Source: a virus | Taxonomy: Duplodnaviria > Heunggongvirae > Uroviricota > Caudoviricetes | DNA: 10,027 bases | IMG/VR virus record: IMGVR_UViG_3300015186_000054 | Direction: 5' to 3' (one strand) | In this document: one piece after another, positions 1-10,027 of the stretch | How the letters are laid out: every line of letters starts with the position of its first letter | Position numbering within the stretch: position 1 is the stretch's first letter | Notes under the pieces: generated by a model | What the model was told of the DNA's origin: nothing | Seen by the model: the letters and a program-made list of their open reading frames with translations, nothing else | Databases searched by the model: none | Made by a program: the position numbers and the translations under genes

Positions 1-507
1 GTTTCCTTCTTTCTTATTAACAATTACACCGTCATATATTTCATTAAGGTGCCCTCTCAACTCCATGCGCCTTAATGCAGATAACATGTAATCGCATTCA
101 ACCTGCTTATTTCCAGTAAATGGCTTATCGTCAGGATTACCCCAACAGCAATTACCCTTGGGCCACCCATGTACTTTCCGTACTCTTCCGTTAACAACGT
201 GAAGTAATCCCCAGCCAGGTGGTAAATCCTCAATTGAAATAATTCCTGGCTCACTAATAAAGAATCGCCAGTCGCCCATTCCAAGAGACGGATTTTTACG
301 AAAACGCTTTTTTCTATCTGCCAACAAGTCAGCACGAGAACACTTCGCCTCTATCAGGCATGATGCTGAATTTCTGAATCCCATAGCATCTGGCTGTTCT
401 CCGGTACTGGTTACAGCTATAAAGCGGTCATGAAAACAAACCTTGAACCCGTTGCGCTTAAGGAACTTGTACGCAATCTGACAGAGTTCGCGGTGTGTTA
501 ACGCCAT
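1..507 (-). CDS. hypothetical phage protein, 3'-truncated by the window edge (at least 169 aa); possible PD-(D/E)xK nuclease-like fold
   Basis: Own translation of the minus strand from ATG at 507-505: MALTHRELCQIAYKFLKRNGFKVCFHDRFIAVTSTGEQPDAMGFRNSASCLIEAKCSRADLL..., open through base 1 with no stop, hence absent from the ORF track. SD AAGGAGAG about 6 nt upstream overlaps the stop of the upstream gene. A D...hhhEAK arrangement resembles a PD-(D/E)xK motif; this is weak inference. The track ORF 72..335 is in another frame and rejected. Confidence 0.55.
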   Translation of the reverse strand, partial: MALTHRELCQIAYKFLKRNGFKVCFHDRFIAVTSTGEQPDAMGFRNSASCLIEAKCSRADLLADRKKRFRKNPSLGMGDWRFFISEPGIISIEDLPPGWGLLHVVNGRVRKVHGWPKGNCCWGNPDDKPFTGNKQVECDYMLSALRRMELRGHLNEIYDGVIVNKKEGN

Positions 508-508
508 A

Positions 509-994
509 TCACTCTCCTTTGATGCGAATGCCTGTTGCAATGCTGTTTATGATGCTGTCAGTGCATGGGGTAGAAAGCTGGGCATCTCCAGCAATTTTCA
601 TGACCTCAACATCTGCATATCGAATACCGAGGTGTATCAGACCGGCTATACCTGACTTAAGCCGAGCATTTTCCATAAACAGATCCTTTGCCCGCTGTTT
701 TTCTGCCTCAAGCTCAACGCGCAGCCTCCCAACCGTAAGCGCAATCTCCTCGTTCTCCTGGTCGCGGCGTTTGATGTATTGCTGGTTTCTTTCCCGTTCA
801 TCCAGCAGCGCCAGCACGGTTTCTGGTCCGGTCAGAAATTTGAAGGCGTTGAGCGCATCAATATCCACACCGTAATCTTTAAGTTCCTGTTCACTTAACA
901 AATCATCATCAACTGGCAACATTAACAGGCGTTCCATTGCTGGAGTTGCACGTTCTGCCGCCTCACGCAGTGCCTGGTAATTAATTTTGCTCAC
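509..994 (-). CDS. hypothetical phage protein (161 aa, charged/coiled-coil-like central region)
   Basis: ORF track 509..994. GTG start at 994-992 preceded by a strong SD (AAGGAGG, about 7 nt spacing). Stop TGA lies 1 nt before the ATG of the next minus-strand gene. No family recognised from sequence. Confidence 0.6.
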   Translation of the reverse strand: MSKINYQALREAAERATPAMERLLMLPVDDDLLSEQELKDYGVDIDALNAFKFLTGPETVLALLDERERNQQYIKRRDQENEEIALTVGRLRVELEAEKQRAKDLFMENARLKSGIAGLIHLGIRYADVEVMKIAGDAQLSTPCTDSIINSIATGIRIKGE

Positions 995-1283
995 TGACTG
1001 CCTCCTTCTTAATCAGTTTACACAGGTGCTCCACAGCCACAGAGAGTGCATCCACCGCTCGTTTATCCAGACGCGGGGCCAGAGCAAGCAGTTCATTTAT
1101 TGCAATCTGAATACCATGCTCCGCCGCCAGCGCATTAGCACGCACCAGTTGCACTTCCAGTTGCGTTGCCAAATCGCTGATCAGCTTTGCCACACTGCGC
1201 ATATCAACGGCACCACATTCTGCTTTCAGTTCCGAAGCCATCTCATGCCCGGCGGCAACTAACCCTTTGATATTACTTTCCAT
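981..1283 (-). CDS. hypothetical phage protein (100 aa, Ala/Leu-rich helical)
   Basis: ORF track 981..1283. ATG at 1283-1281 with SD GAGGG 5 nt upstream. Overlaps the start of the downstream gene by 14 nt (coupled). No family recognised. Confidence 0.55.
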   Translation of the reverse strand: MESNIKGLVAAGHEMASELKAECGAVDMRSVAKLISDLATQLEVQLVRANALAAEHGIQIAINELLALAPRLDKRAVDALSVAVEHLCKLIKKEAVSEQN

Positions 1284-1344
1284 CTTTACCCTCGCTTATC
1301 CACATAACTTATTGATTACATTGATAACTAAAAAGATCGTCGAT

Positions 1345-1689
1345 TCAGAACTCTTCGATGTTCCAGCCACCACCTGCTTTCTTTGGTTTAACCGTTACCC
1401 CGATGATTCGGAACGGATACTGATCTGCGGCGACTTTGGTTTTCACCCTGGCGTCGTCGGTCCAGAAACCTTTCACTTCGTGCAGTTCCATCTCGCCGGT
1501 GGCGAGCATCACAGCAAAATCGGGCGTATAGAACGTGTTGTCAGCTAACCGCAGCTTGATACCCTCAAATCGATACCAGACGATTTCTCCTGCACGTTTA
1601 CGCAGCTCAAGGTGCTGGCAATACGCAGATTCTGTTTTGTTCATCTGTCCTGTTTTGAGTCGACCAAGAGCCTGTATCTGTTTTCTCAT
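1345..1689 (-). CDS. DUF1064-family phage protein (nin-region-type, putative nuclease-related)
   Basis: ORF track 114 aa. Segments NKTESAYCQHLELRKRAGEI and YTPDFAVMLATGEMELHEVKGFWTDDARVKTKVAADQYP match my recollection of the DUF1064 pattern (FDSKxE..Y..LE...G.I ... DF......DVKGF.T....K.K......YP). The start codon is immediately preceded by an operator-like dyad that contains the SD. Confidence 0.7.
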   Translation of the reverse strand: MRKQIQALGRLKTGQMNKTESAYCQHLELRKRAGEIVWYRFEGIKLRLADNTFYTPDFAVMLATGEMELHEVKGFWTDDARVKTKVAADQYPFRIIGVTVKPKKAGGGWNIEEF

Positions 1690-1692
1690 GAT

Positions 1693-1707
1693 TTACCCCT
1701 GAGGTAA
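1693..1707. promoter_or_regulatory. operator-like dyad TTACC-CCTGA-GGTAA overlapping the -10/+1 region and the SD of the DUF1064 gene
   Basis: Perfect 5+5 inverted repeat read directly from the sequence. Confidence 0.55.
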
Positions 1708-1738
1708 TTAAAAACCACATAAGACACGAAATCAATAG
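1707..1738 (-). promoter_or_regulatory. putative sigma70 promoter for the DUF1064 operon, paralogous to the early-left promoter
   Basis: Minus-strand reading: -35 TTGATT (plus coordinates 1735-1730), 17-bp spacer, -10 TTTAAT (1712-1707). It shares the heptamer CTATTGA at the -35 with the promoter at 4785-4791 and has identical operator geometry. Confidence 0.4.
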
Positions 1739-1753
1739 ATTTTAGAATATTTT

Positions 1754-1770
1754 ATTACCTAACGGGTAAT
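1754..1770. promoter_or_regulatory. operator-like dyad ATTACC-TAACG-GGTAAT
   Basis: Perfect 6+6 inverted repeat, identical over 18 nt to the site at 4753-4770, 19 bp upstream of the putative -35. Confidence 0.55.
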
Positions 1771-1780
1771 TATCGAAACG

Positions 1781-1803
1781 TAAAAAAATGCGCTATCGCG
1801 CTG
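1781..1803 (-). terminator. weak putative intrinsic terminator directly after the P-like gene (tR2-like position)
   Basis: Minus-strand reading GCGC-GATA-GCGC then ATTTTTTTA. Only a 4-bp stem but a 7-T tract. Begins 3 nt after the P stop. Confidence 0.3.
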
Positions 1804-1806
1804 GTA

Positions 1807-2583
1807 TTACTTGATAAATCCTGCCGCCTTTCCTCGCCTGTATTCCTCCATCAGCCACTGCGCCGGTGTTATTCCCCCAAGGGTGGCGGCGTTAGGCATG
1901 CACCCGAAACTTCGCCCTGGTGGATGGTAAACGTCTCTCCCTGTGTCCGGAGGCGTACTCATGGGTTCTGGCTTTGCCTGTATGCTGATCACCGGATCGG
2001 GTATCTGCTGTCCGGAAGCCACCTTTTTCGCCCAATCATCGAGCAGCCTGCGCGCGTGTTTCTCAACCTCTATCTCGCTAAGCTGGCGCTGATACATTGC
2101 ACGGCGGGTATCACATACGACCCAGTACATAACCGGATGCCGCCACGGGAATCTTTCGGGACCACCAGGATATAAACTTTTTTCCTTGCTGTACCGGTGA
2201 AACTCCGTCATCACATCGTCAATGGTAACGCCAAGAACCATCTTGCTGTCTTTACACCACTTGATGAATTGCCCTGGCGACGGCCAGAACGGAGATTCAC
2301 TGGCGCGGGCGTGGCGCATACCAGCGTTAACCTGTTCCATTGTAGTGATCCCATTCTCCAGAAACGCAAGCATCCATTGCTTACGGAATTCATTAAGTTT
2401 GTTCTGCTCCCTTATGGTCGAAACGCTTGCAGGAAATGCAGCCTGTAACTGGACAAATAGTTCATTGAAAATTCTAGCAACCTGCTCCTTTTTGCCATTG
2501 CTGTCACGCCGCTCTTCATGCACAGCAACACCATGCTCACGTAAGCGATCGTACTCATTGAGAAGTTCTGGAGTTGATTTCAT
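1807..2583 (-). CDS. P: replication protein P-like (DnaB helicase loader)
   Basis: 258-aa ORF. FPASVSTIREQNKLNEFRKQWMLAFLENGITTMEQVNAGMRHARASESPFWPSPGQFIKWC aligns almost residue for residue with lambda P as I recall it (FPASLANRDQNEVNEIRRQWVLAFRENGITTMEQVNAGMRVARRQNRPFLPSPGQFVAWC). SD AAGGGG about 8 nt upstream. Start overlaps the end of the upstream initiator gene by 29 nt. Confidence 0.9.
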   Translation of the reverse strand: MKSTPELLNEYDRLREHGVAVHEERRDSNGKKEQVARIFNELFVQLQAAFPASVSTIREQNKLNEFRKQWMLAFLENGITTMEQVNAGMRHARASESPFWPSPGQFIKWCKDSKMVLGVTIDDVMTEFHRYSKEKSLYPGGPERFPWRHPVMYWVVCDTRRAMYQRQLSEIEVEKHARRLLDDWAKKVASGQQIPDPVISIQAKPEPMSTPPDTGRDVYHPPGRSFGCMPNAATLGGITPAQWLMEEYRRGKAAGFIK

Positions 2584-3385
2584 CCCACACCCCTTCTATC
2601 CAGTCAGTGTTATTCCAGTCAAGCTCATCGCTTTTCCCGGCATTTTTTGATTTTCCCCTGATATGATTTACGTGCCTGGCGAATTTTTGTTCCCACTGAA
2701 CCTGCGTGAACACTTTGCCCTCAGCCATCCAGTAATCCCGGAATGCAGCAAGTTCAGCAGGTGTAAATTCCGGTTCCGGCAGGGCCGTTCCCCACAGCGC
2801 AGCACGCCGCCGAAAATCTGGCGACGGTAGCCAGCCATCTGTCATCGGAAATTTCCCGATGGGTTCACTCAGGCCATCCAGAAATTCAGGTTCTGCCACC
2901 TGCAACGGCGTACTGTTCGCTTCACTGGTCGGAGCACCCTCGCGCACGTGCGCTATGTGTGGGGTTTTATATATATCTTCCTCTTCCTCTTCCTCTGGTA
3001 ACTCCTTTTGTAACGCTGTTGGCGTTACTTTTTGCGTTACTCGTTTTCGATGCTCTGCCACTCTTCTATTCGTAAGTGCACGTTTTTTCGATGATTCTCC
3101 ATTGTGTCGCTCAAAGTTTGGAAGAATTAGTTTGCCGTCATGATAAGCAAGCCATCCGACGCTAATGAGGGCGTCAGCAAATCCTGTAATAAAAGCGAGT
3201 CTATCAAGTACTCCTTTTGTAACGCTGCCAGCGTTACCGTCTATTGTTTGCTGGTCAGCCCATGCCCATATACGAACCAGCTTTCCAAGAACAGCATCTG
3301 GATCAATACCCAGAATTTCTGCTATCTGAAAAATTTCAGGTTTATCAGGAGTGATAACTTCAACCTTAATCCAGCTGCTTGCCAT
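2555..3385 (-). CDS. phage replication initiator (O-like origin-binding N-terminal region, acidic linker, DnaT-like C-terminal domain)
   Basis: The track ORF 2555..3403 starts at a GTG; ATG at 3385-3383 with SD GAGGGG about 7 nt upstream is the likelier start. C-terminal GKFPMTDGWLPSPDFRRRAALWGTALPEPEFTPAELAAFRDYWMAEGKVFTQVQWEQKFAR closely matches E. coli primosomal protein DnaT as recalled ([60 protein letters not shown]). It sits directly upstream of the P-like gene and contains palindromic iterons. Confidence 0.85.
   Translation of the reverse strand: MASSWIKVEVITPDKPEIFQIAEILGIDPDAVLGKLVRIWAWADQQTIDGNAGSVTKGVLDRLAFITGFADALISVGWLAYHDGKLILPNFERHNGESSKKRALTNRRVAEHRKRVTQKVTPTALQKELPEEEEEEDIYKTPHIAHVREGAPTSEANSTPLQVAEPEFLDGLSEPIGKFPMTDGWLPSPDFRRRAALWGTALPEPEFTPAELAAFRDYWMAEGKVFTQVQWEQKFARHVNHIRGKSKNAGKSDELDWNNTDWIEGVWDEINSRTSQ
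2965..3237. repeat. putative replication origin inside the initiator gene: AT-rich tract plus palindromic iterons GTAACGC-N5-GCGTTAC
   Basis: Iteron 1 at 3010-3028 (GTAACGC TGTTG GCGTTAC) followed by an extra GCGTTAC half-site at 3034-3040. Iteron 2 at 3219-3237 (GTAACGC TGCCA GCGTTAC). An 18-nt direct repeat ACTCCTTTTGTAACGCTG occurs at 3001-3018 and 3210-3227. AT-rich TTTTATATATAT at 2965-2976. Confidence 0.5.
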
Positions 3386-3578
3386 AGGTTTCCCCTCTTG
3401 CACTCTTTAGTGCACAAGCAAATTCATTACGATGGCGGTTGGCGCTATTCATTGCACATTCAACACATGTTCCGTTCAGAACATACCTTTCAGAGAGATG
3501 GCCGTGACGGCACCGCTTTCCTGTGAAATAGCGATTTAACCCGGCTTTTGCGGCCTCCATTCTGGTTACTATCTTCAA
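3366..3578 (-). CDS. small zinc-ribbon protein (C-x-H-G-H ... C-x-x-C), occupying the CII position between Cro-like and initiator genes
   Basis: Track ORF 70 aa. The start is a TTG at 3578-3576 with SD AGGGG about 8 nt upstream; an alternative ATG at 3560-3558 has no SD. Motif KRCRHGHLSERYVLNGTCVECA suggests a Cys/His metal site. Overlaps the initiator start by about 20 nt. Function unknown. Confidence 0.45.
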   Translation of the reverse strand: MKIVTRMEAAKAGLNRYFTGKRCRHGHLSERYVLNGTCVECAMNSANRHRNEFACALKSARGETYGKQLD

Positions 3579-3656
3579 TTTTTCCGCCCCTTTTTGTTAT
3601 TGATATTGGCTATTTTGCACAATTGGAAAATTTGATCAACCAGATTTGGTTTTTTA

Positions 3657-3671
3657 TTACCTTTGAGGTAC
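3657..3671. promoter_or_regulatory. operator-like dyad TTACC-TTTGA-GGTAC (one mismatch) just downstream of the tR1-like terminator
   Basis: Dyad read from the sequence. On the minus strand it is followed after about 16 nt by TTGATC, a possible -35. Confidence 0.4.
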
Positions 3672-3679
3672 GAATAGAT

Positions 3680-3705
3680 ATGAAAAGACCGCCGGGTGGC
3701 GGTCT
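3680..3705 (-). terminator. putative intrinsic terminator after the Cro-like gene (tR1-like position)
   Basis: Minus-strand reading AGACCGCC-ACCC-GGCGGTCT then TTTCA: 7-8 bp GC-rich stem, 4-nt loop, short U-tract, 23 nt after the Cro-like stop. Confidence 0.5.
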
Positions 3706-3726
3706 ACAGAGGGGTGTGGCTGGATA

Positions 3727-3957
3727 TCATGAGTAGAAGAAGTATGCCAGTTCTGCTTTTGAGCGCAGCCATTGTCTTGTTTTACAGGCTTTAAAAAGCC
3801 CATTCATCAATACTTTACCTGGCATTTTGCGCTTACCTGTTAAGTGAGTCTGGATATAGTGACTCGTCGTTCCGGCTTCCTGTGCGAAGGCTTCACGCTC
3901 ATCCGGAGTAAGTGCAAGCCAGTGCTTTTTGAAATCGAAATGTCCGTTATCGCTCAT
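3727..3957 (-). CDS. Cro/YdaS-like HTH transcriptional regulator
   Basis: 76-aa ORF divergent from the repressor gene. LALTPDEREAFAQEAGTTSHYIQTHLTGKRKMP has the look of a Cro/CII/YdaS-type helix-turn-helix. It is the first gene of the minus-strand early operon and is followed 23 nt after its stop by a hairpin plus U-tract. Confidence 0.65.
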   Translation of the reverse strand: MSDNGHFDFKKHWLALTPDEREAFAQEAGTTSHYIQTHLTGKRKMPGKVLMNGLFKACKTRQWLRSKAELAYFFYS

Positions 3958-3993
3958 AGCTATTGCCTGATATTTATTTCAGATAATAAATAT

Positions 3994-4056
3994 TCACCCA
4001 TAAGGTAACAAAAATCAAGGATAGTTACCCATGAGGTGCATTTACCTGTTGGGTAA
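3994..4056. promoter_or_regulatory. operator triad in the divergent repressor/Cro-like intergenic region (OR analogue), with PR-like and PRM-like promoters
   Basis: Three dyads: 3994-4008 TCACC-CATAA-GGTAA (one mismatch), 4025-4039 TTACC-CATGA-GGTGC (two mismatches), 4042-4056 TTACC-TGTTG-GGTAA (perfect). On the minus strand a -35 TTGATT (4018-4013) places the first dyad inside the promoter spacer of the Cro-like gene. Confidence 0.55.
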
Positions 4057-4111
4057 TATTGCTTTAAATTGAATCATCTTCTGATTCAGATATGAGGCGA
4101 TTTTCCAGAAA

Positions 4112-4696
4112 ATGAAAAGTATCCAGGACGTCCGCAGGCAAAATCTCAACGACTTGATCGACCGTGAATTCAATGGTGTTCAGACGCGGATGGCTGAAAA
4201 ACTTGGAACTCAGGCAAATCTGGTAAACCGCTGGGCTCTTGGCAAGAAGGTTATCGGCGACCAGGTTGCACGAAAAATTGAAGCTGCCGCCAATAAACCC
4301 CGTAACTGGCTTGATATCGATCGCTCGCTTTCTCAGGAAGGTTTTCAGCCTGTCGGCCCAAGCGACATTGGCCAGCTGGCGGCTCACAACCTGGAACGCT
4401 GGATGAGCGAAAGCCGCGACCTTTCAACACAGGGAAAACTTCACCGCGCATCCGGCGTAGCCCAGGTGACAATCAGCCGCCTGTTAAACAATGAGGTCAG
4501 CGTTTCCATTTCCACCCTGGAGAATGTTGCATCCGCATTCGGGCGTCACGGCTATGAATTACTGATTCACCCGCACGACCCTGCGACCATCAACTATGAT
4601 CGCTCGCGCTACGCATTGTTACCCGAAACCGAGAAAGCAAAGATCGAAAGTTACATTGAATTTGTCATCAACCAGAACGAAAAAAACAAACAATAA
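4112..4696 (+). CDS. prophage repressor (CI analogue) with two XRE-type HTH domains and no LexA/S24 peptidase domain
   Basis: 194-aa ORF. N-terminal HTH (GVQTRMAEKLGTQANLVNRWALGKKVIGDQVARKIEAAANKPRNWLD) and a second HTH-like segment (LHRASGVAQVTISRLLNNEVSVSISTLENVASAFG). No Ser/Lys autoprotease motifs. Divergent from the Cro-like gene, weak or no SD, followed by a strong intrinsic terminator. Confidence 0.7.
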   Translation: MKSIQDVRRQNLNDLIDREFNGVQTRMAEKLGTQANLVNRWALGKKVIGDQVARKIEAAANKPRNWLDIDRSLSQEGFQPVGPSDIGQLAAHNLERWMSESRDLSTQGKLHRASGVAQVTISRLLNNEVSVSISTLENVASAFGRHGYELLIHPHDPATINYDRSRYALLPETEKAKIESYIEFVINQNEKNKQ

Positions 4697-4716
4697 AACC
4701 ATATTTTTCAGTAAGT

Positions 4717-4743
4717 AAGCCGCCTTATGGCGGCTTTTTTATT
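4717..4743 (+). terminator. rho-independent terminator downstream of the repressor gene
   Basis: Stem AAGCCGCC (4717-4724), loop TTAT, stem GGCGGCTT (4729-4736), followed by a run of T residues. Confidence 0.8.
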
Positions 4744-4752
4744 GCCTATTCG

Positions 4753-4769
4753 ATTACCTAACGGGTAAT
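4753..4769. promoter_or_regulatory. operator-like dyad ATTACC-TAACG-GGTAAT upstream of the early-left promoter
   Basis: Perfect dyad, 19 bp upstream of TTGACA. Confidence 0.55.
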
Positions 4770-4784
4770 TTTTTTAACTCATAT

Positions 4785-4816
4785 CTATTGACATCAAACC
4801 ATATACGCATAATTAT
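4785..4816 (+). promoter_or_regulatory. putative sigma70 early-left promoter (pL analogue)
   Basis: -35 TTGACA at 4788-4793 (perfect consensus), 17-bp spacer, -10 AATTAT at 4811-4816. Flanked by operator dyads 19 bp upstream of the -35 and overlapping the -10. Confidence 0.55.
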
Positions 4817-4831
4817 TACCTCAACGGTAAC
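4815..4831. promoter_or_regulatory. operator-like dyad ATTACC-TCAAC-GGTAAC overlapping the -10/+1 of the early-left promoter
   Basis: Perfect TTACC-N5-GGTAA core; its centre is 62 bp from the centre of the upstream dyad. Confidence 0.55.
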
Positions 4832-4849
4832 AGACCGAGGTAACAAGTT

Positions 4850-5002
4850 ATGCAGTGGAAAATCATCAACGGTTGGTACTGCGTTACTGCATGCGGATTC
4901 ATGAGCTGGAAGTTCCGCACCTTACAGGAAGGCATTAAGTGGGCTTTCGTCAGCAAAGAAGCTCGCGATGTGGCCAACGATAACGAGATATGGGAGGGCT
5001 GA
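4850..5002 (+). CDS. hypothetical small protein (50 aa, Trp-rich), first ORF after the leftward early promoter
   Basis: Not in the ORF track (below size cut-off). ATG 4850 with SD GAGGT 9 nt upstream; TGA at 5000-5002. Translation MQWKIINGWYCVTACGFMSWKFRTLQEGIKWAFVSKEARDVANDNEIWEG. Coding status uncertain. Confidence 0.35.
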   Translation: MQWKIINGWYCVTACGFMSWKFRTLQEGIKWAFVSKEARDVANDNEIWEG

Positions 5003-5004
5003 TA

Positions 5005-5304
5005 ATGAACGTTAATCAGCAGAAAAATCTTCAAAAAATCATGCTGGCATTCGATAAGGACTACCGCCTGTCAGAACAGCTATATGACCGACAAGTTGAA
5101 CTGATTGAGAGCATCCGACTTCATCAACTGTCCTCAACTTTCGACGTTGTAACAGGCAAAGGCGTTCGTCAGGAAGTACTGGAGGCTGCTAAAGACAGCC
5201 CTGAGTTCGAAGAACTGATGGATGCCTACCGTCGCGAGGCAATGGCAATTATCGCCCGCTGGGATCTGGCTGATCAGATTGATGGGCAGAGGGACGCGGC
5301 ATGA
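5005..5304 (+). CDS. hypothetical phage protein (99 aa)
   Basis: Track ORF 4990..5304. I prefer ATG 5005 (MNVNQQKNLQ...) because SD GGAGG lies 7 nt upstream. Its stop overlaps the ATG of the exonuclease gene (ATGA). No family recognised. Confidence 0.55.
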   Translation: MNVNQQKNLQKIMLAFDKDYRLSEQLYDRQVELIESIRLHQLSSTFDVVTGKGVRQEVLEAAKDSPEFEELMDAYRREAMAIIARWDLADQIDGQRDAA

Positions 5305-6200
5305 TGCGGAACGCTGGAATCATGGATAGAACAAAATACATCGGAGGAAGCGATGTTGCAGGGATTCTTGGAATTAGCCCATGGCGCACCCCGCTTGAGG
5401 TTTATCTGGATAAGGTCCAGCCACGTGTCAAACCAGTAGACCCAAGCAAGCAGAAAGTTTTCACGCGTGGCCAGCGTATGGAGCCATACGTAATAGACCT
5501 GCTTTCTGAGGAAACAGGGATGGAAATCGTTCATCGCGGAAACCGCTATATCCACCGTGATTACGATTTTATTGCAGCTGAGATCGATGCAGAAGCAGCG
5601 TCAGGCGAGAACATTGAGATCAAAACAGTTAGTCCGTTCAAAGCCAAAGAATGGGGAGAAATCCAGACAGATGCAATTCCTGTGCATTACACGGCCCAGG
5701 CCATGCACGGGTTGATGGTTACAAACAAACAGGTATGCGTTTTCGGTGTGCTTATCGGTGGCGACGACTTCCGAATCTATCGGGTTGAGCGTGATGAAGA
5801 AACTATCCAGGCGATCTTAGAAAAAGAAATCGCTTTCTGGGACCGAGTGAAAAATCTTAACCCGCCGGAAGCTACCAGCGTAAGCGATGTATCGCTGATG
5901 TTTGAGAAAGATGCCGGGACAAGTATCGAGGCTGACGGAAAGGCACTCGCACTATTCAACGATCTACGAGACATGAAGTCACGCAGAAAATCACTGGAAG
6001 AAGAAATAGCTATATCAGAAGAGAAGCTGAAGATGTACATGCAAGAGCACTCAGTCCTGACCCTGGACGGAAAGCCGCTCTGCACATGGAAATCTCAGAT
6101 CAGCAACAGATTCGACCAGAAGCTATTCCAGTCAGTACACCCTGAGTTATTCGAAAAATTCAAAACAACAACGACACAACGCGTCTTCAGAATGAAGTAA
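5301..6200 (+). CDS. YqaJ/lambda-Exo-type phage exonuclease (recombination partner of RecT)
   Basis: 299-aa ORF. N-terminal KYIGGSDVAGILGISPWRTPLEVYL is the characteristic YqaJ viral-recombinase-domain signature. Immediately upstream of a RecT gene. SD AGAGGGA upstream. Confidence 0.85.
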   Translation: MMRNAGIMDRTKYIGGSDVAGILGISPWRTPLEVYLDKVQPRVKPVDPSKQKVFTRGQRMEPYVIDLLSEETGMEIVHRGNRYIHRDYDFIAAEIDAEAASGENIEIKTVSPFKAKEWGEIQTDAIPVHYTAQAMHGLMVTNKQVCVFGVLIGGDDFRIYRVERDEETIQAILEKEIAFWDRVKNLNPPEATSVSDVSLMFEKDAGTSIEADGKALALFNDLRDMKSRRKSLEEEIAISEEKLKMYMQEHSVLTLDGKPLCTWKSQISNRFDQKLFQSVHPELFEKFKTTTTQRVFRMK

Positions 6201-6209
6201 GGAGAAAAA

Positions 6210-7232
6210 ATGTCTATCAATGCACTTAAGGCAGCGGCTACCGGTAACCAAGTTGCACATCATAATGAGAAACCAACAACTCTGGCCGGACTTCTGGCAG
6301 ACCCAAAAATTAAAGCTCAGATGGCTTTGGCACTTCCAAAGCACATGACAGCAGACCGTCTGGCGCGCATAGCAACCACAGAGATCCGAAAGGTTCCAAA
6401 ACTTGCATCATGCGACCAAGCCAGCTTCCTGGGGGCAATTATGCAATGTGCCCAATTGGGTCTTGAACCAGGCGGAGCTCTTGGACACGCTTACCTGATA
6501 CCGTTCGACAAACGCCAGAAAGTAAATGGAAGATGGGAAACCGTATCTACAGAAGCACAGCTGATTATCGGCTATCGCGGAATGATTGACCTTGCCCGCC
6601 GCTCTGGGCAGATCCTGAGTATCTCGGCTCGTACCGTACATACAAACGACAAATTCAGCTACTCATACGGCCTGGAAGAAACGCTCGAGCATTTACCTTG
6701 CGAAACAGGTGACCGCGGAGAATTAACGCACGTTTACGCCGTTGCACGACTGAAAGATGGCGGAGTCCAATTTGAAGTTATGAGCCGGGCAGACGTTGAG
6801 AAAGTTCGTGCACTGAGCAAAGCCGGTAGCAGTGGCCCATGGGTTGATCACTTCGATGAGATGGCTAAAAAAACAGTAATTCGCCGACTGTTCAAATATC
6901 TTCCTGTTTCTATTGAAATGCAGAAGGCTGTTGTTATGGATGAGCGCGCTGAAGCTGGACTTAGCCAAGATAACGCAGCTGTTATCACTGGTGAATATTC
7001 CGTAGTTGACGATGAGCGTCAACACCTATCGCCAATTTCAGATTCAGAACGAGAAGAAGCTCGAGAATATATCATCGCGATACTTAATAGCCTGGATCCA
7101 TCTGCTGAAGATGCAAAAACGATGTTCAAGCGCGCTGAAAATGAAATTAACACCATGGCTGACAAGCTCGGTGATGAATATCACCAAAAATTCATGATGA
7201 CGCTTAACGATATGCGTCCAGAATTCGAGTAA
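6210..7232 (+). CDS. recT: RecT-family single-strand annealing recombinase
   Basis: 340-aa ORF. GHAYLIPFDKRQKVNGRWETVSTEAQLIIGYRGMIDLARRSGQI matches the RecT/Red-beta core as recalled. SD AAGGAG 6 nt upstream of ATG 6210. Confidence 0.9.
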   Translation: MSINALKAAATGNQVAHHNEKPTTLAGLLADPKIKAQMALALPKHMTADRLARIATTEIRKVPKLASCDQASFLGAIMQCAQLGLEPGGALGHAYLIPFDKRQKVNGRWETVSTEAQLIIGYRGMIDLARRSGQILSISARTVHTNDKFSYSYGLEETLEHLPCETGDRGELTHVYAVARLKDGGVQFEVMSRADVEKVRALSKAGSSGPWVDHFDEMAKKTVIRRLFKYLPVSIEMQKAVVMDERAEAGLSQDNAAVITGEYSVVDDERQHLSPISDSEREEAREYIIAILNSLDPSAEDAKTMFKRAENEINTMADKLGDEYHQKFMMTLNDMRPEFE

Positions 7233-7240
7233 CCACCACC

Positions 7241-7259
7241 GCGGCGCCACGCGCGCCGC
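7241..7259 (+). other. GC-rich hairpin between recT and the AlpA-like gene (no U-tract)
   Basis: GCGGCGC (7241-7247), loop CACGC, GCGCCGC (7253-7259): perfect 7-bp G/C stem, not followed by a T-run. Confidence 0.4.
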
Positions 7260-7281
7260 ACTGCAACCAAGAGAGGTATTT

Positions 7282-7530
7282 ATGAAAGGTGCATTAGGTA
7301 AGAAGGAACTCCTGGCGGTGGTGCCACTGTCATGGAGCACTATCGACCGTATGGAGCGCGCAGGGGAATTTCCTAAACGCTGGTATATCACCGATAAACG
7401 CTGCGCATGGAACCGTGATGAAGTTGAGCGTTGGCTTGATGAACGTCAGGCAGCAAGCCCGGCAGAGTTCCAGGGTAAAAAACCTCCTGTTCAGCAACGT
7501 GTATATCGTCCCGTGAGCAACGCGGCATGA
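7282..7530 (+). CDS. AlpA/Xis-family DNA-binding protein (excisionase or transcriptional regulator)
   Basis: 82-aa ORF. LLAVVPLSWSTIDRMERAGEFPKRWYITDKRCAWNRDEVERWLDERQ is the typical AlpA/phage-excisionase pattern. SD GAGAGG upstream. Confidence 0.75.
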   Translation: MKGALGKKELLAVVPLSWSTIDRMERAGEFPKRWYITDKRCAWNRDEVERWLDERQAASPAEFQGKKPPVQQRVYRPVSNAA

Positions 7531-7643
7531 GTGTGCTGCTAAGGCACTGGAGCAAATGGTCAGGATGGTACTTATTCCTGGCCTCTGTTTCTGCATGGCT
7601 TTATCTGCTGGCATTAATTTTCAGAGAGGGTTGGATTAAGTGA
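7527..7643 (+). CDS. hypothetical 38-aa single-pass membrane peptide
   Basis: Not in the ORF track. ATG 7527 overlaps the AlpA stop (ATGA) and its TGA at 7641-7643 overlaps the GTG start of the next gene (GTGA). Translation MSVLLRHWSKWSGWYLFLASVSAWLYLLALIFREGWIK has one hydrophobic Trp-flanked segment. Coding status inferred from the double coupling. Confidence 0.35.
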   Translation: MSVLLRHWSKWSGWYLFLASVSAWLYLLALIFREGWIK

Positions 7644-7939
7644 GAAAGTTAAGCCGACTTGATAAATATCACATGAACAAGGTTTCAATGCGCAGCCCTT
7701 CAAAGGTTGTTGCCGTTACTCCTGCGGCGATAGAGATCGAAAAACGCGCGATTGAAAGAGAGAAAAAAGGGCAATTCCGCATTGCCGCTCACCTTTGGCT
7801 TCAGTGTATGGATGTTGCTTCTGGTGATGTTGAACGTGCAAGGATCGCGGTTCGCAGGGACCAATGTATCACAAAAAGTAACGGCCTTCGCCGTGGCGAC
7901 TATAGCGGCATAGGATGTTGCGGGGTGGTTTATGACTAA
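7640..7939 (+). CDS. hypothetical small protein, possibly ANR-family regulator-like
   Basis: Track ORF 99 aa, GTG start with a purine-rich stretch (AGAGAGGG) about 10 nt upstream. EREKKGQFRIAAHLWLQCMDVASGDVERARIAVRRDQC resembles my memory of the ANR-family pattern found downstream of alpA in P4-like elements; unverified. Confidence 0.5.
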   Translation: MRKLSRLDKYHMNKVSMRSPSKVVAVTPAAIEIEKRAIEREKKGQFRIAAHLWLQCMDVASGDVERARIAVRRDQCITKSNGLRRGDYSGIGCCGVVYD

Positions 7940-8582
7940 GAAATACACACTAATCTATGCAGATCCACCCTGGGTATACCGGGATAAAGCCGCAGATGGT
8001 AATCGCGGTGCCGGTTTTAAATATCCGGTTATGAGTGTGCTGGATATCTGCCGCCTTCCTGTGTGGGATTTGGCCGATGAAAACTGTCTATTGGCCATGT
8101 GGTGGGTGCCAACACAACCACTCGAAGCACTAAAAGTTGTTGAAGCCTGGGGATTCCGTCTGATGACCATGAAGGGCTTCACGTGGATAAAATGTGGTAG
8201 TCGACAACCAGATAAACTGGTTATGGGTATGGGACACATGACTCGCGCCAATAGTGAAGATTGCCTGTTTGCGGTAAAGGGAAAACTACCTCCGCGCATT
8301 AATGCAGGTATCGTTCAGTCATTTACCGCACCGCGGCTTGAGCATTCAAGAAAACCAGATGTCGTTCGTGAAAAACTTGTGCAATTATTAGGCGATGTTT
8401 CTCGCATTGAACTGTTCGCCCGCCAGACGTCTCATGGCTTCGATGTTTGGGGTAATCAGTGCGAAGACCCGGCAGTGCAACTACACCCTGGATACGCGTT
8501 GGATATTGGCGGATTAACAAATGCATTCAGCAATGCTCCGCTGTCACCAACAGACAACCAGGGGCGGGAGCGTGCTGCATGA
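7932..8582 (+). CDS. MT-A70-family DNA N6-adenine methyltransferase, orphan (no restriction partner in window)
   Basis: 216-aa ORF. N-terminal LIYADPPWVY (DPPW catalytic motif) followed by CLLAMWW and GFTWIK, typical of MT-A70-like methyltransferases. ATG 7932 overlaps the upstream stop by 8 nt; SD GGGGTGG. Confidence 0.85.
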   Translation: MTKKYTLIYADPPWVYRDKAADGNRGAGFKYPVMSVLDICRLPVWDLADENCLLAMWWVPTQPLEALKVVEAWGFRLMTMKGFTWIKCGSRQPDKLVMGMGHMTRANSEDCLFAVKGKLPPRINAGIVQSFTAPRLEHSRKPDVVREKLVQLLGDVSRIELFARQTSHGFDVWGNQCEDPAVQLHPGYALDIGGLTNAFSNAPLSPTDNQGRERAA

Positions 8583-8773
8583 ACAGGGCATCACCAGCAG
8601 ATTTAAGAAAATGCCTTGAAACTGCAAACATGCTTGCACACAGCGGGATCAGGTTTGTTCCAATTCCCGCTGTCACTGATGCTGAATTTGCAACACTGTC
8701 AGCAATATTCGAAAACAAAATTGAATCACTGGCAGCAGAAGCAGAGATGGAAGAAAATCAGCAGAACTATTAA
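8579..8773 (+). CDS. hypothetical phage protein (64 aa)
   Basis: Track ORF 8459..8773. I prefer ATG 8579 (MNRASPADLRK...), which overlaps the methyltransferase stop (ATGA) and has GGGAG upstream. Ends 3 bp from the integrase stop. Confidence 0.5.
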   Translation: MNRASPADLRKCLETANMLAHSGIRFVPIPAVTDAEFATLSAIFENKIESLAAEAEMEENQQNY

Positions 8774-8776
8774 ACG

Positions 8777-10027
8777 TTATTCCCCCGCCATCCACTTCTC
8801 AAACTTCGACGGGGAGAACGGAATAAGATCCGTATGCTCCCCGTTAATCCAGGAATCAATCATATCGGCCCACTGCTGCAACATGTAGGCGCGCTGTCTG
8901 GCGTATTCCGCTTTGTTATATACGGCGCGCACACCTTTCTGCTCATGTGCCAGAGCCTTTTCAATCCAGTCTGAAGGATAACCAGCCTCATGCAACAACG
9001 TACTTGCTGTACGGCGCATATCGTGTACGGTGAAGTCCTGAATATGCTCACCATCTTCATTTATTATTTTCACCGTTCTGTCGATCAGAGAGTTCAGCGC
9101 GGCATTAGATAATGGCTTCCGGAAATTGTAACGACCAGGAACCAGATATTCACTTCCACCAGCGCACATCTGCAACCCGACCAATATATCCTGAGCCTGT
9201 TTAGGCAGGTAAATAACATGCGCCCGGCTTCCCTTCATGCGGTCTGAAGGAATTGTCCATGTCCATTTTTTAAAATCTATTTCATCCCACGTTGCATTGG
9301 TGAATTCGCCCTTACGAACCATAGTGATAAGCACCAGTTTTAAAGCCATTTTCATAGTGCCCATAGCACCAATGGCATCCAACGTGCGGAAGAACAGGCC
9401 AATTTCTTCTGGTGTCAGTGTTCGCTCTCGTGGTTTAAATATGGCGATAGACGAAGGCTTAATGTCAGCCGCAGGATTAAACAAACCATGACCACGGTCA
9501 TTGGCGTGACGGTATACGCTGCTGATGATCTCCCTGGCCTGCACTGCTGTTGCCCGGCCACCGCGTTCGACAATCCGGTCACACAAATCACGAACCATCG
9601 ATGTGGTAATTTCAGCCATCATTTTGTTGCCAAGAACCGGAAGTATGTCACGGTCGATCACTGCCTGCTTCATTGCGCGGGTACTTTCAGCCAGGATGAC
9701 GTGTTTCATATAACTGTCGGTATGTACCGCAAACGTTTCGGCACCACGAATCTTTTTGATACCGTCACGTTTAGCCGCAGCCGGTGACTGGCCTGCTTTA
9801 AGCAGCTTCTTTGCAGCAATCAGTTCTTCCCGCGCTTCTGCCAGGCTGATACCGTCACGCCCATACTGCCCGATTACCAGTGTTTCGCGGCGACCGTTGA
9901 TACGGTAGTCATAACGAAATGAGACCGTGCCTGACGTAAGCACAGCTACATACAGCCCGTCACGATCGGAGACCTTGTACAGTTTGTCCTGCGGCTTGAG
10001 GTTTTTTAATTTTGTATCGGTAAGCAC
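8777..10027 (-). CDS. int: tyrosine recombinase, P4/IntS-type phage integrase
   Basis: 416-aa ORF. N-terminus LTDTKLKNLKPQDKLYKVSDRDGLYVAVLTSG is an integrase SAM-like N-domain. C-terminal HDMRRTASTLL ... LAHEQKGVRAVYNKAEY carries the His/Arg box and catalytic Tyr pattern. The first codon is GTG at 10027-10025, exactly at the window edge. Confidence 0.9.
   Translation of the reverse strand: MLTDTKLKNLKPQDKLYKVSDRDGLYVAVLTSGTVSFRYDYRINGRRETLVIGQYGRDGISLAEAREELIAAKKLLKAGQSPAAAKRDGIKKIRGAETFAVHTDSYMKHVILAESTRAMKQAVIDRDILPVLGNKMMAEITTSMVRDLCDRIVERGGRATAVQAREIISSVYRHANDRGHGLFNPAADIKPSSIAIFKPRERTLTPEEIGLFFRTLDAIGAMGTMKMALKLVLITMVRKGEFTNATWDEIDFKKWTWTIPSDRMKGSRAHVIYLPKQAQDILVGLQMCAGGSEYLVPGRYNFRKPLSNAALNSLIDRTVKIINEDGEHIQDFTVHDMRRTASTLLHEAGYPSDWIEKALAHEQKGVRAVYNKAEYARQRAYMLQQWADMIDSWINGEHTDLIPFSPSKFEKWMAGE

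What the first reader, a model, noticed from the sequence alone, without database searches (positions are those of the whole stretch)
1693..1806. Duplicated promoter-operator cassette: a repressor-gated promoter after the P gene with the same geometry as the early-left promoter
At 4753-4831 and 1693-1770 the layout is identical: dyad, 19 bp, -35 within the shared heptamer CTATTGA, 17-bp spacer, -10, second dyad overlapping the -10. The dyad centres are 62 bp apart in both. The upstream dyad is identical over 18 nt (ATTACCTAACGGGTAATT) and the downstream dyad shares ATTACCTCA. In lambda, genes after P are reached by N antitermination, with no operator-controlled promoter there. Here the nin-like genes appear to have their own immunity-controlled promoter, whose downstream dyad overlaps the SD of the DUF1064 gene.
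Basis: partly seen in the sequence, partly recalled or inferred. Interest (0 to 1): 0.7.

Follow-up and report, generated by a model that had tools for sequence, protein, structure and literature searches.

The report
Repressor-clamped promoter after phage replication genes
The stretch is a real, conserved control module of an epsilon15-like E. coli prophage, a weak terminator followed by a promoter-like site bracketed by two repressor-binding palindromes; its upstream palindrome is already annotated as a repressor site in phage epsilon15, so it is mostly ordinary.

Summary
On the minus strand, 1801-1692 holds a weak terminator, then 11 nt, a perfect 17-bp palindrome ATTACC-N5-GGTAAT, 18 nt, TTGATT, 17 nt, TTTAAT, and a second palindrome over the start site and ribosome-binding site of the DUF1064 gene. 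The early-left promoter (4753-4831) has the same geometry, with palindrome centres 62 bp apart in both.

The window is a Uetakevirus (epsilon15/phiV10-like), 98.6% identical to phage ZX5. The palindrome also forms the three operators between cro and the repressor gene. In ZX5, 10 perfect copies occur where 0.025 are expected, and all lie between genes. The module is kept in Escherichia, Salmonella, Enterobacter and Klebsiella relatives: half-sites and spacing are fixed while other bases drift.

The repressor is a full-length homologue of SPC32H Rep, a tetramer with a looping-type tetramerization domain. The best reading is that one tetramer clamps both palindromes and shuts a promoter for the nin-like genes.

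Promoter activity is inferred, and the -10 element is poor in this clade.

Novelty is low. The epsilon15 RefSeq record already annotates the orthologous upstream palindrome, and other dispersed copies, as repressor sites.

Unexplained extra: the centres and outer flanks of the two upstream palindromes are about ten times more variable than synonymous sites.

The parts
1807..2583 (-). Replication protein P homologue, the gene upstream of the cassette
   Evidence: Pfam PF06992 Phage_lambda_P, E 1.6e-55
1782..1801 (-). Weak intrinsic terminator after P: GCGC-GAUA-GCGC stem-loop followed by U7
   Evidence: RNA fold gives -8.4 kcal/mol, z -2.66. The same element is annotated as a terminator in phiV10. 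The stem and T-run are conserved in all relatives. The stem is too short to be called by the scan.
1771..1781 (-). 11-nt linker between the T-run and the upstream dyad; its length is fixed and its sequence is hypervariable
   Evidence: The length is 11 nt in 87 of 97 distinct cassette sequences scored as after-P type and across genera. Diversity (pi) reaches 0.56, with up to 4 alleles per site.
1754..1770 (.). Upstream operator: perfect palindrome ATTACC-N5-GGTAAT, centred about -62 from the predicted start
   Evidence: Zero-mismatch match. Half-sites are almost invariant in about 79 close relatives and in the other genera, while the central bases vary freely. The orthologous site is annotated 'protein_bind repressor' in epsilon15 at 35906-35922.
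1730..1735 (-). -35-like hexamer TTGATT, within the heptamer CTATTGA shared with PL
   Evidence: Read directly from the sequence. TATTGA is present in every relative listed, and the leading C in all but Tyrion.
1707..1712 (-). -10-like hexamer TTTAAT, 17 nt after the -35, with its last 2 nt inside the downstream dyad
   Evidence: Same offset to the dyad as AATTAT at PL. It lacks A at position 2 and was not called by the scan. Klebsiella relatives have TTGATA-16-TATAAA at this place.
1692..1708 (.). Downstream operator ATTACCTCAGGGGTAAA over the predicted start site; its centre holds the ribosome-binding site GGGG (1696-1699)
   Evidence: One-mismatch match. Half-sites are conserved in all relatives. 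It lies 62 bp centre to centre from the upstream dyad.
1345..1689 (-). DUF1064 gene, the first gene of the nin-like operon served by the cassette
   Evidence: Pfam PF06356. In ZX5 the operon runs about 3.4 kb to a terminator in front of the small terminase gene.
4717..4742 (+). Strong terminator after the repressor gene (stem-loop 4717-4736, then the T-run)
   Evidence: -18.7 kcal/mol, z -5.6
4753..4831 (+). Early-left promoter cassette with the same geometry: dyad 4753-4769, TTGACA 4788-4793, AATTAT 4811-4816, dyad 4815-4831
   Evidence: 10 of 12 promoter matches; conserved in relatives
3993..4057 (.). Operators between cro and the repressor gene: 3993-4009, which overlaps the -35 of the rightward promoter (TTGTTA-17-TATTAT), plus two abutting dyads 4024-4040 and 4041-4057
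   Evidence: the same arrangement occurs in the relatives
3612..3705 (-). Third terminator-dyad-promoter-like module, after cro: terminator 3705-3686, dyad 3672-3656, TTGATC 3639-3634, CAAAAT 3617-3612; it has no clear downstream dyad
4112..4696 (+). Immunity repressor, a homologue of SPC32H Rep
   Evidence: PDB 5D50, E 4e-42 over residues 1-190. It is 42% identical to the SPN1S repressor, the closest copy of SPC32H Rep held as a locus here.
3727..3957 (-). Cro-position gene, homologue of epsilon15 gp39
   Evidence: Position and the phiV10 annotation; no Pfam hit

Best explanation
The element is a repressor-clamped promoter module at the junction between the replication genes and the nin-like genes of a Uetakevirus prophage.

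Proposed mechanism:
1. Rightward transcription through the P gene meets a weak terminator (1801-1782).
2. Downstream lies a sigma-70-type promoter (TTGATT-17-TTTAAT) that restarts transcription into the DUF1064/nin-like operon.
3. In the lysogen the phage repressor, a homologue of the tetrameric SPC32H Rep, binds two 17-bp palindromes. One is centred about -62 and the other about +1.
4. The two sites lie 62 bp apart (about six helical turns, so on the same face). One tetramer, with its two pairs of DNA-binding domains, can hold both, loop out the promoter and exclude RNA polymerase.
5. When the antirepressor splits the tetramer, this promoter, PL and PR are released together.

Shown here: the sites exist, they match the operators at OR and OL, their geometry equals that of PL, half-sites and spacing are under selection, and the repressor is a Rep homologue.

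Inferred: Rep binding at these sites, looping by a single tetramer, and promoter activity.
For: - Motif statistics: 5 perfect dyads in the window against 0.01 expected; 11 against 3.45 with up to 3 mismatches. In the whole ZX5 genome, 10 perfect against 0.025 expected and 14 with at most one mismatch against 1.1. All 14 lie between genes, in front of or between transcription units.
- The same motif forms the three operators between cro and the repressor gene, and both PL operators.
- The geometry is identical to PL, which scores 10 of 12 in the promoter scan.
- Conservation: the cassette is present in phiV10, BUCT554, Tyrion, SPN1S, epsilon15 and Klebsiella Uetakeviruses. Half-sites and TATTGA are kept (the preceding C in all but Tyrion), as are the 18-nt and 17-nt gaps. 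The dyad centres, the promoter spacer and the linker diverge.
- Centre-to-centre distance is 62 bp in 309 of 329 distinct cassette sequences and 61 or 63 in the rest.
- Among about 79 near-identical relatives, half-site diversity averages 0.02 while the adjacent central bases reach 0.46-0.62.
- The cassette stays constant while the replication module upstream is swapped for other alleles.
- Repressor: full-length homologue of SPC32H Rep. Rep is reported to be a tetramer that binds palindromic sites and is split by Ant (bioRxiv 10.1101/2021.09.07.459249). It is reported to carry a looping-type tetramerization domain, with its two pairs of dimerization domains about 100 angstroms apart (PMC9986798). 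The interface residues F187 and F190 correspond to Y181 and F184 here.
- The epsilon15 RefSeq record annotates the orthologous upstream dyad as a repressor-binding site.
Against: - There is no direct evidence of a transcription start or of repressor binding at this site.
- The -10 hexamer in this clade (TTTAAT) lacks the A at position 2 that nearly all sigma-70 promoters have, the -35 matches only 4 of 6, and the scan did not call it.
- A start near 1700 leaves the ribosome-binding site 1-5 nt from the 5' end of the message.
- The terminator after P is weak (4-bp stem). Read-through from the rightward promoter could therefore express these genes without a local promoter.
- All relatives share the same half-site, so operator-repressor covariation could not be tested.
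- A 62-bp loop is short and would need bending of the A/T-rich DNA between the sites.
Confidence: 0.6

Rival explanations
1. Repressor-dependent terminator (roadblock) without an independent promoter. The dyad placed 11 nt after the T-run stalls any polymerase at the weak terminator. In the lysogen termination is then complete. After the repressor is inactivated, transcripts from the rightward promoter read through into the nin-like genes. On this reading the -35/-10-like hexamers are weak or incidental.
For: - A terminator followed within about 10-14 nt by a dyad recurs four times: after the repressor gene, after cro, after P, and in front of the small terminase gene.
- The T-run-to-dyad distance is fixed at 11 nt (12 nt at OL) although that linker's sequence is hypervariable and differs between genera.
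- The after-P hairpin has only a 4-bp stem.
- The -10 is poor.
Against: - It does not explain why TATTGA, the 17-nt gap and the second dyad at exactly 62 bp are conserved. It also does not explain why the layout equals that of PL, which must be a promoter.
- In Salmonella and Klebsiella the PL dyad pair has no such upstream hairpin, yet keeps the 62-63 bp pair.
- The two ideas are compatible, so this may be an added function rather than a replacement.
Confidence: 0.2
2. Auxiliary operator cluster for long-range looping. The after-P dyads mainly serve as remote anchors that pair with the operators between cro and the repressor gene, about 2.3 kb away. This would tighten repression there, as the lambda OL-OR loop does, rather than control a local promoter.
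For: - The repressor is a tetramer with reported higher-order (octamer) crystal contacts (PMC9986798).
- The distance from the cassette to OR is about 2.3 kb, similar to the lambda OL-OR distance (own knowledge of lambda).
- Repressor sites are dispersed through the genome.
Against: - Anchoring alone would not require a conserved -35-like element, a fixed 62-bp pair, or a dyad placed exactly over a ribosome-binding site and start site.
- PL, only 0.75 kb from OR, already offers such a partner.
- The sites elsewhere in the genome sit in front of genes, as expected for local control.
Confidence: 0.12
3. Chance resemblance, or a neutral remnant of a duplication with no present function.
For: Short A/T-rich palindromes and -35-like hexamers are common in intergenic DNA. 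The 18-nt identity of the two upstream dyads is peculiar to this window.
Against: - The motif is enriched about 400-fold.
- Half-sites and spacing are kept across four host genera.
- Half-sites are invariant while surrounded by hypervariable bases.
Confidence: 0.01

Closest known systems
Predicted repressor-binding sites of Salmonella phage epsilon15 (RefSeq NC_004775.2 annotation)
   Same: Same genus and the same 17-bp ATTACC-N5-GGTAAT motif. The record marks 'protein_bind: repressor' at the orthologous position after the replication genes (35906-35922). It also marks three sites at OL, one in front of the small terminase gene, one before gp3 and one in front of the tail-fibre gene.
   Different: Only perfect ATTACC...GGTAAT copies are annotated there. 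Not recorded are the downstream dyad (35969), the OR sites, any promoter, the 62-bp pairing and its equality with PL. The window is a different, E. coli phage whose repressor is only 42% identical to that of SPN1S, a Salmonella member of the genus.
Rep-Ant lytic switch of Salmonella phage SPC32H (PDB 5D50, 5D4Z; Kim and Ryu 2013, Kim et al. 2016, primary texts not held)
   Same: The window's repressor is a full-length homologue (E 4e-42). It has no LexA-like cleavage domain. The close relative ZX5 encodes an antirepressor. Rep is reported to bind palindromes as a tetramer and to be split by Ant.
   Different: What I could read of that work concerns the protein structure and the antirepressor. 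PMC9986798 states that the structural mechanism of repression has not been extensively characterized. I found no description of the after-P cassette.
Promoters enclosed in a short loop by a tetrameric repressor (gal OE/OI, lac O1/O3, pCF10 PrgX, pLS20 Rco)
   Same: Two operators flank or overlap one promoter, are spaced by a whole number of helical turns, and are held by one tetramer. Rep's tetramerization domain is reported to have the same fold as that of Rco (PMC9986798).
   Different: At 62 bp the loop is shorter than gal (113 bp) or lac O1-O3 (92 bp); those figures are from my own knowledge. Looping here is inferred, not shown.
Lambda early-right operon (tR2, nin region, N antitermination)
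   Same: Same gene order: cro, replication genes O/P-like, then nin-like genes. There is a terminator after the replication genes.
   Different: Lambda reaches the nin genes by N-modified read-through and has no operator there (own knowledge). Here there is no recognizable boxA near the promoters (a weak test), and repressor sites follow each terminator.
Phage repressors with operators dispersed over the genome (P1 C1; mycobacteriophage L5/Bxb1 'stoperators'; N15 CB)
   Same: One repressor acts directly at many transcription units instead of through a cascade, and (in P1) is inactivated by an antirepressor (own knowledge). ZX5 has 14 sites in about 9 intergenic regions.
   Different: P1 and L5 sites are asymmetric and bound by monomers, and L5 sites act within operons as elongation blocks. 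Here the sites are symmetric, lie between genes, and at two promoters are paired at 62 bp.

Membership tests
Operator of the Uetakevirus Rep-type immunity repressor | The phage encodes a Rep homologue | tested here: met
   Window 4112-4696 matches PDB 5D50 at E 4e-42 over residues 1-190. It is 42% identical to SPN1S Rep and the NLVNRW helix is conserved.
Operator of the Uetakevirus Rep-type immunity repressor | The site carries the same palindrome as the operators flanking the repressor gene | tested here: met
   TTACC-N5-GGTAA occurs at 1693, 1755, 4042, 4754 and 4816 (perfect) and at 3993 and 4024 (degenerate).
Operator of the Uetakevirus Rep-type immunity repressor | Contact bases are under purifying selection | tested here: met
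   Half-site diversity averages 0.02 against 0.46-0.62 at the four central bases and 0.054 at four-fold degenerate sites. Half-sites are kept across four host genera.
Operator of the Uetakevirus Rep-type immunity repressor | Operator sequence changes together with repressor specificity in heteroimmune relatives | tested here: inconclusive
   Every Uetakevirus examined uses the same half-site. More distant phages with DUF1064 have no cassette.
Operator of the Uetakevirus Rep-type immunity repressor | The repressor physically binds the site | not testable with these tools
   This needs a gel-shift or footprint experiment. The primary SPC32H papers were not held.
Sigma-70 promoter | -35 and -10 hexamers close to consensus, 16-18 nt apart | tested here: inconclusive
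   TTGATT (4 of 6), 17 nt, TTTAAT (5 of 6 but without A at position 2). The scan did not call it. Klebsiella orthologues have TTGATA-16-TATAAA.
Sigma-70 promoter | A mapped transcription start | not testable with these tools
   I found no transcript data for these phages. The ZX5 paper only predicts promoters.
Intrinsic terminator (after P) | G+C-rich hairpin followed by a U-run | tested here: met
   GCGC/GCGC stem plus U7, -8.4 kcal/mol, z -2.66. The stem is short, so it falls below the 5-pair threshold. It is annotated as a terminator in phiV10.
Lambda-type N antitermination of the nin region | nut site (boxA CGCTCTTA plus a boxB hairpin) downstream of the early promoters | tested here: not met
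   The only boxA-like matches are inside coding sequence, on the strand opposite to the gene there. This was a simple pattern search, so the evidence is weak.
Looped dual-operator repression (gal/lac/PrgX/Rco type) | Two operators spaced by a whole number of helical turns, with the spacing conserved | tested here: met
   62 bp in 309 of 329 distinct cassette sequences, 61 or 63 in the rest, and the same at PL and after P.
Looped dual-operator repression (gal/lac/PrgX/Rco type) | A repressor able to hold two operators at once | tested here: inconclusive
   Homology to tetrameric Rep, with aromatic interface residues kept (Y181, F184). The oligomeric state of this particular protein was not determined.

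The most novel reading that the evidence does not exclude
The upstream dyads may be more than loop anchors. Each sits a fixed 11-12 nt after a terminator's T-run. A bound repressor would therefore stall polymerase exactly at the release point. Weak terminators would become tight only in the lysogen, so removal of the repressor would replace lambda's N/Q antitermination throughout the genome. The same two dyads and their outer flanks are also local hot spots of sequence change, about ten-fold above synonymous sites. That would point to mutagenesis or diversifying selection tied to a stable repressor-DNA complex.
Probability: 0.2. Interest if true: 0.6.

Novelty: new member of a known kind. Interest (0 to 1): 0.33.

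Why it matters
The result explains how an epsilon15-like prophage can keep its post-replication (nin-like) genes silent without lambda's antitermination cascade. One tetrameric repressor acts directly at each transcription unit, and at two promoters it acts through a fixed 62-bp pair of sites.

This gives the solved but functionally little-characterized SPC32H-type Rep tetramer a concrete, testable DNA target geometry.

It is also of practical use, because phiV10-type phages are engineered as E. coli O157 reporter phages.

The gain is incremental. The motif and the site after the replication genes are already annotated in the genus type phage.

Tried and rejected
- Covariation test. I looked for heteroimmune relatives whose operators differ. 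All Uetakeviruses from Escherichia, Salmonella, Enterobacter and Klebsiella use TTACC-N5-GGTAA. Distant phages with DUF1064 (F116, PotUPM1, AbIPP1, Rostov 7, Bcep176) have the gene packed inside an operon with no cassette. The test was therefore not possible.
- Gene conversion or matching between the two upstream dyads. Their central bases are uncorrelated within genomes, in the same or the reverse orientation. Rejected.
- A plus-strand promoter reading leftward through the 3656-3672 dyad, suggested by inverted repeat I2. The best -35 would be only 14 nt from the -10-like hexamer. The minus-strand reading (dyad, 16 nt, TTGATC) is the one conserved in relatives. Rejected.
- Known RNA families. 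There are no Rfam matches in the window.
- Lambda-type nut sites. None found.
- Assembly error as the cause of the hypervariable islands. Unlikely: the variants come from many independent isolate genomes, are confined to a few columns, and scale with flank divergence.
- 'All unconstrained bases are saturated' as the explanation for the islands. Rejected: the dyad centres and the terminator loop in front of the small terminase gene are almost invariant in the same genomes, and four-fold sites average a diversity of 0.054.
- Primary literature. The epsilon15 genome paper and both SPC32H papers are not held. The ZX5 paper contains no operator mapping.
Full report
**What the window is.** The 10-kb window is the early region of a Uetakevirus, an epsilon15/phiV10-like temperate podovirus. 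Window 1300-5100 is 98.6% identical to Escherichia phage vB_EcoP_ZX5 and 97% to TL-2011b. The window plus strand corresponds to lambda's leftward direction.

The gene map is as follows.

| Gene | Coordinates | Strand | Evidence |
|---|---|---|---|
| DUF1064 | 1689-1345 | - | Pfam |
| lambda-P homologue | 2583-1807 | - | Pfam E 1.6e-55 |
| DnaT-domain replication protein | 3403-2555 | - | Pfam |
| cro-position gene | 3957-3727 | - | phiV10 annotation |
| repressor | 4112-4696 | + | |
| early-left genes leading to recE/recT | from 4850 | + | |

**Checking the observation.** The minus strand reads as follows:
- P stop codon at 1807
- hairpin GCGC-GATA-GCGC plus T7 (1801-1782)
- 11 nt
- ATTACCCGTTAGGTAAT (1770-1754)
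- 18 nt
- TTGATT (1735-1730, inside CTATTGA)
- 17 nt
- TTTAAT (1712-1707)
- ATTACCTCAGGGGTAAA (1708-1692)
- ATG at 1689

The early-left promoter has the same layout on the plus strand: dyad 4753-4769, 18 nt, TTGACA, 17 nt, AATTAT, dyad 4815-4831. Dyad centres are 62 bp apart in both. The downstream after-P dyad does contain the ribosome-binding site.

The motif is far beyond chance. There are five perfect TTACC-N5-GGTAA sites in 10 kb against 0.01 expected. With up to three mismatches there are 11 matches against 3.45 expected, reached by none of 200 shuffles.

**What the dyads are.** The same palindrome forms the operators between cro and the repressor gene. Site 3993-4009 overlaps the -35 of a rightward promoter, TTGTTA-17-TATTAT. 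Sites 4024-4040 and 4041-4057 are two abutting copies. A further copy lies at 3656-3672, just after the cro terminator.

In the complete ZX5 genome there are 10 perfect copies against 0.025 expected, and 14 copies with at most one mismatch against 1.1 expected. All 14 lie between annotated genes. They lie:
- in the antirepressor region
- in front of the integrase gene
- at OL, OR, after cro and after P
- in front of the small terminase gene
- before the portal region

The after-P cassette is therefore one node of a dispersed set of repressor sites, not a lone duplicate of PL.

**The repressor.** The 194-residue protein has no LexA-type cleavage domain. It is a full-length homologue of the Rep protein of Salmonella phage SPC32H. 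It matches PDB 5D50 at E 4e-42. It is 42% identical to the repressor of SPN1S, a close relative of SPC32H, with the NLVNRW helix conserved.

According to papers I could read, Rep has an N-terminal DNA-binding domain, a middle dimerization domain and a C-terminal tetramerization domain of the 'TetDloop' type found in loop-forming regulators. The two pairs of dimerization domains lie about 100 angstroms apart (PMC9986798). Rep binds palindromic sites as a tetramer and is taken apart by the antirepressor Ant (bioRxiv 10.1101/2021.09.07.459249). The aromatic interface residues F187 and F190 correspond to Y181 and F184 here. ZX5 encodes an antirepressor.

The Pfam HTH_3 hit (residues 106-147) falls in the middle domain. 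The DNA-binding domain is the weaker Cro/YdaS-like hit at residues 21-61.

**Comparative evidence.** The after-P cassette is present in phiV10, BUCT554, Tyrion, SPN1S, epsilon15, three Klebsiella Uetakeviruses and about 100 distinct IMG/VR prophage sequences. Across these the following are kept:
- the terminator stem and T-run
- the 11-nt linker length
- both pairs of half-sites
- TATTGA (and the preceding C in all but Tyrion)
- the 18-nt and 17-nt gaps
- the T(T/A)AAT-TACC junction

The dyad centres, the linker sequence and the promoter spacer diverge.

The centre-to-centre distance is 62 bp in 309 of 329 distinct cassette sequences, and 61 or 63 in the rest. The cassette also stays the same when the replication module upstream is replaced by other alleles. 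In Tyrion and epsilon15 the downstream gene is a RusA/RuvC-type resolvase instead of DUF1064. It behaves as a self-contained junction module.

More distant phages that carry DUF1064 have it packed inside an operon with no cassette. Because every relative with the cassette uses the same half-site, operator-repressor covariation could not be tested.

**Most likely mechanism (confidence 0.6).** Rightward transcripts stop, at least partly, at the weak terminator after P. The hairpin has a 4-bp stem and folds at -8.4 kcal/mol, against -15 and -18.7 for the other two terminators.

A sigma-70 promoter between the dyads restarts transcription into the operon of about 3.4 kb that runs from DUF1064 to the next terminator, in front of the small terminase gene.

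In the lysogen a repressor tetramer holds the dyad at about -62 and the dyad at about +1. They are 62 bp apart (about six turns, so on the same face). The A/T-rich promoter DNA is looped and polymerase is shut out. Antirepressor releases this promoter together with PL and PR.

The anatomy, the identity with the OR and OL operators, the selection on half-sites and spacing, and the homology of the repressor are shown. Binding, looping and promoter activity are inferred.

**Weak points.**
- The -10 in this E. coli clade lacks the A at position 2, and the -35 matches 4 of 6. The consensus scan called PL (10 of 12) but not this site.
- The Enterobacter, Salmonella and Klebsiella versions are better, with TAAATT at 18 nt or TTGATA-16-TATAAA.
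- A start near 1700 leaves a leader of only about 10 nt.
- Read-through of the weak terminator could supply these genes without a local promoter.

**Rival readings.**
1. The upstream dyad may act as a roadblock that makes the terminator repressor-dependent (confidence 0.2). A terminator followed within about 10-14 nt by a dyad recurs four times. The 11-nt distance is fixed although its sequence is hypervariable. This does not explain the conserved -35-like element or the second dyad, so it is more likely an added function than a replacement.
2. The dyads may be remote anchors for long-range looping to OR (confidence 0.12).
3. Chance (confidence 0.01).

**Comparison with what is known, and novelty.** Lambda reaches its nin genes by N-dependent read-through (own knowledge), and I found no boxA near the promoters here (a weak test).

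The idea is not new for this genus, however. The epsilon15 RefSeq record (NC_004775.2) annotates 17-bp ATTACC-N5-GGTAAT sites as 'protein_bind: repressor (lysogeny)' at seven places. One of them is 35906-35922, the orthologue of window 1754-1770. Others lie in front of the small terminase and tail-fibre genes.

That record lists only perfect copies and no promoters. The analysis here adds:
- the downstream dyads
- the OR sites
- the 62-bp pairing shared with PL
- the conservation pattern
- the link to the tetrameric Rep structure

Direct control of many operons by one repressor is also known from P1, N15 and mycobacteriophage L5 (own knowledge). I therefore rate this as a new member of a known kind, with modest interest.

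**An unexplained extra.** The comparison set is 69 distinct sequences of the 1200-5400 region. In it, four-fold degenerate sites in the flanking genes have a mean diversity of 0.054 over 227 sites.

The hypervariable positions are listed below.

| Positions | What they are | Diversity |
|---|---|---|
| 1760-1763 | central bases of the after-P upstream dyad | 0.46-0.62 |
| 1771-1780 | outer linker of that dyad | up to 0.56 |
| 4760, 4762 | centre of the OL upstream dyad | about 0.5 |
| 4747-4751 | outer flank of the OL upstream dyad | 0.46-0.58 |
| 4726-4727 | loop of the OL terminator | about 0.49 |

These positions carry two to four alleles each (three or four at most of them).

By contrast, the centres of the promoter-overlapping dyads, the OR dyads, the after-cro dyad and the dyads in front of the terminase gene are almost invariant in the same genomes.

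Further observations:
- Island differences rise with flank divergence, so this is inherited variation, not noise.
- The after-P alleles show nearly all single-base combinations, which suggests recurrent mutation. At OL, flank and centre form linked haplotypes.
- The repressor and cro genes are nearly invariant, so the variation does not track a change in binding specificity.
- In the Salmonella clade the dyad centre is stable (AAAAA or AAAAG) while the linker still varies.

I have no tested explanation. Local hypermutation linked to a stable repressor-DNA complex and diversifying selection on operator strength are both open.

Noticed in passing
window 1759-1763, 1771-1780, 4745-4752, 4759-4763, 4725-4728: There are small hypervariable islands at the centres and promoter-distal flanks of the two upstream dyads, and in the OL terminator loop. 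Diversity is 0.46-0.62, with 2-4 alleles per site (3-4 at most), against 0.054 at four-fold degenerate sites in the flanking genes. The adjacent half-sites are almost invariant. Dyad centres elsewhere (OR, after cro, in front of the terminase gene) are conserved. No tested explanation.
   Followed up: partly
window 3612-3705 (minus strand): A third terminator-dyad-promoter-like module lies after cro: terminator 3705-3686, dyad 3672-3656, 16 nt, TTGATC, 16 nt, CAAAAT. It is conserved in phiV10, BUCT554, Tyrion, SPN1S and epsilon15. It has only a degenerate half-site downstream of the -10. It may drive the replication genes.
   Followed up: partly
window 3993-4057: The operator region between cro and the repressor gene has one dyad over the rightward -35 plus two dyads that abut directly (17 bp centre to centre). 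This differs from lambda's spacing of about 24 bp. The arrangement is conserved in Salmonella and Klebsiella relatives. The abutting pair may be the target of a single tetramer.
   Followed up: no
L090 (ZX5 genome) 978, 2043, 2423, 8026, 19625, 19643, 22756; L174/L175 (epsilon15): Repressor dyads also lie in the antirepressor region, in front of the integrase gene, before the portal region, and as a pair between a terminator and the start codon of the small terminase gene. That pair has no obvious promoter. This suggests that late genes are also directly gated, or road-blocked, by the repressor. epsilon15's record annotates several of these sites.
   Followed up: partly
window 3001-3040 and 3210-3237: Two copies of a 28-nt repeat lie inside the DnaT-domain replication gene. 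Each contains the palindrome GTAACGCTG...CGTTAC. They are probably the replication origin (iteron-like), as in lambda, where the origin lies within the O gene.
   Followed up: no
window about 2300-3600: This is a mosaic boundary. Diversity among relatives jumps from about 0.02 to 0.13-0.22 across the N-terminal part of P, the DnaT-domain gene and the small gene after cro. Several replication-module alleles are therefore combined with the same immunity region and the same after-P cassette.
   Followed up: partly
window 4112-4696 (protein residues 21-61 and 106-147): The strong Pfam HTH_3 hit lies in what is the dimerization domain in the SPC32H Rep structure. The true DNA-binding domain is the weak Cro/YdaS-like N-terminal hit. 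The phiV10 annotation of 'two helix-turn-helix motifs' is therefore misleading about how the protein binds DNA.
   Followed up: partly
L004 (Tyrion) 6064-6381, read on the plus strand: In Enterobacter phage Tyrion the OL upstream site carries an extra half-site: ATTACC-TGACA-ATTACC-CCACA-GGTAAT. The dyad is shifted by 11 bp relative to the terminator.
   Followed up: no

What the first reader, a model, noticed from the sequence alone, without database searches (positions are those of the whole stretch)
3958..4111. Immunity switch region: three operators between divergent repressor and Cro-like genes, with the repressor gene nearly leaderless
Dyads at 3994-4008, 4025-4039 and 4042-4056 form a graded triad (one perfect, two degenerate) like OR1-OR3 of lambda. 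The minus-strand -35 TTGATT places one operator inside the spacer of the Cro-like promoter. The repressor ATG at 4112 has no convincing SD, reminiscent of the leaderless cI mRNA from PRM.
Basis: partly seen in the sequence, partly recalled or inferred. Interest (0 to 1): 0.5.

Follow-up and report, generated by a model that had tools for sequence, protein, structure and literature searches.

The report
Repressor operator triad in epsilon15-like prophage
The three inverted repeats are real and are almost certainly binding sites for the prophage repressor between the repressor gene and a Cro-like gene, but this is the ordinary immunity switch of a known phage group (epsilon15/phiV10/SPC32H), and the idea that the repressor mRNA is nearly leaderless is not supported.

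Summary
The window is the early region of an E. coli Uetakevirus (epsilon15/phiV10-type) prophage. The three dyads are at the stated coordinates and all fit TTACC-N5-GGTAA, with 1, 2 and 0 mismatches. The window holds 5 perfect copies against 0.00 expected. All copies with at most 1 mismatch lie in intergenic, promoter-bearing gaps. The triad, with centre spacings of 30/31 and 17 bp, recurs in ten divergent phages of Escherichia, Enterobacter, Klebsiella, Salmonella and Serratia. The half-sites stay fixed while the N5 spacers drift. The epsilon15 GenBank record already labels this motif as repressor-binding. The 194-aa protein is a full-length homologue of SPC32H Rep (PDB 5D50) and is identical to the ZX5 repressor tested by overexpression. 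The divergent 76-aa protein is modelled as a five-helix lambda-repressor-type HTH. The "no convincing SD" observation holds. "Nearly leaderless" does not: the only conserved promoter-like element predicts a leader of about 36 nt. Spacing, repressor type and site hierarchy all differ from lambda OR. Verdict: a correct, ordinary call and a new member of a known kind.

The parts
3727..3957 (-). Cro-like gene. It encodes a 76-aa, five-helix lambda-repressor-type HTH protein and is the first gene of the replication-side operon (= phiV10 p41 / epsilon15 gp39).
   Evidence: ORF. PHROG 35 'transcriptional repressor', E 5.6e-13. AF2 model with pLDDT 86.6 and five helices. Foldseek hits are statistically weak but are all XRE/Cro-type HTH domains (434 repressor, YdaS NTD at TM 0.62, P22 c2). 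The HTH segment AGTTSHYIQ.HLT is invariant in 6 phages.
3994..4008 (.). Operator A (TCACC-CATAA-GGTAA, 1 mismatch). It lies in the spacer and first bases of the -10 of the minus-strand lytic promoter.
   Evidence: In every relative checked, the site at this position carries at least one mismatch.
4025..4039 (.). Operator B (TTACC-CATGA-GGTGC, 2 mismatches). It lies between the two back-to-back -35 hexamers, 31 bp from A and 17 bp from C centre to centre.
   Evidence: It is perfect in the epsilon15, SPC32H and Klebsiella phages.
4042..4056 (.). Operator C (TTACC-TGTTG-GGTAA, perfect). It overlaps the -35-like TTTACC and the spacer of the presumed repressor promoter.
   Evidence: It is perfect in all ten relatives.
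4013..4018 (-). -35 hexamer TTGATT of the lytic (PR-like) promoter.
   Evidence: It is part of the invariant block AAAAATCAA in alignment A1. It is found by the PWM scan in all 7 phages scanned.
3989..3995 (-). -10 region of the PR-like promoter (GAATAT with a 17-nt spacer, or AATATT with 18). The predicted start is near 3982-3983, giving a leader of about 25 nt to the ATG at 3957.
   Evidence: This is a prediction only.
4041..4070 (+). Presumed repressor (PRM-like) promoter: TTTACC (4041-4046), 17 nt, TTAAAT (4064-4069). The predicted start is near the invariant A at 4076.
   Evidence: This geometry is retained in all ten divergent phages, including the Serratia one. It has not been mapped experimentally.
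4070..4088 (.). Second, single-copy dyad TGAATCA-N5-TGATTCA over the predicted repressor transcription start. It is specific to one clade and its binder is unknown.
   Evidence: Within it, polymorphism falls at 4080 (in the N5) and, in one haplotype, at 4082 in the right arm.
4094..4097 (+). GAGG, the only SD-like element. It lies 14 nt before the ATG.
   Evidence: A 4097 G>A variant exists among phages with an identical Rep. The element is not conserved in the epsilon15 group.
4112..4696 (+). Repressor gene rep. It encodes 194 aa with an N-terminal HTH and an HTH-like C-terminal domain, and has no S24 peptidase domain.
   Evidence: Pfam result. PDB 5D50 SPC32H Rep at E 4e-42 over residues 1-190. 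It is 100% identical to ZX5 ORF21, whose overexpression abolished free phage and cut lysis-gene mRNA by more than 99.9% (PMC9782041).
4717..4736 (+). Intrinsic terminator after rep.
   Evidence: It is annotated in phiV10 and conserved in alignment A2.
4754..4830 (+). PL-like unit. Perfect operators at 4754-4768 and 4816-4830 lie 62 bp apart and bracket TTGACA(4788-4793)-17-AATTAT(4811-4816).
   Evidence: The equivalent sites are annotated 'protein_bind: repressor' in epsilon15.
3634..3705 (-). Terminator of the Cro-like gene (3705->3686), then a single operator (3671->3657, 1 mismatch), then the conserved -35-like TTGATC (3639->3634). Together they form a restart promoter for the replication genes.
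1693..1769 (-). Third paired-operator promoter unit. Perfect operators at 1755-1769 and 1693-1707 lie 62 bp apart and bracket TTGATT(1735->1730)-17-TTTAAT(1712->1707), upstream of the DUF1064 gene.
   Evidence: The upstream site's equivalent is annotated as a repressor site in epsilon15.

Best explanation
This is the immunity switch of an epsilon15/phiV10-type (Uetakevirus) prophage. The 194-aa Rep is an SPC32H-type repressor that cannot cleave itself. By homology it is a tetramer that binds DNA through its N-terminal HTH domains and is inactivated by an antirepressor. It recognises the dyad TTACC-N5-GGTAA. Three such dyads lie between rep and a divergent Cro-like gene. Site A fills the spacer and -10 of the lytic promoter (-35 TTGATT), so bound Rep blocks RNA polymerase there. 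Site B sits between the two back-to-back -35 hexamers. Site C overlaps the -35-like TTTACC of the presumed rep promoter, so occupancy of C should shut off rep. The same motif brackets, at a fixed 62-bp spacing, a strong PL-like promoter after the rep terminator and a third promoter after the replication genes. It also occurs once at a restart promoter after the terminator of the Cro-like gene. Rep can therefore silence every early transcription unit separately. rep is probably translated from an unstructured, AU-rich leader of about 36 nt without a functional SD, not from a leaderless mRNA. Shown here: the motif, its enrichment, its placement, its conservation, and the homology. Shown by others: the identical protein represses lytic growth when overexpressed. 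Inferred: which protein occupies which site, the transcription starts, tetramer bridging of paired sites, and whether the Cro-like protein uses the same dyads (most plausibly C).
For: Motif enrichment: 5 perfect copies against 0.00 expected, and 7 at <=1 mismatch against 0.17. All seven lie in intergenic gaps next to promoter-like or terminator elements. The triad, with spacings of 30/31 and 17 bp, is present in ten divergent phages. Across six of them, 25/30 half-site columns are invariant, against 3/15 N5 columns and 31/109 other intergenic columns (Fisher 6e-5 and 8e-8). Among 80 phages with an identical Rep, 0/30 half-site positions vary and 5/15 N5 positions vary (p = 0.002). The epsilon15 GenBank record annotates ATTACC-N5-GGTAAT as 'protein_bind: repressor' at the PL-like positions and at one site downstream of the replication genes. 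Rep matches PDB 5D50 at E 4e-42 over its full length. The recognition helix NLVNRW is invariant in six phages, matching the invariant half-site. Rep is identical to the ZX5 repressor tested by overexpression. A secondary source reports that SPC32H Rep binds palindromic sites as a tetramer. TTGATT is invariant. TTTACC-N17-TT(A/T)AAT is retained in all relatives. The leader is less structured than all 200 shuffles. Antirepressor overexpression lowered rep mRNA by 75% in ZX5, which fits a switch in which loss of Rep leads to shut-off of rep.
Against: There is no binding or transcript-mapping data for this phage. The primary SPC32H and epsilon15 papers were not available. No covariation between recognition helix and operator could be found, because the half-site is the same in every relative. 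Rep, the Cro-like protein or both could therefore be the binder. A perfect site C over the presumed rep promoter is awkward for lysogenic maintenance unless Rep occupancy is set by tetramer geometry rather than by match to consensus, or unless the rep promoter lies elsewhere. In this clade the consensus scan prefers a different minus-strand promoter, TTGTTA-17-TATTAT at 4011->3983. That promoter also overlaps site A but is not conserved in BUCT554 or the epsilon15 group.
Confidence: 0.78

Rival explanations
1. A lambda-like reading, as proposed by the first reader. The sites form a graded OR1-OR3 triad bound cooperatively by repressor dimers, and rep is expressed from a PRM-like promoter as a leaderless or nearly leaderless mRNA.
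For: Three sites of graded match lie between divergent repressor and Cro-like genes. There is no usable SD before the ATG at 4112. In the epsilon15 group, TACAAT lies 4 nt before the ATG.
Against: Centre spacings are 31 and 17 bp, not 23-24 bp. Rep has no S24 peptidase domain and is SPC32H-type. The hexamers ending 5-9 nt before 4112 are not -10-like; the best is GATTTT. Positions 4093, 4097, 4103 and 4104 are polymorphic among homoimmune phages, and the stretch is not conserved between groups. The only conserved plus-strand promoter-like element ends at 4069-4070. The best site lies over the rep promoter rather than over the lytic promoter.
Confidence: 0.1
2. The TTACC-N5-GGTAA dyads are the sites of the 76-aa Cro-like protein, or of both proteins. 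In that case the Cro-like protein prefers site C and shuts off rep, while Rep acts mainly at A/B and at the paired 62-bp sites.
For: The recognition helix of the Cro-like protein is as invariant as the half-site. Perfect site C overlaps the presumed rep promoter, which resembles Cro at OR3. rep mRNA falls when Rep is inactivated by the antirepressor.
Against: No data show DNA binding by this protein, and the fold matches are statistically weak. The epsilon15 annotation attributes the motif to the repressor. A small Cro-type protein is not known to need paired sites 62 bp apart.
Confidence: 0.35
3. The repeats are not protein operators. They could instead be chance AT-rich palindromes, small RNA hairpins, or origin or IHF elements.
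For: The intergenic region is AT-rich and holds other palindromes (3970-3993, 4070-4088). The epsilon15 record annotates an IHF site just downstream of site C.
Against: Enrichment is extreme. Conservation is specific to the half-sites while the spacers drift. The sites keep a fixed placement relative to -35 and -10 hexamers at four promoters. A 5-bp stem with a 5-nt loop is not a stable hairpin, and there are no Rfam matches.
Confidence: 0.03

Closest known systems
Rep/Ant immunity system of Salmonella phages SPC32H and epsilon15 (Uetakevirus; PDB 5D50 and 5D4Z)
   Same: Rep has the same two-domain architecture and aligns over its full length at 42% identity. The operator core TTACC-N5-GGTAA is the same. 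The triad has the same 30/31 + 17 bp spacing. Paired sites 62 bp apart occur at the PL-like promoter and at the post-replication promoter. The gene order is the same.
   Different: The Rep C-terminal domain is diverged. Site B is degenerate here but perfect in epsilon15 and SPC32H. A third PL-region site is absent here. The extra TGAATCA dyad is present only in the phiV10 clade. The antirepressor lies outside the window, and in ZX5 it is described as a Bro-N protein.
Bacteriophage lambda OR (OR1-OR2-OR3 with PR and PRM; CI and Cro)
   Same: Three dyad operators lie between divergent repressor and Cro-type genes. One overlaps the lytic promoter, one overlaps the repressor promoter and one lies between them. 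There is a second operator cluster at a PL-like promoter beyond the repressor gene. This comparison rests on my own knowledge of lambda.
   Different: The spacing is 31 and 17 bp rather than 23-24 bp. The repressor has no RecA-dependent autocleavage domain. The best-matching site is on the repressor-promoter side. No leaderless mRNA is indicated. Additional repressor-controlled restart promoters follow internal terminators, in place of N-type antitermination.
Antirepressor-controlled prophage repressors (P22 c2/Ant; Gifsy prophages; coliphage 186 Tum)
   Same: The repressor is inactivated by protein binding rather than by cleavage. This is inferred here from homology to SPC32H Rep and from the ZX5 data.
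   Different: The proteins are unrelated in sequence, and their operator motifs and layouts are different.

Membership tests
SPC32H/epsilon15-type Rep immunity region (Uetakevirus) | The repressor has an N-terminal HTH DNA-binding domain and a C-terminal HTH-like oligomerisation/Ant-binding domain, with no S24 peptidase domain. | tested here: met
   PDB 5D50 at E 4e-42 over residues 1-190, and 5D4Z (C-terminal domain) at E 4e-20. Pfam finds only HTH families.
SPC32H/epsilon15-type Rep immunity region (Uetakevirus) | The operator dyad is (A)TTACC-N5-GGTAA(T), as annotated for the epsilon15 repressor. | tested here: met
SPC32H/epsilon15-type Rep immunity region (Uetakevirus) | Conserved synteny: Cro-like gene <- triad -> rep, then a terminator, then a PL-like promoter with paired sites. 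The replication genes lie on the Cro side. | tested here: met
SPC32H/epsilon15-type Rep immunity region (Uetakevirus) | Rep physically binds these sites as a tetramer. | not testable with these tools
   Only a secondary description of SPC32H Rep was available. The primary papers are not held.
SPC32H/epsilon15-type Rep immunity region (Uetakevirus) | A cognate antirepressor gene, LexA-controlled in SPC32H. | not tested
   It lies outside the 10-kb window. The ZX5 paper reports an antirepressor, ORF4. The LexA control is recalled from my own knowledge of Kim & Ryu 2013.
Lambda-type tripartite OR switch | Three operators lie between divergent repressor and cro genes and overlap two back-to-back promoters. 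| tested here: met
   The promoters are predicted, not mapped.
Lambda-type tripartite OR switch | Operator centres are 23-24 bp apart, which allows pairwise dimer cooperativity. | tested here: not met
   The spacings are 31 and 17 bp here, and 30/31 and 17 bp in all relatives.
Lambda-type tripartite OR switch | A LexA-like (S24) autocleavable repressor. | tested here: not met
Lambda-type tripartite OR switch | A leaderless repressor mRNA from the maintenance promoter. | tested here: inconclusive
   No -10 lies at the required place, and the region is variable. The conserved promoter-like element predicts a leader of about 36 nt. There are no transcript data.
Lambda-type tripartite OR switch | The weakest site lies over the repressor promoter, so that autorepression occurs only at high repressor concentration. 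| tested here: not met
   Site C is a perfect consensus match in all relatives. Match to consensus is only a proxy for affinity.

The most novel reading that the evidence does not exclude
The Rep tetramer works by bracketing promoters. Two dyads at an invariant 62-bp centre-to-centre spacing (about six helical turns) flank two separate early promoters. In the divergent region, A and B are in phase (31 bp, three turns), while the perfect site C over the rep promoter is out of phase. One tetramer would then clamp each promoter in a micro-loop. The affinity hierarchy at the divergent region would be the reverse of lambda, with C serving the Cro-like protein or tight autoregulation. The recognition helix and half-site are frozen across phages of five host genera, and only the Ant-binding domain diversifies. 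Immunity specificity in this group would therefore reside in the antirepressor interface rather than in the operator.
Probability: 0.25. Interest if true: 0.5.

Novelty: new member of a known kind. Interest (0 to 1): 0.22.

Why it matters
This immunity region is present in 561 of 5426 complete E. coli genomes and in phages used as O157 reporter phages. A correct map of its operators and promoters is therefore useful for annotation, for engineering these phages, and for predicting cross-immunity. Public records annotate the motif only at perfect 17-bp matches, and only in epsilon15. They omit the triad in the divergent region and the paired-site units in phiV10-type phages. Conceptually it adds little: it is the expected operator set of an already characterised repressor family. 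The open points worth an experiment are the reversed site hierarchy, the fixed 62-bp pairing, and SD-less translation of rep.

Tried and rejected
1. I tried to read the primary papers that may already map these operators: Kropinski 2007 on epsilon15, Kim & Ryu 2013, and Kim et al. 2016 on SPC32H. None is held, so prior description of the triad could not be checked.
2. I looked for covariation between the recognition helix and the operator. Distant Rep homologues with NLVSRW, NLINRW or NLISRW helices still use TTACC-N5-GGTAA. The test therefore cannot distinguish which protein binds.
3. The viral-contig scan returned only phages with a 100% identical Rep. These were useful for the polymorphism test but not for diversity.
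4. The strongest consensus promoter on the minus strand, TTGTTA-17-TATTAT at 4011->3983, is absent from BUCT554 and the epsilon15 group. I therefore do not prefer it as the ancestral PR, though it may operate in this clade.
5. I considered a 7-codon upstream ORF (ATG at 4092, with its stop overlapping the rep ATG) as a translational coupler. I rejected it because 4093 T>C is polymorphic and the ORF is absent in the epsilon15 group.
6. A plus-strand PRE-like promoter at 3703-3730 lies in the terminator stem and does not look conserved on reading alignment A4.
7. The 2-mismatch motif at 3833-3847 lies inside the Cro-like gene and encodes the invariant HLTGK segment. Its conservation is explained by coding.
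8. Rfam and tRNA scans found nothing.
9. The Foldseek matches for the Cro-like model are all at E > 0.5. They show the fold class only and do not establish homology.

Full report
**Context**

The window is the early region of a temperate Uetakevirus (epsilon15/phiV10-type) prophage of E. coli. The stretch 3300-5100 is 97-99% identical to phages vB_EcoP_ZX5, TL-2011b, phiV10 and others. It occurs in 561 of 5426 complete E. coli genomes.

The gene order is as follows:
- Minus strand: Cro-like 76-aa ORF (3727-3957), 70-aa ORF (3366-3578), DnaT-like gene (2555-3403), lambda-P-like gene (1807-2583), DUF1064 gene (1345-1689).
- Plus strand: 194-aa repressor (4112-4696), small ORFs, exonuclease, RecT, AlpA-like, PerC-like and methylase genes.
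- The integrase gene lies convergent at the right end.

**Observation**

The three dyads are at the stated coordinates:
- Site A, 3994-4008: TCACC-CATAA-GGTAA, 1 mismatch to TTACC-N5-GGTAA.
- Site B, 4025-4039: TTACC-CATGA-GGTGC, 2 mismatches.
- Site C, 4042-4056: TTACC-TGTTG-GGTAA, perfect.

The motif is strongly over-represented. There are 5 perfect copies against 0.00 in shuffles, 7 at <=1 mismatch against 0.17, and 11 at <=2 mismatches against 2.85.

The other good copies lie at 4754-4768 and 4816-4830, at 1693-1707 and 1755-1769, and at 3657-3671. All are in intergenic gaps.

**The proteins**

The 194-aa protein aligns over its whole length with the repressor of Salmonella phage SPC32H (PDB 5D50, E 4e-42; C-terminal domain 5D4Z, E 4e-20). 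It has HTH domains only and no S24 peptidase domain.

It is 100% identical to ORF21 of phage ZX5. Overexpression of ORF21 abolished free phage and reduced endolysin and holin mRNA by more than 99.9% (PMC9782041).

A secondary source reports that SPC32H Rep binds palindromic sites as a tetramer and is disassembled by a tetrameric antirepressor (PMC9638917).

The 76-aa protein has no Pfam match. It hits PHROG 35 'transcriptional repressor' at E 5.6e-13. It models confidently as five helices (pLDDT 86.6). Its fold matches are individually weak (E > 0.5), but they are almost all lambda-repressor/Cro-type HTH domains: 434 repressor, YdaS N-terminal domain (TM 0.62, rmsd 2.1 A) and P22 c2. 'Cro-like' is therefore a fair label by fold and position. 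Its function is untested.

**Comparative evidence that the dyads are operators**

I compared ten divergent relatives:
- phiV10, Tyrion, BUCT554, Klebsiella BUCT711, epsilon15 and SPC32H;
- a Serratia prophage and three further enterobacterial prophages.

In every one the divergent region holds a triad with centre spacings of 30/31 and 17 bp, and site C is always perfect.

In the six-phage alignment of the intergenic region, 25 of 30 half-site columns are invariant. That compares with 3 of 15 N5 columns and 31 of 109 other columns (Fisher 6e-5 and 8e-8).

Among 80 IMG/VR phages with an identical Rep, 12 intergenic positions are polymorphic. None falls in a half-site. Five fall in the N5 spacers of A and B, and seven fall in 4080-4104 (p = 0.002 for half-site against spacer).

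The epsilon15 GenBank record annotates ATTACC-N5-GGTAAT as 'protein_bind: repressor, lysogeny' at three places after the repressor gene and one after the replication genes. It does not annotate the triad. Each triad site misses the strict 17-bp pattern by at least one base.

The Rep recognition helix (NLVNRW) is invariant in the six phages, which matches the invariant half-site. Distant homologues with NLVSRW, NLINRW or NLISRW helices still use the same motif. No specificity covariation is therefore available to tell Rep from the Cro-like protein. The HTH of the Cro-like protein is equally invariant.

**Promoters**

On the minus strand, the block AAAAATCAA (TTGATTTTT on the coding strand, -35 at 4018->4013) is invariant in the six aligned phages. 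In all seven phages scanned it pairs with a -10-like hexamer at 16-18 nt. It puts site A 4 nt after the -35, filling the spacer and touching the -10.

The higher-scoring TTGTTA-17-TATTAT (4011->3983) is confined to part of this clade. It also overlaps site A.

On the plus strand, the only element kept in all ten phages is TTTACC (4041-4046, inside site C), 17 nt, then TT(A/T)AAT (4064-4069). It predicts a start near the invariant A at 4076 and a leader of about 36 nt.

Relative to that start, the centres of C, B and A lie near -27, -44 and -75. Relative to the lytic start (about 3982), they lie near -67, -50 and -19. The topology therefore resembles lambda OR. A covers the lytic promoter, C covers the repressor promoter and B lies between them.

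**Leaderless claim**

GAGG at 4094-4097 lies 14 nt before the ATG. It varies among homoimmune phages (4097 G>A) and is not conserved in the epsilon15 group. The absence of a convincing SD is therefore real.

Nothing, however, points to a start at or near 4112. No -10-like hexamer ends 5-9 nt upstream. The stretch 4080-4104 is the most variable part of the region.

The predicted leader plus early coding region is less structured than all 200 shuffles (z = +2.06). This fits SD-independent initiation on an open, AU-rich leader. Without 5'-end data the point remains inconclusive but disfavoured.

**Wider regulon**

After the rep terminator (4717-4736), two perfect sites 62 bp apart bracket an invariant CTATTGACA and an ATTAT -10. 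The last T of that -10 is the first T of the downstream site.

The same layout recurs upstream of the DUF1064 gene, after the terminator of the replication genes: site, 19 nt, -35, 17 nt, -10 fused to a site, again 62 bp centre to centre.

A single site followed by the conserved GGTTGATC sits just after the terminator of the Cro-like gene.

The 62-bp spacing (63 in one case for each unit) is kept in nine of the ten phages, while the intervening sequence diverges. With a tetrameric Rep, this suggests one tetramer clamping both sites. That is an inference.

**How it most likely works**

In the lysogen, Rep occupies A (with B). It also occupies the paired sites at the PL-like and downstream promoters. 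This silences each early transcription unit.

Induction is by an antirepressor encoded outside the window, not by cleavage. This rests on homology and on the ZX5 data.

When Rep is removed, the PR-like promoter makes the Cro-like protein. rep mRNA fell by 75% when the antirepressor was overexpressed in ZX5. This argues that rep is then shut off or loses activation, rather than simply being derepressed. The Cro-like protein acting at the perfect site C is the obvious candidate. This step is untested.

**Comparison and novelty**

The region is a member of the SPC32H/epsilon15 Rep immunity family. It shares the protein architecture, operator motif, site layout and synteny. Binding and the antirepressor could not be tested here.

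It works like lambda OR in topology only. It fails lambda's defining features of operator spacing, a cleavable repressor and a weak site over the maintenance promoter.

The operator motif is already in a public annotation. The triad and the paired-site units are not annotated in any record I saw. I could not check whether the primary papers describe them.

I rate it a new member of a known kind, of low to moderate interest.

Noticed in passing
window 4070-4088: A perfect single-copy dyad, TGAATCA-TCTTC-TGATTCA, lies over the predicted rep transcription start. It is perfect with a different N5 in related prophages (L090/L091), has an N6 spacer in L089, is degenerate in Tyrion and BUCT554, and is absent from the epsilon15, Klebsiella and Serratia clades. 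Its binder is unknown. It does not behave like a compensated RNA hairpin.
   Followed up: partly
window 4754-4830: A PL-like unit. Two perfect operators 62 bp apart bracket an invariant TTGACA -35 and an AATTAT -10, directly after the rep terminator (4717-4736). The unit drives the conserved 50-aa ORF at 4850-5002 (PHROG 898) and the exo/RecT genes.
   Followed up: yes
window 1693-1769: A third repressor-controlled promoter unit on the minus strand has the same site-19-(-35)-17-(-10)-site geometry and 62-bp spacing. It follows the terminator of the replication genes. The downstream operator also supplies the SD (GAGGT/GGGGT) of the DUF1064 gene.
   Followed up: yes
window 3634-3705: The terminator after the Cro-like gene is followed by a single 1-mismatch operator and a conserved TTGATC -35-like hexamer. 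In some relatives a degenerate downstream half-site remains. Early transcription seems to be re-initiated at repressor-controlled promoters after each terminator, rather than by antitermination.
   Followed up: partly
Rep and Cro-like proteins across L001-L006, L087-L091: The operator half-site, the Rep recognition helix and the HTH of the Cro-like protein are essentially frozen across phages of Escherichia, Enterobacter, Klebsiella, Salmonella and Serratia. The Rep C-terminal (Ant-binding/tetramerisation) domain falls to about 40-45% identity. This is unlike lambdoid phages, where operator specificity diversifies.
   Followed up: partly
window 3833-3847: A 2-mismatch copy of the motif (TTACCTGTTAAGTGA) lies inside the Cro-like gene and is conserved in relatives. 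It encodes the invariant HLTGK of the HTH, so coding constraint explains it.
   Followed up: yes
window 3970-3993: A perfect 9-bp AT-only inverted repeat (ATATTTATT/AATAAATAT, with a 6-nt gap) spans the -10 and start region of the lytic promoter. It is clade-specific and its changes in Tyrion are not compensated.
   Followed up: partly
window ~3320-3396: The ZX5 paper reports one tRNA at a position that maps to about here, across the junction of the 70-aa ORF and the DnaT-like gene. ARAGORN finds no tRNA anywhere in the window, so that annotation is probably a false positive.
   Followed up: yes
window 3366-3578: A 70-aa protein with a TTG start occupies the lambda cII position. It contains a CxH...CxxC zinc-ribbon-like motif and matches PHROG 1081 (unknown function). 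It has no similarity to CII.
   Followed up: no
window ~3634: There is a mosaic boundary here. phiV10, PAS61 and several other phages match only to the right of about 3634. ZX5, TL-2011b and HEMP4 match across it.
   Followed up: no

What the first reader, a model, noticed from the sequence alone, without database searches (positions are those of the whole stretch)
4112..4696. Repressor with tandem HTH domains and no autocleavage domain, implying SOS-independent or antirepressor-mediated induction
The CI-positioned protein has two XRE-like helix-turn-helix segments and lacks the Ala-Gly / Ser-Lys S24 peptidase module of LexA-like repressors. Induction would then need an antirepressor or another signal, which is not encoded in this window. 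A tandem-HTH monomer could bind the two half-sites of the 15-bp dyad on its own.
Basis: partly seen in the sequence, partly recalled or inferred. Interest (0 to 1): 0.5.

Follow-up and report, generated by a model that had tools for sequence, protein, structure and literature searches.

The report
Known epsilon15-type phage repressor (Rep)
This gene encodes the already characterised lysogeny repressor of phiV10/epsilon15-type phages, which cannot cut itself and is instead switched off during DNA damage by a small LexA-controlled antirepressor encoded elsewhere in the prophage, so it is an ordinary member of a solved system.

Summary
ORF 4112-4696 (+) encodes a 194-aa all-helical protein with two HTH-like segments, no S24 peptidase domain and no Ala-Gly or Cys-Gly site. 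It sits in the CI position of an epsilon15-like (Uetakevirus) prophage.

It is not new. The protein is 100% identical to phiV10 gp40 and to ORF21 of phage vB_EcoP_ZX5, which has been tested by overexpression. It is a full-length homologue (42% identity, E 4e-42) of Salmonella phage SPC32H Rep, whose structures are PDB 5D4Z and 5D50.

In that system, published work describes three modules:
- The N-terminal HTH is the DNA reader.
- The second HTH-like segment is a dimerisation domain.
- The C-terminal strand plus helix tetramerises and binds the antirepressor Ant.

Rep acts as a tetramer. ant is repressed by LexA, so induction is SOS-dependent but does not involve cleavage of Rep.

The window has no ant. 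All but two of the 37 related phage records carry one (88% identical to SPC32H Ant), with a conserved LexA box and Rep operator upstream.

The operator ATTACC-N5-GGTAAT (17 bp, not 15) occurs 7 times in the window against 0.27 expected.

"SOS-independent" and "a monomer binds both half-sites" are not supported. Interest is low.

The parts
4112..4696 (+). rep: lysogeny repressor, 194 aa. Modules: N-terminal HTH DNA-binding domain (aa 1-72), flexible linker (73-88), HTH_3-like middle dimerisation domain (about 89-151), C-terminal tetramerisation/Ant-binding module (about 152-194).
   Evidence: 100% identical to phiV10 gp40 and ZX5 ORF21. Matches PDB 5d50_A over aa 1-190 at E 4e-42. Pfam HTH_3. 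AF2 model and Foldseek top hits 5d50/5d4z. Module names come from PMC9986798.
4717..4736 (+). Intrinsic terminator ending the rep transcript
   Evidence: 8-bp stem with 6 GC pairs followed by a T-run. Annotated as a terminator at the same place in phiV10.
4753..4769 (.). Rep operator, perfect dyad ATTACCTAACGGGTAAT, upstream of the PL-like promoter
   Evidence: 0 mismatches. The equivalent sites in epsilon15 are annotated as repressor binding sites.
4788..4816 (+). PL-like early promoter (TTGACA-17-AATTAT) for gp39/gp38/exo/recT, bracketed by two operators 62 bp apart
   Evidence: 10 of 12 consensus matches. This is a consensus match only; no function was tested.
4815..4831 (.). Rep operator ATTACCTCAACGGTAAC, overlapping the -10 hexamer and start region of the PL-like promoter
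   Evidence: 1 mismatch.
4041..4057 (.). Rep operator TTTACCTGTTGGGTAAT in the rep/cro-like intergenic region
   Evidence: 1 mismatch. The position corresponds to the PR-side triplet in epsilon15 and SPC32H.
4024..4040 (.). Degenerate operator-like site GTTACCCATGAGGTGCA, directly abutting the site at 4041-4057
   Evidence: Read from the sequence; 4 mismatches. It is included only because the 17-bp spacing matches the abutting operator pairs of epsilon15 and SPC32H. Weak evidence.
3993..4009 (.). Weak operator TTCACCCATAAGGTAAC, lying inside the spacer of a promoter-like site on the - strand (PR-like, for the cro-like gene)
   Evidence: 3 mismatches. The - strand promoter-like site spans 4011..3983. 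Its spacing of 31 bp to the next site compares with 30 bp in epsilon15 and SPC32H.
3727..3957 (-). Divergent 76-aa cro-position gene (phiV10 gp41 / epsilon15 gp39 homologue), a likely HTH regulator
   Evidence: PHROG 35 'transcriptional repressor', E 5.6e-13. phiV10 annotation.
3656..3672 (.). Operator-like site ATTACCTTTGAGGTACG, just after the - strand terminator (3705..3686)
   Evidence: 2 mismatches. Conserved in phiV10 and in the E. coli HCP4S3_I4 prophage.
1754..1770 (.). Rep operator, perfect dyad, between the replication-P gene and the DUF1064 gene
   Evidence: 0 mismatches. The equivalent epsilon15 site is annotated as a repressor binding site.
1692..1708 (.). Rep operator TTTACCCCTGAGGTAAT, 62 bp from the site at 1754
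   Evidence: 1 mismatch. The same 62-bp pairing is seen in SPC32H and epsilon15.

Best explanation
The ORF is the Rep-type lysogeny repressor of an epsilon15/phiV10-like (Uetakevirus) prophage integrated at guaA.

Inferred mechanism, by homology to SPC32H Rep:
1. The basic N-terminal HTH domain reads the half-site ATTACC of the 17-bp dyad ATTACC-N5-GGTAAT.
2. The second HTH_3-like segment is a dimerisation domain.
3. The C-terminal strand plus helix drives tetramerisation and is the docking site for the antirepressor.
4. Rep tetramers occupy operators at each early promoter: PL-like, PR-like, the replication/nin junction, and the ant promoter.
5. Rep has no S24 peptidase and is not cleaved. 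DNA damage inactivates host LexA, which derepresses the small gene ant (85-86 aa, next to the tailspike gene and about 22 kb outside this window in the closest prophage). Ant then binds Rep and splits the tetramer into dimers that bind DNA poorly.

Shown here:
- Identity of the protein with phiV10 gp40 and ZX5 ORF21, and homology to SPC32H Rep.
- Domain layout and absence of an S24 domain.
- Enrichment and placement of the operators.
- Presence of ant, with a LexA box and a Rep operator upstream, in relatives.

Inferred, not shown:
- Physical binding of this Rep by its Ant.
- Tetramer formation by this protein.
- Presence of ant in the genome this window came from.
For: Identity and homology:
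- 100% identity to phiV10 gp40 and ZX5 ORF21.
- Overexpressing ZX5 ORF21 abolished free phage and cut endolysin and holin mRNA by more than 99.9%.
- Full-length match to SPC32H Rep, 5d50_A, E 4e-42. Foldseek top hits are 5d50/5d4z, with TM 0.81 on the C-terminal half.

Published mechanism of the homologue:
- Module roles DBD/MDD/CAD, and Ant binding to CAD.
- Tetramer binding of DNA, and splitting of the tetramer by Ant.

No autocleavage module:
- No S24 hit, no AG or CG dipeptide, and an all-helical model.

Operators:
- 7 matches in the window against 0.27 expected, with 0 of 200 shuffles reaching 7.
- The same consensus occurs in epsilon15 (annotated as repressor sites), SPC32H and phiV10.
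- The NTD recognition-helix residues N36, R40 and W41 are invariant across the family.

Ant:
- 35 phage records carry Ant, against 37 that carry Rep.
- The closest complete prophage (98.3% identical to the window) has ant preceded by the perfect operator ATTACCTTTCAGGTAAT and the LexA box TACTGTATAAACATACAGT.
- Both elements are conserved in the alignment of 8 phages.

Induction:
- phiV10-species prophages are induced by a DNA-damaging microcin.
Against: - The Rep/Ant interaction has been shown only for SPC32H, whose Rep is 42% identical to this one (DBD 53%, MDD 33%, CAD 49%). No direct test exists for the phiV10-type pair.
- The window's own genome could not be found, so its ant was not seen.
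- The primary SPC32H papers (PMC3807360, PMC4983836) were not readable here. Mechanistic details rest on secondary accounts and on my own recollection of the abstracts.
- The ZX5 study attributed antirepression to a different, Bro-N-type protein.
Confidence: 0.85

Rival explanations
1. One reading: one Rep monomer uses its two HTH domains as two reading heads, one for each half-site of the dyad.
For: Two HTH-like segments joined by a flexible linker do exist.
Against: - The half-sites are identical and inverted, which calls for two copies of the same reading head. The two segments share no detectable similarity.
- Only the NTD is basic: +5, pI 10.3, against -1, pI 6.6 for the C-terminal part.
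- The homologous second segment of SPC32H Rep is a dimerisation domain. Rep binds DNA as a tetramer through its N-terminal domains.
- The C-terminal half of the SPC32H homologue (107-residue construct, PDB 5d4z) was crystallised on its own; the tetramer assignment comes from secondary accounts.
Confidence: 0.03
2. Induction is truly independent of SOS, for example through quorum or metabolic signals or only spontaneous induction.
For: Rep has no cleavage module. ZX5 lysogens release about 10^7 PFU/mL spontaneously (abstract).
Against: - A LexA box (CTGT-N8-ACAG) lies upstream of ant in 7 of the 8 aligned phages, including phiV10, ZX5 and the closest prophage; the Klebsiella phage has a one-mismatch version.
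- phiV10-species prophages are induced 21- to 47-fold by a DNA-damaging microcin.
- SPC32H Ant is described as one of the LexA-regulated antirepressors (plus my recollection of Kim & Ryu 2013).
Confidence: 0.05
3. In E. coli members the effective antirepressor is the larger Bro-N-type protein (ZX5 ORF4, phiV10 gp23) encoded just downstream of the small ant. The small Ant is either accessory, or both act together.
For: - Overexpressing ZX5 ORF4 lowered the prophage titre from 10^9 to 10^6 and cut rep mRNA by 75%.
- The gene lies downstream of ant, on the same strand, in phiV10, ZX5 and Tyrion.
Against: - The Bro-N gene is absent from SPC32H and from the prophage closest to the window. The small Ant is present in 35 of the 37 Rep-carrying records.
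- The overexpression data do not show that ORF4 binds Rep.
- A putative terminator separates ant from the Bro-N gene in phiV10.
Confidence: 0.1

Closest known systems
Salmonella phage SPC32H Rep/Ant switch (Kim & Ryu 2013, J Virol 87:11775; Kim et al. 2016, PNAS 113:E2480; PDB 5D4Z, 5D50)
   Same: - Full-length homology (E 4e-42, 42% identity).
- Same three-module layout and same genomic position.
- Same operator consensus, ATTACC-N5-GGTAAT.
- Same genus (Uetakevirus).
- Relatives carry an 88%-identical Ant with the same LexA box plus Rep operator upstream.
   Different: - The Rep sequence has diverged (DBD 53%, MDD 33%, CAD 49% identity; the linker is 6 residues shorter).
- The operator spacers are not A/T-rich.
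- The Rep-Ant interaction has not been tested for this variant.
phiV10 gp40, vB_EcoP_ZX5 ORF21 and epsilon15 gp38 repressors
   Same: 100% identical to phiV10 gp40 and ZX5 ORF21. The phiV10 record already notes 'two helix-turn-helix motifs'. ZX5 ORF21 was shown to repress lytic genes when overexpressed.
   Different: Nothing in the protein itself. The surrounding prophage is a mosaic relative, about 98% identical, with separate exo and recT genes as in epsilon15.
Other non-cleavable repressors inactivated by LexA-controlled antirepressors: coliphage 186 CI/Tum, Gifsy GfoR/GfoA, N15/phi80 AntC (own knowledge; 186 Tum is listed in the references shown)
   Same: Same logic: a stable repressor, with the SOS signal relayed through a LexA-repressed antirepressor gene.
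   Different: The repressor and antirepressor folds are unrelated. Ant acts by breaking the Rep tetramer apart rather than by blocking the DNA-binding surface.
Lambda CI, P22 C2 and LexA (S24 autocleaving repressors)
   Same: An N-terminal HTH DNA-binding domain, the CI position in the genome, and dyad operators flanking PL and PR.
   Different: No S24 peptidase domain, no Ala-Gly site, and an all-helical C-terminal part. It is not a member of this family.
Rco of plasmid pLS20 and the p53 tetramerisation domain (TetDloop)
   Same: An N-terminal HTH DBD plus a C-terminal strand-helix tetramerisation module, with regulation by an antirepressor-like partner, as proposed for SPC32H Rep in PMC9986798.
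   Different: Rep has an extra middle dimerisation domain. In the monomer model made here the strand region (157-163) has low confidence, so this fold was not confirmed for the window protein.

Membership tests
SPC32H/epsilon15-type Rep (Uetakevirus lysogeny repressor) | Full-length sequence homology to SPC32H Rep | tested here: met
   phmmer against PDB: 5d50_A, E 4e-42, aa 1-190 aligned to 2-197. tblastn: 42% identity over 98% of the query to epsilon15 and SPC32H-like phages.
SPC32H/epsilon15-type Rep (Uetakevirus lysogeny repressor) | Layout of DBD, then linker, then middle HTH-like dimerisation domain, then C-terminal strand-helix module | tested here: met
   AF2 model: helical domains 1-72 and 86-151, disordered 73-84, helix 172-193. 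Foldseek TM 0.81 to 5d4z. Caveat: the strand at 157-163 has low confidence in a monomer model.
SPC32H/epsilon15-type Rep (Uetakevirus lysogeny repressor) | Cognate operator ATTACC-N5-GGTAAT at the early promoters | tested here: met
   7 sites with up to 2 mismatches against 0.27 expected. Same consensus and spacing as in epsilon15 and SPC32H.
SPC32H/epsilon15-type Rep (Uetakevirus lysogeny repressor) | Partner Ant gene under a LexA box in the same phage | tested here: inconclusive
   Absent from the 10-kb window, and the source genome was not found. Present, with a LexA box and a Rep operator, in phiV10, ZX5 and the closest prophage; 35 phage records carry Ant against 37 carrying Rep.
SPC32H/epsilon15-type Rep (Uetakevirus lysogeny repressor) | Tetramer formation and dissociation of the tetramer by Ant binding | not testable with these tools
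   Needs biochemistry or a multimer model. Known only for SPC32H.
LexA/lambda-CI type autocleaving repressors (peptidase S24) | C-terminal S24 peptidase domain with a Ser-Lys dyad | tested here: not met
   No S24 hit in Pfam or NCBIfam at E<=10. The model has no beta-strands.
LexA/lambda-CI type autocleaving repressors (peptidase S24) | Ala-Gly (or Cys-Gly) cleavage site in the linker | tested here: not met
   No AG or CG dipeptide in the 194 residues.
XRE / HTH_3 family DNA-binding domain (PF01381) | Pfam HTH_3 match above the gathering score | tested here: met
   38.5 bits against a cut-off of 23; 2 stretches, the best at 106-147.

The most novel reading that the evidence does not exclude
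Ant has stayed 88% identical between the Salmonella and E. coli phages, while its target Rep has drifted to 42% identity (Ant-binding C-terminal module 49%). The operator half-sites are unchanged. Ant may therefore be a near-universal inducer that can cross-activate heterologous Uetakevirus prophages. The diverged Reps may also still recognise each other's operators, giving cross-immunity between genera. Neither possibility has been tested.
Probability: 0.25. Interest if true: 0.35.

Novelty: already known. Interest (0 to 1): 0.1.

Why it matters
It matters little as a discovery. The protein, its two-HTH layout, its role as a repressor and the family's antirepressor mechanism are all already in databases, in solved structures and in the literature.

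Its practical value is for annotation. RefSeq calls the protein only 'helix-turn-helix domain-containing protein', and calls its Ant partner 'hypothetical protein'. Both can be named.

These common E. coli prophages at guaA can be expected to be SOS-inducible through LexA and Ant rather than through repressor cleavage. This is relevant to prophage induction by antibiotics or colicins in gut E. coli.

Tried and rejected
- Reading the two primary SPC32H papers (PMC3807360, PMC4983836): neither is held. I used secondary descriptions instead.
- Locating the window's own genome so as to inspect its ant. An exact 104-mer scan of genome contigs found nothing. The same scan of viral contigs returned 76 loci, because that left-end module is widespread. 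None of them matched the window end to end (best about 98%). The best complete E. coli genome is 98.3% identical over 97% of the window.
- Looking for Ant or a LexA box inside the window. There was no significant tblastn hit, and only one-mismatch CTGT-N8-ACAG strings with no supporting context.
- Testing whether the two HTH segments are an internal duplication. BLASTP found no alignment, so this was rejected.
- A cryptic S24 domain: rejected.
- A Rep-Ant complex model could not be attempted, because the structure tool folds single chains only.

Full report
**What is there**

The window is the immunity and early region of a temperate podovirus of the epsilon15/phiV10 group (genus Uetakevirus), ending at its integrase.
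- The 2.1 kb around the finding is 97-98% identical to phiV10, TL-2011b, vB_EcoP_ZX5 and related E. coli phages.
- The whole window is 98.3% identical over 97% of its length to a prophage inserted next to guaA in E. coli HCP4S3_I4. The ZX5 paper reports the same attachment site.
- Gene order on the + strand is rep (4112-4696), two small ORFs, exo, recT, an AlpA-like gene, a PerC-like gene, an adenine methylase and a DUF1382 gene. The integrase follows on the - strand.
- Diverging from rep on the - strand are a cro-position gene (3727-3957), a small ORF, a DnaT-like gene, a lambda-P-like replication gene, a DUF1064 gene and an Ead/Ea22-like gene.

**Check of the observation**

ORF 4112-4696 encodes 194 residues.
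- Pfam HTH_3 matches above its curated threshold (38.5 bits against 23) with two stretches, the best at residues 106-147.
- The N-terminal part (21-61) gives sub-threshold hits to YdaS, DUF739 and HigA-type HTH models and clear hits to PHROG repressor families.
- An AlphaFold2 model built from 31 homologues (mean pLDDT 74) is entirely helical. It has two helical bundles (1-72 and 86-151), a disordered linker (73-84) and a long C-terminal helix (172-193).
- No S24 peptidase match appears even at E<=10.
- There is no Ala-Gly or Cys-Gly dipeptide anywhere in the protein.
- The 86 homologues found in the large protein database are nearly all about 194 aa (a few are truncated fragments), and the precomputed Pfam domains listed for them are HTH-type only.

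Two small corrections apply:
- The dyad ATTACC-N5-GGTAAT is 17 bp, not 15.
- The two HTH segments are not copies of each other. BLASTP finds no alignment between them at E<=100.

**It is a known protein**

- The translation is 100% identical to phiV10 gp40, whose GenBank note already says 'two helix-turn-helix motifs ... similar to putative repressor epsilon15p38'. It is also 100% identical to ORF21 of vB_EcoP_ZX5 and to about a dozen other E. coli phage records.
- In the ZX5 study, overexpressing ORF21 abolished free phage and lowered endolysin and holin transcripts by more than 99.9%.
- Against solved structures, the protein aligns over residues 1-190 with chain A of 5D50 (E 4e-42). Its C-terminal half aligns with 5D4Z (E 4e-20). 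Both entries are the repressor Rep of Salmonella phage SPC32H, and Foldseek labels 5D50 as the Rep-Ant complex.
- Foldseek with the model returns the same entries first, with TM 0.81 for the C-terminal half.
- Identity to SPC32H Rep is 53% in the N-terminal domain, 33% in the middle domain and 49% in the C-terminal module.

**How the family works**

This comes from the literature. The two primary papers were not readable here. I rely on secondary accounts and, where marked, on my own recollection.
- SPC32H Rep has an N-terminal DNA-binding domain, a middle dimerisation domain (MDD) and a C-terminal domain (CAD). The CAD tetramerises the protein and binds the antirepressor Ant. PMC9986798 likens the CAD to the p53 tetramerisation fold.
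- Rep binds DNA as a tetramer, and dimers bind only weakly.
- The two DNA-binding domains that occupy one palindromic site are proposed to come from different dimers.
- Tetrameric Ant binds two Rep dimers and breaks the tetramer apart.
- Ant changes the conformation of Rep rather than occluding its DNA-binding surface.
- From my recollection of Kim & Ryu 2013: Rep is not cleaved during SOS; ant is repressed by LexA; and a single base change in the LexA box makes the sister phage SPC32N constitutively lytic.

It is a dimerisation module, not a second DNA-reading head.

**Evidence in this window that the same mechanism applies**

1. Operators.
   - ATTACC-N5-GGTAAT occurs 7 times with up to 2 mismatches. 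The expectation is 0.27, and none of 200 shuffles reached 7.
   - Perfect or one-mismatch copies lie at 4753 and 4815, 4041, and 1692 and 1754.
   - The pair at 4753/4815 brackets a strong PL-like promoter, TTGACA-17-AATTAT, at 4788-4816.
   - The site at 4041 is on the PR side.
   - The pair at 1692/1754 lies between the replication genes and the DUF1064 gene.
   - The same consensus is annotated as the repressor binding site in the epsilon15 record, and it recurs in SPC32H and phiV10 with the same spacings: pairs 62 bp apart, and a PR-side triplet spaced about 30 and 17 bp.
2. Reading head.
   - Recognition-helix residues N36, R40 and W41 of the N-terminal domain are invariant across the family, including SPC32H and epsilon15. 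This fits the unchanged half-site.
   - The N-terminal domain is basic (+5, pI 10.3). The C-terminal part is about neutral (-1, pI 6.6).
3. Antirepressor.
   - The window has no Ant homologue and no other antirepressor-like ORF.
   - SPC32H ant lies next to the tailspike gene.
   - tblastn finds an Ant homologue in 35 phage records. This is nearly the same set as the 37 that carry a Rep homologue. The E. coli phages' Ant is 87-88% identical to SPC32H Ant.
   - In phiV10, and in the prophage closest to the window, ant is preceded by a Rep operator and a LexA box. The operator in HCP4S3_I4 is ATTACCTTTCAGGTAAT, a perfect dyad. The LexA box there is TACTGTATAAACATACAGT, and in phiV10 TACTGTGTATTTATACAGT.
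   - Both elements are conserved in an alignment of eight phages from Salmonella, Enterobacter, Klebsiella and E. coli. The Klebsiella LexA box has one mismatch, ATGT for CTGT.
4. Induction. A 2026 preprint reports that phiV10-species Uetakevirus prophages are induced 21- to 47-fold by a DNA-damaging microcin.

**Verdict on the interpretation**

- 'No autocleavage domain, so induction needs an antirepressor encoded outside the window' is right, and it is the published mechanism for this family.
- 'SOS-independent' is not supported. The SOS signal is relayed through LexA to ant, bypassing only the RecA-stimulated cleavage of the repressor.
- 'A tandem-HTH monomer binds both half-sites' is not supported, for three reasons. 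Identical inverted half-sites imply two copies of the same domain. The two domains are dissimilar in sequence and in charge. In the homologue the second domain mediates dimerisation, and the DNA-bound form is a tetramer.

**Remaining uncertainty**

- No experiment has shown that the phiV10-type Rep binds its small Ant.
- The ZX5 authors tested a different gene instead. It is a Bro-N-type 'anti-repressor' lying just downstream of the small ant in ZX5, phiV10 and Tyrion. It is missing from SPC32H and from the prophage closest to the window. It may be an additional inducer or an alternative one.
- The exact source genome of the window was not found, so its ant locus is inferred from relatives about 98% identical.

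**Novelty and interest**

This is already known: an exact copy of a named and partly characterised phage repressor, in a family whose structure and induction mechanism were published in 2013-2016. Interest is low, about 0.1.

One mildly interesting loose end is the mismatch in conservation. Ant is 88% identical while Rep is 42% identical, and the operator half-sites are the same. That leaves open cross-induction or cross-immunity between Uetakeviruses of different host genera.

Noticed in passing
L006:14566-14823 (ant of E. coli HCP4S3_I4 prophage); L003:19676-19936 (SPC32H ant); window 4112-4696: Ant is much better conserved than the repressor it targets. Ant is 88% identical between the E. 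coli and Salmonella phages, while Rep is 42% identical (Ant-binding C-terminal module 49%). This hints that Ant could act across phage species.
   Followed up: partly
window 1692-1708, 1754-1770, 4753-4769, 4815-4831; L003 33603/33665 and 35971/36033: Operators come in pairs exactly 62 bp apart, centre to centre. The PR-side sites form a triplet spaced about 30 and 17 bp. This geometry is conserved in epsilon15, SPC32H, phiV10 and the window. It may reflect how one Rep tetramer, or several, bridge sites.
   Followed up: partly
window operators compared with L002/L003 operators: The half-sites ATTACC/GGTAAT are identical in the Salmonella and E. coli phages. The 5-bp spacer is A/T-rich in epsilon15 and SPC32H (AAAAT, TTTTG) but mixed in the window (TAACG, TCAAC, TGTTG). 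It is unclear what sets immunity specificity.
   Followed up: no
L004:2065-2649 (phiV10 gp23); L011:3071-3766 (ZX5 ORF4); L008:979 onward (Tyrion gp20): A second, Bro-N-type 'anti-repressor' gene sits just downstream of the small ant in phiV10, ZX5 and Tyrion. It is absent from SPC32H and from the HCP4S3_I4 prophage. The ZX5 paper tested only this gene and annotated the small Ant as hypothetical.
   Followed up: partly
window 5301-6200 and 6210-7232: The exonuclease (YqaJ-like) and RecT are separate genes here, as in epsilon15. The phiV10 record annotates a single fused 'recET' CDS at the same place.
   Followed up: no
window 1-1100: The left end is a mosaic module (Ead/Ea22-like gene and neighbours). 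An exact 104-mer from it occurs in 76 IMG/VR viral contigs, and many E. coli genomes match the window only from about position 700 onward.
   Followed up: partly
L006:9015-9995: The closest complete prophage (E. coli HCP4S3_I4) carries an IS5-like ISKpn26 transposase inserted between its lysis genes and an acyltransferase gene.
   Followed up: no
A3 alignment columns 58-68 (for example L006 about 14420-14430): An invariant TTCTATTACC half-site lies about 50 bp upstream of the ant operator in all eight phages. It has no obvious dyad partner, and its function is unknown.
   Followed up: no

What the first reader, a model, noticed from the sequence alone, without database searches (positions are those of the whole stretch)
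7282..8773. Integrase-proximal five-gene coupled operon: AlpA/Xis, membrane peptide, ANR-like, MT-A70 methyltransferase, 64-aa protein
The five ORFs are chained by overlapping stop/start codons (ATGA at 7527, GTGA at 7640, ATG 7932 inside the preceding gene, ATGA at 8579), implying stoichiometric co-expression. An AlpA-ANR-integrase arrangement is typical of P4-like islands, yet here it is fused to a lambdoid early region, so the prophage looks mosaic. Integrase-adjacent accessory slots often hold defence or anti-defence cargo, and the orphan methyltransferase plus two uncharacterised small proteins are candidates.
Basis: partly seen in the sequence, partly recalled or inferred. Interest (0 to 1): 0.6.

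Follow-up and report, generated by a model that had tools for sequence, protein, structure and literature searches.

The report
Known phiV10-type prophage early-operon tail
The five overlapping genes are real, but they are the already-annotated end of the early operon of a common phiV10/epsilon15-type E. coli prophage (excision factor, tiny membrane peptide, PerC-type regulator, adenine methyltransferase, lambda Orf63-type protein), not a new defence island.

Summary
Observation confirmed. ORFs 7282-7530, 7527-7643, 7640-7939, 7932-8582 and 8579-8773 overlap as described, and the overlaps recur in relatives that are only 65-80% identical.

Interpretation partly supported. The segment is 97-99% identical to phiV10 gp36-gp32 and occurs in about 10% of complete E. 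coli genomes. The same layout, RecT-AlpA-38aa-PerC-...-methyltransferase-...-convergent P4-type integrase, is found in epsilon15, Tyrion and prophages of several other enterobacterial genera. So it is the norm for the genus Uetakevirus, not a P4/lambdoid chimera.

It is not a separate operon. It has no promoter-like site of its own and is the distal end of the repressor-controlled early-left operon.

All five products fall in known families:
- AlpA/Xis.
- phrog_17484 membrane peptide.
- PerC (ANR scores below its cut-off).
- MT-A70 methyltransferase, 83% identical to the Stx-phage M.EcoPA8orf6770P/M.EcoGV enzyme.
- DUF1382, the family of lambda Orf63.

No restriction partner or defence signature was found.

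One observation I did not find in the papers searched: PerC-domain genes sit upstream of phage adenine methyltransferase genes in two unrelated backbones, and the methyltransferase fold in that slot is swapped (MT-A70, Dam PF05869, C5+D12). This points to Dam-like DNA methylation and a possible PerC-methyltransferase link.

Overall: already known, low-to-moderate interest.

The parts
4717..4736 (+). Terminator-like hairpin plus T-run directly after the repressor gene (4112-4696)
   Evidence: phiV10 annotates a rho-independent terminator at the equivalent place.
4788..4816 (+). Candidate early-left (PL-type) promoter, TTGACA-17-AATTAT. The likely start of the transcript that reaches the five genes.
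   Evidence: 10 of 12 consensus matches, the best site in the region. Epsilon15 annotates repressor operators at the equivalent place. Function is inferred, not shown.
7241..7259 (+). GC-rich hairpin (7-bp stem GCGGCGC/GCGCCGC) between recT and the AlpA gene, with no T-run
   Evidence: -17.5 kcal/mol, but z-score only -1.09. Epsilon15 annotates a 'transcriptional pausing' stem-loop at the same place.
7282..7530 (+). AlpA-family winged-helix protein (82 aa). Probable excision directionality factor and/or transcriptional regulator. Equivalent to phiV10 gp36.
   Evidence: PF05930 at 24.2 bits (cut-off 21) and phrog_66 at 2e-16. PDB 8C3T 'AlpA family phage regulatory protein', E=1.8e-11. 100% identical to phiV10 gp36.
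7527..7643 (+). 38-aa peptide with one hydrophobic helix (WYLFLASVSAWLYLLALIF). Equivalent to phiV10 gp35 and epsilon15 gp32.
   Evidence: phrog_17484 'membrane protein', 4.7e-27. Conserved at 59-100% identity across Uetakevirus-like loci.
7640..7939 (+). PerC-family small helical protein (99 aa, GTG start). Equivalent to phiV10 gp34.
   Evidence: PF06069 at 31.3 bits (cut-off 22.6). NCBIfam ANR at 23.7 bits, below its cut-off of 32. Start position supported by relatives. AlphaFold model: helices at 6-17, 28-43, 46-59 and 63-85, with a low-confidence (pLDDT below 50) conserved tail at 86-99.
7932..8582 (+). MT-A70-family N6-adenine methyltransferase (216 aa, DPPW at residues 11-14). Equivalent to phiV10 gp33.
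   Evidence: PF05063 at 78.9 bits. phrog_359 at 4.8e-120. All invariant family columns are present. 83% identical over residues 1-187 to the Stx-phage enzyme.
8579..8773 (+). DUF1382 / lambda Orf63-family protein (64 aa). Equivalent to phiV10 gp32.
   Evidence: PF07131 at 105.2 bits. PDB 8DSB, E=8.5e-13. PMC10869804 equates Orf63 with DUF1382.
8777..10027 (-). P4-type tyrosine integrase (416 aa), convergent with the operon. Equivalent to phiV10 gp31.
   Evidence: Arm-DNA-bind_3, Phage_int_M and Phage_integrase domains. 99% identical to the phiV10 integrase. In related prophages it lies next to guaA.

Best explanation
The segment is the promoter-distal end of the early-left operon of a phiV10-type (genus Uetakevirus) temperate phage integrated in E. 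coli. It corresponds to phage lambda's exo-xis region, lying between the recombination genes and the integrase.

Expression (inferred):
- In the lysogen the operon is shut off by the phage repressor (4112-4696).
- After induction or infection, transcription starts near 4788-4816. It runs through two small ORFs, the YqaJ exonuclease gene and recT, then passes a hairpin that has no T-run and reads the five genes. Their overlapping stop and start codons couple translation.
- With no terminator, transcription then runs antisense into the convergent integrase gene.

Products:
1. An AlpA-type winged-helix protein. It most likely directs excision by the P4-type integrase and may also regulate transcription.
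2. A conserved 38-aa single-helix membrane peptide. No tool result bears on its role.
3. A PerC/ANR-type three-helix protein. It most likely works through protein-protein contacts rather than as a classical DNA binder.
4. An MT-A70 adenine methyltransferase. It most likely acts as a phage Dam-like DNA methyltransferase, keeping replicating phage DNA adenine-methylated (probably at GATC).
5. A lambda Orf63-type dimer that biases development towards lysis.

What is shown: gene identities, synteny, coupling and family memberships. What is inferred: timing of expression, excision role, methylation target and pro-lytic role.
For: Identity with known phages:
- 97-99% DNA identity to phiV10, phiv142-3, ZX5 and the O157 typing phages 9 and 10.
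- Present in 559 of 5426 complete E. coli genomes.
- phiV10 annotates the same five genes as gp36-gp32, next to integrase gp31.
- The same gene order occurs in epsilon15 and Tyrion and in seven species-level genome loci. It is also seen in IMG/VR contigs and in prophages next to guaA.

Family assignments.

Operon structure: promoter-like and terminator-like sites, and the epsilon15 operator annotation.

Methyltransferase as a Dam-like DNA enzyme:
- The close Stx-phage homologue M.EcoGV is listed with GATC specificity (PMC6602927; PMC10810198).
- In the same slot of otherwise syntenic Uetakevirus-like prophages, the MT-A70 gene is replaced by a PF05869 'Dam' gene.
- In the lambdoid nin-region version of the slot, the occupants are MT-A70, PF05869 Dam, or C5+D12 (Dam-class) fusions.

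Orf63 role: pro-lytic phenotypes and the dimer structure in PMC10869804.

AlpA family includes both excisionases and transcriptional master regulators: PMC11773190.

PerC/ANR proteins:
- ANR proteins act by protein-protein binding (PMC4983702).
- The model is a three-helix bundle with no helix-turn-helix motif.
Against: - No experiment on phiV10 gp32-gp36 was found in the papers searched.
- The purified Stx-phage homologue had almost no DNA methyltransferase activity in vitro and preferred 16S rRNA when complexed with PNB-2 (PMC10810198). The DNA/GATC assignment is therefore contested.
- A GATC methyltransferase would duplicate the host Dam enzyme in E. coli.
- Promoter and terminator calls are consensus matches only. 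The scan found 4 promoter-like sites where 7.6 were expected by chance.
- The hairpin at 7241-7259 is not more stable than shuffled sequence (z = -1.09).
- The structural match of the PerC model to MIT/TPR-like bundles is not significant (E above 0.4).
Confidence: 0.75

Rival explanations
1. Anti-restriction cargo. The orphan methyltransferase is made early to pre-methylate phage DNA so that progeny or incoming genomes escape host restriction enzymes. The neighbouring small proteins help or time this.
For: - It is an orphan enzyme: none of the other cluster genes nor the adjacent integrase matches a nuclease family, and PADLOC matches only Type II methyltransferase models.
- It sits in an early operon.
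- PMC10810198 notes that many temperate-phage methyltransferases are thought to defend incoming phage against restriction-modification systems.
- The slot always holds some adenine methyltransferase.
Against: - The family's reported DNA specificity is GATC, which E. coli Dam already methylates.
- The purified homologue was nearly inactive on DNA.
- No restriction-protection experiment was found in the papers searched.
- This largely overlaps with the best explanation. It differs only in which benefit is selected for.
Confidence: 0.3
2. Ribosomal RNA methyltransferase that tunes prophage induction, as reported for Stx phage phiPA8. The enzyme, with a small partner, would methylate 16S rRNA and raise spontaneous induction.
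For: - 83% identity over residues 1-187 to the phiPA8-type enzyme.
- Orthology of the comparison locus was checked: the terminator quoted in the paper occurs exactly at L003:3031-3061.
- The paper reports a 1:1 complex with PNB-2, a preference for 16S rRNA, and an effect on spontaneous induction.
Against: - No PNB-2 homologue is in the window. The upstream PerC protein gives no BLASTP alignment with PNB-2.
- The C-terminal 29 residues differ from the Stx-phage tail that the paper links to PNB-2 binding.
- The same slot is filled by classical DNA Dam-family enzymes in sister prophages.
- The modified rRNA base was never identified.
Confidence: 0.15
3. A P4-like satellite or phage-inducible island module (int-alpA-perC) recently grafted onto a lambdoid early region and carrying novel defence or anti-defence genes.
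For: - P4-like island OI-51 and the island EcCIMP1 carry a P4-type integrase, AlpA and PerC-family genes.
- The integrase here is P4-type.
- The region between the PerC gene and the integrase gene is variable between relatives.
Against: - The arrangement is shared by isolated, complete Uetakevirus phages and by prophages in at least eight genera. It is ancestral to the group, not a recent graft.
- PADLOC gives no hit for the four non-methyltransferase proteins of the cluster.
- All five proteins fall in known phage families.
Confidence: 0.05

Closest known systems
Escherichia phage phiV10 gp36-gp32 plus integrase gp31 (NC_007804)
   Same: Same five genes in the same order with the same overlaps. 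97.7% DNA identity; proteins 96-100% identical; convergent integrase 3 nt away.
   Different: RefSeq starts the PerC gene at the internal ATG (88 aa). phiV10 annotates RecE-RecT as one fused CDS, whereas the window has separate YqaJ-type exonuclease and RecT genes, as in epsilon15.
Salmonella phage epsilon15 gp33-gp28 and Enterobacter phage Tyrion gp34-gp28
   Same: The AlpA-38aa-PerC trio is conserved (about 79% DNA identity) with the same overlaps, followed by an MT-A70 methyltransferase and a convergent P4-type integrase.
   Different: The insertions differ. Epsilon15 has a 35-aa ORF and a serotype-conversion gene. Tyrion has an Orf60a-like DUF1317, a 75-aa winged-helix protein and a different 68-aa downstream gene. 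Neither has DUF1382 after the methyltransferase.
Phage lambda exo-xis region (Orf60a = DUF1317, Orf63 = DUF1382)
   Same: Same position between the recombination genes and the excision/integration genes, in the early-left operon. The window's last gene is an Orf63 homologue. Sister prophages also carry DUF1317.
   Different: Lambda has no PerC protein, membrane peptide or methyltransferase there, and its int gene is co-directional with the operon. The lambda gene order is from my own knowledge and PMC10869804.
Stx-phage methyltransferase M.EcoPA8orf6770P / M.EcoGV with partner PNB-2 (PMC10810198)
   Same: MT-A70 enzyme 83% identical over 187 residues, located near the integrase and followed by a DUF1382 gene.
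   Different: The upstream gene there is PNB-2, a 143-aa winged-helix protein. It is unrelated to the PerC protein by BLASTP and not significantly related to winged-helix-PerC fusions by profile comparison (P=0.08). The C-terminal tails also differ.
P4-like islands and Gram-negative phage-inducible chromosomal islands (OI-51/CP-933C, EcCIMP1)
   Same: They carry a P4-type integrase, an AlpA-family regulator and a PerC-family protein.
   Different: Those elements have a P4-type primase, and EcCIMP1 at least has no phage structural or lysis genes. This element is a complete phage type with its own replication, recombination, lysis and virion genes, as seen in phiV10.

Membership tests
Uetakevirus (phiV10/epsilon15-type) early-left operon | Synteny: repressor - small ORFs - exonuclease - RecT - AlpA - 38-aa peptide - PerC - methyltransferase - convergent P4-type integrase | tested here: met
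Uetakevirus (phiV10/epsilon15-type) early-left operon | High nucleotide identity to an isolated member phage | tested here: met
   97.7% to phiV10 and 98.3% to phiv142-3 over 98% of the query.
AlpA family (PF05930) / excisionase | Profile match above the curated cut-off | tested here: met
   24.2 bits against a cut-off of 21. phrog_66 at 2e-16. PDB 8C3T at E=1.8e-11.
AlpA family (PF05930) / excisionase | Promotes integrase-mediated excision, or activates transcription | not testable with these tools
   The family contains both kinds of protein (PMC11773190).
PerC family (PF06069) | Profile match above the curated cut-off | tested here: met
   31.3 bits against 22.6. phrog_868 at 4.5e-61.
PerC family (PF06069) | Activates the LEE1/ler promoter | not testable with these tools
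   One PerC-family member from an island represses LEE1 instead of activating it.
ANR (AraC negative regulator) family, NF033650 | Profile match above the curated cut-off | tested here: not met
   23.7 bits against a cut-off of 32. By eye, several conserved residues (A, E, A, W, R, C) line up with the published ANR signature, so it is related but not a member.
MT-A70 methyltransferases (PF05063) | Profile match and catalytic DPPW motif | tested here: met
   78.9 bits. D11-P12-P13-W14 and all other invariant columns are present.
phiPA8-type rRNA methyltransferase holoenzyme (M.EcoPA8orf6770P + PNB-2) | Adjacent PNB-2 partner gene | tested here: not met
   No PNB-2 homologue in the window.
phiPA8-type rRNA methyltransferase holoenzyme (M.EcoPA8orf6770P + PNB-2) | Stx-type C-terminal tail that the authors link to PNB-2 binding | tested here: not met
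   The alignment ends at residue 187 and the tails are unrelated.
DUF1382 / lambda Orf63 | Profile match and similarity to the solved Orf63 structure | tested here: met
   105.2 bits against a cut-off of 27. PDB 8DSB at E=8.5e-13 over residues 2-62.
Restriction-modification or other anti-phage defence system | Methyltransferase accompanied by a nuclease or other effector recognised by defence models | tested here: not met
   PADLOC matches only MTase_II models for the methyltransferase. The other cluster proteins and the integrase gave no defence-model hit, and none of them matches a nuclease family.
P4-like satellite / phage-inducible chromosomal island | P4-type primase; dependence on a helper phage | tested here: not met
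   The window has its own replication genes and RecT, and its close relative phiV10 is a complete phage.

The most novel reading that the evidence does not exclude
PerC-domain proteins, either alone or fused to an N-terminal winged helix, may be dedicated companions of phage orphan adenine DNA methyltransferases. They could act as regulators, timers or targeting partners.

The pairing recurs in two unrelated phage backbones, even though the methyltransferase fold in the slot has been exchanged:
- The Uetakevirus early-left operon next to the integrase, where the slot holds MT-A70 or PF05869 Dam.
- The lambdoid region between the replication genes and rusA, where it holds MT-A70, PF05869 Dam or C5+D12 fusions. 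There the two genes usually overlap by a few nucleotides.

If real, 'PerC family transcriptional activator' annotations in prophages would need re-reading. The EHEC/EPEC virulence regulators PerC/Pch might then descend from a phage methylation-associated factor.
Probability: 0.3. Interest if true: 0.6.

Novelty: already known. Interest (0 to 1): 0.3.

Why it matters
As submitted, the finding adds little. The cluster was annotated in phiV10 and epsilon15 years ago and is carried by about one in ten complete E. coli genomes.

Its value is as a clean, very common example of a poorly understood accessory region. None of the five phiV10 genes has been tested experimentally in any paper I found. The literature on the methyltransferase family is contradictory: GATC DNA methylation on one side, 16S rRNA methylation with a partner on the other.

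The slot-replacement pattern found here bears on that dispute. MT-A70 is exchanged with classical Dam-family enzymes, and a PerC-domain gene is always upstream. This suggests a simple experiment: methylome and pull-down with and without the PerC and Orf63-like proteins.

Tried and rejected
- PADLOC scan of eight window proteins (the five cluster products, the integrase, the repressor and the 104-aa ORF 4990-5304). Only generic methyltransferase models matched the methyltransferase, and the repressor gave weak hits (E about 0.01). No defence system was found.
- Rfam scan of the whole window. No hit.
- Hairpin at 7241-7259 as a regulatory structure. It is not more stable than shuffled sequence (z = -1.09), so I list it only because epsilon15 annotates one there.
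- Homology between PNB-2 and the PerC protein or the winged-helix-PerC fusions. BLASTP gave nothing. hhalign with shallow alignments gave P=0.059 and with deeper alignments P=0.08. The alignments are colinear but not significant, so homology is not claimed.
- Structure search with the PerC model. The best matches are MIT/TPR-like three-helix bundles at E above 0.4, which is not significant.
- tblastn of a stand-alone PerC protein against the phage collection. It was too insensitive and found only Tyrion.
- Locus search with the diverse PerC alignment.
- Whether DUF1382 is a specific methyltransferase partner. It lies downstream of the methyltransferase here and in Stx phages, but upstream in other Uetakevirus-like loci, and it is present in lambda without any methyltransferase. 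I read this as shuffling of exo-xis-type modules, not a dedicated pair.
- I did not test a PerC-methyltransferase complex by structure prediction. The tool takes single chains of window or database proteins only.
- I did not check Pch/PerC loci of EHEC/EPEC for neighbouring methyltransferases.
Full report
**1. The observation**

- 7282-7530 (82 aa)
- 7527-7643 (38 aa)
- 7640-7939 (99 aa, GTG start)
- 7932-8582 (216 aa)
- 8579-8773 (64 aa)

The junctions are ATGA (7527), GTGA (7640), an 8-nt overlap ATGACTAA (7932-7939) and ATGA (8579). A 416-aa integrase gene (8777-10027) converges on the cluster from the minus strand, with only 3 nt between the two stop codons.

The overlaps are not chance. 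In relatives whose PerC protein is 64-77% identical, the AlpA/peptide junction is again ATGA. The PerC gene there starts with ATG at the position of the window's GTG 7640, and the 11 residues ahead of the internal Met are conserved.

**2. What the element is**

The 1.6-kb region is 97-99% identical to Escherichia phage phiV10, phiv142-3, vB_EcoP_ZX5 and the O157 typing phages 9 and 10. It is present in 559 of 5426 complete E. coli genomes. phiV10 annotates the same genes as gp36 (AlpA), gp35 (membrane protein), gp34 (PerC family), gp33 (adenine methylase), gp32 (DUF1382) and gp31 (P4-type integrase).

Epsilon15 and Tyrion, of the same genus (Uetakevirus), keep the AlpA-38aa-PerC trio at about 79% DNA identity. 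In both it is followed by an MT-A70 methyltransferase and the convergent integrase. A scan of one genome per species found the same skeleton in Superficieibacter, Pseudescherichia, Kluyvera, Scandinavium, Citrobacter and Klebsiella. Further prophages were found through PerC homologues, including one in Kosakonia. Two of the three sets lie next to guaA, the attachment site reported for ZX5.

The 'P4-like module fused to a lambdoid early region' is thus the standard architecture of this phage group.

**3. Operon structure**

No promoter-like site precedes 7282. The best + strand site is TTGACA-17-AATTAT at 4788-4816, immediately after a terminator-like hairpin (4717-4736) that ends the repressor gene (4112-4696). 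No + strand terminator-like site follows until 9793, inside int. Epsilon15 annotates repressor operators at the equivalent position and a 'pausing' stem-loop between recT and the AlpA gene. The window has a 7-bp GC stem there (7241-7259), but it is not more stable than shuffled sequence.

I infer that the five genes are the distal part of a roughly nine-gene early-left operon: two small ORFs, a YqaJ-type exonuclease, RecT, then the five. I also infer that read-through would be antisense to int. These are consensus-based inferences, not demonstrations.

**4. The proteins**

- **AlpA.** PF05930 scores above its cut-off, phrog_66 is 'excisionase and transcriptional regulator', and PDB 8C3T matches. 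The family holds both true excisionases and transcriptional master regulators. Next to a P4-type integrase and expressed on induction, an excision-directionality role is the most economical reading.
- **The 38-aa product.** It belongs to phrog_17484 (membrane protein) and has one hydrophobic helix. Its function is unknown.
- **The 99-aa protein.** It passes Pfam PerC (31.3 bits against 22.6) but fails NCBIfam ANR (23.7 against 32). 'ANR-like' is therefore a near miss. An AlphaFold model (mean pLDDT 71) has helices at 6-17, 28-43, 46-59 and 63-85, with a low-confidence tail at 86-99 that carries a conserved YSGI motif. The nearest solved folds are MIT/TPR-like bundles, but not significantly so. 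ANR proteins act by protein-protein binding.
- **The 216-aa protein.** It is an intact MT-A70 enzyme with the DPPW motif and all family-invariant residues.
- **The 64-aa protein.** It is not uncharacterised. It is DUF1382, the family of lambda Orf63 (PDB 8DSB, E=8.5e-13), a dimer reported to favour lytic development.

PADLOC gave nothing beyond generic methyltransferase models, and none of the cluster genes or the integrase matches a nuclease family. Rfam gave nothing.

**5. The methyltransferase**

The window enzyme is 83% identical over residues 1-187 to the Stx-phage enzyme. I confirmed that the comparison locus is the phiPA8 type: the terminator quoted in the paper occurs exactly at L003:3031-3061.

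The literature on this enzyme is split:
- M.EcoGV is listed as GATC-specific after over-expression.
- The purified phiPA8 enzyme was almost inactive on DNA. It formed a 1:1 complex with the upstream 143-aa protein PNB-2, preferred 16S rRNA, and raised spontaneous induction.

The window has no PNB-2, and its C-terminal tail is different.

New evidence bearing on the target comes from what else occupies the slot:
- In otherwise syntenic Uetakevirus-like prophages, the slot between PerC and int holds a PF05869 'Dam' methyltransferase instead of MT-A70.
- In lambdoid prophages the equivalent slot holds MT-A70, PF05869 Dam, or large C5+D12 fusions.

Non-orthologous replacement by classical DNA adenine methyltransferases argues that the selected function is Dam-like DNA methylation. 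I rate this more likely than rRNA methylation for this phage group. It remains an inference.

**6. A recurrent PerC-methyltransferase pairing**

Among 38 species-level loci with an intact methyltransferase homologue:
- 7 are Uetakevirus-like, with PerC 0.15-1.6 kb upstream.
- 6 are lambdoid prophages in which the next gene upstream of the methyltransferase is again a PerC-domain protein, overlapping its start in five and about 190 nt away in L043. Pfam scores were 41.9, 36.1, 30.5 and 25.5 bits (above cut-off) and 20.0 and 17.3 bits (below). Three of the six are fused to an N-terminal winged helix.

All six winged-helix-PerC fusion proteins I looked up are followed by a methyltransferase gene that overlaps or abuts them within a few nucleotides, whichever fold it has.

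The caveats are real. There are only two backbones. Within each backbone the loci share ancestry. PerC genes also exist without methyltransferases (the pEAF perABC operon, from my own knowledge, and the island EcCIMP1). The same PerC subfamily precedes different methyltransferase folds, which argues against a fold-specific subunit. Homology of these fusions to PNB-2 is not supported (P=0.06-0.08). I did not find this pairing described in the papers searched. I offer it as the novel case at about 30%.

**7. DUF1382 and DUF1317**

DUF1382 follows the methyltransferase here and in Stx phages. It precedes the methyltransferase in other Uetakevirus-like loci, where an Orf60a-like DUF1317 gene is often present too. 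Lambda has both genes without a methyltransferase. I read this as shuffling of exo-xis-type modules in a variable slot, not as a dedicated pair.

**8. Verdict**

The cluster is already known and annotated, so novelty is low. Residual interest lies in three things: the lack of any experimental work on these very common genes, the contested target of the methyltransferase family, and the PerC-methyltransferase association.

Noticed in passing
window 7763-7768 (A6 run inside the PerC gene) and the alternative-frame ORF 7752-7913: Several database alleles of this PerC gene are frameshifted into the +1 frame and end ...VATIAA at 7913, 19 nt before the methyltransferase start. They are P0108 (78 member sequences), P0083 and P0112. 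The shifts occur at different points, one near the A-run. PerC may often be inactivated in resident prophages, or these may be sequencing errors.
   Followed up: partly
protein P0102, relative to window 7640-8773: One NCBI protein is an in-frame fusion of the PerC N-terminal half to the DUF1382 protein. This is a natural deletion that removes the whole methyltransferase gene.
   Followed up: no
L125, L128, L129, L131, L133-L136 (lambdoid prophages): Winged-helix-PerC fusion genes (146-152 aa) lie between the replication gene and a methyltransferase gene of varying fold. In several loci a short LexA_DNA_bind-only protein (98-113 aa) and RusA follow. The LexA-N-domain-only genes are an unexplained recurring neighbour.
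   Followed up: partly
L139, L141-L143 compared with L137, L138 and L140: Sister Uetakevirus-like prophages carry a PF05869 Dam-family methyltransferase in place of the MT-A70 enzyme in the slot between PerC and int. The L137/L138 and L141/L142 prophages lie next to guaA.
   Followed up: yes
L012:2937-4004, L011:3513-4004, L013:3492-3998: In Citrobacter, Pseudescherichia and Klebsiella loci the gene immediately upstream of the methyltransferase is a larger inserted gene of 355, 163 or 168 aa. I did not identify these. In the Citrobacter and Klebsiella prophages (L012, L013) it lies between PerC and the methyltransferase, marking an insertion hot spot; L011 has no detectable PerC.
   Followed up: no
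window 5301-6200 and 6210-7232: The YqaJ-type exonuclease and RecT are separate genes here, as in epsilon15. The phiV10 RefSeq record annotates one 1761-nt fused RecE-RecT CDS.
   Followed up: no
window 8773-8777: Only 3 nt separate the stop of the last early-operon gene from the stop of the convergent integrase gene, and there is no terminator-like site. Epsilon15 has a gap of about 155 nt with an annotated RNase III site. Antisense control of int by early-left read-through is possible.
   Followed up: partly
C-terminal ends of many genes in these operons, e.g. window 7519-7530 and 8571-8582: Upstream genes at ATGA junctions very often end in ...AA or ...EAA/RAA (GCN GCA TGA). This holds across many unrelated genes in the related loci, suggesting a shared junction sequence that serves translational coupling.
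   Followed up: no

What the first reader, a model, noticed from the sequence alone, without database searches (positions are those of the whole stretch)
7527..7643. Unannotated 38-aa hydrophobic peptide coupled between the AlpA-like and ANR-like genes
The ORF is below the track cut-off but has start and stop codons overlapping both neighbours and encodes one Trp-flanked transmembrane-like segment. Small phage membrane peptides are often Kil-like division inhibitors, toxins or exclusion factors.
Basis: partly seen in the sequence, partly recalled or inferred. Interest (0 to 1): 0.45.

Follow-up and report, generated by a model that had tools for sequence, protein, structure and literature searches.

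The report
Conserved phage membrane micro-gene (ε15 gp32)
The 38-codon reading frame is a real, conserved gene for a one-helix membrane peptide of epsilon15/phiV10-type prophages; reference phage genomes already annotate it as gp32/gp35, bacterial annotation pipelines skip it, and nobody has tested what it does.

Summary
The ORF at 7527..7643 (+) exists exactly as described. It has an ATGA overlap with the AlpA-like gene and a GTGA overlap with the next gene. It encodes 38 aa with five Trp and one hydrophobic helix (residues 16-32).

A 38-codon ORF alone is unremarkable, but comparison shows it is coding:
- It is the only one of six frames open in all 39 distinct DNA versions.
- pN/pS is 0.28-0.31, like its neighbours (AlpA 0.21, PerC 0.30). 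The other two forward frames give 1.3-1.4.
- Relatives down to about 40% identity sit in the same slot with 4-nt overlaps at both ends.

The window is the repressor-controlled early operon of a phiV10/epsilon15-like (Uetakevirus) prophage. The peptide is phiV10 gp35 / epsilon15 gp32 / PHROG 17484 "membrane protein", so it is already annotated in phage records. PGAP E. coli genomes leave the gap empty.

The family is tiny: about 8 clusters among 1.84 billion representatives, and 35 of 50,697 phage records. It has no Pfam, NCBIfam, PADLOC, PDB or literature match.

The downstream gene is PerC-family; its ANR match is below cut-off.

Function is untested. The best guess is an N-in/C-out inner-membrane microprotein made by translational coupling after derepression, acting on a host membrane target. 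The Kil/toxin/exclusion idea is neither supported nor refuted.

The parts
7527..7643 (+). Gene for the 38-aa single-helix membrane microprotein (phiV10 gp35 / epsilon15 gp32 family, PHROG 17484)
   Evidence: ORF found. PHROG 17484 match E 4.7e-27 over 38 of 38 positions. Open in 39/39 distinct DNA versions. pN/pS 0.28-0.31. Annotated in phage records.
7572..7622 (+). Codons 16-32, the predicted transmembrane helix LFLASVSAWLYLLALIF
   Evidence: Hydropathy and Hessa scale. AlphaFold2 gives one helix, residues 2-36.
7527..7530 (+). ATGA overlap: stop of the AlpA-like gene and start of the peptide (translational coupling inferred)
   Evidence: All 175 loci have TGA one base after the first base of the peptide's start codon; the start is ATG or GTG depending on clade.
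7640..7643 (+). GTGA overlap: stop of the peptide and start of the PerC-family gene
   Evidence: ATGA in 91 and GTGA in 82 of 175 loci. PGAP starts PerC here.
7513..7517 (+). Weak Shine-Dalgarno-like GTGAG, 9 nt before the peptide's ATG, inside the conserved AlpA C-terminal codons
   Evidence: Sequence. Upstream 25 nt compared across loci: GTGAG, GTAAG or GTTGG at this place. A weak match only; function inferred.
7623..7630 (+). AGAGAGGG, Shine-Dalgarno-like, 9 nt before GTG 7640. It is formed by the peptide's conserved Arg33-Glu34-Gly35 codons.
   Evidence: Sequence. GAR GGN is kept in all clades with wobble variation. The same AGAGAGG precedes the AlpA-like gene at 7270-7276.
7282..7530 (+). 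AlpA-family (excisionase/regulator-like) gene, upstream partner in the invariant gene trio
   Evidence: Pfam PF05930, 24.2 bits against cut-off 21. PHROG 66 'excisionase and transcriptional regulator'.
7640..7939 (+). PerC-family transcriptional-activator gene, downstream partner in the trio
   Evidence: Pfam PF06069, 31.3 bits against cut-off 22.6. PHROG 868 over 99 of 99 positions. ANR_neg_reg is below cut-off.
4788..4816 (+). Promoter-like site (TTGACA-17-AATTAT). It follows the repressor gene 4112..4696 and the terminator-like hairpin 4717..4736, and is the probable early promoter of the operon 4990..8773 that contains the peptide.
   Evidence: a consensus match only. Repressor gene identified. 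The epsilon15 record places repressor operators at the equivalent position.

Best explanation
The ORF is a real protein-coding gene: the phiV10 gp35 / epsilon15 gp32 microprotein of Uetakevirus-type temperate podophages.

Shown:
- It is conserved as a reading frame under purifying selection as strong as on its neighbours.
- It always lies between the AlpA-type and PerC-type genes, with 4-nt start/stop overlaps.
- It encodes one hydrophobic helix between a basic, Trp-rich N-terminal stretch (RHWxKWSGW) and a short (E/D)GW(I/L)(K/R) tail.

Inferred:
- It is transcribed only when the phage repressor is off, from the early promoter near 4790-4816, as part of the exo-recT-alpA-peptide-perC-methylase operon.
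- It is translated by termination-reinitiation coupling from the AlpA cistron, and it passes ribosomes on to PerC.
- It inserts in the inner membrane N-in/C-out, by the positive-inside rule.
- It acts there during induction or infection by packing its helix (small residues A19/S20/S22/A23/A29) against a host inner-membrane protein.

My single best functional guess is a transient block of an envelope process such as cell division, in the manner of small single-pass inhibitors. That guess carries only about 25% probability. The confidence figure below refers to the core claim (a real, conserved, membrane-type microprotein gene of this known family, expressed with the early operon).
For: Frame:
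- Open in 39/39 distinct DNA versions drawn from 169 loci; no other frame is open in all.
- Variable sites by codon position are 14, 13 and 26.
- Pooled pN/pS is 0.28 in this frame. It is 1.41 and 1.30 in the other forward frames and 1.06 and 1.38 in two reverse frames. The wobble-sharing antisense frame gives 0.37.
- Codon-aligned over 137 haplotypes: AlpA 0.21, peptide 0.31, PerC 0.30.
- Within clades, about 10 different DNA sequences encode the identical peptide.
- The Gly35 codon uses all four wobble bases.

Unbiased sampling: 36 phage records found through the AlpA protein. Of these, 35 carry a full-length peptide match and the 36th has a 32-aa variant.

Distant members: P0004, P0005 and P0009 are 42-63% identical to the window peptide. 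All sit between AlpA and PerC with 4-nt overlaps.

Family: PHROG 17484, E 4.7e-27. Annotated as a membrane protein in phiV10, epsilon15, Tyrion and SPN1S.

Membrane character.

Operon context: repressor, terminator-like hairpin, promoter-like site, and no promoter-like site near the peptide. The epsilon15 operator annotation agrees.
Against: - There is no direct evidence of translation, membrane insertion or any phenotype; none could be obtained here and no paper addresses it.
- Most IMG/VR loci were retrieved with peptide-derived patterns, which favours intact copies. This is offset by the AlpA-anchored phage set.
- Part of the C-terminal conservation (R-E-G codons = AGAGAGGG) may serve as the ribosome-binding site of PerC rather than the peptide itself.
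- The charge bias for topology is weak in the E. coli, Salmonella and Klebsiella forms: N flank net +1 to +2 against C flank net +1.
- One phage (BUCT554) has a shortened 32-aa form without the C-terminal motif. Two lineages carry deletions that destroy the gene, so it is dispensable at least in resident prophages.
- No similarity to any known division inhibitor, toxin or exclusion protein.
Confidence: 0.85

Rival explanations
1. The micro-ORF is mainly a cis-acting translational relay. Its job is to carry ribosomes from the AlpA cistron to the PerC cistron and fix their ratio. It also holds PerC's ribosome-binding site. The peptide itself would be of secondary or no importance.
For: - 4-nt overlaps at both ends in 173 of 175 loci.
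- The peptide's own Shine-Dalgarno match is weak.
- The conserved Arg-Glu-Gly codons spell AGAGAGGG 9 nt before the PerC start, the same motif that precedes AlpA.
- In BUCT554 the peptide is truncated and PerC is uncoupled but still has GAGAGG before it.
Against: - A relay needs only an open frame. Here the amino-acid sequence is constrained as strongly as in PerC (pN/pS 0.31 against 0.30).
- Hydrophobic helix length, the WSGW motif, W24 and G35-W36 persist down to about 40% identity, with synonymous changes at wobble sites.
- The two roles are not exclusive.
Confidence: 0.1
2. The stretch is not a separate gene but the 5' part of a longer PerC gene, as annotated in Salmonella phage 66FD and Klebsiella phages BUCT711 and ST512-KPC3phi13.3 (123-128 aa, starting at MVRMV...).
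For: The PerC frame is open across the stretch in 28 of 39 distinct sequences. Three records annotate the long form.
Against: - That frame has pN/pS 1.30 across the stretch.
- It carries a stop in the remaining 11 of the 39 distinct sequences. These include the window and phiV10, where the stop lies just before GTG 7640, and Tyrion and Pseudocitrobacter, where it lies further upstream.
- PHROG 868 is 99 positions long and aligns end to end with the short form.
Confidence: 0.02
3. It is a lysogen-expressed moron: a superinfection-exclusion factor or a Hok/TisB-type type I toxin that benefits or stabilises the prophage.
For: - The size and single hydrophobic helix resemble such peptides (background knowledge, not tested).
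- PHROGs files the family under 'moron, auxiliary metabolic gene and host takeover', a label derived only from 'membrane protein'.
Against: - It lies in the middle of the repressor-controlled early operon and overlaps the genes on both sides.
- There is no promoter-like site of its own on either strand near it.
- There is no Rfam antisense RNA or toxin-associated RNA.
- There is no Pfam, NCBIfam or PADLOC toxin or defence model match.
- Its base composition and synteny are those of the core operon rather than of a variable cargo slot. The variable slot lies further downstream, next to int.
Confidence: 0.06
4. It is a chance ORF in a non-coding spacer, conserved only because the DNA or RNA is constrained (for example by RNA structure or regulatory sites).
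For: A 38-codon ORF is common by chance: 36 ORFs of at least 30 aa lie in 2.3 kb. PGAP does not call it.
Against: - Substitutions concentrate at third positions of this frame only.
- Length, start and stop are kept across E. coli, Salmonella, Klebsiella, Enterobacter and Pseudocitrobacter phages at 65-80% peptide identity.
- No Rfam match.
Confidence: 0.02

Closest known systems
phiV10 gp35 (PhiV10p35, YP_512290.1) / epsilon15 gp32 (AAO06095.1) / SPN1S_0036 / Tyrion gp33; PHROG 17484 'membrane protein'
   Same: It is the same gene. The window peptide is 97% identical to phiV10 gp35 and 79% to epsilon15 gp32 and Tyrion gp33. All have the same 117-nt length, the same slot between AlpA and PerC, and the same overlaps.
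   Different: Only one residue differs from phiV10 (V3 for A3). The family has a predicted helix in its annotation notes but no tested function.
Small single-pass membrane division inhibitors induced by SOS or phage: Caulobacter SidA (29 aa), Bacillus YneA, Staphylococcus SosA, phage SPP1 gp56 (named from background knowledge)
   Same: They are very small and consist of one transmembrane helix plus short flanks. They are made only on induction or infection, and are thought to act by helix-helix contact with an inner-membrane partner. This describes how the peptide might work. It does not place the peptide in that group.
   Different: There is no sequence relationship, and no model hits in Pfam or NCBIfam. 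The periplasmic tail is only about 6 residues. No phenotype is known, and the target is entirely hypothetical.
Lambda Kil / Rac KilR / P22 Kil (early-left-operon division inhibitors next to the recombination genes; named from background knowledge)
   Same: A small early gene in the leftward operon, close to the exo / single-strand-annealing genes.
   Different: Kil proteins are soluble FtsZ-directed proteins without a transmembrane helix. There is no sequence similarity. Here the gene is locked between AlpA and PerC rather than beside gam or cIII.
Type I toxins (Hok/Gef, TisB, Ldr, Ibs, ShoB)
   Same: Size and a single hydrophobic helix.
   Different: The peptide has no own promoter, no antisense RNA signal and no family match. 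It is embedded in an operon with overlaps on both sides.

Membership tests
epsilon15 gp32 / phiV10 gp35 family (PHROG 17484) | Full-length sequence match to the family profile | tested here: met
   phrog_17484 E 4.7e-27, residues 1-38 on profile positions 1-38 of 38. 97% identity to phiV10 gp35 and 79% to epsilon15 gp32.
epsilon15 gp32 / phiV10 gp35 family (PHROG 17484) | Position between the AlpA-family and PerC-family genes of a Uetakevirus-type early operon, with 4-nt overlaps | tested here: met
epsilon15 gp32 / phiV10 gp35 family (PHROG 17484) | One predicted C-terminal transmembrane helix | tested here: met
   Residues 16-32, Hessa sum -1.9 kcal/mol, mean KD 2.28. AlphaFold2 single helix 2-36. 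This is prediction only; membrane insertion is not testable here.
Kil-type phage division inhibitors (lambda Kil, Rac KilR) | Sequence membership in a Kil family model | tested here: not met
   No Pfam, NCBIfam or other PHROG family matched the peptide.
Kil-type phage division inhibitors (lambda Kil, Rac KilR) | Expression causes filamentation or blocks Z-ring or divisome function | not testable with these tools
   Needs inducible expression and microscopy.
Type I toxin-antitoxin peptides (Hok, TisB, Ldr, Ibs, ShoB) | Family model match, plus own promoter and a cis/trans antisense RNA | tested here: not met
   No protein model match. No promoter-like site on either strand near 7400-7700. No Rfam match at E up to 1 in the whole window.
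Known anti-phage defence / superinfection-exclusion proteins | Match to a PADLOC model; expression from the repressed prophage | tested here: not met
   No PADLOC hit for the peptide, three distant homologues or either neighbour. The gene lies inside the repressor-controlled operon. Expression in lysogens was not measured.
Holins / antiholins | Located in the lysis cassette next to endolysin and spanins | tested here: not met
   In phiV10 the endolysin and Rz/Rz1 genes lie beyond the integrase gene, on the other strand. The peptide lies in the early recombination/regulation operon.
   23.7 bits against cut-off 32. The gene does pass Pfam PerC PF06069, 31.3 against 22.6, and PGAP names it PerC family.

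The most novel reading that the evidence does not exclude
The peptide could be a new class of phage host-takeover microprotein. It would be a 38-aa single-pass inner-membrane peptide, made stoichiometrically with an excisionase-like regulator and a PerC-type activator through a three-cistron coupling chain. It would bind a specific host inner-membrane machine (divisome, FtsH, or the DNA-entry route of superinfecting podophages) at the moment of prophage excision. A more exotic variant is that its co-translational membrane insertion tethers the polycistronic mRNA and so controls PerC synthesis.
Probability: 0.2. Interest if true: 0.5.

Novelty: already known. Interest (0 to 1): 0.22.

Why it matters
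Practically, this is a clear case of a real, selected gene that standard bacterial annotation (PGAP) drops. The homologous stretch is present in 556 of 5,426 complete E. coli genomes, and all 20 records listed in the search output (one of them read in full) show no gene there. Some phage records also swallow it into an over-long PerC.

Biologically, it is a narrowly distributed, strictly syntenic membrane microprotein of a well-studied phage group (epsilon15, phiV10, SPN1S/SPC32H) whose role nobody has tested. A simple deletion or over-expression experiment could add a new small membrane effector, or show that it is a translational relay.

It does not overturn anything and does not open a long-standing question.

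Tried and rejected
Padded with the two in-frame upstream residues, it returned only 3 clusters.
It worked with alignments, but the best 80 loci per scan were near-identical.
- The genome-contig scan with the AlpA alignment gave only 3 loci. One of them is a 399-bp low-coverage 'Paraburkholderia' contig that is probably contamination.
- The profile search of 1.84 billion representatives found only 8 hits. One (P0006, 1367 aa) is a spurious hydrophobic-segment match.
- Pfam, NCBIfam, PADLOC, PDB sequence and Rfam searches all gave nothing for the peptide or the stretch.
- Literature searches by phage names, locus tags, accession, PHROG id and peptide substrings found no study of this gene.
- AlphaFold2 gives only the expected single helix. 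I did not run a fold search, because a lone helix would match anything.
- Rejected: the long-PerC reading, the 94-aa minus-strand ORF 7330..7614 (pN/pS 1.38 in its frame) and the antisense 'shadow' frame. The shadow frame's pN/pS of 0.37 is a by-product of shared wobble positions, and that frame has a stop in 11 of 39 versions, including the window.

Full report
**1. The observation**

The ORF is present exactly as described: 7527..7643 on the + strand, ATG start, 38 codons, product MSVLLRHWSKWSGWYLFLASVSAWLYLLALIFREGWIK.
- Its ATG shares ATGA with the TGA stop of the upstream 82-aa gene (7282..7530).
- Its TGA shares GTGA with GTG 7640, the first possible start of the downstream 99-aa ORF (7640..7939).

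A 38-codon ORF is not remarkable in itself: 36 ORFs of at least 30 aa overlap the surrounding 2.3 kb. Everything therefore depends on comparative evidence.

**2. Context**

The window is the immunity and early region of a phiV10/epsilon15-like (genus Uetakevirus) temperate podophage integrated in an enterobacterial chromosome. The 721 bases around the ORF occur at 95% identity or more in 539 of the 559 matching records (556 of 5,426 complete E. coli genomes carry a match). They also occur at 77-98% identity in 36 phage records from Escherichia, Salmonella, Klebsiella and Enterobacter hosts.

The gene order on the + strand is:
- repressor (4112..4696)
- terminator-like hairpin (4717..4736)
- promoter-like site TTGACA-17-AATTAT (4788..4816)
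- PHROG 856 gene
- RecE-like exonuclease
- RecT
- a GC hairpin without a U-tract (7241..7259)
- AlpA-family gene
- the peptide
- PerC-family gene
- MT-A70 methyltransferase
- DUF1382

A P4-type integrase is convergent on the - strand.

The epsilon15 record places repressor operators just after the repressor gene. No promoter-like site lies near the peptide on either strand. I therefore infer that the peptide is expressed with the early operon only when the repressor is inactive.

The downstream neighbour is PerC family (Pfam 31.3 bits against cut-off 22.6). Its match to NCBIfam ANR_neg_reg is below cut-off (23.7 against 32).

**3. It is already an annotated phage gene**

Phage records annotate the same 117-nt ORF:
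- phiV10: PhiV10p35, 'membrane protein; one C terminal transmembrane helix predicted'
- epsilon15: gp32
- Enterobacter phage Tyrion: gp33
- SPN1S: SPN1S_0036

The peptide matches PHROG 17484 'membrane protein' over all 38 positions (E 4.7e-27).

RefSeq/PGAP E. coli chromosomes leave the 109-nt gap empty and start PerC at the GTG.

Other records are inconsistent. 66FD, BUCT711 and ST512-KPC3phi13.3 extend PerC upstream through the peptide region. phiV10 RefSeq starts PerC at a later ATG.

**4. Is the frame really coding?**

I collected 169 copies: 9 anchored on DNA or the AlpA protein, and 160 from IMG/VR. They give 39 distinct DNA versions but only 14 distinct peptides. Within the Klebsiella, Salmonella and E. 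coli clades, up to ten different DNA sequences encode the identical peptide.

Frame openness:
- The peptide frame is open in 39/39 versions.
- No other frame is open in all.
- The PerC frame is open in 28/39 and carries a stop in the other 11, which include the window, phiV10, Tyrion and the Pseudocitrobacter prophage.

Variable sites fall 14, 13 and 26 on codon positions 1, 2 and 3.

| Frame | Pooled Nei-Gojobori pN/pS |
|---|---|
| Peptide frame | 0.28 |
| Forward offset 1 | 1.41 |
| Forward offset 2 (PerC frame) | 1.30 |
| Reverse offset 0 | 1.06 |
| Reverse offset 1 (wobble-sharing shadow frame) | 0.37 |
| Reverse offset 2 (frame of the 94-aa ORF 7330..7614) | 1.38 |

The shadow frame's low value is an expected artefact of shared wobble positions.

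With codon alignments of 137 haplotypes, the peptide (0.31) is as constrained as AlpA (0.21) and PerC (0.30).

An unbiased sampling check also holds. Of the 36 phage records found through the AlpA protein, 35 have a full-length peptide match. No record outside this group among 50,697 has one. The 36th, Enterobacter phage BUCT554, has an annotated 32-aa variant that lacks the C-terminal motif and is no longer overlapped by PerC.

It was tested and the ORF passes.

**5. Size and shape of the family**

A profile search of 1.84 billion representative proteins found only 8 hits at E up to 1e-3. Three are distant full-length members:
- P0004: MTAVTRHWQKWSGLYWYLAGIAAWMYLIAAIFTQDGWLK
- P0005: MSTLTRHWKRWSGWYVYLAAVFAWLTLLGVILTTEGWLK
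- P0009: MIAAIRNRITKCAGWMIFLGAVAAWLALLAAVLTTEGWLK

They are 55%, 63% and 42% identical to the window peptide. Each lies between an AlpA-family and a PerC-family gene with 4-nt overlaps on both sides, while other operon genes differ (Dam against MT-A70, DUF1317, DUF7740).

Across 175 loci, the peptide/PerC junction is ATGA in 91 and GTGA in 82.

Conserved features:
- N-terminal basic residues
- W11-S12-G13-(W14)
- L18
- A23-W24
- L27, A29, I31
- G35-W36

**6. Physical character**

- The best hydrophobic segment is residues 16-32 (Hessa sum -1.9 kcal/mol, mean Kyte-Doolittle 2.28). Equivalent segments exist in all members.
- AlphaFold2 predicts one continuous helix, residues 2-36 (pLDDT 79).
- The N flank carries 2-3 Lys/Arg. 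The C flank carries 2 in the close forms and 1 (net 0) in the distant ones. The positive-inside rule therefore favours N-in/C-out, with a tail of about 6 residues in the periplasm. This is inference, and it is weak for the E. coli form.

**7. Translation signals**

- AlpA has a good Shine-Dalgarno (AGAGAGG, 7270-7276, 5 nt before its ATG).
- The peptide has only a weak one (GTGAG, 7513-7517, 9 nt upstream). The equivalent bases are GTAAG or GTTGG in other clades.
- The peptide's Arg33-Glu34-Gly35 codons spell AGAGAGGG (7623-7630), 9 nt before the PerC start. GAR-GGN is kept in every clade while the wobble bases vary.

The simplest reading is a chain of three coupled cistrons. Part of the C-terminal conservation may be shared between the peptide and the PerC ribosome-binding site.

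**8. What it does**

Nothing is known.
- No Pfam, NCBIfam, PADLOC or PDB-sequence match for the peptide or three distant homologues.
- No Rfam family in the window.
- No paper mentions the gene by locus tag, accession, PHROG id or sequence, or discusses it in phiV10, epsilon15, ZX5 or SPC32H work.

From anatomy alone I favour an early, induction-time inner-membrane microprotein that acts by helix packing on a host membrane protein. A transient division or envelope block of the SidA/YneA/SosA/SPP1-gp56 type is the most likely single option, at about 25%.

A mainly cis-acting relay role is the most serious rival, at about 10% as an exclusive explanation; it is quite likely as an additional role. 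A lysogen-expressed exclusion factor or type I toxin is disfavoured by the operon position and the lack of its own promoter or antisense RNA. The long-PerC and chance-ORF readings are effectively refuted.

**9. Verdict**

The gene is already known (annotated in reference phage genomes and in PHROGs) but functionally uncharacterised. Interest is low to moderate: a useful annotation correction and a cheap experimental target, not a surprise.

Noticed in passing
L087 1475-1858; L088 1484-1852; L090 1484-1852: Three phage records (Salmonella 66FD, Klebsiella BUCT711 and ST512-KPC3phi13.3) annotate an over-long PerC gene (123-128 aa) starting inside the peptide region, and omit the peptide. That frame has pN/pS 1.30 there, so the long form is probably a mis-annotation.
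   Followed up: yes
window 7640 vs 7672; L001 3434: phiV10 RefSeq starts its PerC-family gene at a later ATG (89 aa). The GTG/ATG 4-nt overlap is conserved across clades, and PHROG 868 aligns end to end with the 99-aa form, so the upstream start is more likely. PGAP uses it.
   Followed up: partly
L085 (K. pneumoniae ATCC 13883 prophage) about 1746 onward; protein P0008: Two separate lineages carry an internal deletion that joins the first 25-30 codons of the peptide out of frame to the middle of PerC. This gives 70-75-aa chimeric ORFs. It may be a recurrent deletion in decaying prophages; the breakpoints were not analysed.
   Followed up: partly
L089 1446-1544 (Enterobacter phage BUCT554): A divergent 32-aa form of the peptide ends before the (E/D)GW(I/L)K motif. 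PerC there starts 14 nt downstream instead of overlapping, but is still preceded by GAGAGG.
   Followed up: partly
window 7241-7259: A seven-base-pair all-GC hairpin (GCGGCGC/GCGCCGC) without a U-tract lies between RecT and the AlpA-like gene. The epsilon15 record labels the equivalent as 'stem-loop; transcriptional pausing'. Its fold z-score is only -1.6.
   Followed up: partly
window 7270-7276 and 7623-7629: The same heptamer AGAGAGG serves as the Shine-Dalgarno-like element before the AlpA-like gene and, inside the peptide's Arg-Glu-Gly codons, before the PerC-family gene.
   Followed up: partly
window 8579-8773; L178 2840-3499; L002 4549-4731: The slot between the methyltransferase and the integrase is variable cargo. 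It holds DUF1382 in the window and phiV10, a Ser/Thr phosphatase in E. coli WP8-S17-ESBL-12, the O-acetylase repressor in epsilon15, and DUF7740 and others in distant relatives.
   Followed up: no
L091 1201-1461 (phage TL-2011b): The AlpA-like gene is broken (36-aa ORF, with an ambiguous base in the record) while the peptide ORF downstream is intact. This could be a sequencing error or a real disruption.
   Followed up: no
L086 (399-bp contig labelled Paraburkholderia sp. EG287B, coverage 0.9): This contig carries a 100% identical copy of the first 62 residues of the E. coli-type AlpA-like protein. It is almost certainly contamination of that assembly rather than a Burkholderiales phage.
   Followed up: no

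What the first reader, a model, noticed from the sequence alone, without database searches (positions are those of the whole stretch)
7932..8582. Orphan MT-A70-type adenine methyltransferase with no cognate nuclease
The DPPW motif and overall pattern indicate an N6-adenine methyltransferase. No restriction endonuclease gene is adjacent. Prophage orphan methyltransferases can protect phage DNA against host restriction or act in epigenetic regulation, and the target specificity is unknown.
Basis: partly seen in the sequence, partly recalled or inferred. Interest (0 to 1): 0.45.

Follow-up and report, generated by a model that had tools for sequence, protein, structure and literature searches.

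The report
Prophage MT-A70 (Dam-like) adenine methyltransferase
This is a real but ordinary and already-annotated phage gene: a small stand-alone adenine methyltransferase carried by phiV10-type prophages in about one in ten E. coli genomes, which most likely methylates GATC sites in DNA as the host Dam enzyme does.

Summary
Window 7932-8582 (+) is an intact 216-aa ORF with DPPW at residues 11-14 and a full-length Pfam MT-A70 match (E=5.8e-22). No restriction nuclease is encoded in the window or anywhere in phage phiV10 (97.6% nt identity).

The gene is not new. The exact protein is catalogued on at least 600 contigs as "MT-A70 family methyltransferase", is PhiV10p33, and occurs in 539 of 5426 complete E. 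coli genomes.

The specificity can be predicted. The protein is sister (83% over residues 1-187; 86% over the 177-aa core) to the Stx-phage enzymes M.EcoGV and M.EcoPA8orf6770P. M.EcoGV is reported GATC-specific in vivo. Two deeper relatives, Serratia phage BZS1 p32 (40%) and Tn1549 M.EfaBMDam, are also experimentally GATC-specific. The best reading is a Dam-isospecific orphan DNA m6A methyltransferase in the prophage early-left operon.

The main rival is a 2023 report that M.EcoPA8orf6770P is a 16S rRNA methyltransferase when bound to PNB-2, encoded directly upstream. This window lacks PNB-2, has an unrelated C-terminal tail, and has a PerC/ANR-like gene upstream instead.

A PerC/ANR-like gene lies within 2.5 kb in 27 of 81 diverse loci, an undescribed linkage of unknown meaning. 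Interest is low.

The parts
7932..8582 (+). MT-A70 family (beta-class) N6-adenine methyltransferase, 216 aa; orthologue of PhiV10p33
7962..7973 (+). Codons for DPPW (motif IV, catalytic/adenine-binding), residues 11-14
   Evidence: Sequence. P12 and W14 are invariant and D11 and P13 are at least 90% conserved in 17 homologues; W14 is invariant in 98. DPPW->APPA abolishes function in the 83%-identical orthologue (PMC10810198)
8250..8459 (+). C-terminal half of the catalytic core with the conserved blocks NSEDCLFA (107-114), HSRKPD (138-143), ELFAR (160-164) and WGNQ (173-176), the putative SAM-binding side
   Evidence: Invariant or near-invariant columns; aligned with the Tetrahymena MTA1 blocks SQKPEE...LEIFARR
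8463..8579 (+). Variable C-terminal tail (about residues 178-216), unrelated to the tail of the Stx-phage orthologue; residues 200-216 predicted disordered
   Evidence: BLASTP alignment stops at residue 187; tails are hypervariable in the family; pLDDT below 50 for 200-216; the tail is conserved in the Salmonella homologue P0007
7640..7939 (+). PerC/ANR-like small regulator ORF (longest ORF from GTG 7640; phiV10 annotation starts at the ATG equivalent to 7673); its stop overlaps the methyltransferase start by 8 nt
   Evidence: Pfam PerC E=2.5e-7; NCBIfam ANR 23.7 bits, below cut-off; phrog_868 E=4.5e-61; phiV10 p34; recurrent linkage to MT-A70 genes
8579..8773 (+). DUF1382 small protein, ATGA overlap with the methyltransferase stop; last gene of the operon
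   Evidence: Pfam DUF1382 1-60/60 E=1.8e-30; also downstream of the Stx-phage orthologue but in only 2 of 75 diverse loci
4788..4816 (+). Sigma-70 promoter-like site (TTGACA-17-AATTAT, 10/12), the candidate early-left promoter of the operon that ends with the methyltransferase and DUF1382
   Evidence: Consensus scan; the only + strand promoter-like site between 4000 and 10027. Function is inferred
4717..4736 (+). Terminator-like hairpin after the HTH repressor-like gene (4112-4696)
   Evidence: phiV10 annotates a terminator at the same place
4990..7530 (+). Upstream genes of the same operon: phrog_856 protein (4990-5304), YqaJ/RecE-like exonuclease (5301-6200), RecT (6210-7232), AlpA/excisionase-like (7282-7530)
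8777..10027 (-). Tyrosine integrase (P4-type), convergent with the operon; marks the prophage end
   Evidence: Pfam Arm-DNA-bind_3, Phage_integrase and Phage_int_M

Best explanation
The gene encodes a stand-alone (orphan) phage DNA methyltransferase of the prokaryotic MT-A70 branch of the beta-class amino-methyltransferases. It most probably transfers the methyl group of S-adenosylmethionine to N6 of the adenine in GATC, the same site as host Dam, which is an unrelated alpha-class enzyme.

Shown here: the ORF is intact and all family motifs are present. The predicted fold is that of the METTL3/MTA1 catalytic subunit. There is no nuclease partner. The gene is the second-to-last gene of a compact, roughly 4-kb same-strand early-left block (recombination genes, excisionase-like gene, PerC/ANR-like gene, methyltransferase, DUF1382) in a phiV10-type (Uetakevirus) prophage.

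Inferred: (1) GATC specificity, by phylogenetic bracketing with three experimentally GATC-specific relatives. (2) Expression mainly after infection or induction from the promoter-like site at 4788-4816. (3) Action as a homodimer, as proposed for beta-class enzymes in general. (4) Biological role: keeping rapidly replicating phage DNA fully GATC-methylated regardless of host Dam capacity. That would protect it from restriction enzymes that cut unmethylated GATC-containing sites and from MutH-type processing, with possible side effects on host gene expression.

For: GATC bracket: 156/187 identical to M.EcoPA8orf6770P, which differs from the O104:H4 phage P13374 methylase (taken as M.EcoGV on the strength of Gong et al.) by one residue. 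M.EcoGV is reported to methylate GATC in vivo and is listed as GATC 'determined by PacBio' (PMC10810198; PMC6602927 Table 3). BZS1 p32, 40% identical, made DNA MboI-resistant and DpnI-sensitive in a dam- host when cloned alone. M.EfaBMDam of Tn1549 is cited there as GATC-specific (PMC7556043). In the NJ tree the window protein is sister to M.EcoGV, with BZS1 p32 and an Enterococcus conjugative-element homologue on the deeper branches.

Orphan status. Neighbours across 75-76 species-level loci are variable phage genes with no conserved nuclease, and other DNA methylases sit adjacent in several loci.

No obligatory partner: the upstream gene family varies (PerC 8, DUF1317 6, NinB 5, NinG 4 and others), and BZS1 p32 works without its upstream ANR gene. 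Operon signals; phiV10 annotation.
Against: No experiment exists on this phiV10-type variant. The GATC result for M.EcoGV came from plasmid overexpression and I could read it only through citing papers; Fang et al. 2012 is not held. Gong et al. found purified M.EcoPA8orf6770P essentially inactive on dam- DNA in vitro, and active preferentially on 16S rRNA/30S subunits once bound to PNB-2. Thirty-one substitutions separate the window protein from that enzyme within residues 1-187, several of them in the low-confidence loop 86-103 (I86N, S90K, P93T, H102S, M103T) that could contact substrate. The C-terminal tails are unrelated. A GATC methylase looks redundant in a Dam+ host. GATC frequency in phiV10 (observed/expected 0.79) and the positions of GATC sites in the window give no independent support.
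Confidence: 0.65

Rival explanations
1. It is, like the reported M.EcoPA8orf6770P-PNB-2 holoenzyme, primarily an RNA (16S rRNA) adenine methyltransferase. Its substrate would be set by a small partner protein encoded next to it, here possibly the PerC/ANR-like protein or DUF1382, and it would modulate translation and prophage induction rather than DNA modification.
For: 83% identity to the enzyme for which this was reported (PMC10810198). The closest solved structures all work as heteromers, and METTL3 is an RNA enzyme. The upstream ORF overlaps the methyltransferase start by 8 nt, as PNB-2 overlaps by 4 nt. A PerC/ANR-like ORF lies on the same strand within 2.5 kb in 27 of 81 diverse loci.
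Against: PNB-2 is absent, and the PerC-like protein shows no similarity to it. The STEC-type C-terminal tail that Gong et al. link to PNB-2 binding is replaced by an unrelated tail. Overlaps of 1, 4 or 8 nt with both neighbours are the rule in these operons whatever the neighbour is. Upstream families are highly variable. BZS1 p32, which also has an ANR gene upstream, is a GATC DNA methylase on its own. PerC-methyltransferase co-divergence is weak: Mantel r 0.46, driven by close relatives. The rRNA claim itself rests on SAM-consumption assays with no modified base mapped.
Confidence: 0.1
2. It is a DNA m6A methyltransferase, but with a specificity other than GATC or with relaxed or non-specific activity. 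It would then act as a broad anti-restriction device, like M.EcoGII or Hia5.
For: Many prophage methyltransferases are promiscuous (PMC5778455; PMC4659465). The protein is very small, with no separate target-recognition domain. There are substitutions in the flexible loops relative to M.EcoGV. A second Serratia prophage enzyme in the BZS1 paper has relaxed specificity, though its family is not stated to be MT-A70.
Against: M.EcoGII is a different family: DPPY/FxGxG, 349 aa. All three characterised prokaryotic MT-A70 enzymes, spanning about 40-86% identity and bracketing this protein, are GATC-specific. BZS1 p32 did not protect HinfI or Hin1II sites.
Confidence: 0.17
3. It is an inactive or decaying prophage remnant with no enzymatic role.
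For: Prophage methyltransferases are often silent in lysogens. A few homologues carry altered motif IV: EPPW in P0017, DPAW in P0064.
Against: The ORF is full length, identical in length to the gene of the viable phage phiV10, with all conserved motifs intact. It is 98-100% conserved across 80 viral contigs and at least 600 contigs. The model is confident over the whole catalytic core.
Confidence: 0.03
4. It is the modification half of a restriction-modification system whose nuclease lies outside the window.
For: The window ends at the integrase, so DNA beyond it was not seen. PADLOC models label the protein as a Type II MTase.
Against: The complete phiV10 genome has no restriction enzyme. Beyond the integrase lies the attachment site and host DNA. 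Neighbours in 75-76 diverse loci include no conserved nuclease partner.
Confidence: 0.02

Closest known systems
M.EcoGV / M.EcoPA8orf6770P (Stx2-phage MT-A70 methyltransferase; phages P13374 and PA8)
   Same: Sister in the tree: 156/187 identical, 86% over the 177-aa core, with the same N-terminal TLIYADPPW and all motifs. Same position near the integrase end of a temperate coliphage, followed by a DUF1382 gene.
   Different: The C-terminal approximately 30 residues are unrelated. The upstream gene is PerC/ANR-like rather than PNB-2 (118-aa winged-HTH). The host phage is a phiV10-type podovirus, not a Stx phage. Published activities conflict: GATC DNA methylation in vivo versus 16S rRNA methylation with PNB-2.
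PhiBZS1_p32 (Serratia phage vB_SspM_BZS1), experimentally GATC-specific MT-A70 DNA methyltransferase
   Same: Same family and gene order: ANR/PerC-family small regulator, then MT-A70, then a small ORF, excisionase and integrase. It acts alone as a Dam-like enzyme.
   Different: Only 40% identical, with a roughly 23-residue insertion in the central loop. It belongs to the other major clade of the family.
M.EfaBMDam (Tn1549, Enterococcus), GATC-specific 'beta2-class' MT-A70 enzyme
   Same: Prokaryotic MT-A70 subfamily with reported GATC specificity (cited in PMC7556043). An Enterococcus faecium conjugative-element homologue is 42% identical to the window protein.
   Different: Firmicute conjugative transposon rather than a phage. 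I could not verify that the Enterococcus sequence I retrieved is M.EfaBMDam itself.
Eukaryotic MT-A70 enzymes: METTL3-METTL14 (mRNA m6A) and ciliate MTA1-MTA9 (DNA 6mA at ApT)
   Different: About 20-28% identity. The eukaryotic enzymes are obligate heteromers with extra RNA- or DNA-binding subunits or domains. The phage protein is a bare roughly 180-aa core plus a short tail.
E. coli Dam (alpha-class, PF02086)
   Same: Predicted identical target (GATC) and product (m6A). This is functional convergence, as already noted for BZS1.
   Different: Unrelated class and motif order; no sequence similarity.
M.EcoGII / M.EcoGI (non-specific prophage adenine methyltransferases)
   Same: Prophage-borne orphan beta-class adenine methyltransferases, silent in lysogens.
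   Different: Different family: 349 aa, DPPY and FxGxG motifs, sequence-independent activity. Not a model for this protein.

Membership tests
MT-A70 family (Pfam PF05063) | Full-length match to the family HMM above the gathering threshold | tested here: met
   Residues 5-176 against profile 1-172/172, 78.9 bits against a cut-off of 23.9, E=5.8e-22
MT-A70 family (Pfam PF05063) | Catalytic motif IV DPPW | tested here: met
   DPPW at residues 11-14; P12 and W14 invariant and D11 and P13 at least 90% conserved in 17 homologues, W14 invariant in 98
MT-A70 family (Pfam PF05063) | METTL3/MTA1-type Rossmann-like fold | tested here: met
Beta-class amino-methyltransferases | Permuted motif order: motif IV (DPPW) N-terminal, SAM-binding blocks C-terminal | tested here: met
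   DPPW at 11-14; HSRKPD 138-143, ELFAR 160-164 and WGNQ 173-176 align with the MTA1 C-terminal blocks. The next-best folds are the beta-class DNA MTases M.MboIIA, M.RsrI, CcrM and EcoP15I Mod
Orphan (solitary) methyltransferase | No cognate restriction endonuclease gene nearby | tested here: met
   All window ORFs were assigned to phage functions or had no defence hit. The whole phiV10 genome has no REase. No conserved nuclease neighbour in 75-76 loci
Dam-like (GATC-specific) DNA m6A methyltransferases of the prokaryotic MT-A70 subfamily | Methylation of the adenine in GATC (DpnI sensitivity and MboI resistance, or a SMRT signal) | not testable with these tools
   Only inferred, from M.EcoGV (83% over residues 1-187), BZS1 p32 (40%) and M.EfaBMDam, which bracket the protein
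Dam-like (GATC-specific) DNA m6A methyltransferases of the prokaryotic MT-A70 subfamily | Phylogenetic placement among characterised GATC-specific members | tested here: met
   In the NJ tree of 80+ family members the window protein is sister to M.EcoGV/PA8, with BZS1 p32 and the Enterococcus homologue on deeper branches
M.EcoPA8orf6770P-PNB-2 16S rRNA methyltransferase holoenzyme (Gong et al. 2023) | PNB-2 partner gene immediately upstream and co-transcribed | tested here: not met
   The upstream ORF is PerC/ANR-like, with no BLASTP similarity to PNB-2 at E<=100. PNB-2-like ORFs were found only next to other family members: L003, L004, L142, L145
M.EcoPA8orf6770P-PNB-2 16S rRNA methyltransferase holoenzyme (Gong et al. 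2023) | STEC-type C-terminal approximately 27 residues, proposed to be needed for holoenzyme formation | tested here: not met
   The alignment ends at residue 187 and the tails are unrelated
M.EcoPA8orf6770P-PNB-2 16S rRNA methyltransferase holoenzyme (Gong et al. 2023) | Preferential methylation of 16S rRNA / 30S subunits | not testable with these tools
   Biochemical property; no computation available
phiV10/epsilon15-like temperate podophage (Uetakevirus) early-left module | Nucleotide identity and synteny with phiV10 p31-p40 | tested here: met
   97.6% nt identity over 1201 bp to phiV10. Same gene order: repressor, terminator, recombination genes, AlpA, PerC, MTase, DUF1382, then integrase on the opposite strand. 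80 IMG/VR contigs are 98-100% identical

The most novel reading that the evidence does not exclude
The MT-A70 core is a swappable catalytic module whose substrate or timing is set by whichever small nucleic-acid-binding or regulatory protein is encoded just upstream, together with a matching variable C-terminal tail. The partner would be PNB-2 in Stx phages and a PerC/ANR-like protein in phiV10-type, BZS1-type and many other enterobacterial prophages. On this reading the PerC/ANR-MT-A70 pair, seen in a third of the diverse loci, would be an undescribed two-component epigenetic or epitranscriptomic regulator linking a virulence-regulator family to adenine methylation.
Probability: 0.08. Interest if true: 0.55.

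Novelty: already known. Interest (0 to 1): 0.2.

Why it matters
The practical value is modest. About 10% of complete E. coli genomes carry this gene, so methylome and phage-host studies should expect a second, phage-borne, probably GATC-specific methyltransferase that becomes active on induction.

Its main scientific use is as a natural control for an open dispute: is the Stx-phage orthologue a Dam-like DNA enzyme or a 16S rRNA enzyme? The phiV10 variant has the same core (86%) but lacks PNB-2 and the STEC-type tail. Comparing the two, and swapping tails and partners, would show directly what those elements do.

There is still no solved structure of any bacterial MT-A70 enzyme. The recurrent PerC/ANR linkage is a small, testable lead.

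Tried and rejected
1. M.EcoGII, M.EcoGI and M.EcoGIX as models (my first recollection): rejected. M.EcoGII/GI are 349-aa DPPY/FxGxG enzymes, and M.EcoGIX is a plasmid single-strand-specific enzyme.
2. First structure prediction with a 17-sequence alignment gave pLDDT 48 and was discarded. A 98-sequence alignment gave pLDDT 81.
3. GATC observed/expected ratios (0.69 in the window, 0.79 in phiV10) and the positions of the 34 GATC sites show no clustering or avoidance that bears on function.
4. Fang et al. 2012, the primary source for M.EcoGV, could not be read. The claim is taken from two citing papers.
5. The viral-contig scan with the single protein returned only 98-100% identical phiV10-type loci. 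Diversity came from the genome-contig scan with an alignment.
6. PerC-like versus PNB-2, PerC-like versus BZS1 p33, and DUF1382 versus BZS1 p31: no pairwise BLASTP similarity. The PerC/ANR relation appears only at profile level.
7. DUF1382 as a conserved partner: rejected, since it is downstream in only 2 of 75 loci.
8. The start-codon overlap with the upstream ORF as evidence of partnership: rejected, because 1, 4 or 8-nt overlaps occur with almost any neighbour.
9. Co-divergence of PerC-like and methyltransferase sequences is weak: Mantel r 0.46, with no signal between the deep clades.
10. A literature search for a described PerC-methyltransferase link found nothing relevant.
11. My first downstream-ORF picker chose wrong ORFs and was corrected.
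Full report
**Observation**

Window 7932-8582 (+) is an intact ORF of 216 codons, from ATG to TGA. Residues 11-14 are DPPW (nt 7962-7973). Pfam MT-A70 (PF05063) matches end to end: profile 1-172 of 172, 78.9 bits against a cut-off of 23.9, E=5.8e-22. PHROG 359 'DNA methyltransferase' (E=4.8e-120) and a PADLOC Type II methyltransferase model (E=5.9e-77) agree. The conserved blocks of the family are all present: NSEDCLFA 107-114, HSRKPD 138-143, ELFAR 160-164 and WGNQ 173-176. They fall on invariant or near-invariant columns in alignments of 17 and 98 homologues.

**Context**

The window is the early region of a phiV10/epsilon15-type temperate podophage (Uetakevirus).

- On the minus strand lie Ead/Ea22, DUF1064, lambda-P-like and DnaT-like replication genes.
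- On the plus strand lie an HTH repressor-like gene (4112-4696), a terminator-like hairpin (4717-4736) and a near-consensus promoter-like site (4788-4816).
- A tightly packed same-strand block follows: phrog_856, YqaJ/RecE-like exonuclease, RecT, AlpA/excisionase-like, PerC/ANR-like, the methyltransferase and DUF1382. It ends against a convergent P4-type integrase.
- The 1201 bp around the gene are 97.6% identical to phage phiV10, where the gene is PhiV10p33 'DNA methyltransferase'.
- That stretch is at least 95% identical in 539 of 5426 complete E. coli genomes, annotated 'MT-A70 family methyltransferase'.
- Eighty IMG/VR contigs carry a 98-100% identical protein.
- The exact sequence is on record on at least 600 contigs as 'MULTISPECIES: MT-A70 family methyltransferase [Enterobacteriaceae]' or 'adenine methylase'.

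No ORF in the window resembles a restriction enzyme or any PADLOC defence protein other than the methyltransferase. The complete 39-kb phiV10 genome has one methyltransferase and no restriction enzyme. 'Orphan' is therefore correct.

**Fold**

- Then METTL14, MTA9 and METTL4.
- Then the bacterial beta-class DNA methyltransferases M.MboIIA (11.5), M.BceJIV (11.2), M1.HpyAVI (10.8), M.RsrI (9.9), EcoP15I Mod (9.7) and CcrM (9.5).
- A classical rRNA methyltransferase (RsmC) scores only 6.6.

Sequence search of the PDB gives MTA1 at E=4e-13 and METTL3 at about 4e-6. No bacterial MT-A70 structure exists in the PDB copy.

**What is known about close relatives**

The mutagenesis primer in Gong, Chakraborty and Koudelka (NAR 2023, PMC10810198) encodes TLIYADPPWTFRD. 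That identified the Stx-phage protein, and I retrieved it from phage PA8 (KP682374) and from the O104:H4 phage P13374. The window protein is 156/187 identical to it (83%; 86% over the 177-aa core). Beyond residue 187 the two tails are unrelated.

Two experimental claims exist for that enzyme.

- Gong et al. report that M.EcoGV, which they describe as highly similar to M.EcoPA8orf6770P, methylates GATC in vivo when overproduced (Fang et al. 2012, as cited). A methylome paper lists it as GATC 'determined by PacBio' (PMC6602927). I take the P13374 methylase, which differs from the PA8 protein by one residue, to be M.EcoGV on that basis.
- Gong et al. found the purified protein nearly inactive on DNA. 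When it was co-purified with PNB-2, the product of the gene immediately upstream, it consumed SAM preferentially with 16S rRNA and 30S subunits. The modified base was not mapped.

A third line of evidence comes from PMC7556043. Serratia phage BZS1 p32, an MT-A70 enzyme, was cloned alone in a dam- host. It made DNA MboI-resistant and DpnI-sensitive but did not protect HinfI or Hin1II sites, so it is GATC-specific. The same paper cites M.EfaBMDam of Tn1549 as a GATC-specific member of the prokaryotic MT-A70 subgroup. BZS1 p32 is 40% identical to the window protein. An Enterococcus faecium conjugative-element homologue, which I could not confirm to be M.EfaBMDam, is 42% identical.

In a neighbour-joining tree of more than 80 family members, the window protein is sister to M.EcoGV/PA8. 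BZS1 p32 sits in the other major clade and the Enterococcus protein lies outside both. GATC specificity thus brackets the window protein, which makes GATC the strong prediction.

**Does the rRNA-holoenzyme model apply here?**

PNB-2 is absent. The upstream ORF is PerC/ANR-like (Pfam PerC E=2.5e-7; NCBIfam ANR below cut-off) and has no detectable similarity to PNB-2. The STEC-type tail that Gong et al. suspect of binding PNB-2 is replaced.

I surveyed 80 species-level loci found with a family alignment.

- The catalytic core is conserved and the tails are hypervariable.
- Overlaps of 1, 4 or 8 nt with both neighbours are the norm whatever the neighbour is.
- Upstream families vary: PerC 8, DUF1317 6, NinB 5, HTH/PaaX/GntR-like about 5, NinG 4, with C5 DNA methylase, ParB-HTH and others among 76 loci.
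- Downstream families vary as well: RusA 6, antiterminator Q 5, LexA-like 5, C5 DNA methylase 4, DUF1382 2, N6_N4 methylase 1, among 75 loci.

There is no universal partner and no nuclease. The occasional neighbouring DNA methylases fit a DNA-modification role. BZS1 has the same local order as the window: an ANR-family gene (50.9 bits to NCBIfam ANR), then MT-A70, a small ORF, excisionase and integrase. Its enzyme nevertheless works alone on GATC. I therefore give the rRNA/partner model about 0.1 for this variant.

**A side observation**

I seeded an iterative HMM with the window's PerC-like ORF and searched it against the 81 loci analysed. It finds a PerC/ANR-like ORF within 2.5 kb in 27 of 81 loci. 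The ORF is always on the methyltransferase strand, lies upstream in 26 of the 27, and is directly adjacent in 15. These loci span methyltransferases only 40-100% identical to the window protein. Divergence of the two genes correlates only modestly (Mantel r 0.46, p about 0.0005), and the signal comes from close relatives. I found no paper describing the linkage. It may reflect only shared residence in the integrase-proximal accessory zone of temperate enterobacterial phages. It is the basis of the low-probability novel reading.

**Mechanism**

Shown: an intact MT-A70 core, no nuclease, and operon membership.

Inferred: the enzyme binds SAM through the C-terminal blocks and the flipped adenine at DPPW. 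It methylates GATC in double-stranded DNA, probably as a homodimer, as reviewed for beta-class enzymes in PMC7544214. It is made from the early-left transcript after infection or induction, since the only plus-strand promoter-like site lies at 4788-4816 and no terminator follows before 8773. This keeps fast-replicating phage DNA fully methylated independently of limiting host Dam.

The proposed benefits rest on general knowledge, not on tests here: protection from enzymes that cut unmethylated GATC-containing sites, avoidance of MutH nicking during RecET-type recombination, and possible effects on host regulation. GATC statistics neither support nor contradict this.

**Verdict**

The gene is already known and annotated. 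This variant is uncharacterised experimentally, but its specificity can be predicted (GATC, confidence about 0.65-0.7). Interest is low at 0.2. The one useful angle is that this variant is a natural control for the unresolved DNA-versus-rRNA question about its Stx-phage orthologue.

Noticed in passing
window 7640-7939 with 7932-8582; loci L086-L166: A PerC/ANR-like small ORF is linked to MT-A70 genes in 27 of 81 diverse loci. It is always on the same strand, lies upstream in 26 of the 27 and is immediately adjacent in 15, across methyltransferases only 40-100% identical to each other. The linkage is not described in the papers searched. Co-divergence is weak.
   Followed up: partly
L001 2774-3004 and L003 2851-3282 (reverse strand in the record): Two different proteins are encoded upstream of the same Stx-phage methyltransferase: PNB-2 (118/143 aa) in PA8 and P13374, and an unrelated 76-aa protein in phage 06-3462. 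Both end in the identical 10 residues LYIDEFENAL. This is either a mosaic recombination junction about 30 nt upstream of the methyltransferase start or a shared C-terminal peptide with a function.
   Followed up: no
P0072 (Enterobacter hormaechei, 238 aa) in alignment A1: Intragenic mosaic. The N-terminal half is of the BZS1-type clade, including the roughly 23-residue central insertion. The C-terminal half and tail are of the phiV10 type and nearly identical to Salmonella P0007. Recombination evidently occurs inside the methyltransferase gene.
   Followed up: no
window 5301-6200 and 6210-7232 versus L002 1541-3301: In the window the RecE-like exonuclease (299 aa) and RecT (340 aa) are separate ORFs 9 nt apart. 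The phiV10 record annotates a single 586-aa RecE-RecT fusion protein.
   Followed up: no
homologues P0017 (Klebsiella), P0064 (Serratia), L100, L134, L145, L146, L150, L151, L156: Some family members have non-canonical motif IV: EPPW (P0017) or DPAW instead of DPPW. Whether these are active is unknown.
   Followed up: no
plasmid records H110-H121 (Escherichia, 47-50 kb, non-mobilizable): A 77%-identical MT-A70 gene sits on a series of E. coli, E. albertii and E. fergusonii 'plasmids' of about 47-50 kb, a size and mobility class that suggests phage-plasmids. One 41-kb 'plasmid' (NZ_CP079771.1) carries the phiV10-type PerC-methyltransferase-DUF1382 block at 98.6%.
   Followed up: no
L085 (phiV10) 38492-38773, outside the window: phiV10 encodes an ASCH-domain protein (PhiV10p54). 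Iyer et al. predict that ASCH domains bind modified nucleic acids, so it is a possible reader for the phage's own methylation.
   Followed up: no
window, whole; L085: CTAG is strongly depleted: 1 observed against 6.7 expected in the window, and 8 against 32 in phiV10. GGCC is also low, at 0.56-0.67. CTAG depletion is usual in enterobacterial DNA.
   Followed up: no
loci among L086-L165 (Pfam scans of A2 and A3): C-5 cytosine DNA methylase genes lie immediately upstream (3 loci) or downstream (4 loci) of MT-A70 homologues, and an N6_N4 methylase lies downstream in one. These form small methyltransferase clusters in prophages.
   Followed up: no
window about 7527-7643: The gap between the AlpA-like gene and the PerC-like gene corresponds to phiV10 p35, a 38-aa predicted membrane protein. 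It falls below the ORF length cut-off I used, and I did not check it in the window.
   Followed up: no
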